From Geotalea uraniireducens Rf4 (lineage in GTDB: Bacteria > Desulfobacterota > Desulfuromonadia > Geobacterales > Geobacteraceae), in NCBI RefSeq assembly GCF_000016745.1, contig NC_009483.1, positions 270,001 through 302,000 on the forward strand: a stretch of 32,000 bases of DNA. Reading direction: 5' to 3'. Under the pieces are notes generated by a model. The model did no database searches, was not told where the DNA came from, and was given only the letters and a program-made list of their open reading frames with translations. Made by a program: the position numbers and the translations under genes. Shown piece after piece: positions 1 to 32,000 of this stretch; position 1 is the first letter of the stretch; the number at the start of each line of letters is the position of its first letter.

Positions 1-1
1 A

Positions 2-325
2 GACTGGGGAGTACGGTGGAAGAATCCCGATTCTTATGTCCCTTACCTGGAAGCGGTACAGCGCTCCGTCCTCGCCGCGGAGGAACGCCACCCTCTTTCC
101 CGGAGAGAGGCGCTTTCCGAGGCGTTTTTCCTCGGCCTGCGGCTCCTGGATGGGGTCGATCTGCGTCTCCTTGAGGGGGAGTTCGGTCCTGCCGTCGAAG
201 AATATTTTGCCGCGCCGATCCGGGAGCTTACAGCGCAGGGACTTCTGGCCGCTGACGCCGGTCGCCTCTGTCTCTCGCCACGGGCAATAATCGTTGCCAA
301 CCAGGTTTTTGCCAGGTTTCTTTAG
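2..325 (+). CDS. hemW: HemW/HemN-like radical-SAM heme chaperone, C-terminal fragment (5' end outside window)
   Basis: Open frame from base 2 to TAG 323-325. It is absent from the ORF track because it has no in-window start. Translation ...RWKNPDSYVPYLEAV...FFLGLRLLDGVDL...CLSPRAIIVANQVFARFL looks like the HemN_C tail of HemW proteins. Confidence 0.6.
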   Translation, partial: DWGVRWKNPDSYVPYLEAVQRSVLAAEERHPLSRREALSEAFFLGLRLLDGVDLRLLEGEFGPAVEEYFAAPIRELTAQGLLAADAGRLCLSPRAIIVANQVFARFL

Positions 326-360
326 CCCATCCAGACGCGCCTTTAATCCCGGAAAATCCC

Positions 361-389
361 TTGACAAAGAACGGGTCGATTGTTACTTT
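361..389 (+). promoter_or_regulatory. sigma-70-type promoter of the hrcA operon (TTGACA-N17-TACTTT)
   Basis: TTGACA at 361-366, a 17-nt spacer, then TACTTT at 384-389. This places the transcription start just upstream of the CIRCE operator. Confidence 0.55.
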
Positions 390-397
390 GTGACTGT

Positions 398-424
398 TTA
401 GCACTCGAATTCCTTGAGTGCTAA
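398..424. promoter_or_regulatory. CIRCE operator (HrcA binding site)
   Basis: Perfect match to the consensus TTAGCACTC-N9-GAGTGCTAA: TTAGCACTC 398-406, gaattcctt, GAGTGCTAA 416-424. It lies 21 nt upstream of the hrcA ATG. Confidence 0.93.
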
Positions 425-444
425 CGTGCATTTAGAGGTAGGTT

Positions 445-1476
445 ATGAAAGAGCATCTTTCTGACAGAGGCAAGCAGATTCTCGAGGCGATCATCGAGGA
501 TTACATAGTGACAGCGGAGCCTGTCGGGAGCCGTACCATAACCCGCCGGCACCCGTTGTCACTTTCGCCTGCCACGGTGCGGAACGTGATGGCGGATCTG
601 GAGGAGATGGGATTTCTCGTCTCGCCGCACACCTCTGCCGGACGTATCCCCACGGATAAGGCCTATCGCTTTTACGTGAACTCTCTCTTGGCGGTGAAGA
701 ATATCGGCCGCGATGAACAGGAGGAGATCGTCAGGCGCTGCTCGCTGGCGGGCAAGGATATCGGCGAGGTGCTCAAGGAAACGAGCCGGATGTTGTCGGC
801 CACCTCCCATTACATGGGAATTGTCATGGCGCCCCGCTTCGACTCCAATGTTTTCCGCCACATGGAGTTCGTCAAGCTTGGCAGCAGGCGGATCTTGGCA
901 ATACTGGTGTCGCAGAACGGCACGGTGCAGAACAGGATCATCGAGGCGGATGAGGATGTGAGCGCGGCAGATCTGACCCGGATGTCCAACTACCTGAACG
1001 AACTGCTCCAGGGCCTGACCATTGCCCAGGTAAGGCACAGGCTCATCGAAGAGATGCAGAGCGAGAAGGCCCGATACGATCTGCTTCTGGCAAGGGCGCT
1101 TGCGCTTTCTTCCAAGACCCTCGATGAAGAGGATGCCCAGGTATTTATCGAGGGGCAGGTCAACATTCTGGAACAGCCGGAGTTTGCCGATGTGGGCCGG
1201 ATGAAGGATATCTTCCGCACCTTCGAGAAGAAGAGCGCCATCCTGGAGTTGCTTGACCGGGCCATGGCCGCGGAAGGGGTGCAGATATTCATCGGCTCCG
1301 AGTCCCATCTGAGTGAGATGCCGGGGATGAGCCTGATCACCTCCACCTACGTGACCGGCCAGAACACCCTGGGGGTACTGGGTGTCATCGGCCCCACCCG
1401 GATGGGGTATGCCAAAGTCATACCGATCGTCGATTATACGGCAAAACTGGTGAGCAGATTGCTGGAACTGGAATAA
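445..1476 (+). CDS. hrcA: heat-inducible transcription repressor HrcA
   Basis: 343-aa ORF with an N-terminal winged-helix segment ([21 protein letters not shown]). It sits directly behind CIRCE and ahead of grpE-dnaK-dnaJ. Confidence 0.95.
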
Positions 1477-1540
1477 ACGCCGTTGCTGTCAAGCCGCCCC
1501 GCCGGGGTGTCTCTACAATAATGTAAGGAGATTAAGAACT

Positions 1541-2140
1541 GTGGAAAAGAAAAAGCATGGCACGAACTCGATCAGCGAGGCGCTGAAGGTAAAAGCGGCG
1601 GTGGAGCAGGAGACGGCGACGCCGGAGCCGACCCCCCAGTCTGAAACGGAAAGCGCCGATAAAATAAAACAACTGGAAGAAGCGCTGGCTGCAAAAGAGG
1701 CTGAGGCTGCGGCGAACTGGGACAAGGTCCTCCGCGAACGGGCCGACCTTGAAAACTATCGCAAGCGGGTGCAGAAGGAAAAGGAGGAGCTCCTCAAGTA
1801 CGGCAACGAGTCGCTCATCCTCGAGATCCTTCCTGCCATCGACAACATGGAGCGCGCGCTTGAGCATGCCTGCGATGAGAGCATGTCGGCAATCGTCGAG
1901 GGGATAAAGATGACCCTCTGCATGCTCCAGTCGACCCTGAAAAAATTCGGCGTTGCTCCGGTTGATGCCGGAAAGGGGACCACTTTCGACCCTGCCTATC
2001 ATCAGGCCATGAACCAGGTGGAAAGCAGCGAGCATGAGCCGAATACGATCGTCAGCGAGTTCCAGAAGGGGTATCTCCTCAACGAACGGCTGCTCAGGCC
2101 TGCGCTGGTTTCGGTTGCGACGGCGCCGAAGGAGCAATAA
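1541..2140 (+). CDS. grpE: nucleotide exchange factor GrpE
   Basis: GTG start with AAGGAG (1525-1530) 10 nt upstream. GrpE-like motifs [12 protein letters not shown] and FDPAYHQAM, and position between hrcA and dnaK. Confidence 0.93.
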
Positions 2141-2157
2141 GGACCGCAATAAGGACC

Positions 2158-2158
<1 letters not shown>
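2135..2158. repeat. 12-bp tandem duplication CAATAAGGACCG x2 that includes the grpE stop codon
   Basis: CAATAAGGACCG at 2135-2146 and again at 2147-2158. The first copy carries the grpE TAA (2138-2140); the second carries a duplicate in-frame TAA. Confidence 0.9.
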
Positions 2159-2256
<98 letters not shown>

Positions 2257-2328
2257 CAACGCCCCTTGTTTTTTTCGTGGGCGATGACTAGCTTGTAAAA
2301 ACAGAGACAAAAAAGGAGGAGAGTTTAG

Positions 2329-4236
2329 ATGAGTAAAGTTATAGGTATTGACCTGGGAACCACCAACTCCTGCGTGGCGATTATGGAAGGTGGCGAGCCC
2401 ATTGTTATAGCCAATGCCGAGGGGAGCCGCACTACGCCTTCGATGGTTGCCATCACCGACAGCGGCGAGCGTCTGGTCGGGCAGCAGGCAAAGCGACAGG
2501 CCGTGACCAACCCGGAGAACACCCTGTTCGCCATTAAGCGCCTCATCGGCCGCAAGTTCGATTCCGAGGCGGTGAAGAAGGATATCGCCATCTCGCCGTT
2601 CAAGATCGTCAAAGCGGACAATGGCGACGCCTGGGTGGAGGTGCGCGGGCAGAAGTATTCAGCCCCCGAGATATCCGCCATGGTGCTGCAGAAAATGAAG
2701 AAAACCGCCGAAGACTACCTGGGGGAGACCGTTACCGACGCGGTCATCACCGTCCCCGCTTACTTCGATGACTCACAGCGCCAGGCGACCAAGGATGCCG
2801 GGAAGATCGCCGGCCTGAACGTGCTCAGGATCATCAACGAGCCGACTGCAGCAGCGCTTGCCTACGGCCTCGACAAGAAGAAGGACGAGAAGATTGCGGT
2901 CTTCGACCTGGGTGGCGGGACTTTCGACATATCCATTCTTGAGCTGGGGGAAGGGGTCTTTGAGGTGAAGTCTACCAACGGCGACACCTTCCTCGGCGGC
3001 GAGGATTTCGACCAGGACATCATCGACTGGATTGCCGCAGAGTTCAAAAAAGACCAGGGGATCGACCTGCGCGGCGACAAAATGGCACTGCAGAGGCTGA
3101 AGGAGGCTGCGGAAAAGGCCAAGTGCGAGCTTTCCACTTCCCTGGAAACCGATATCAACCTCCCCTTCATCACCGCCGATGCCACCGGCCCCAAGCACCT
3201 CAACCTGAAGCTGACCAGGGCAAAGCTTGAGGCGATATGCGCAAACCTGATCGCCAAGCTGGAAGGGCCGTGCAGGACAGCGCTCAAGGATGCCGGCCTC
3301 TCCCCCAATGACATCGACGAGGTGATCCTTGTCGGCGGGATGACCCGCATGCCGATAGTGCAGAAAAAGGTGCAGGACATCTTCGGCAAGGTCCCCAACC
3401 GCAGCGTCAACCCCGACGAGGTCGTGGCCATCGGCGCCGCCATCCAGGGGGGGGTGCTGAGAGGGGATGTCAAGGACGTGCTCCTGCTCGACGTCACCCC
3501 CCTCTCCCTCGGTATCGAGACCTTGGGCGGTGTCATGACCAGGCTGATCGAGAAGAACGCCACCATCCCGTGCCGCAAAAGCCAGATATTCTCCACGGCC
3601 GCTGACAACCAGCCGGCCGTCAGCATCCACGTGCTCCAGGGGGAACGGGAAATGTCGACGGACAACAAGACCCTCGGCAATTTCGAGTTGAGCGGCATCC
3701 CTCCCGCACCGCGTGGCGTTCCCCAGATCGAGGTGACCTTCGACATCGACGCCAACGGCATTGTCCATGTTTCCGCCAAGGACCTCGGGACCGGCAAGGA
3801 GCAGTCGATCCGTATCACCGCCTCTTCCGGCCTCTCCAAGGAAGAGATCGACAAGATGGTCAAGGACGCGGAGGCCCACTCCTCCGAGGACAAGAAGAAA
3901 CGCGAGCTGATCGAGGCGCGCAACCAGGCCGACAGCCTCGCCTATTCAACGGAAAAATCGCTCAAGGAGTTCGGCGACAAGATCGATGCCGCGGAAAAAC
4001 AGAAGATCGAAGACGGCCTTGCCGCCTTGAAAAAGGCGATGGAAGGGAGCGATGCCGACGCCATCAAGAAGGCGAGCGACGAGCTGATGCAGGCTTCCCA
4101 CAAGCTGGCCGAAGCGGTCTATGCAAAGGCCCAGCCCGGTGAAGAGCAGGCGGGGGGCGCTCCCCACGAAGGTGAGGCCAAGGACGAAAAGGTCGTTGAC
4201 GCCGATTTTGAAGAAGTGAAGGAAGACAAGAAGTAG
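2329..4236 (+). CDS. dnaK: molecular chaperone DnaK (Hsp70)
   Basis: 635 aa with Hsp70 signatures [21 protein letters not shown] and [17 protein letters not shown] Shine-Dalgarno upstream. Confidence 0.99.
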
Positions 4237-4291
4237 GGGCGCACCCATGTGTGCGCCCGATTTCCGGGCAGACACACGGGGCTGCCCCTAC
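4233..4291. repeat. REP/REPIN-like palindromic doublet with GTAG head
   Basis: GTAGGGGCGCAC-ccatgt-GTGCGCCC (4233-4258) and GGGCAG-acacacgggg-CTGCCCCTAC (4267-4291). Outer arms GTAGGGG / CCCCTAC are inverted. The TAG of the head is the dnaK stop codon (4234-4236). Confidence 0.8.
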
Positions 4292-4375
4292 GGCGTAAAT
4301 TGACAACCATATGATGCGCTGGGCAGCGACGGCATTTTTGTCTTCGCTGCCTCTTTGCGTTACAAAGGACATATT

Positions 4376-5494
4376 TTGGCAAACGGCGACAAACGTGATT
4401 ATTATGAGGTGCTGGAGGTAAACCGCAACGCTTCCGAAACCGAGGTCAAGAAGGCGTACCGGCGGCTGGCCATCCAGTACCATCCCGACAAAAACCCGGG
4501 GGACAAGGCTGCAGAAGACAATTTCAAGGAGCTGACGGAGGCCTACGAAGTCCTTTCCGATCCCCAGAAAAGGGCGCAGTACGACCAGTTCGGCCATGCC
4601 GGCATGGGGGGCGGCGGCTTTTCCTCCGGCGGCTTCGGTTTCGGCGCCGGTTCTCCCTTCGGCGACATTTTCGGCGACATCTTCGGCGATGTGTTCGGCG
4701 CCAGGCCGCGCAGCCGTGGCAAGCGCGGCGACGACCTGCTCTACAACATGGAGATCAGTTTCGAGGAAGCGGCCTTCGGTGTCGAGAAGAAGGTCGAGGT
4801 TCCCTATGCCAAGCGTTGCGACAGTTGCGGTGGCAGCGGCGCCAAGGCGGGGACCGAGCCGAAGACCTGTCCCACCTGCCGTGGCGCCGGTCAGGTGCGG
4901 TTCCAGCAGGGTTTTTTCAGTGTCAGTAAGACCTGCACCCATTGCAACGGAGAAGGGCGGGTGGTGGAAAATCCTTGCCCGACCTGCCGTGGCGCCGGCA
5001 CGGTGCGGGACAAGAAGACCCTTTCGGTCAAAATTCCCGCCGGCGTGGAAACCGGCAACCGTTTAAAGCTCTCAGGAGAAGGGGGGCAGGGGCTCAAGGG
5101 TGGGCCCAACGGCGACCTTTACGTGGCCATCACGGTCCGCGAGCACTCTATTTTCAAGCGGGAAGACAACAACGTCATCTGTGAAATCCCCGTCAGCTAC
5201 ACCCAGGCGGCCCTCGGCTGCGAACTGGAAATACCCACCCTGGACGGTAAAGTGAATCTGAAGATTCCCGAGGGGACCCAGTCCGGCAAGATATTCAGGC
5301 TGCGCGGCAAGGGTATACATGTTTTGCAGGGATACGGACGGGGCGATCACCTGGTGGTCGTCAAGGTTGAGACGCCGACGAATCTTACCAAGCAGCAGAA
5401 AGAGCTTTTGGAGGAATTCGCCCGGATCGGCGGCGAAGACGTGAACCCCATGAGGAAAAACTTTTTTTCCAAGGTAATGGACCTGTTAAGTTGA
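4376..5494 (+). CDS. dnaJ: co-chaperone DnaJ (Hsp40)
   Basis: J-domain HPD motif (YHPDKNPGD), a G/F-rich linker and four CxxCxGxG zinc-finger repeats ([32 protein letters not shown]). I prefer TTG 4376 ([13 protein letters not shown]) with AAAGGA 6 nt upstream. The ORF track's TTG 4355 is the alternative start. Confidence 0.93.
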
Positions 5495-6069
5495 AACAGC
5501 GGAGCAAAATACCGGGGAAATCGTTCATCCCGGCATGGCCGGCCGCGGCATTTTGGGCCGCGGCTCTGCTTTGCTGCACTGCCGCGCCTCTCTTTGCGGG
5601 GGGGAGTTATTACGCCAGAACCACACTGCTGCGCAATCAGGAATATGCCGATGCCCTTTTGAAGGGGATTCGGGACGCCCGCAGAAGCATCGTCTTTTCC
5701 TTTTACCTGTTCAAGGTGACCGAATCACGCGGCAACCAGCCGCGCATCATTACCGCGGAGCTGATCAAGGCCGCCATGCGCGGGGTGGATGTGACGGTCT
5801 TCCTGGAAAAAGGGAACGACAAGAACGACCAGCTTAATGGGGAAAACCGCGACACCGCCGCCCTTCTGGCAAAAGGAGGGGTAAAGGTGTTTTTCGATTC
5901 GCCCCGTGTCACCAGCCACATGAAAACGGTCGTAATCGACGGCCGCTACGTCTACATCGGCAGCCATAACCTGACCCAGAGCGCACTCCAGCGCAACAAC
6001 GAGCTCTCGGTCCTCATTGACTCACCCGAGATGGCCGCCGAGATCAAGGCCTACCTGGACCGATTGTAG
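5491..6069 (+). CDS. secreted phospholipase-D-superfamily protein with a single HKD motif (Nuc-like)
   Basis: 192 aa with an N-terminal signal-like segment ([27 protein letters not shown]). One HxK(x)4D motif, [20 protein letters not shown]. The TTG start overlaps the dnaJ stop (TTGA). Confidence 0.7.
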
Positions 6070-6163
6070 GCGATACACCACTTCCTTCCCGGCAAGTTAT
6101 TCATTCAGCAAAAGTGCAGCTATCCATAGAAAAAATAAAGATTATTCCCTTTCGCAAGCGGCG

Positions 6164-6172
6164 TGGTATACT
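6164..6172 (+). promoter_or_regulatory. possible extended -10 promoter element (TGGTATACT) upstream of larB
   Basis: TGnTATACT at 6164-6172, about 75 nt upstream of the larB ATG. There is no convincing -35. Confidence 0.3.
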
Positions 6173-6245
6173 CTCCTTTCGGTTGTGTATCGACGACAAG
6201 GCAAATCGATTGGACTTTGAATCTCATGAAAGCGAAGGGCACCTG

Positions 6246-6995
6246 ATGGACCGCACCGAATTAAAGCGATTGCTGTACAACGTAAAAAACAACGACATAG
6301 GGGTTGAAGATGCCCTTGACCGGCTCAAGCACCTCCCCTTCGAAGAGCTCGGTTGCGCAACCATCGACCACCACCGGACTCTGCGTCAGGGATTTCCCGA
6401 GGTGATTTTCGGCGAAAGTAAGACCGTCGGTCAGATGGAGCAGATCATTATTGCGCTCCTGGCCAAGGGGAACAACATCCTGGCAACGAGGGTCGATGGG
6501 GAGAAGGCGGCAAAGCTCAGGCAGACGTTCCCGACGGCCCACTACCACAGCGAGGCGCGTTGTCTCACCATCGAGCAAAAACCCGTTGAACTTAAGGGGC
6601 GGGGGAAAATCCTGGTGATTTCGGCAGGCACCTCGGACATCCCGGTTGCGGGAGAAGCCGTGATAACAGGCCGGATGATGGGGAACGAGGTCGAGAGCCT
6701 CTTCGATGTGGGGGTGGCAGGGCTCCATCGACTCCTGGCGCAAAAGGAGCTTCTGATTTCCGCCGCAGTGGTCATCGTCGTCGCCGGCATGGAAGGGGCG
6801 CTCCCCTCGGTGGTCGGCGGTTTGGTCGACAAGCCGGTGATCGCGGTCCCCACCTCGGTGGGATACGGCGCATCCTTCGGCGGGATCGCCGCGCTGCTTG
6901 GCATGCTCAACTCATGCGCCGCCGGGGTAACGGTGGTGAATATCGATAACGGATTCGGCGCTGCCTATGCGGCCAGCCTGATGAACCGGGAATAA
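6246..6995 (+). CDS. larB: nickel-pincer cofactor biosynthesis protein LarB (PurE/AIR-carboxylase-like)
   Basis: 249 aa from ATG 6246 (MDRTELKRLL), a typical LarB length. PurE-like half with ILVISAGTSDIPVAGEA, VVAGMEGALPSVVGGL and VIAVPTSVGYG. Followed by larC. Confidence 0.8.
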   Translation: MDRTELKRLLYNVKNNDIGVEDALDRLKHLPFEELGCATIDHHRTLRQGFPEVIFGESKTVGQMEQIIIALLAKGNNILATRVDGEKAAKLRQTFPTAHYHSEARCLTIEQKPVELKGRGKILVISAGTSDIPVAGEAVITGRMMGNEVESLFDVGVAGLHRLLAQKELLISAAVVIVVAGMEGALPSVVGGLVDKPVIAVPTSVGYGASFGGIAALLGMLNSCAAGVTVVNIDNGFGAAYAASLMNRE

Positions 6996-7005
6996 AAATC
7001 AGGTA

Positions 7006-7057
7006 CGAGGAGCCAGGCGCGAGGAACGGCGTTTTTCCTCGTTCCTTGTTCCTCGAC
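7006..7057. repeat. structured larB|larC spacer: GAGGAA/TTCCTC hairpin plus tandem CCTYGNN heptads
   Basis: GAGGAA 7021-7026 pairs with TTCCTC 7035-7040, and CGAGG 7006-7010 pairs with CCTCG 7051-7055. Tandem heptads CCTCGTT (7037), CCTTGTT (7044) and CCTCGAC (7051). Confidence 0.7.
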
Positions 7058-7073
7058 CCTGCGGAGGATTCGC

Positions 7074-8246
7074 TTGCGAATCGTTTATTTCGACTGTTTT
7101 GCCGGCATTGCCGGTGACATGACGGTGGCAGCCCTCATTGAGCTGGGGGTCCCCATCGATTACCTGCGAGAGGAACTGGCCAAGCTGCCGTTGCCCCTCT
7201 CCGCATACAGCATAAGCGTCGAGCAGGTCCAGCGTAAGGGGATAGCTGCCACCAGGTTTCACGTCCGTGCGGAGGAACACCAGCCCCATCGCCATTATAC
7301 CGACATCGCCGCCATGATCGAACAGAGCACCCTGTCCGACCGGGTGAAGGAGATGGCGCAGAGAGTCTTTTTCCGGCTGGCCGAGGCCGAAGCCAGGGTC
7401 CATGGGGTGGAGATCGGCCATGTCCATTTCCATGAGGTGGGGGGGGTCGACTCGATCGTCGATATCGTCGGCGCTGCCATTTGCCTCGACTACCTGGGTA
7501 TCGGCGAACTGCATGTCTCTCCCCTGCCGCTCGGAAGCGGCTTTGTGGAGACGGCCCACGGCAGGCTGCCGGTGCCGGCCCCGGCAACTGCCGAGCTTTT
7601 GCGGGGGATCCCGGTGCATGGCGATGTCGGGCCGGGAGAGCGGGTAACCCCGACCGGTGCCGCAATTGTCGCCGCCCTGGCTGACAGCTTCGGCCGTGCC
7701 CCTGCCATGCGGGTCGTAGCCGTTGGGTGCGGCGCCGGCAGCAAGGACTTTGACGACATGCCGAACGTGGTGCGTCTCGTCATGGGGGAAAAAACGGCTA
7801 TACTCCTGAAGGATGAAATTTATGTGATCGAAACCCACATAGACGATATGAACCCTGAAATCCTCGGCTTTCTCATGGAGCGGCTCCTGGCTTGCGGAGC
7901 CCTGGATGTGGCCTTTTCTCCCCTGCAGATGAAGAAGAACCGTCCCGGCAGCAAGCTGACCATCCTCTCTTCCTTCGACAAACTGGACGAACTGGCCAGG
8001 CTGGTTCTGACCGAATCAACCGCCATCGGGGTGCGCTATTATCCCGTGGCGCGGATGATCCTCTCCCGCGCCATGGAAGAGCGGGACACCTCGCTGGGGC
8101 GGGTGAAGGTCAAGGTCGTCAGCGATGAGGCCCAACTGCTGCGCATAGTCCCCGAATTCGAGGAGTGCCGCCGCCTTGCGCGAGAAAAGGGTCTGCCGCT
8201 CATGGAAGTTTACCGGATTATCGAACGGGAGACAGCCGGGCAATGA
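7074..8246 (+). CDS. larC: nickel insertion protein LarC (DUF111 family, pyridinium-3,5-bisthiocarboxylate mononucleotide nickel chelatase)
   Basis: 390 aa with a TTG start. N-terminal signature MRIVYFDCFAGIAGDM typical of LarC/DUF111. Adjacent to larB. Confidence 0.8.
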   Translation: MRIVYFDCFAGIAGDMTVAALIELGVPIDYLREELAKLPLPLSAYSISVEQVQRKGIAATRFHVRAEEHQPHRHYTDIAAMIEQSTLSDRVKEMAQRVFFRLAEAEARVHGVEIGHVHFHEVGGVDSIVDIVGAAICLDYLGIGELHVSPLPLGSGFVETAHGRLPVPAPATAELLRGIPVHGDVGPGERVTPTGAAIVAALADSFGRAPAMRVVAVGCGAGSKDFDDMPNVVRLVMGEKTAILLKDEIYVIETHIDDMNPEILGFLMERLLACGALDVAFSPLQMKKNRPGSKLTILSSFDKLDELARLVLTESTAIGVRYYPVARMILSRAMEERDTSLGRVKVKVVSDEAQLLRIVPEFEECRRLAREKGLPLMEVYRIIERETAGQ

Positions 8247-8692
8247 GGCGTTTCGTGATTATTTCCGCCACCTGGTGGGGGACGGGCTTCAGTCCCGTGG
8301 CCTCCGGCACGGTCGGCACCCTGGCGGCAATTCCTCTTTACTTCCTACTGGCGGGGCTGTCCCTGCCGCTCTACAGCCTTACGCTGCTGGCCTTCTTCTT
8401 TTTTGCCTGCTGGGCCGCGGGACAGGCCGAATTGATTTTCAACGAGAAGGATTCGGGAAAGATCGTCATCGACGAAGTGGTCGGCTACCTGGTGACCATG
8501 ATCGCGGTCCCCTTCAGCTTCACCGCGGTTATTCTCGGCTTTTTTCTCTTCCGCTTCTTCGACATCACAAAGATTCCGCCGGCCCGCTTTTTTGACCGGC
8601 AGGTCAAAAACGGCTACGGCGTGGTGCTGGACGACGTGGTGGCAGGAGCCTACGCCTGCCTGTCACTCCATCTGATTCTGAGGTTTCTGTGA
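8243..8692 (+). CDS. pgpA: phosphatidylglycerophosphatase A
   Basis: ATG 8243 overlaps the larC stop (ATGA). Motif WWGTGFSPVASGTVGTLAAIP and a multi-pass hydrophobic profile are typical of PgpA. The track ORF start at 8165 is rejected because it lies inside larC. Confidence 0.82.
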   Translation: MRRFVIISATWWGTGFSPVASGTVGTLAAIPLYFLLAGLSLPLYSLTLLAFFFFACWAAGQAELIFNEKDSGKIVIDEVVGYLVTMIAVPFSFTAVILGFFLFRFFDITKIPPARFFDRQVKNGYGVVLDDVVAGAYACLSLHLILRFL

Positions 8693-9951
8693 AAATTGCG
8701 ACACTTTCCATCGGCGATGAACTGATCTTCGGTGAAGTGGTGGATACCAACGCCGCTCATATTTCAGAACGCCTTTACAGCGTCGGCTTCAAGGTGCAAC
8801 GGCAGCTGACGGTCGGTGATAACGAGCAGGACATCGTGGAAGCCATCGAGATGCTTGCCGTAAAATGCGATGTGGTGGTTGTCACCGGCGGACTCGGCCC
8901 TACTGTCGACGATATAACCGCCAGGTCTGCGGCGAAAATCACCGGCCACGAGCTTGTCCTGAACGAGGAGGCGCTGGCCCGTCTCCAGCGTTTTTCCGAG
9001 AAGCTGGGGGGCAACCTCCATCCGTCAAACGAGAAACAGGCGCTCATGCCTGCCAATGCAACCCTGATTCCCAACCCTGTCGGCACGGCCTGCGGCTTCT
9101 ACCTTACCCACAACGGCCGGTTCCTTTTCTTCCTGCCCGGGGTTCCCGGTGAGATGGCATGCATGCTCGACGAAACCGTCATACCCTTTATCGTCTCGCG
9201 GGTAAAGCGGCGAACGTTCCTGCAGACAAAGGTATTCAAGGTCTTTGGTCCTTCGGAAGCAGAAGTCGATGCACTCATGGACGGGGTGGCAGACGAAGCT
9301 GCCGGGGTGTCCGTTGCATTCTGCGTAAATTTCCCGGAAATCCAGGTAAAGCTCCGTGTCGAGGGACACGAAGAGGCGGTTGTCGCTGAACTCCTCACCA
9401 GGGCCGGCGATAAGGCGAGGCAGAGGCTTAACGGCTATGTTTTCGCCGAGGATGGAGAAACCATCGATACGGTCGTGGCTTCGCTCTTCAGGGAAACGGG
9501 GTTCACCCTCTCCCTGGCCGAATCATGCACCGGAGGGCTGGTGGCAAAGCGCATCACCGATATTCCCGGCAGTTCCGCCTACTTCCTTGAGGGGATCGTC
9601 ACCTACAGCAATACGGCCAAGACCCAGCTGCTCGATGTTCCCCAACGGCTTCTCGACGAAAAGGGGGCGGTGAGTTCGGAAGTGGCCGTGGCCATGGCAC
9701 TTGGAGCACGCAAGCTGTCCGGCAGCGACATTGCCCTGGCTGTCACCGGGATCGCCGGGCCCGATGGCGGGACGGCGGAAAAGCCGGTCGGCACTGTTTA
9801 CATGGCCCTGGCCGGCTCTAATGGCTGCCAGGCAAAAAGATACACCTTTCATGGCGACAGGGAGGAAATCCGGCTGATTACCTCCTTCATGGCCATGGAT
9901 TGGCTGAGAAAGCGGCTTTTGTCCCTGCGGAGCGCTGAAGTGACGGATTAG
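8689..9951 (+). CDS. cinA: CinA family protein (N-terminal MoCF-like/COG1058 domain + C-terminal PncC NMN amidohydrolase domain)
   Basis: 420 aa. The GTG start overlaps the pgpA stop (GTGA). Motifs VVVTGGLGPTVDDIT (N-terminal domain) and SLAESCTGGLVA...AVTGIAGPDGG (CinA/PncC domain). Confidence 0.9.
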   Translation: MKIATLSIGDELIFGEVVDTNAAHISERLYSVGFKVQRQLTVGDNEQDIVEAIEMLAVKCDVVVVTGGLGPTVDDITARSAAKITGHELVLNEEALARLQRFSEKLGGNLHPSNEKQALMPANATLIPNPVGTACGFYLTHNGRFLFFLPGVPGEMACMLDETVIPFIVSRVKRRTFLQTKVFKVFGPSEAEVDALMDGVADEAAGVSVAFCVNFPEIQVKLRVEGHEEAVVAELLTRAGDKARQRLNGYVFAEDGETIDTVVASLFRETGFTLSLAESCTGGLVAKRITDIPGSSAYFLEGIVTYSNTAKTQLLDVPQRLLDEKGAVSSEVAVAMALGARKLSGSDIALAVTGIAGPDGGTAEKPVGTVYMALAGSNGCQAKRYTFHGDREEIRLITSFMAMDWLRKRLLSLRSAEVTD

Positions 9952-9985
9952 ATTCGGGCTGCTGCATGCACTACGGGTGGATACC

Positions 9986-12073
9986 ATGACGTCTGCCGGA
10001 AAAAATATTGTCGTCAAGATTCTCATCTTCTCCATCGGGCTGATGCTTTTCTGGCTTTTGGCCGAAGCGCTGCTCCCCGTCAACGTGGTTCTCCCCCGCG
10101 CATTCCGTTTTACCCTGGTGTTTATGCTGATGATTGCCCTGATCATTGTCAGGATTGCCGGCGGTACGGCAAGATTACGGAACAAAGCCGCTCATTCACT
10201 TGAAATCAGGGAGATGCAGCGGGCGGTTGACAAGACCATCCGCCGCTATATGGATCTGTTGGAAGGTGCAGGAAATGCCATCTATGTTTTCAATGCCGAT
10301 GACGGTATCCTGGAGGAAGTGAACAGAAGGGGGACCGAGCTTCTGGGGTTCAGCAAGGAAGAGATGGTTGCCATGCGCGGTAAGGACCTCATCCCGGATG
10401 AGGAGCAGGAAAAGTTCACCTCCCTGGTCTTCCGGGTTAAGCGTCGTGGCAGTGGGCATTCGGATGGCGTAACCTTCAGAAGGAAGGATGGTTCCCTTTT
10501 CCTCGGTGAAATAGATGCCCGGCTTATCGACCTGGGGGATGAAACGGTGGTCCACGCCACTGTCCGGGACATAACCTTCAAAAGCCGTTCCCAGCGGGAG
10601 ATCCGCCAGCGCAACCATGAGCTCTCGATCCTCAACAACATTCTTGCCAGCACGAATAAAAGTCCGCAGTTGCAGACCGTTCTTGAAGTTACCCTCAAGG
10701 AAACCCTCGAAGTCTTTTCTGCCGATGGCGGAACCATCCATCTCCTGGATGACGACGGGAAAACCCTGCTCCTGACAACGGCACAGAACGTTTCCGCCCA
10801 ACTCAAGGCGGAACTTGAGCAGCGGAAACTGGAGTGCGAGTCGCAGTGTCAGATATCCTCCGTACAGCGCTGCCTTGTGATCAGTAATCTTGAGCAGGCT
10901 CCCTGTCATGTTGCCCGGGCCTCGGCCAGAGAAGGTTGGCAGTGCATAACCGCCGTGCCGCTCATCGCTAAAAACCGGTTAATCGGCATCATGCATATCC
11001 TGACACGGCAGGAGCACCGTTATACTGTTGAAGAGATGCGGTTCCTCAACACCATGGGGAATCAGATCGGGATTGTCATCGATCAGGCGCGGCTCTTTGC
11101 CGAGCTTAGCTGGAAAAACGAGGAGCTGTTGCGCTCCCACCGGCTTCTGGAGAAAAGCAGCAACAGCCTTGCCGTTTCCCAGAGCAGGCTGAAGAAGAAC
11201 CTGGCGCTTGTGGAACGGGCAAACCTTGAACTGGAGCGGCTTGACAGGATGAAGAGTCACTTTATCGGTATGATTTCCCATGAGTTCAAGACCCCTCTGA
11301 CCAGCATTCTAGGCGGTACGGAATTTCTCCTCAATAATTACGACAACATTGTCGACCCCGAACAGCGCCGCATGCTGGAAATGATCCATAACGGCGGCGC
11401 TCGTCTCAATGAAATAGTCAGTGATCTCTTAAAGGTCATAAAGCTGGAGGCCGGTTCATCTCCTGTCAAGAAGGTGACCTTGCAGCTGTGCGAGATCATC
11501 GAGTCTTTGCAGGAGCACTTCAAACCGCTCCTCATTGAACGGAAACAGACCATAGTTTTCGAAACCCCGAGCGAATTACCCTACTTTAACGGCGACAGGG
11601 AATACCTCGAGGAGGTCTTTACCGAACTCCTGATAAACGCCATGAAATTCACGCCGGATGGCGGGGAAATAGTCGTGGTGGGGCGGGTTGCAGACCGCCA
11701 GTCGCTGGAACTCAAGACAGAGGCGCTTTGCCGTTTCAACCCAAAATTCTATGAGCAGATCATGGACATCTGCTACCTTGAAGTGGAGGTACGGGACAGC
11801 GGTATAGGCATTGATGCCGGCGAGCAGTTGAAGATATTCGACAAATTCTACGAAATCGGCGATATCTGTCATCATTCCAGCGGCAAGCATAAGTTCCAGG
11901 GGAAAGGGACAGGGTTGGGGCTGGCTATCGTCAAGGGGATGGTCGAGGCCCACGGAGGCATGGTGTGGGTGGAATCGACGGGCGCTTCCGGGAGTTCATT
12001 TTTACTCCTGTTGCCACTCGAAGAGTATGCGGGGCAGCCGACGCTTCCGTTCATGCAGCAGGAACCGATATAG
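9986..12073 (+). CDS. membrane sensor histidine kinase (2 TM - PAS - GAF - HisKA - HATPase_c)
   Basis: Two hydrophobic helices at the N-terminus. PAS-like segment (AIYVFNADDGILEEVNRRGTELLGFSKEEM), GAF-like segment (GGTIHLLDDDGKTLLL...IGIMHI), H-box MISHEFKTPLTSI and G-boxes (DSGIGI, GTGLGLAIV). Start is ATG 9986 or GTG 9977. Confidence 0.88.
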   Translation: MTSAGKNIVVKILIFSIGLMLFWLLAEALLPVNVVLPRAFRFTLVFMLMIALIIVRIAGGTARLRNKAAHSLEIREMQRAVDKTIRRYMDLLEGAGNAIYVFNADDGILEEVNRRGTELLGFSKEEMVAMRGKDLIPDEEQEKFTSLVFRVKRRGSGHSDGVTFRRKDGSLFLGEIDARLIDLGDETVVHATVRDITFKSRSQREIRQRNHELSILNNILASTNKSPQLQTVLEVTLKETLEVFSADGGTIHLLDDDGKTLLLTTAQNVSAQLKAELEQRKLECESQCQISSVQRCLVISNLEQAPCHVARASAREGWQCITAVPLIAKNRLIGIMHILTRQEHRYTVEEMRFLNTMGNQIGIVIDQARLFAELSWKNEELLRSHRLLEKSSNSLAVSQSRLKKNLALVERANLELERLDRMKSHFIGMISHEFKTPLTSILGGTEFLLNNYDNIVDPEQRRMLEMIHNGGARLNEIVSDLLKVIKLEAGSSPVKKVTLQLCEIIESLQEHFKPLLIERKQTIVFETPSELPYFNGDREYLEEVFTELLINAMKFTPDGGEIVVVGRVADRQSLELKTEALCRFNPKFYEQIMDICYLEVEVRDSGIGIDAGEQLKIFDKFYEIGDICHHSSGKHKFQGKGTGLGLAIVKGMVEAHGGMVWVESTGASGSSFLLLLPLEEYAGQPTLPFMQQEPI

Positions 12074-12166
12074 TCGACATTTCATTGAAATAGCGGGATT
12101 GGGTGGTGCGAACGGTGCAAATTACGGATGGTTTCACAGGGGTATCGCCCGCCAAAGATAAACTTG

Positions 12167-12192
12167 AAATAGCACTCATAAATGTGCTATTT
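12167..12192. promoter_or_regulatory. perfect 9-bp inverted repeat AAATAGCAC-N8-GTGCTATTT overlapping a TTGAAA-N18-TATTTG promoter-like motif upstream of recA
   Basis: AAATAGCAC 12167-12175 and GTGCTATTT 12184-12192. TTGAAA 12164-12169 and TATTTG 12188-12193. Confidence 0.45.
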
Positions 12193-12253
12193 GTGGGTAC
12201 GCTCCCCCTGGTCACATCCTGGGGTGGAGCGAACATTTACTGGAGGCTCATGA

Positions 12254-13255
12254 ATGCAGGAAAGAGAAAAGGCGATTGACCTGGCTTTGAGCCAGATTGA
12301 AAAGCAGTTTGGAAAAGGCTCAATAATGCGGCTCGGCAATGACGAACCGTTGCCGGATGTCGCAGCCATCCCTACCGGTTCACTTTCTCTCGACATGGCT
12401 CTCGGCGTCGGCGGTGTTCCCAGGGGCAGGATTATCGAGATTTACGGCCCGGAATCATCGGGAAAAACGACCCTGGCGCTCCATATTGTTGCCGAAGCGC
12501 AGAAATTGGACGGCATTGCCGCATTCATTGACGCTGAGCATGCCCTGGATATCGGCTACGCCCGCAAGCTCGGCGTAAGGACCGACGACCTGCTGGTTTC
12601 CCAGCCGGATACGGGCGAACAGGCCCTGGAAATAGCGGAAACGCTGGTGCGAAGCGGCGCCATCGACGTGCTGGTCATAGATTCAGTGGCTGCGCTCGTT
12701 CCCAAGGCCGAAATCGAAGGCGACATGGGAGATTCGCACATGGGGCTCCAGGCGCGGCTCATGTCACAGGCCCTGCGCAAGCTTACCGGCATTATCAGCA
12801 AGTCCAACTGCTGCGTCATTTTCATCAACCAGATCAGGATGAAGATCGGCGTCATGTTCGGCAACCCGGAAACCACCACCGGCGGCAACGCCTTGAAGTT
12901 CTATGCTTCGGTGCGCATGGACATCCGGAAGATCGCGAGCCTCAAACAGGGAAATGACGTGATCGGTTCCCGCACCAAGGTGAAGGTGGTGAAAAACAAG
13001 GTGGCGCCTCCCTTCAAGGAAGTGGAATTCGATATCCTTTACGGTGAGGGAATTTCCCGCGAAGGGGATATTCTCGATCTGGCCGTTGAAAAAGGGGTGG
13101 TCGACAAGAGCGGCGCCTGGTTCTCTTACGGCAAGGAACGGATCGGCCAGGGGCGTGAAAATTCGCGCATCTATCTGAAACAGAACCCGGAAATCTGCGC
13201 GGAGATAAGGGAGAAGCTGACCCAGGCGCCGGTCCCGGCTGGAGGCGTTGCTTAA
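12254..13255 (+). CDS. recA: recombinase RecA
   Basis: 333 aa. N-terminus [24 protein letters not shown], Walker [10 protein letters not shown], and [16 protein letters not shown]. Confidence 0.98.
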
Positions 13256-13259
13256 ACCG

Positions 13260-14411
13260 ATGGAATTGAACGAGATGCTTACCATAGCGGTAAAGGCGCG
13301 CGGGTCGGATATTCATATCAAGACCGGCATGCCGCCCGTTGTCCGCATTGACGGCAAGCTGCGAGCAATTCCCAATGCCGAACGGCTCTCTGCCGACAAT
13401 GTCATGGCCATGGCTCTCGGCATCATGAACGAGCGGCAACAGAAGCAGTTCGACGAGAATTATGAAGTCGATCTGGCTTACGGCGTGCCGGGGTTGGGGC
13501 GTTTCCGCGTCAGTATCTTTGCCCAGAGGGGCACCATTGCCATGGTGTTCCGTGCCATTCCGTTCGGCATTCCGTCCCTGGAATCGCTCAACCTGCCGCC
13601 GATTCTGAAGAAACTGAGCCTGGAAGAGCGCGGCCTGATCCTCGTGACCGGCACCACCGGCAGCGGCAAGTCCACCACCCTGGCTGCGATGGTCGACTAT
13701 ATCAACGACCACCGCACCTGCAACATCATCACCATCGAAGATCCGGTGGAGTACCTGCACAGGGACAGGAAGAGCATCATCAGCCAGCGTGAGGTGGGAT
13801 TCGACACCGCATCTTTCGGCAGGGCACTGACCAGTTCCTTGCGCCAGGACCCGGACGTCATCCTGGTGGGGGAAATGCGGGATTTCGAGACCATCGAAAC
13901 AGCGCTGACCGCTGCAGAAACGGGCCATCTGGTCATGTCGACCCTGCACACCATCGATGCCGCCGAGACAATAAACCGCATCATCTCCGTGTTTCCCCCC
14001 TATCACCAGCGTCAGGTCAGGATGCAGCTTTCCGGCATCCTGAAAGGGGTCATTTCCCAGCGGCTCGTTCCCAGGGCGGACGGCAAGGGGAGGGTGCCTG
14101 CCGTCGAAATCATGATAAACACGGCGCGCATCCGCGACTGCATCGATGACAAGGAAAAGACCAAGCAGATTCCAGAGGCCATTGCCCAGGGTTTCACCAC
14201 TTACGGGATGCAGAGCTTCGACCAGTCGCTCATGCAGCTCTACACGAACAAGCTCATCACCTACGAAGAGGCGTTACGCCAGTCATCCAACCCTGACGAT
14301 TTCGCACTCAAGGTTTCCGGCATTTCTTCAACCTCCGATGCCAGCTGGGATCAGTTTGCCCTGGACGAGGGTGGCGAAGAAGGGGAGAAGCTGGAAACAG
14401 AAAAATACTGA
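13260..14411 (+). CDS. pilT: PilT-family type IV pilus retraction ATPase paralogue
   Basis: Walker A GTTGSGKSTT, Asp box IITIEDPVEY, Walker B DPDVILVGEMRD and His box GHLVMSTLHT. ATG 13260 (MELNEML...) aligns with PilT N-termini as I remember them. It lies 4 nt after the recA stop. Confidence 0.88.
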   Translation: MELNEMLTIAVKARGSDIHIKTGMPPVVRIDGKLRAIPNAERLSADNVMAMALGIMNERQQKQFDENYEVDLAYGVPGLGRFRVSIFAQRGTIAMVFRAIPFGIPSLESLNLPPILKKLSLEERGLILVTGTTGSGKSTTLAAMVDYINDHRTCNIITIEDPVEYLHRDRKSIISQREVGFDTASFGRALTSSLRQDPDVILVGEMRDFETIETALTAAETGHLVMSTLHTIDAAETINRIISVFPPYHQRQVRMQLSGILKGVISQRLVPRADGKGRVPAVEIMINTARIRDCIDDKEKTKQIPEAIAQGFTTYGMQSFDQSLMQLYTNKLITYEEALRQSSNPDDFALKVSGISSTSDASWDQFALDEGGEEGEKLETEKY

Positions 14412-14412
14412 C

Positions 14413-14871
14413 GTGGAAGAAAGTGGCAAAGCCTTGGCCAGTGCCCTCCGAACGCTCACCCGCCGGGACCACAGCGAGGTGGAACTCCGGCGCAAATTGC
14501 AGGACAAAGGTTTCGCCGGGGGAGAGGTTGACGCGGCAATCGGCAAGCTGAAGGCGTTGGGTTATCTGGACGACAGGCGCTTTGCCGGGCAGTGGGCGGA
14601 ATCCGCCATCCGCAATGGACGTGGTTTTGGCCCGCGCATCCGCCTGGAACTTCGTCGGCGGGGGGTTTCGGACAGCGTTATCGCAGATGTGTTTGCCCGG
14701 CTGGCGGAGGACTACGGGGAGGAGGAAACCCTGGCGGCACTCCTGGCGAGGAAATTCGCCGGCTTCAAACCGAACAGCGCCGATGATCGGGAAAAGCGAC
14801 GCGTCATCGGCTATCTGCAGCGGCGGGGATTTTCCATCGCTGCTATACTGAATGTTTTTAGAGAGCAGTAA
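14413..14871 (+). CDS. recX: RecA regulator RecX
   Basis: 152 aa from GTG 14413, 1 nt after the pilT stop. Motif ALRTLTRRDHSEVELRRKL and repeated helical modules (YLDDRRFA, GYLQRRGF) are typical of RecX. The exact start is uncertain. Confidence 0.8.
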   Translation: MEESGKALASALRTLTRRDHSEVELRRKLQDKGFAGGEVDAAIGKLKALGYLDDRRFAGQWAESAIRNGRGFGPRIRLELRRRGVSDSVIADVFARLAEDYGEEETLAALLARKFAGFKPNSADDREKRRVIGYLQRRGFSIAAILNVFREQ

Positions 14872-14893
14872 GGTTGCCGAGGCAACCTTTTTT
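14871..14893 (+). terminator. intrinsic terminator after recX
   Basis: GGTTGCC 14872-14878 and GGCAACC 14881-14887 form the stem, followed by TTTTTT 14888-14893. It starts immediately after the recX TAA. Confidence 0.85.
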
Positions 14894-14905
14894 GACATAA
14901 TTATA

Positions 14906-15025
14906 CCAATTCCAAATCAAGGCGCTATCTTCGTTGGCTCGTCTTCGGCTCCTCAACGTACGCAGTTGTACGCCTTCGTCGCCTCAATCCTCGCCGCCTT
15001 GATTTCATCCTTGATTTGAAATTGG
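14906..15025. repeat. 120-bp inverted-repeat element upstream of alaS (sibling of 22608-22727)
   Basis: Left arm 14906-14924. Two alternative right partners: 14995-15005 (11/11) and 15009-15025 (16/17). Core is direct repeat 14943-14956, hairpin CGTAC-N6-GTACG 14957-14972, then direct repeat 14974-14987. Confidence 0.85.
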
Positions 15026-15045
15026 AATTACTTCCAGAGGTTTAC

Positions 15046-17676
15046 ATGACAGGCAAAGAAATCAGGGCGCAATTTTTCAAATTTTTCGAGGAAAGAGGGC
15101 ATACGGTTGTTGAAAGTTCCAATCTCATCCCCAGGAATGACCCCACCCTCCTCTTTACCAATGCGGGGATGAACCAGTTCAAGGATGTCTTCCTCGGCCT
15201 GGAAAAACGCGATTACGTGCGTGCCTGCAGTTCGCAGAAATGCGTGCGGGCCGGCGGCAAGCACAACGACTTGGAGAATGTGGGGCGCACAGCCCGCCAC
15301 CATACATTTTTCGAAATGCTCGGCAACTTTTCCTTCGGCGATTACTTCAAGAAGGAAGCGATTGCCTTTGCCTGGGAGTTTCTGACCAAGGAGCTGAAGC
15401 TGGACAAGGACCGCCTCTACGTGACTGTCTATACGGACGATGATGAGGCGGCCGATATCTGGAACAGGCAGGAAGGGGTGCCGCTGGAGCGGATCTACCG
15501 TTTCGGCGAGAAAGACAATTTCTGGTCCATGGGGGATACCGGCCCCTGCGGCCCCTGCACGGAAATTTTCTGGGACAACGGCCCGGGCACCGGCTGCGGC
15601 AGTCCGACCTGCGAGGTGGGGTGCGACTGCGACCGCTACATGGAGATCTGGAACAACGTCTTCATGCAGTTCAATCGGGATGCGCAGGGCAATCTGACGC
15701 CGCTCCCCAAGCCCTCGGTCGATACCGGCATGGGGCTGGAGCGGATCTCGACGGTCATGCAGGGGGTGACCTCCAATTACGATACCGACCTTTTGCAGGG
15801 GATCATCAAGCACGTGGAAAAGCTTTCCGGCAAGCGTTACCGTCAGGACGAACGGGACGATGTCTCCATGAGGGTAATCGCCGATCACTCCAGGGCTATC
15901 ACCTTCCTCATCTGCGACGGCATCCTTCCCAGTAACGAGGGGCGGGGCTACGTGCTGCGCCGGATCATGCGCCGGGCTGCACGCCATGCCAAGATGCTCG
16001 GCTTTGCCGAGCCGGCCCTCTACCGGATCGTCGATGCCGTCAATACCATGATGGGGGATGCCTATCCTGAACTCCTTGAGCGGGAGGAGTACATAAAGAA
16101 GGTCATCCATGCGGAGGAAGAACGGTTCATCGAGACGCTGGACAGGGGGCTTGCCATCCTTAACGAAGAGGTGGCTGCGCTGAAGAAAGAGGGCAAGAGC
16201 GTCGTTCCGGGCGAGGTGATTTTCAAGCTTTACGACACCTACGGTTTTCCGGTGGACCTCACCGCCGACATCGTCGAAAACGAGGGATTCACCATTGACG
16301 AGGACGGCTTCGCCCTCTGCATGGAAAGGCAGCGCCTCCAGGCGCGGGAGAACTGGAAGGGCTCCGGTGAGGAGGGGCTGGCAGAGATTTACAAAACCCT
16401 CCATGGCAGGGGGATCAGAAGCGCGTTCGTCGGCTACAGTGAACAGACCGCTTATTCCGCCATTACCGCCATTCTCCGCGAAGGCGCAGAGGTAGCGGAG
16501 GCAGTTGCGGGCGAAATGGTGGAGGTCGTCGTCGATACCACCCCCTTTTACGGCGCGTCGGGCGGCCAGGCGGGCGACACGGGGGTCATCTCCACCGGCA
16601 GTGCCCATCTCCGGGTGGTAGCCACCAGCAAGCCGTTCCCCGATCTGACCGTCCACCGGGCGCTCGTCACCGAAGGGACGGTCAAGGCTGGCGATGCGGC
16701 CGATCTCCGGGTGGCCACGGAGGTCCGGGGGGCCACGGCCCGCAACCACACCGCCACCCATCTGTTGCAGTCCGCACTCCGTCAGGTGCTGGGTGAGCAT
16801 GTGAAGCAGGCGGGGTCGCTGGTGACGGCCGAGCGGCTCCGTTTCGACTTCACCCATTTCTCCGCCATGACGGTCGAGGAGCTGCGCCGGGTGGAAAACA
16901 TCGTCAACACCTATGTCATGGACAATGCCGATGTGAAATCGCTGGAGATGGCCGCGACAGAAGCCATGCAGAGCGGCGCGACGGCGCTGTTCGGCGAGAA
17001 GTACGGCGACCGGGTAAGGGTGGTCAAGGTCGGCGAGGTGAGCAGCGAGCTGTGCGGCGGGACCCATGTGCGGGCCGCCGGGGACATCGGTTTCTTCAAG
17101 ATCGTCGGCGAGGCGGGGATCGCCGCCGGGGTGCGGCGCATAGAGGCGCTGACCGGCAGCGGGGCCTTGGAATACGTGCAGCAGCTGGAGGATGAGCAGC
17201 GGAGCATCGCCGTCCTGGTAAAGGCCGAAGGCGGGACCGCCCTTGACAAGGTCGACCGGTTGTTGGCGCGGCAGAAAGAGTTGCAGCGTGAAGTGGAGGC
17301 GCTCCAGGCACGATTGAACGCCTCGCGCTCCGCAGACCTCCTGGCGGGGGCCAGGGAGACGAACGGAATAAAGGTCCTTGCCGCCAAGGTCGAGATGGAT
17401 GATCCGAAGGGTTTGCGTGAGCTGGCCGACAGCCTGAAGGACCGCCTGCAATCCGGGGTGATCGTCATAGGTTGCGTCTCTGCCGGCAAGGCCAACCTGC
17501 TGGTGGCGGTGACGAAAGACCTCAGCGACCGCTTAAGAGCGGGGGATATCATCAAGTCGCTGGCGCCCATAATCGGCGGCAGCGGCGGCGGCAAGCCGGA
17601 ACTGGCCCAGGCCGGCGGAACCAAGCCGGAAAATCTGGACGAAGCGCTGGAAGCGGCGTATAAAATCATCGGCTGA
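15046..17676 (+). CDS. alaS: alanine--tRNA ligase
   Basis: 876 aa from ATG 15046 ([19 protein letters not shown]) with AGAGG Shine-Dalgarno. Motifs [10 protein letters not shown] and [18 protein letters not shown], plus editing-domain motifs HTATHLL and CGGTHV. Confidence 0.98.
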
Positions 17677-17687
17677 CAGGAGAGAAT

Positions 17688-18032
17688 ATGCAGGGGAAAA
17701 ACGTTGATTCAGGGACTGTGGCGGAATCGCTCCATCCGAAGCACAACCGCTATTATCTGAAAGACCTGGTGGTAAAGGCGGACAGCGGTCTGTTGAGCGT
17801 CCACCGGGGAAGGATAGAAGCGGGCGGAGAGATTTTCGTCCATACCCACGAGATAGAGTCGGAGACCTTTTATATCCTTTCCGGCCAGGTCGAATGCACC
17901 ATGGGAGAAGAGAAGGTCGCCTACACTGCGGGTAGTTGCGGCTTTGCCCCGCCGGGGGTTCTCCATGGCCTCCGAAATACCGGGGATGTGCCGGTTGAGC
18001 TCATTGCCATCTTTACCCCGCCGTTGAAATAA
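17688..18032 (+). CDS. cupin domain protein
   Basis: 114 aa. Cupin motifs HTHEIESETFYILSG and PPGVLHGLRN. GGAGAG Shine-Dalgarno upstream. Confidence 0.75.
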   Translation: MQGKNVDSGTVAESLHPKHNRYYLKDLVVKADSGLLSVHRGRIEAGGEIFVHTHEIESETFYILSGQVECTMGEEKVAYTAGSCGFAPPGVLHGLRNTGDVPVELIAIFTPPLK

Positions 18033-18057
18033 CCGTTCTCCGGCGTTGAGAGGCGAT

Positions 18058-19197
18058 ATGCTTGAAGTCGTTCAGACCCAGACGATAGACCCGCGTCAGA
18101 AGCAGGAGGGTAAGTGCATCCTCATCGTCGATGACGAGGCGATCATCCGCGACCTCTGCCGTAAAGCCCTGAAAGGCTACCGGGTGCTGGAGGCGGGGGA
18201 CGGCGAAGAGGCGCTCCAGGTCTTCGAGCAGGGGGGGATCGATGTCATCCTCACCGACGTGATGATGCCCAACCTGGACGGCATCGAGCTGCTCAAGCGG
18301 TTGAAGGAGATCGAGCCGACTCTGGTGGTCATCGTCATGACCGGCTATGCGGACAAAGACGTGATTCTGAACGCCCTGAAGGCCGATGCCGACGATTTCA
18401 TCACCAAGCCGCTCAACCTCCTTCAGTTGAAGACCGCCATCGACAAGGCGCTGGTTAAAAAGGCCCTCAAGGAAGAGATCGCCAACCTGAAAAATCTCGA
18501 CCGCCTCAAGTCCAACTTCCTTTCGCTGGTTTCCCATAAGTTCCGTACGCCCATTACCTCTATTTCGCTTTTTCTGCAGAACCTCGCCTCCGGCGTCTAT
18601 GACCCGGAGGACAGCGCCTACCAGAAAAACCTGCGGATGATCTATGACGAATCCTGTTATCTCGGGGGACTGGTGACGGACCTCCTCACTTTCAGCCAGG
18701 TGATGGACAAGGGAGAGGGCTTGAAGCTTGAGCCGTGCAACCTGAACAGCATCATCCTTGAACTGCTCCATGCATCCAAGGAGGTGGCGGGCAAGCCCGG
18801 CGTGGAAACCGCATTCGACCTGGAACCGCTTCCCAGCCTGTTTCTTGACCGGGAGAAGGTGAGTTTTGCCATCAAACAGGTTATCGACAATGCCTACAAG
18901 TTCTCGCGCAGCACGGGGCGGGTGGCCATATTCATCAAGAACCAGGACAACATCTGCAAAATCATCGTTGAAGACAATGGGGTCGGCATAGCCAAAGAGG
19001 ATCTGCCGAAGATCTTCGAAAAATTCTACCAGGTGGACAGCGACCACGCCGGCCAGATCCGCGGTTTCGGTCTCGGTCTCTTTTATGCCCGTGAATTTAT
19101 CCGGCTTCACAATGGGAACATTGCCGTTGAAAGCGAGCTGGGGAAAGGGACACGGGTAACCATCACATTCCCTGCTGCAGAAGGCTGTCCCATCTGA
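18058..19197 (+). CDS. hybrid response-regulator receiver / histidine kinase (REC-HisKA-HATPase_c)
   Basis: REC motifs ILIVDDEA, DVILTDVMMPNLDG and ITKP. H-box LVSHKFRTPITSI. ATPase motifs DNGVGI and GFGLGLFY. ATG 18058 is preceded by GAGAGG. Confidence 0.88.
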   Translation: MLEVVQTQTIDPRQKQEGKCILIVDDEAIIRDLCRKALKGYRVLEAGDGEEALQVFEQGGIDVILTDVMMPNLDGIELLKRLKEIEPTLVVIVMTGYADKDVILNALKADADDFITKPLNLLQLKTAIDKALVKKALKEEIANLKNLDRLKSNFLSLVSHKFRTPITSISLFLQNLASGVYDPEDSAYQKNLRMIYDESCYLGGLVTDLLTFSQVMDKGEGLKLEPCNLNSIILELLHASKEVAGKPGVETAFDLEPLPSLFLDREKVSFAIKQVIDNAYKFSRSTGRVAIFIKNQDNICKIIVEDNGVGIAKEDLPKIFEKFYQVDSDHAGQIRGFGLGLFYAREFIRLHNGNIAVESELGKGTRVTITFPAAEGCPI

Positions 19198-19309
19198 AAC
19201 CGGCGACAATGAACGTTGCTCCCCACTCCATCCCCGATCTTGCCTACAACGGGCTTGTTGCGCCCCATTCAAAAGCATGAGTTTTTGTTTTATCAGCGTC
19301 AATCCATCA

Positions 19310-19329
19310 AATCTGCGTAAATCTGCGTT
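19310..19329. repeat. tandem decamer AATCTGCGTA / AATCTGCGTT in the AT-rich region upstream of argB
   Basis: AATCTGCGTA 19310-19319 and AATCTGCGTT 19320-19329 (9/10 identical). Preceded by the related AATCCATCA. Confidence 0.85.
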
Positions 19330-19429
19330 GAATTGTTTTTTCGGTGAACGATCATTTTTTGCTCTCATCATTATATATGGACGTATCGTACAAAAAAGGG
19401 CCGGAAAAGGGAGGCAAACCCCTTTGATG

Positions 19430-19457
19430 TTGATTATTTCGGCTTATCTGCTATATT
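19430..19457 (+). promoter_or_regulatory. candidate sigma-70 promoter of the arg operon (TTGATT-N16-TATATT)
   Basis: TTGATT 19430-19435 and TATATT 19452-19457, about 55 nt upstream of the argB ATG. Confidence 0.45.
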
Positions 19458-19468
19458 TACGTTTTTTG

Positions 19469-20386
<918 letters not shown>

Positions 20387-20389
<3 letters not shown>

Positions 20390-20435
20390 AACCAGTTCGA
20401 AGTTCTATGTTCTAAGTTCAACGTTGAACATTTTG
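20387..20435. repeat. five tandem GTTC-type heptads with palindrome GTTCAACGTTGAAC + ATTTT (related to 2158-2256)
   Basis: GTTCGAA 20395, GTTCTAT 20402, GTTCTAA 20409, GTTCAAC 20416, GTTGAAC 20423, then ATTTTG. TAGAAC 20387-20392 pairs with GTTCTA 20402-20407. The TAG is the argB stop codon. Confidence 0.85.
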
Positions 20436-20455
20436 TATCAACGAAGAGGTACACT

Positions 20456-21646
20456 ATGAATTCTGCGCAATGGATTGCAAAAGGCGACAAATACATCATG
20501 CGGACCTACGGCCGTTACCCGCTGGTGCCGGTTAAAGGCGAAGGGTGCTACCTGTGGGACGCGGACGGCAAGCGGTATCTCGACTTCCTCGCCGGGGTTG
20601 CGGTCAACAACCTGGGGCACTGCCACCCACGGGTGGTGGCTGCCCTGCAGAAGCAGGCGGCGGAGCTGATCCACTGCTCCAATTACTACCATATCCCGAC
20701 CCAGATCGAACTGGCGGAGATCCTCTGCAACCACTCCTTCGCCGACCGGGCCTTCTTCTGCAACAGCGGCGCCGAGGCCAACGAGGCGGCCATCAAGCTG
20801 GCCCGCAAGTACAGCCGGGAAAAGTACGGCCAGGACCGTTACGAGATCATCACCGCCCTCGCCTCGTTTCATGGCCGGACCATGGCCACCGTTTCGGCCA
20901 CCGGCCAGGAGAAGGTGCAGAAATTCTTCGATCCGCTCCTCCACGGTTTCCTTCACGTGCCGTTCAACGACGCCGATGCCCTGGAGAAAGCGGTCACCCC
21001 CAACACCTGTGCCATCATGCTGGAGCCGATCCAGGGGGAGGGTGGGGTGGTCGTTCCCGACGCCGAATACTTCCGCCAGGTGCGGCGCATCTGCGACGAG
21101 AACAACCTGCTCCTCATTTTCGACGAAGTCCAGGTGGGGATCGGCCGGACCGGCAAGCTCTTTGCCCACGAGCATTTCGGCGTCACCCCGGACATCATGA
21201 CCCTGGCCAAGGCCTTGGCCGGCGGTGCCCCCATCGGCACCATGCTGGCGCGGGAAGATCTGGCTGCTTCTTTCGGCCCCGGAACCCACGGCTCCACCTT
21301 CGGCGGCAACCCGCTGGTGACGGCAGCCGGCGTGGCCGTGATGCGGACCATCCTCGAAGAGGGGATACTCAACCATACCGAAGAAATGGGTGAATACCTC
21401 ATGGGCGAGCTGGAGGGGCTGAAGAAAAAGTTCCCCATCATCACCGATGTGCGCGGCATAGGACTGATGATCGGCATGGAGCTCTCCGTCCCGGCCGGCG
21501 ACATCGTCAAAAAGGGGCTGGAGCGGGGCGTGCTCTTGAACGTGGCCCAGGACCGGGTGCTCCGCTTTGTCCCGCCGCTCATCGTAGGGAAGAAGGAAGT
21601 GGACGAGATGATCGCTGTCCTCGATGGGATTCTGGCGGAGATGTAA
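20456..21646 (+). CDS. argD: acetylornithine aminotransferase
   Basis: 396 aa class-III aminotransferase. Motifs FCNSGAEANEAAIKLAR and DEVQVGIGRTGK, with the PLP lysine in TLAKALAGG. Confidence 0.94.
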   Translation: MNSAQWIAKGDKYIMRTYGRYPLVPVKGEGCYLWDADGKRYLDFLAGVAVNNLGHCHPRVVAALQKQAAELIHCSNYYHIPTQIELAEILCNHSFADRAFFCNSGAEANEAAIKLARKYSREKYGQDRYEIITALASFHGRTMATVSATGQEKVQKFFDPLLHGFLHVPFNDADALEKAVTPNTCAIMLEPIQGEGGVVVPDAEYFRQVRRICDENNLLLIFDEVQVGIGRTGKLFAHEHFGVTPDIMTLAKALAGGAPIGTMLAREDLAASFGPGTHGSTFGGNPLVTAAGVAVMRTILEEGILNHTEEMGEYLMGELEGLKKKFPIITDVRGIGLMIGMELSVPAGDIVKKGLERGVLLNVAQDRVLRFVPPLIVGKKEVDEMIAVLDGILAEM

Positions 21647-21656
21647 TCATTATCTT

Positions 21657-21683
21657 GCAGGGGCGCATGCCATGCGCCCCTAC
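21657..21683. repeat. REP-like palindrome GCAGGGGCGCATG-C-CATGCGCCCCTAC
   Basis: 10-bp arms GGGGCGCATG 21660-21669 and CATGCGCCCC 21671-21680. The head is GCAG (one mismatch from GTAG) and the tail is CTAC. Confidence 0.8.
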
Positions 21684-21700
21684 AGCAGAAGGAATAAACA

Positions 21701-22618
21701 ATGAAACGAGATTTTCTGGCACTGAGCCAGTTTACGAAAACGGAGCTGGACGCCATCTTTGCCCTGACCCGGGAGTTGCAGCAGAAGCAGAAGCAAGGGA
21801 TCGAACACCACCTGCTCAAGGGGAAGACCCTGGCGATGATCTTCGAGAAGTCCTCCACCAGGACCCGCGTCTCCTTCGAGGTGGGGATGTACCAGCTTGG
21901 CGGCCATCCCCTGTTCATCTCCACCAAGGATTCCCAGATGGGGCGCGGCGAGCCGATCAAGGATACGGCCCGGGTCATGGCCCGCTACTGCGATGGGGTG
22001 ATGATCCGCACCTACGGCCAGGAAATCGTCGAGGAGTTCGCCCGTTACTCTGCCGTGCCGGTCATCAACGGCCTCACCGACCTGCATCACCCCTGCCAGA
22101 TCATGGCAGACCTGTTCACGGTCATCGAGCACAGAGGCTCCTACGAGGGGCTGAAAATCGCCTGGGTGGGGGACGGCAACAACATGGCCAACACCTGGAT
22201 CGAGGCCGCCGCCATCTTCGGTTTCGATCTGACCCTGGCCTGCCCCAAAGGGTACGAGCCGGACGCGCGCGTGATGGCGTGGGCGCAGGCAAAAGCAACG
22301 TCCAGGATTGTCCTGACAGACGACCCGCATGAGGCTGTCAAGGATGCGGATGTCATCAATACCGACGTCTGGGCCAGCATGGGGCAGGAGGCGGAACAGA
22401 AAGCGCGGGAAAAGGCCTTTGCCGGCTACCAGCTGAACGAGGCGCTCCTCGATCCGGCCCGCGGGAACTGCATGGTCCTGCACTGCCTCCCCGCCCACCG
22501 GGGCGAGGAGATCACCGACGACGTCATCGAGGGGCCACATTCGGCGGTCTGGGACGAGGCGGAGAACAGGCTGCATGTGCAGAAAGCGATCATGGCGACC
22601 TTGATGGGTGCACGCTGA
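21701..22618 (+). CDS. argF: ornithine carbamoyltransferase
   Basis: 305 aa. Carbamoyl-phosphate motif STRTRVSFE, plus HPCQIMAD and HCLPAHRGEE. Confidence 0.95.
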   Translation: MKRDFLALSQFTKTELDAIFALTRELQQKQKQGIEHHLLKGKTLAMIFEKSSTRTRVSFEVGMYQLGGHPLFISTKDSQMGRGEPIKDTARVMARYCDGVMIRTYGQEIVEEFARYSAVPVINGLTDLHHPCQIMADLFTVIEHRGSYEGLKIAWVGDGNNMANTWIEAAAIFGFDLTLACPKGYEPDARVMAWAQAKATSRIVLTDDPHEAVKDADVINTDVWASMGQEAEQKAREKAFAGYQLNEALLDPARGNCMVLHCLPAHRGEEITDDVIEGPHSAVWDEAENRLHVQKAIMATLMGAR

Positions 22619-22727
22619 AAAGCACCCATCTGCGGCGTTGCCTTCGTCGCTCCGCTGCTCACATACCGATGTATGCTCCGCTGCTCGCTCCTCGGCGCCT
22701 TGCATCTGGGCACTTTTGAGCGTGCAC
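22608..22727. repeat. 120-bp inverted-repeat element between argF and argG (sibling of 14906-15025)
   Basis: 26-nt arms 22608-22633 and 22702-22727 are complementary at 21/26. Core is direct repeat GCTCCGCTGCTC (22649-22660 and 22675-22686) around the hairpin CATAC-cgat-GTATG (22662-22675). It shares CCTTCGTCGC and CCTCGnCGCCTTG with the alaS element. Confidence 0.85.
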
Positions 22728-22766
22728 GGCCGATAGTGTAATTACAAATGTAAAAAGGAGAGCGTA

Positions 22767-23987
22767 ATGGCAAAAAAAGAAGTGAAAAAGATCGTCCTCG
22801 CCTATTCCGGCGGGCTGGATACCTCCATCATCCTCAAGTGGCTGAAGAACGAGTACGGCTGCGAAGTCATCACCTTTTCCGCCGACCTGGGCCAAGGGGA
22901 CGAATTGACGCCGATCCGCGACAAGGCTTTTGCCACCGGCGCCGACAAGGTTTACATAGACGATCTAAGGGAAGAATTCGTCCGCGACTTCGTTTTCCCC
23001 ATGTTCCGCGCCAATGCCATCTATGAGGGACATTATCTCCTCGGCACCTCCATTGCCCGGCCGCTGATCGCCAAACGGCAGATGGAGATCGCAAAGATCG
23101 AGGGGGCCGACGCGGTTTCCCACGGCGCCACCGGCAAGGGAAACGACCAGGTCCGCTTCGAGCTGGGCTACTACCACTTCAACCCGGCCATCACGGTCAT
23201 CGCCCCCTGGCGGGACTGGAAGCTCAACAGCCGCCAGGCCCTCATCAACTATGCGAAGAAGAACGACATACCCATCCCGGTCACCAAGAAGCGCCCCTGG
23301 TCTTCCGACCGCAACCTGCTCCACATCTCCTTCGAAGGGGCAATCCTGGAGGATACCTGGGCTGAAGCGCCCGAGAACATGTACGTGCTGACCAAGTCTC
23401 CGGAAAAGGCTCCAAACAAGCCCCAGTACGTGGAGATCGAGTTCAGGAACGGCAATGCGGTGGCCGTGGACGGGGAGGCGATGTCGCCGGCCCAGCTCCT
23501 CGCCCATCTCAACTTCATCGGCGGCGAGCACGGCATCGGCCGGGTGGACCTGCTGGAGAACCGTTCGGTGGGGATGAAGTCCCGCGGCGTTTATGAAACG
23601 CCCGGCGGCACCATCCTCCGCGAGGCGCACATGGCGGTGGAACAGATCACCATGGACCGCGAGGTCATGCACCTGCGCGACTCCCTCATCCCCCGCTATG
23701 CGGAGATGGTCTACAACGGCTACTGGTTCTCCCCGGAGCGGGAGATGCTCCAGACCATGATCGACGAATCGCAGAAGACCGTCAATGGCGTGGCCCGGGT
23801 CAAGCTTTACAAGGGGCATTGCCGTACGGTCGGCCGCAAGTCCGAGACCGACTCGCTTTTCAACCTGGATTTCGCCACCTTCGAGAAGGACCAGGTCTAC
23901 AACCAGAAGGACGCCGAAGGGTTCATCAAGCTCAATTCGCTCAGGCTGCGCATTCGTTCGCTCATGCAGGCAGCAAAAAAGAAATAA
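22767..23987 (+). CDS. argG: argininosuccinate synthase
   Basis: 406 aa. N-type ATP-pyrophosphatase P-loop AYSGGLDTS, plus [15 protein letters not shown]. Confidence 0.98.
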
Positions 23988-24040
23988 CGGCGGCGGGCCG
24001 ATGCGTCCATCTGCCCTCCCGTAACAGAGGAATATCTATT

Positions 24041-24068
24041 GTAGGGGCACGGTACGCCGTGCCCCTAC
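24041..24068. repeat. REP-like palindrome GTAGGGGCACGG-tacg-CCGTGCCCCTAC
   Basis: Perfect 12-bp arms 24041-24052 and 24057-24068 with GTAG head and CTAC tail. It ends 8 nt before the Nudix ATG. Confidence 0.88.
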
Positions 24069-24076
24069 GGTCTTCT

Positions 24077-24520
24077 ATGCCACAGATAAAATTCAAAAAA
24101 GAACATATCGTCACCTCGGTAGTCGCTGTTATCATCGACGACGACGAACGGGTCCTCTTGACCAAGCGCAATATCCCCCCCTTCCTGGACCTGTGGGTGA
24201 TGCCCGGCGGCAAGATAAACCTGGGGGAGCCGATCATGAAGGCTCTGCACCGTGAAGTCATGGAAGAGGTGGGGCTGGAGGTGGAGGTGGAGGGGCTGAT
24301 CGATGTCTTCGAGCACCTCACGCCGGGTGACGACAATAACCATTTCGTTATCCTCTACTACCGTTGTCGCCCCCTCTACTGCGAAGTGGCGCATAATCCG
24401 TTAGAGGTGGCCGAGGCCAGATGGGTGCCGCGGCCGGAACTGGTGCAGTACAGAATGCCGGAAGGGACACGCTTTATCCTGGGGAAGATCTTCCCGGAAC
24501 TCTGCAGCTGCGAAGTTTAG
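24077..24520 (+). CDS. Nudix hydrolase (MutT-like, substrate unknown)
   Basis: 147 aa from ATG 24077. Canonical Nudix box GX5EX7REUXEEXGU, seen as GGKINLGEPIMKALHREVMEEVGLEV. The upstream part of track ORF 23819 overlaps argG and is rejected. Confidence 0.85.
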   Translation: MPQIKFKKEHIVTSVVAVIIDDDERVLLTKRNIPPFLDLWVMPGGKINLGEPIMKALHREVMEEVGLEVEVEGLIDVFEHLTPGDDNNHFVILYYRCRPLYCEVAHNPLEVAEARWVPRPELVQYRMPEGTRFILGKIFPELCSCEV

Positions 24521-24527
24521 AAATCTG

Positions 24528-24560
24528 CCGGACACGAAGAAACGGTTTCCGGTGATTTTT
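24528..24560 (+). terminator. weak hairpin + T5 between the Nudix gene and the orphan gene (possible attenuator)
   Basis: CCGGA 24528-24532 pairs with TCCGG 24548-24552, with inner palindrome GAAACgGTTTC. Followed by TGATTTTT (T-run 24556-24560). Confidence 0.3.
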
Positions 24561-24580
24561 CCCCGGGTCTCAAAGACTCT

Positions 24581-25771
24581 ATGGCAATAACAAAGGTCTT
24601 CATGGTCCAGATCATCGACAAAAAGGTCAACCTGGAGTTTCCCCAGGGGCATCATCTCCACTGCCTGATCGCCCAGATCCCCAACCATCTGCGGCGGATC
24701 GAGCAGGGGTTTGCCATTACCGACCCTGATGAAAAATGGGCGCAGGTGAAGGCTCTTCTCGATCTTGTCTGCGCCGGGGAAGGCAACATGAAGAAGCTCC
24801 ACTTCCTCATGTTGCCGGAGAGCGCCATTCCCTTTGCCCGCTTTGATGAATTGCTGGCGATTATCGAAAACAGCTTCCGCCCCAACACGGTTACCATGTT
24901 CGGCGTTGAGCATGTGCGGCTGAAGACCTACCGGGAACTTCTGGCGCGGTTCAGCGCCGATAACGCCGAAGCCATTGAGCTGGTGGACAAGGATATCGAC
25001 TCGGGCGACATCCTGAACATGCCGGTCAACTGGTGCTGCATCGCCATCAAGGAGGCCACCGGCGCGTTGAGGGTGTTTCTCGAAGCAAAGTCGCACCCGT
25101 TCCATGGTGAAGAATTTCTCGACAAATACCACGACCTTTACCGGGGCCGCCATTTTTACCTGTTCAGGAGTCGTCCTTCCTGCTTTAACTTCATGACCCT
25201 GATCTGCCTCGACTACATTTACCGTGATCTCTATTCCTCCAACATCAAGCAGATCATCGACCATGCCGACCAGCTCTTCTTCAGCACCAGGCAAGGCCTC
25301 GACGCACTGTTTGTCATCCAGTGCAATCCCAAGCCGGAACATCACTCCTACCATGATGTTGTCAGCGGTTTTTACGGAGAATACCTGGAGGATACGCCAG
25401 GGGTGCGGGAAACCATCACGGTCTTTGCCAACAGTTCGGAAGAGACGAGCCTGGAGGAGCTTCACGAGCAGGCCGCCTACGGCAATTCGTTCGTGGTGAT
25501 AAACAAGCACCACAAGCTCGGCAAGGTGAAGCAGCCGGAGTTCTCCACCGATGATTTCAACGGCGCGCCGGTTTGCAGGCTCCGCTTCGGCACGGCCACC
25601 CGGCTCTATTACTTCAACCTGCCGCTGCACCACGAGCTCGATCCCCGTACCAGCAGGGTGCCGCTCAAGGTGCACTTCATCATGCGCTGGAATGAAGAAG
25701 GCGGATGGGAACGGCTTTCCGGTGAAGATGTGGCAACAGGTTTCGAGCTCAGCCGGGATGCGTTGACGTAG
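24581..25771 (+). CDS. orphan 396-aa protein; divergent nitrilase/carbon-nitrogen-hydrolase-superfamily candidate (function unknown)
   Basis: Long uninterrupted ORF in the operon orientation. Motifs in the canonical order: FLMLPE (E80), VFLEAKSHPF (K170), HGEE (E177/178) and MTLICLDYIY (C209). Alternative start is ATG 24602, preceded by AAAGG. Confidence 0.75.
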   Translation: MAITKVFMVQIIDKKVNLEFPQGHHLHCLIAQIPNHLRRIEQGFAITDPDEKWAQVKALLDLVCAGEGNMKKLHFLMLPESAIPFARFDELLAIIENSFRPNTVTMFGVEHVRLKTYRELLARFSADNAEAIELVDKDIDSGDILNMPVNWCCIAIKEATGALRVFLEAKSHPFHGEEFLDKYHDLYRGRHFYLFRSRPSCFNFMTLICLDYIYRDLYSSNIKQIIDHADQLFFSTRQGLDALFVIQCNPKPEHHSYHDVVSGFYGEYLEDTPGVRETITVFANSSEETSLEELHEQAAYGNSFVVINKHHKLGKVKQPEFSTDDFNGAPVCRLRFGTATRLYYFNLPLHHELDPRTSRVPLKVHFIMRWNEEGGWERLSGEDVATGFELSRDALT

Positions 25772-25836
25772 GGGCGGGGTTTCCCCGTCCCGGGTGAAAA
25801 TGCATGATGGATTGGGCGGGAAGACCCCGCCCCTAC
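25768..25836. repeat. REPIN-like doublet with perfect 13-bp outer arms GTAGGGGCGGGGT / ACCCCGCCCCTAC
   Basis: Left arm 25768-25780, right arm 25824-25836. Each half can also fold locally (CGGGG-ttt-CCCCG; GGGCGG-gaagac-CCGCCC). The TAG of the head is the stop codon of the orphan gene (25769-25771). Confidence 0.88.
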
Positions 25837-25856
25837 ATTACTGACAGGAGATATAC

Positions 25857-27233
25857 ATGTCCAAGGACAAACTGTGGGGTGGCCGTTTCACCCAGCCAAC
25901 CGATAAATTCGTCGAGGAGTTCACCGCTTCCATCGATTTCGACAAGCGCCTGTATCACCAGGATATCCGCGGCTCCATCGCCCATGCCCGGATGCTCGGC
26001 AAACAGAAGATCATCCCGATGGCGGACGTGGAGAAGATAGTGCAGGGACTCCAGGAGATCCTCGCCCAGATCGAGGCGGGAACCTTCGATTTTTCCATTT
26101 CCCTTGAAGACATCCACATGAACATCGAGTCGCGCCTCTCGGCCAAGATCGGCGAGGCGGGAAAACGGCTCCATACCGGCCGATCGAGGAACGACCAGGT
26201 GGCCCTGGACATCCGCCTCTATCTGCGGGACGAGCTGGTGGAGATCAGCGCCTACCTGGAACTCCTCATCGATTCCCTGATCTTCCAGGCGGAAAAGAAC
26301 ATAGATGTGATCATGCCGGGCTACACCCATCTCCAGACCGCCCAGCCGATCCTCTTCGCCCACCACATGCTCGCCTACGTGGAGATGTTCAAGCGGGACA
26401 TCGGCAGGATCGAGGATTGTCTGAAGCGGGCCAACGTCCTTCCGCTCGGCGCCGGCGCCCTGGCCGGAACCACCTTCCCCATCGACCGGGAGCATGTGGC
26501 CGAGCTGCTCGATTTTCCCGCGGTGACCCGCAACTCCCTCGATTCCGTATCGGACCGGGATTTCGCTCTTGAGTTCCTGGCCGATGCGTCGATCCTCATG
26601 ATGCACCTTTCCCGCTTCTCCGAGGAGCTGATCCTCTGGTCGACGAGCGAGTTCAAGTTCATCGAGCTCTCCGACGGCTTCTGTACCGGCTCCTCCATCA
26701 TGCCACAGAAGAAGAACCCCGATGTCCCGGAACTGGTGCGGGGGAAGACCGGCCGGGTCTACGGCAACCTGATGGCGCTCCTGACGGTGATGAAGTCGCT
26801 CCCGCTCGCCTACAACAAGGACATGCAGGAGGACAAGGAGCCGCTCTTCGACACCATCGACACGGTCAAGGGCTCACTCAAGATCTTCGCCGACATGATC
26901 CGCGAGATGCGGGTCAATGTGGCGACCATGCGCCAGGCAGCGGCCAAGGGGTTCTCCACTGCCACCGACGTGGCCGACTACCTGGTACGCAAGGGGATGC
27001 CGTTTCGCGACGCCCACGAGGTGGTGGGGAAATCGGTGGCCTACTGCATCGCAGAGAAGAAAGACCTGCCGGAACTCTCCATCGAGGAGTGGCGGTCCTT
27101 TTCCGACAAGATCGATGAGGATATCTACGACGCCATCACCCTGGAGGCGAGCGTCAACGCCCGCCGGGCCACCGGCGGCACGGCGCTGGAAAGGGTGAAG
27201 GCGGAGATCGAAAGGGCCAAGGTCGGGAGATAG
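25857..27233 (+). CDS. argH: argininosuccinate lyase
   Basis: 458 aa. N-terminus [18 protein letters not shown] and fumarate-lyase signature [11 protein letters not shown]. Confidence 0.98.
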
Positions 27234-27316
27234 GGATAAAGGAGCGAGGAACGTGGATAAAGGAATGATGAGCGCATTCTTGTTTTTTCCCCGGACCTCG
27301 ATCCTCGCACCTCGAG
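27234..27316. repeat. structured argH|lipoprotein spacer: GGATAAAGGA x2 and CCTCGNN x3
   Basis: GGATAAAGGA at 27234-27243 and 27255-27264 (21-bp phase). GCGAGGA 27244-27250 pairs with TCCTCGC 27302-27308. Tandem heptads CCTCGAT 27296, CCTCGCA 27303 and CCTCGAG 27310. Confidence 0.75.
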
Positions 27317-27333
27317 CCTTGTGGGAATGGACA

Positions 27334-28107
27334 ATGGGACAACTTGCCAGAACAATGCTGATAATCCTCCTCCCGCTGATACTGGCGCCCCTTGCCGGTT
27401 GCGGCAAGAAGGGGCCGCTGATCCCTCCCGAGGCGCTCGCCCCGGCAGCCGTCAGCGACCTGAAGCTGGCGCAGAAGGGGGAGTTTTTTCAGCTTTTCTG
27501 GTCGCGGCCGGCAAAGGAAGAGGGGGGCGGGCCGCTCCGCGCCCTGGCCGGCTTCCGGATATTCAAGCGGGAGGTGCTCCCCCCTGCCGAGGACTGCGAG
27601 GCGTGCCCTGACGCCTACCGCCTGCTGAAGGCGGTCGATCTGGACTATCTCCAGGAGGTGCGCCGCTCCGGCGACCTGTTCTTCTACAACGACAACGACG
27701 TGCGCCTGGGAAAGACCTATCAGTACAAGGCAGTCGCCGTGAAAAAAGACGGAACGCCGAGCCGGGAGTCCAACCGGGCGCGGCGCACAAAAGTCGAACC
27801 GCCGTTGCCGCCGGTGCTGCAGGCTGCTTCCACTCCGACCGGCATTAATCTGGAGTTTGTCGCCATACCATTCCCGGAGGGTGGCGCTATCCAGGGGTAC
27901 AACATCTACCGCTGGCGTGCCGGCGAGGCGGTCCCCATCAACCCGCTCAACGACAGGCCGGTGACCGGCAATACCTTCGAAGACCTGCGCCTGGCAAGGG
28001 GAACGGTCTACACCTATGCGGTGCGGACGGTGGCAAGCGTGGCCGGCGAAAGCGTCGAAAGCGTACCGTCCAACGAGGTGAGCGGCGCGCTGACCACCCC
28101 CGATTAA
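27334..28107 (+). CDS. lipoprotein with LptM(YifL)-like N-terminus (C-G-K-K-G-P-L) fused to two FN3-like modules
   Basis: Signal peptide MGQLARTMLIILLPLILAPLAGC with lipobox LAGC (Cys codon 27400-27402), followed directly by GKKGPLIPPE. Two beta-rich modules end in TYQYKAVAV and TVYTYAVRTV. A CEAC pair lies at 27595-27606. The start could also be 27253 or 27265. Confidence 0.75.
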   Translation: MGQLARTMLIILLPLILAPLAGCGKKGPLIPPEALAPAAVSDLKLAQKGEFFQLFWSRPAKEEGGGPLRALAGFRIFKREVLPPAEDCEACPDAYRLLKAVDLDYLQEVRRSGDLFFYNDNDVRLGKTYQYKAVAVKKDGTPSRESNRARRTKVEPPLPPVLQAASTPTGINLEFVAIPFPEGGAIQGYNIYRWRAGEAVPINPLNDRPVTGNTFEDLRLARGTVYTYAVRTVASVAGESVESVPSNEVSGALTTPD

Positions 28108-28151
28108 TCTCCTGCAAATTTCCGATCCTGTCGCTGCAATGCCTTAATATT

Positions 28152-28180
28152 TTGACTTTTTTCCTCCCGTATGTTAAAAA
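28152..28180 (+). promoter_or_regulatory. candidate sigma-70 promoter upstream of lysA (TTGACT-N17-TAAAAA)
   Basis: TTGACT 28152-28157 and TAAAAA 28175-28180, in an AT-rich 197-bp spacer. Confidence 0.4.
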
Positions 28181-28304
28181 TACCCACTTTTGTTTACAAT
28201 ACCGTTAAAGCCACAAAGGCTCTTGAATGGCGATTGCCCTGCCTCACCCATGACACCGTTATCAGACGGCTTTTGACGAATTTTTAATATTGCGGAGGAA
28301 AACC

Positions 28305-29558
28305 ATGCATCACTTTCAGTACAAGGGAAAAGAACTCTATGCCGAAGACGTGGCGATCAAGGATATCGTTGCCAAGGTCGGCAGCCCGGTCTACATCTAT
28401 TCACAGGCGACCCTGGAGCGCCATTTTAAGGCCATGGACGAGGCATTTGCCGCCGTTCCCCATACCATCTGCTATTCGGTCAAGGCAAACTCCAATCTGG
28501 CCGTTGTGAAAAACTTCATCAACCTGGGTGGCGGCGTGGATATCGTCTCCGGCGGCGAACTGTACCGGGCGCTGAAAGCGGGGGTCGATCCGCAGAAGGT
28601 CGTTTATTCGGGGGTCGGCAAAAAGGACGACGAGATCGAATACGCCCTCAACACCGGCATCCTCATGTTCAACGTGGAGTCTGAGCAGGAGCTGACCCGC
28701 ATATCCGAGATCGCCAGCCGCATGGGGAAAAAGGCGGGCATCGCCATCCGCGTCAATCCGGACGTAGATCCGCAGACCCATCCCTACATCACCACGGGGC
28801 TCAAGAACGCCAAGTTCGGCATCACCATCGAGCGGGCCATAGAGGAGTATCGCCGGGCCAAGGACCTGCCGGGGATCGAGATCCTCGGCATCGACTGCCA
28901 TATCGGCAGCCAGCTGACCAAGGTCACTCCCTTCGTCGATGCCATCAAGAAGCTGAAAAACGTCATCAACACCCTGAAGGGGATGGGCATCAGCCTCAAG
29001 TACTTCGATCTCGGCGGCGGTCTCGGCATCCAGTACAACGATGAAGCTCCGCCGCTCCCCGCCGACTACGGCACGGAGATCCTCGCCGAGACGAAAGACC
29101 TGGGCCTCCACCTGCTGTTCGAGCCGGGGCGGAACCTGGTCGGCAACGCCGGCATCCTGGTAGCAACTTGCCTCTACACCAAGCAGCGGGACGAGAAGAA
29201 CTTCATCATGATCGATGCCGGCATGAACGATCTGGCGCGGCCGGCCCTCTACGGCTCCTACCACGGGGTGAAGCCGGTGGTCAATGACCAGGACGGCGTG
29301 ATCGTCGCCGATATCGTCGGCCCGATCTGCGAGTCTGGCGACTTCCTCGCCAAGGACCGCGAAGTCCCCATGTTCAAGCAGGGGGACATGATGGCCTTCA
29401 TGTCTGCCGGTGCGTATGGTTTTGCCATGTCGAGCTCTTACAACAGCCGTCCCCGCGTAGCCGAGGTGATGGTGAAGGGGGACAGGTTCGAGGTGGTCCG
29501 CGAGCGGGAGACGGTGGAAGACCTGATCAAAGGGGAAAAAGTCCCGGCATTTCTGTAA
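28305..29558 (+). CDS. lysA: diaminopimelate decarboxylase
   Basis: 417 aa from ATG 28305 (GGAGGA Shine-Dalgarno). PLP-lysine motif CYSVKANSN, plus FDLGGGLGIQY and GPICESGDFL. Confidence 0.96.
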   Translation: MHHFQYKGKELYAEDVAIKDIVAKVGSPVYIYSQATLERHFKAMDEAFAAVPHTICYSVKANSNLAVVKNFINLGGGVDIVSGGELYRALKAGVDPQKVVYSGVGKKDDEIEYALNTGILMFNVESEQELTRISEIASRMGKKAGIAIRVNPDVDPQTHPYITTGLKNAKFGITIERAIEEYRRAKDLPGIEILGIDCHIGSQLTKVTPFVDAIKKLKNVINTLKGMGISLKYFDLGGGLGIQYNDEAPPLPADYGTEILAETKDLGLHLLFEPGRNLVGNAGILVATCLYTKQRDEKNFIMIDAGMNDLARPALYGSYHGVKPVVNDQDGVIVADIVGPICESGDFLAKDREVPMFKQGDMMAFMSAGAYGFAMSSSYNSRPRVAEVMVKGDRFEVVRERETVEDLIKGEKVPAFL

Positions 29559-29567
29559 CGATTTTTC

Positions 29568-29615
29568 GTAGCAGCGCATGGCATGCGCCCTCTGGGCGAA
29601 CGCCGTTCGTCCTAC
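29568..29615. repeat. degenerate REP-like double hairpin bracketed by GTAG...CTAC
   Basis: GTAGCAGCGCATG-g-CATGCGCCCT, then GGGCGAACG-cc-GTTCGTCCTAC. The GCGCATGnCATGCGC core is the same as in the 21657 copy. Confidence 0.7.
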
Positions 29616-29630
29616 AAGGAGGATATAAAC

Positions 29631-30503
29631 ATGTTCAAAGGAAGCATTGTCGCGATCGTCACACCGTTCAAAAACGGAGCGGTGGACGAAGAGAAGCTGA
29701 GGGAGCTGGTAGAGTTCCAGATCGAGAACGGCACCGACGCCATTGTGCCGTGCGGTACCACCGGTGAGTCCTCGACCCTGGATTACGAGGAACACGACCG
29801 GGTGATCGAGATCGTCGTCGAGCAGGTGAAGAAGCGGGTTCCGGTCATTGCCGGCACCGGCTCCAACTCCACCAAGGAGGCGATCGAGATGACCAGTCAC
29901 GCCAAGACCCTTGGCGCGGACGGCGCCCTGCTCGTCACCCCCTACTACAACAAGCCGACCCAGGAAGGGCTTTTCCTCCACTACAAGGCGGTAGCCGACG
30001 CGGTGGCGCTTCCCCAGATCCTCTACAACGTGCCCGGACGCACCGGCGTCAACCTCCTACCCGAAACAGTGGCGCGGCTCGCCGAGCACAAAAACATCGT
30101 CGCCATCAAAGAGGCGACCGGCTCGCTGCAGCAGGCCTCCGAGATCATTGACCTGTGCGGCGACAAGATCGACGTCTTTTCCGGCGACGATTTCATCACC
30201 TTTCCGATGATGGCCTGCGGCGCCAAGGGGGTCATCTCCGTCACCGCCAACATCATGCCCAAGGAAGTGGCGGCACTGGTTGACGCCTTCTTCGCAGGTA
30301 AGATGGAAGAGGCGCGCCAATGGCACCTGAAGCTGCTGAAGATCTCCAACGCCATGTTCATCGAGAGCAACCCGGTGCCGGTCAAGACCGCCGTGGCCCT
30401 AATGGGCAAATGCAGCGCCGAAGTCCGTCTGCCGCTGGCACCGCTGGCCGAGGCAAACAAGGTCAAACTTGTTGCGATCATGAAAGAGTACGGACTGATC
30501 TAA
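29631..30503 (+). CDS. dapA: 4-hydroxy-tetrahydrodipicolinate synthase
   Basis: 290 aa from ATG 29631 (AAGGAGG Shine-Dalgarno). Motifs VPCGTTGES, YYNKPTQEG and IVAIKEATG (Schiff-base Lys). Confidence 0.96.
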   Translation: MFKGSIVAIVTPFKNGAVDEEKLRELVEFQIENGTDAIVPCGTTGESSTLDYEEHDRVIEIVVEQVKKRVPVIAGTGSNSTKEAIEMTSHAKTLGADGALLVTPYYNKPTQEGLFLHYKAVADAVALPQILYNVPGRTGVNLLPETVARLAEHKNIVAIKEATGSLQQASEIIDLCGDKIDVFSGDDFITFPMMACGAKGVISVTANIMPKEVAALVDAFFAGKMEEARQWHLKLLKISNAMFIESNPVPVKTAVALMGKCSAEVRLPLAPLAEANKVKLVAIMKEYGLI

Positions 30504-30515
30504 TCAAACCTTGTA

Positions 30516-30666
30516 ACCGCAAAGGACCCAAAGGGCCTAAAGCGCGAAGGACGCGAAGAGATGCAAACCCAGGAACTCTTCTCAGGTTAAGTCCTGAACC
30601 AGGCGACTTTGTCGTCGAGTTTCCTTTGCGCTCTTTGCGTTTTAGGCCCTTTGGGTCCTTTGCGGT
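30516..30666. repeat. 151-bp palindromic element between dapA and dapB with perfect 24-bp terminal inverted repeats
   Basis: ACCGCAAAGGACCCAAAGGGCCTA (30516-30539) is the exact reverse complement of TAGGCCCTTTGGGTCCTTTGCGGT (30643-30666). The adjacent inner segments (GCGAAG / CTTTGCG type units) are also partly complementary. Confidence 0.92.
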
Positions 30667-30686
30667 GAAAAAATCTGGAGTTAATT

Positions 30687-31490
30687 ATGGTTAAGATAGC
30701 GGTTTGCGGCGCAGCCGGCCGTATGGGGGGCCGGATCATCGCGGCCATCAGCGAAACAGAAGGTGCGGTAGTCTCCGGCGCGCTGGAACGGCTCGGCCAT
30801 CCCATGGTCGGCCAGGATGCGGGCTTCAACGCCGGTCTCGGCGCCATCGGCGTCACGATCAGCGACGACCTGACCGCGGTGGTGCAAGGGTGCGATGTGC
30901 TCATCGACTTCACTACCCCCAAGGTTTCCCTGAAGAACCTGGAGGTCTGCGGCCTCAACAAGAAATCGATCGTCATCGGCTCTACCGGCTTCACCCCGGA
31001 AGAGCGGGCCTTGGCGGCCGAGTTGGCCAAGGATATCCCCGTGGTGCTCGCACCCAACATGTCGGTCGGGGTCAACGTCTGCTTCAAGGTGTTGGCCGAT
31101 GTGGCGAAGATTTTGGGCGACGACTTCGACGTGGAGATCGTCGAGGCGCACCACAAGATGAAAAAGGACTCCCCCTCCGGCACCGCGGTGCGCATGGGCG
31201 AGGTGGTGGCCGAGGCCCTCGGGCGCGACTACAACAAGGTGGCCAACTTCCACCGCGAAGGGATCTGCGGCGAGCGGACTAAGGACGAGATCGGCATGCA
31301 GACCATCCGCGGCGGCGACATCGTCGGCGAGCACACCGTCTACTTCATCGGCATGGGGGAGCGGATCGAGATCACCCACCGCGCCCACACCCGCGATATG
31401 TTCTCCAGGGGGAGCGTGCGCGCTGCCAAATGGGTGGTTTCGCAGAAGCCTGGACTATATGACATGCAGGATGTGCTGGGGCTCAGGTAA
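30687..31490 (+). CDS. dapB: 4-hydroxy-tetrahydrodipicolinate reductase
   Basis: 267 aa. N-terminal dinucleotide fold VCGAAGRMG and DapB signature EAHHKMKKDSPSGTA. Confidence 0.96.
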   Translation: MVKIAVCGAAGRMGGRIIAAISETEGAVVSGALERLGHPMVGQDAGFNAGLGAIGVTISDDLTAVVQGCDVLIDFTTPKVSLKNLEVCGLNKKSIVIGSTGFTPEERALAAELAKDIPVVLAPNMSVGVNVCFKVLADVAKILGDDFDVEIVEAHHKMKKDSPSGTAVRMGEVVAEALGRDYNKVANFHREGICGERTKDEIGMQTIRGGDIVGEHTVYFIGMGERIEITHRAHTRDMFSRGSVRAAKWVVSQKPGLYDMQDVLGLR

Positions 31491-31510
31491 CCCCTCGGGG
31501 AGAAAATCGG

Positions 31511-31822
31511 ATGCTTTCCTTTCAGGACATAGAACAGCTCAGGGACAGGATAGCTCAGGCGCTTCATCCTGAAAAAATATTCCTCTTTGGTTCCTATGCA
31601 GAAGCGAGGGCTACTGAAGACAGTGATGTTGACCTGGTCGTGGTCATGGAGTCGGACTTGGCCCCCCACCAACGAAACGTTGCGCTGAAACGGCTGTTTC
31701 CCCGGCGGTCATTCTCTCTGGATGCATTTGTCTATACCCCGCAGGAATTCACGAAGTATAAGGACATTCCGGGCACCATCGTCTATAACGCCACCCACCA
31801 CGGAAAGCTGCTCTATGGATGA
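31511..31822 (+). CDS. minimal nucleotidyltransferase (MNT/MntA-type antitoxin)
   Basis: 103 aa. Pol-beta-type NTase motif GSYAEARATEDSDVDLVVV. Its stop overlaps the start of the downstream HEPN ORF. Confidence 0.82.
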   Translation: MLSFQDIEQLRDRIAQALHPEKIFLFGSYAEARATEDSDVDLVVVMESDLAPHQRNVALKRLFPRRSFSLDAFVYTPQEFTKYKDIPGTIVYNATHHGKLLYG

Positions 31823-32000
31823 AGCGACAACCGATTTTGTCCGGCAGTGGTTCCGCAAGGCGGAACATGATCTGCAAAACATCCGCAACAATCTCGCCGC
31901 TGAGTCGGTGCCTACCGATACGGTTTGCTTCCATGCCCAGCAGGCGATTGAAAAACTTCTCAAAGGTCTGTTGGTTGCGAATGGGAGAAACGTCTCCAAG
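31815..32000 (+). CDS. HEPN domain protein (HepT-type toxin), N-terminal 62 codons; continues beyond the window
   Basis: ATG 31815 overlaps the MNT stop by 8 nt. Translation MDEATTDFVRQWFRKAEHDLQNIRNNLAAESVPTDTVCFHAQQAIEKLLKGLLVANG matches the HEPN helix-1/helix-2 pattern. It is absent from the ORF track because it has no in-window stop. Confidence 0.75.
   Translation, partial: MDEATTDFVRQWFRKAEHDLQNIRNNLAAESVPTDTVCFHAQQAIEKLLKGLLVANGRNVSK

Follow-up and report, generated by a model that had tools for sequence, protein, structure and literature searches.

A deep-branching nitrilase-superfamily protein encoded between argG and argH, commonly next to a Nudix hydrolase, and its relationship to the heads of microbial immune effectors

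The nitrilase superfamily includes metabolite-repair amidases such as Nit1 and Nit2, as well as proteins in which an amidase of this fold is paired with an enzyme that cleaves nucleotide pyrophosphates, namely NitFhit, where Nit is combined with the Ap3A hydrolase Fhit. Domains of this superfamily are found in antiviral proteins, too. 'CN-hydrolase' is listed among the domains associated with bNACHT proteins (Kibby et al., bioRxiv 10.1101/2022.07.19.500537), and the nitrilase of DRT1, one of the UG reverse transcriptase (RT)-nitrilase fusions, is a regulated abortive-infection effector that acts within a filament and for which the authors pose the question of the substrate (PMC13275509, 2026). 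In the same paper, the nitrilase-bearing UG/Abi reverse transcriptases belong to class 3, not to class 1 as the earlier note on the present DNA had it. Here we describe a protein of this superfamily, denoted X396, that is encoded in the arginine biosynthesis locus of Geotalea uraniireducens Rf4, within the 32,000-nucleotide stretch that was analysed (the window), and compare it with these systems.

The X396 gene and a gene for a 147-aa Nudix hydrolase are located on the forward strand between the genes for argininosuccinate synthase (argG, 22767..23987; Pfam Arginosuc_synth, 3.3e-64, and Arginosuc_syn_C, 1.1e-79) and argininosuccinate lyase (argH, 25857..27233; Lyase_1, 1.1e-77, and ASL_C2, 1.6e-30). 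The Nudix gene (24077..24520) is followed, after an 81-nt spacer (24521..24601), by X396 (24602..25771); on re-reading, the positions given earlier for the genes, for the maximal open reading frame of X396 (24581-25771) and for the catalytic codons all hold. The four genes are co-directional and closely spaced, the arrangement typical of an arg operon, and neither a terminator search nor folding revealed a terminator between argG and argH. The "weak hairpin + T5" that the earlier note placed at 24528-24560 shows no excess folding stability over shuffled sequence (z = +0.11) and contains no called terminator, so that the candidate terminator separating the Nudix gene from X396 was rejected. Judging from this layout, X396 appears to reside inside the argG-argH transcription unit in Geobacterales as well as in NC10.

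The maximal open reading frame encodes the 396 aa originally reported, but the real start of X396 is almost certainly M8 (ATG at 24602), yielding a protein of 389 aa, because the equivalent codon is ATG in all 73 orthologous loci and the homologues open with MVQII; an AAAGG motif is present 5-9 nt upstream of this ATG. Residues are nevertheless numbered here from the maximal-frame start at 24581 and not from M8. A Nudix gene directly precedes X396 in 73 of the 80 genome loci, with a median gap of 5 nt and an overlap, often of 8 nt, in 32 of the 73, in support of the proposal that the two genes form a unit; at these distances, X396 is probably translationally coupled to the upstream Nudix gene in Desulfuromonadota. 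Fusions of the two were not detected among the data examined, the sole candidate (P0267) being a 137-aa chimeric fragment.

Sequence searches alone do not place X396. No match was obtained at E<=1 in Pfam, the CN_hydrolase family (PF00795) included, and NCBIfam was likewise empty; the 25 families that 68 members of the X396 family matched most frequently (Pfam, E<=1) did not include CN_hydrolase, and three profile searches against PDB yielded nothing significant, with nitrilase-superfamily amidases appearing at E-values of 0.5 to 2. The nitrilase assignment therefore rests on structure and motif conservation. An AF2 model built from a diverse alignment of 68 sequences has a pLDDT of 90.8 and a pTM of 0.92 (it supersedes a poor first run on 26 close orthologues, with a pLDDT of 53.5) and shows the alpha-beta-beta-alpha sandwich of the nitrilase fold. 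When this model was compared with PDB using Foldseek, all 48 matches at E<=1e-3 were to the nitrilase superfamily (probability 0.99-1.00), with the next match at E = 0.08; the matched proteins include AmiF (3.7e-9), aliphatic amidase, Nit3, D-carbamoylase, N-carbamoylputrescine amidase, vanin, Lnt and nitrilases, and the target-normalised TM scores range from 0.47 to 0.60 across all these branches. The BFVD library of viral structures yielded no match to the model at E<=1e-3. Thus, the suspicion that this orphan is a cryptic nitrilase-superfamily protein proved correct despite the blank Pfam and NCBIfam searches, and X396 belongs to a deep branch of the superfamily that is modelled by no curated library. 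Two details of the initial reading need revision. The nitrilase fold begins with the strand HCLIAQIP (residues 25-34), in which Q32 is more than 90% conserved, and not with the KVFMVQII segment that opens the frame; and the last ~140 residues, described as free of motifs, contain the conserved N249, N284 and G301-x-S303, with FANSS...YGNSFVV (residues ~282-306) aligning with the 'vaNatG...fGhS' segment of aliphatic amidase.

The Glu-Lys-Glu-Cys tetrad that had been read by eye is retained in 94-100% of the 79 remote relatives that cover the motif columns at no more than 28% identity, and is invariant in 71 distinct standalone homologues, 36 of which are at most 62% identical. Specifically, P79, Glu80 (24818..24820, motif LPE) and Lys170 (25088..25090) are present in 79/79 of the remote relatives, Cys209 (25205..25207, motif ICLD) and D211 in 77/79 each, and Glu177 (25109..25111) in 74/79, whereas all six residues are found in 71/71 standalone homologues. 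Conservation was thus borne out for E80, K170 and C209 but not for E178, the second Glu initially favoured, which is found in only 25 of the 79; its neighbour E177 is the conserved one. In the alignments, E80 falls on the catalytic FPE Glu of AmiE, AmiF and D-carbamoylase, and the spacing is that of the superfamily, with the second Glu 7 residues and the Cys 39 residues downstream of the Lys. From the model and these alignments, X396 is predicted to be a catalytically competent, cytosolic enzyme with Cys209 as the nucleophile, Glu80 as the base, Lys170, and Glu177 in an auxiliary role. That the curated families miss X396 might be taken to mean that it is a non-catalytic pseudo-enzyme or scaffold, or an unexpressed reading frame. 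We find this hardly credible given that, besides the tetrad, at least eight further residues of the pocket region are invariant across the 71 homologues from two phyla, the dN/dS ratio is 0.14, the ATG start is retained in 73/73 loci, and the gene shows the apparent translational coupling described above.

With the characterized amidases (AmiF, AmiE, Nit1/Nit2/Nit3, D-carbamoylase and N-carbamoylputrescine amidohydrolase), X396 shares the fold, the order and spacing of the tetrad and the 'fPE' and 'aN..G...fGxS' segments. However, it is only about 10% identical to the known nitrilase-superfamily amidases, falls into no named branch and differs from them by an N-terminal beta-hairpin region (residues 8-46) and additional C-terminal strands.

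The partner protein resembles Nudix hydrolases of the MutT, NUDT18 and RppH type: it matches the fold family (Pfam NUDIX, PF00293, 1.7e-20), the canonical box GX5EX7REUXEEXGU can be read directly in the sequence, with GKINLGEPIMKALHREVMEEVGL intact, and the closest relatives in PDB are MutT proteins, NUDT18 and BdRppH. It scores below the cut-off of every NCBIfam equivalog, including TIGR00586 (MutT 8-oxo-dGTPase; 48.6 bits against a cut-off of 97.9), and therefore no substrate can be assigned to it. As a combination of a nitrilase-type amidase with a nucleotide-pyrophosphate hydrolase, the X396 unit is reminiscent of NitFhit, but the partner is a Nudix and not a HIT protein, the two genes are adjacent or overlapping and not fused, and the Nit branch is a different one. 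The combination of a CoA-type Nudix with a vanin-like pantetheinase was considered and dropped, given that LLTKRNIPPFLDLWVMPGG, which precedes the Nudix box, does not, when read by eye, fit the CoA-Nudix signature, and that vanin ranks only 36th among the structural matches of X396.

In 62 of 80 genomes, X396 occupies the same fixed locus between argG and argH. The pair that the earlier note suspected in Geobacter sulfurreducens does exist: GSU0154 and GSU0155 are encoded between argG and argH. In a neighbourhood survey, the placement of the pair in the arginine cluster held for most genomes, but the pair was also found outside arg clusters. The argG-Nudix-X-argH order persists down to 45-49% identity of X396, and the initial view that the arginine link is specific to Geobacteraceae was withdrawn after a metagenome scan recovered it in divergent lineages and in the phylum NC10. 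The order argG-X-argH, without a Nudix gene, is found in 13 NC10-type loci, where the intergenic gaps measure 21-169 nt and 23-44 nt. The Nudix partner is also absent in a BirA-linked lineage and in Holophagaceae; a 169-aa open reading frame upstream of the BirA-linked homologues, examined as a diverged Nudix, is not one. Given these absences in several lineages, a strict two-enzyme pathway is not universal, and the position in the arg operon appears to outlast the Nudix partner, as in NC10. The unit has moved out of the arg cluster on several occasions while remaining intact, and in the non-arg contexts X396 is found among ordinary metabolic genes; the neighbours there are ABC-F, an OB+HD protein, IleS, ackA, BirA, and an RRM protein with mini-RNase III. 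The BirA linkage comes from a single lineage, with BirA proteins that are 93-100% identical, and no IleS gene is present upstream of the P0124 homologue.

The dN/dS ratios are 0.138 for X396 and 0.116 for the Nudix gene, compared to 0.072-0.133 for argD, argF, argG and argH. Thus, in Geobacterales, X396 is a standalone, vertically inherited protein that is constrained by purifying selection to the same degree as the arginine enzymes encoded on either side. It is nevertheless dispensable in the laboratory, as follows from the published Tn-seq of G. sulfurreducens (PMC5585712, Table S2), where GSU0154 (1685 reads, 13.5 sites/kb) and GSU0155 (1627 reads, 7.7 sites/kb) both show log2 fitness values near 0, whereas argG (6 reads) and argH (2 reads) were called essential. 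In the same libraries, argB, argD and argF are essential as well, and GSU0154 and GSU0155 are non-essential; accordingly, neither gene is required for arginine prototrophy.

The explanation that we favor, with a probability of roughly 0.45, is that X396, with or without the Nudix hydrolase, is a non-essential metabolite damage-control amidase attached to the arginine operon. Under this scenario, X396 would be a thiol amidase that works via an acyl-enzyme (thioester) intermediate and clears a non-peptide amide, ureido or lactam by-product of the flux through ArgG and ArgH; the argininosuccinate cyclic anhydrides (lactams) are a concrete candidate substrate. Where present, the Nudix hydrolase would remove a by-product, adenylylated or dinucleotide, of the adenylation step of ArgG, and the two proteins would be expressed along with the final two steps of arginine synthesis as a non-essential damage-control module. 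What ties X396 to arginine is synteny, and a gene that has landed between co-transcribed essential neighbours may stay there through inertia, which counts against the damage-control reading. Further arguments against an arginine role are that the Nudix protein resembles (d)NTP and RNA-end pyrophosphohydrolases, with nothing arginine-specific about it, that the intact unit left the arg cluster several times, and that no fitness cost was seen in a screen that did score the arginine genes as essential (PMC5585712).

The same location in the operon, together with the presence of D-carbamoylase and N-carbamoylputrescine amidase among the structural matches, could indicate that X396 is a flux or catabolic enzyme of the arginine pathway instead of a repair enzyme, for example, a citrullinase-like hydrolase of citrulline or N-carbamoyl compounds or an amidase of arginine- or polyamine-derived amides; the citrulline ureidase of Francisella is a C-N hydrolase. 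We regard this as very unlikely: the breakdown of citrulline by hydrolysis between the two steps of argG and argH would be a futile reaction, the Tn-seq fitness effect is absent, and the structure is no nearer to the carbamoylases than to the other branches.

Somewhat doubtful, although still a possibility of some weight, is that X396 is a housekeeping amidase or deacylase of general scope that has nothing specific to do with arginine and came to lie in the arg operon by historical chance. In one version of this explanation, X396 reverses N-acyl (amide) adducts formed by the reactive acyl donors of adenylate-forming enzymes or by acetyl-phosphate, in a manner resembling biotinidase, the enzyme that frees biotin from lysine, while the Nudix hydrolase clears ApnA or adenylate by-products. 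The unit recurs beside ArgG, IleS and BirA, all of which are adenylate-forming, and beside ackA, and it stays intact on moving between contexts; vanin, a protein of the biotinidase branch, gives the longest alignment (372 columns) of the structural matches, and Nudix-type Ap4A hydrolases and the Nit-Fhit fusion are established parallels. The neighbour pattern, however, is post hoc and comprises about 8 independent contexts, of which the BirA link is the single-lineage case described above and the ABC-F, OB+HD and RRM/mini-RNase III neighbours are off-pattern; vanin, at rank 36, is outside the best structural matches; and argG-X-argH, found in two phyla, is by far the most persistent context.

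Outside the enzymes of metabolism, the closest relatives of X396 are parts of defense proteins. Residues 11-309 of X396 match positions 7-304 of the 604-position PADLOC profile PDLC03850, which represents the Lamassu protein LmuA, in the effector head (5e-27), and the relatives of this LmuA type, exemplified by P0184 and P0189 (about 600 aa), keep the catalytic tetrad of X396. However, X396 lacks the C-terminal half of LmuA, ending ~80 residues past the match in unrelated sequence, and occupies a fixed site in the core genome and not a variable island. The DefenseFinder name 'Lamassu-Amidase' may denote the same type as PDLC03850. X396-type heads are also fused to NB-ARC, NACHT or nSTAND domains and TPR or HEAT repeats in the STAND relatives P0166, P0177 and P0181, whereas X396 is standalone, with neither the NTPase nor the repeat sensor of STAND and bNACHT proteins. 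The DRT1/UG fusions likewise include a nitrilase-fold domain bearing the tetrad, but an RT domain is missing from X396, and at the sequence level the connection is slight, with several X396 relatives matching the RT_UG5-nitrilase model weakly (4e-5 to 8e-5) and X396 itself yielding 0.047 over residues 49-121. The deep nitrilase branch to which X396 belongs also supplies the N-terminal heads of one LmuA type and of the STAND/NACHT/TPR fusions.

These relationships raise the question of whether the unit could be an immune module, either domesticated or active to this day, that has become fixed in the core genome, with the nitrilase head as a toxic effector and the Nudix hydrolase as its antidote or regulator. 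Apart from the LmuA match and the fusions of relatives to NB-ARC, NACHT, nSTAND and TPR, such a role would be compatible with the position of P0189, which is followed by a 786-aa SMC_N/AAA_15/AAA_23 protein, an SMC-like LmuB, with the non-essentiality of both genes and with the abortive-infection function of the DRT1 nitrilase domain (PMC13275509). The Nudix protein, furthermore, matches the PADLOC candidate PDC-S07 at 1e-18, but this is a bare Nudix profile of 135 positions that any MutT-like protein may match. We consider an immune module improbable. X396 has no sensor or regulatory domain and no LmuA C-terminal domain; no LmuB, LmuC or STAND partner is encoded in the window, where the 10 other large open reading frames match no Lamassu model; the chromosomal site is fixed across one order and a second phylum; dN/dS is on par with that of the biosynthetic neighbours; defense genes are never among the neighbours in the contexts surveyed; and several lineages do without the Nudix partner with no apparent harm. 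Insertions in the Nudix gene are tolerated as well, although this point is weakened by polarity on the downstream gene. In Geobacterales, X396 behaves as a housekeeping gene and not as a defense gene.

A broader and rather unlikely possibility is that X396 is a constitutive housekeeping counterpart of the nitrilase-type 'killer head' of Lamassu, the NLR-like STAND proteins and perhaps DRT1, acting on an amide adduct of adenylate-forming enzymes (with ArgG, IleS and BirA as recurrent neighbours), while the Nudix hydrolase clears the nucleotide by-product. If true, the substrate of X396 would reveal the cellular target of the nitrilase-type immune effectors. More generally, X396 links a tractable, non-toxic housekeeping enzyme to the anti-phage nitrilase heads, and its biochemistry could make the question of their substrate testable. 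The conserved hypothetical family GSU0155/Geob_1126, which is missed by the curated libraries and occurs both in Geobacter, a model genus of electroactive bacteria, and in NC10 methanotrophs, can now be given a fold and a predicted catalytic mechanism, and offers a clear-cut candidate for a previously undescribed metabolite damage-control activity inside a much-studied biosynthetic operon, for which non-lethal mutants exist. The paper text that was searched contains no mention of GSU0154, GSU0155, Gura_0227 or Geob_1126, nor of 'Lamassu-Amidase'.

The REP hairpins described as flanking the Nudix-X396 pair are real. The REP-like perfect hairpin in the interval between argG and the Nudix gene (24036..24072; MFE -27.7 kcal/mol, z = -6.2) is formed by an inverted pair of GTAGGGGC at 24041-24068, and the longer REP-like hairpin (25764..25840; MFE -46.7 kcal/mol, z = -5.5), with GTAGGGGC at 25768 and its inverse at 25829, extends over the stop codon of X396, upstream of argH. 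The motif common to both hairpins, GTAGGGGC, occurs 7 times compared to 0.69 occurrences expected.

Within the arginine cluster of Geotalea uraniireducens Rf4, which runs on the forward strand through argD (20456-21646), argF (21701-22618), argG (22767-23987) and argH (25857-27233), the argG-argH interval accommodates a gene for a 147-aa MutT/RppH-like Nudix hydrolase (24077-24520) and the orphan X396 (maximal ORF 24581-25771, the numbering of which is used here). The coordinates given in the earlier note were all right, including the codons of Glu80, Lys170, Glu177/178 and Cys209. The best database match of X396, at 100% identity, is a 389-aa hypothetical protein from Geotalea uraniireducens. 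Homologues begin with MVQII and an ATG is found at the equivalent codon in 73/73 orthologous loci, which, judging from the alignments, almost certainly puts the true start at Met8 (the ATG at 24602) and the length at 389 aa. A terminator scan found no terminator-like site between argG, the Nudix-X396 pair and argH. A 424-aa ORF on the minus strand (24401-25675), antisense to almost all of X396, was taken as non-coding because most genes of this GC-rich window face long antisense ORFs.

X396 has no match in Pfam or NCBIfam at E<=1, and a profile of its close orthologues found nothing among PDB sequences; weak PDB profile matches (E 0.5-2) were almost all to nitrilase-superfamily amidases. Searching 1.84 billion representatives with a deep profile yielded 253 relatives, and an AlphaFold2 model built on 68 diverse sequences reached a pLDDT of 90.8 and a pTM of 0.92 (pLDDT 53.5 from close orthologues only). 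In a Foldseek comparison of this model with the PDB, all 48 matches at E<=1e-3 belong to the nitrilase superfamily (next E = 0.08); among them are the formamidase AmiF (3.7e-9), aliphatic amidase, yeast Nit3, D-carbamoylase, N-carbamoylputrescine amidohydrolase, vanin-1, Lnt, nitrilases and cyanide dihydratase. In the weak PDB profile alignments, Glu80 in the LPE motif of X396 lines up with the FPE catalytic glutamate found in AmiE, AmiF and D-carbamoylase. Of the remote relatives with <=28% identity, 79 span the respective columns; in these, Pro79, Glu80 and Lys170 are kept in all 79, Cys209 and Asp211 in 77, and Asn249 in 76. The fold match and the motif conservation together therefore vindicate the earlier note, which had proposed a cryptic nitrilase tetrad; of the two candidates for its second glutamate, 7-8 residues past the lysine, Glu177 is kept in 74/79 relatives and Glu178 in only 25/79, and KVFMVQII is not the opening strand, as the core fold begins with the strand HCLIAQIP (residues 25-34). 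Compared to the rest of the superfamily, the model adds N-terminal beta-strands (residues 8-46) and C-terminal strands. Thus, as modelled, X396 represents a very divergent branch of the nitrilase superfamily, of a catalytic kind that is already known, the branch itself being uncurated. The full conserved-residue set is invariant in 71 distinct standalone metagenome homologues (36 of these at <=62% identity); at the level of sequence, X396 has an intact nitrilase-type active site and belongs to the operon, and a pseudo-enzyme appears extremely improbable. That X396 is, jointly, an active nitrilase-fold hydrolase, housekeeping and operonic is predicted with high confidence.

Orthologues with 67-87% identity occupy the same site throughout the Geobacterales. 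The Nudix gene lies directly upstream of X396 in 73 of the 80 genome loci, X396 is found in the arg cluster in 62, and 43 of these loci have the complete argD-argF-argG-Nudix-X-argH-lipoprotein order. The Nudix stop and the X396 start are a median of 5 nt apart; the distance is at most 30 nt in 57/73 loci, with overlaps, mostly of 8 nt, in 32/73; by this spacing, the two genes are predicted to form a single translational unit in most Desulfuromonadota. In the window, the gap is 81 nt, and the weak hairpin with a T5 run suspected there folds only as well as shuffled sequences do (z = +0.11). A metagenomic 137-aa protein, P0267, matches the Nudix N-terminus with residues 2-52 (3e-21) and X396 residues ~112-143 with residues 104-135; this chimeric fragment probably stems from a deletion or from faulty assembly and not from a genuine fusion.

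Folding supported the REP-like hairpins thought to bracket the pair (24041-24068 and 25768-25836; z = -6.2 and -5.5). Both contain GTAGGGGC, a motif with 7 occurrences in the window compared to 0.69 expected; the elements at 4233-4291 and 21676-21683 are also built on it. The copies are arranged as inverted pairs in intergenic spacers, one of these at 4233/4284, with one lone copy between argD and argF.

In comparisons with 13 relatives, the dN/dS ratios are 0.138 for X396, 0.116 for Nudix and 0.072-0.133 for argD, argF, argG and argH, values that are approximate because dS is near saturation. In the same genome pairs, the mean dS of Nudix (1.24) and X396 (1.14) exceeds that of the four arg genes (0.69-0.89), as could be expected if the inserted pair had a weaker codon bias or were expressed at a lower level.

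The suspected equivalent pair in Geobacter sulfurreducens was confirmed between argG (GSU0153) and argH (GSU0156): GSU0154 is annotated as 'NUDIX hydrolase, type 15' and GSU0155, the X396 orthologue, as 'hypothetical protein'. In the Tn-seq data of Chan et al. 2017 (Table S2; essential, <300 reads or <=4 sites/kb), GSU0154 (1685 reads, 13.5 sites/kb) and GSU0155 (1627 reads, 7.7 sites/kb) are non-essential, with log2 fitness of ~0, and argG (6 reads, 2.5 sites/kb) and argH (2 reads, 1.5 sites/kb) are essential (PMC5585712). The dispensability of the pair places it outside the core arginine pathway; that X396 is a flux or catabolic enzyme seems improbable. The pair tolerates insertions in spite of having the essential argH immediately downstream, which implies that argH has its own promoter or that the transposon reads through.

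Thirteen Desulfuromonadales loci carry the pair elsewhere, but the position of X396 between argG and argH in distant metagenome lineages speaks against the arg link being a local accident. In the metagenome scan, argG-Nudix-X-argH is retained at 45-61% X396 and 64-78% ArgG identity. A further 13 loci (L089, L090, L094, L095, L097, L100, L108, L111, L114, L115, L118, L121, L122; X396 identity 45-46%) show argG-X-argH without Nudix, with gaps of 21-169 nt and 23-44 nt; by source names, this lineage belongs to another phylum, candidate division NC10/Ca. Methylomirabilis, some homologues from which bear the JGI label 'predicted amidohydrolase'. The argG-argH position therefore predates the partnership with Nudix and is the more persistent of the two.

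Outside the arg cluster, the neighbours are ordinary genes, namely those for an ABC-F ATPase, an MFS transporter, an OB+HD protein, an NtrC-type regulator, IleS, acetate kinase and succinate dehydrogenase. In the Geobacter argillaceus group (L015, L016, L019, L020), the order is IleS-X-argH without Nudix: a rearrangement split Nudix and argG from X396, which remained with argH. In six Geothrix/Holophagaceae-labelled contigs (L023, L026, L081, L133, L136, L138), X is divergent from ackA and lacks Nudix; given the GC content of 67-68% (64-65% in the X gene itself) versus 58% in the window, and 73-75% X396 identity, horizontal transfer between Fe(III)-reducing lineages is probable. In one lineage with 47-48% X396 identity (L093, L099, L106, L107, L110, L112, L126), a BirA-type biotin-protein ligase gene is fixed 52 nt after X, a 169-aa Cys-rich ORF without a Pfam match precedes X in five loci, and L126 has nadC farther upstream. 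As biotinidase is a member of the nitrilase superfamily, a biotin-recycling role is conceivable for this lineage. In a single case (L085, 5598-7600), the 43% identical P0123 follows an RRM_1 RNA-binding protein gene and overlaps the subsequent mini-RNase III gene by 14 nt, with neither Nudix nor arg genes. Homologues ~70-73% identical to the Geotalea protein in a 'Pedobacter sp.' MAG (L038, with the Geobacter-type Nudix-X-argH order) and in a 'Burkholderiales bacterium' (P0087) likely reflect mis-binning.

By established superfamily chemistry, Cys209 would attack the carbon of a non-peptide amide, ureido, lactam or nitrile group, with Glu80 as the base and Lys170 and Glu177 stabilizing the intermediate; ammonia or an amine would be released, and the thioester formed would then be hydrolysed by water. 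Conservation, non-essentiality and predicted co-transcription with the last two arginine steps add up to the profile of metabolite damage control. Nit1 and Nit2 are enzymes of this kind, and we infer that X396 could function similarly, with argininosuccinate cyclic anhydrides as a candidate substrate, whereas Nudix, where present, could clear an adenylylated or dinucleotide by-product of ArgG. This reading is tentative (probability of about 0.45), and an arginine-specific substrate, taken separately, is doubtful. The main alternative, a general deacylase without a tie to arginine, draws on the adenylate-forming neighbours ArgG, IleS and BirA, which account for three of the ~8 independent contexts; the pattern is suggestive but was spotted post hoc, and we consider this alternative rather unlikely.

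Another alternative is raised by remote relatives in defense systems. In PADLOC, residues 11-309 of X396 match the first half of the model PDLC03850 for the Lamassu protein LmuA (5e-27, positions 7-304/604), and ~600-aa relatives match it at full length (1e-162 and 1e-170), one being followed by a 786-aa SMC_N/AAA_15/AAA_23 protein, the LmuA-LmuB arrangement. In other relatives, the head precedes NTPases of the NB-ARC, NACHT or nSTAND type that carry TPR or HEAT repeats, or only TPR arrays; some weakly match the nitrilase part of the DRT UG5 model (4e-5 to 8e-5), and a 699-aa relative sits among small toxin-antitoxin-like genes. 'CN-hydrolase' is among the listed fusion domains of bacterial NACHT proteins (bioRxiv 10.1101/2022.07.19.500537); a survey of Lamassu from 2025 mentions in its text Cap4, Mrr, protease, Sir2, FMO, HNH, SMEK and lipase heads, without nitrilase or amidase. 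A 2026 paper on DRT1 shows its nitrilase domain to be an abortive-infection effector, the substrate of which is stated to be unknown (PMC13275509). X396 lacks the C-terminal half of LmuA, and no SMC-like, LmuC or STAND partner was found beside it or elsewhere in the 32-kb window. Given the absence of LmuA partners, the fixed site, the arg-like dN/dS and the ordinary neighbours elsewhere, the Geobacter X396 is not a defense gene, and a cryptic defense or toxin-antidote role of X396 and Nudix is improbable. A literature search found no description of the standalone core-genome form, of its presence in the arg operon of two phyla or of its Nudix coupling; X396 offers solid, testable material for enzyme discovery and is of wider appeal as a relative of immune effector heads that is tractable. 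Elsewhere in the window, two overlapping ORFs on the plus strand (12254-13255, 333 aa; 13248-14411, 387 aa) show weak PADLOC matches to mad8 (6e-7 and 2e-8).
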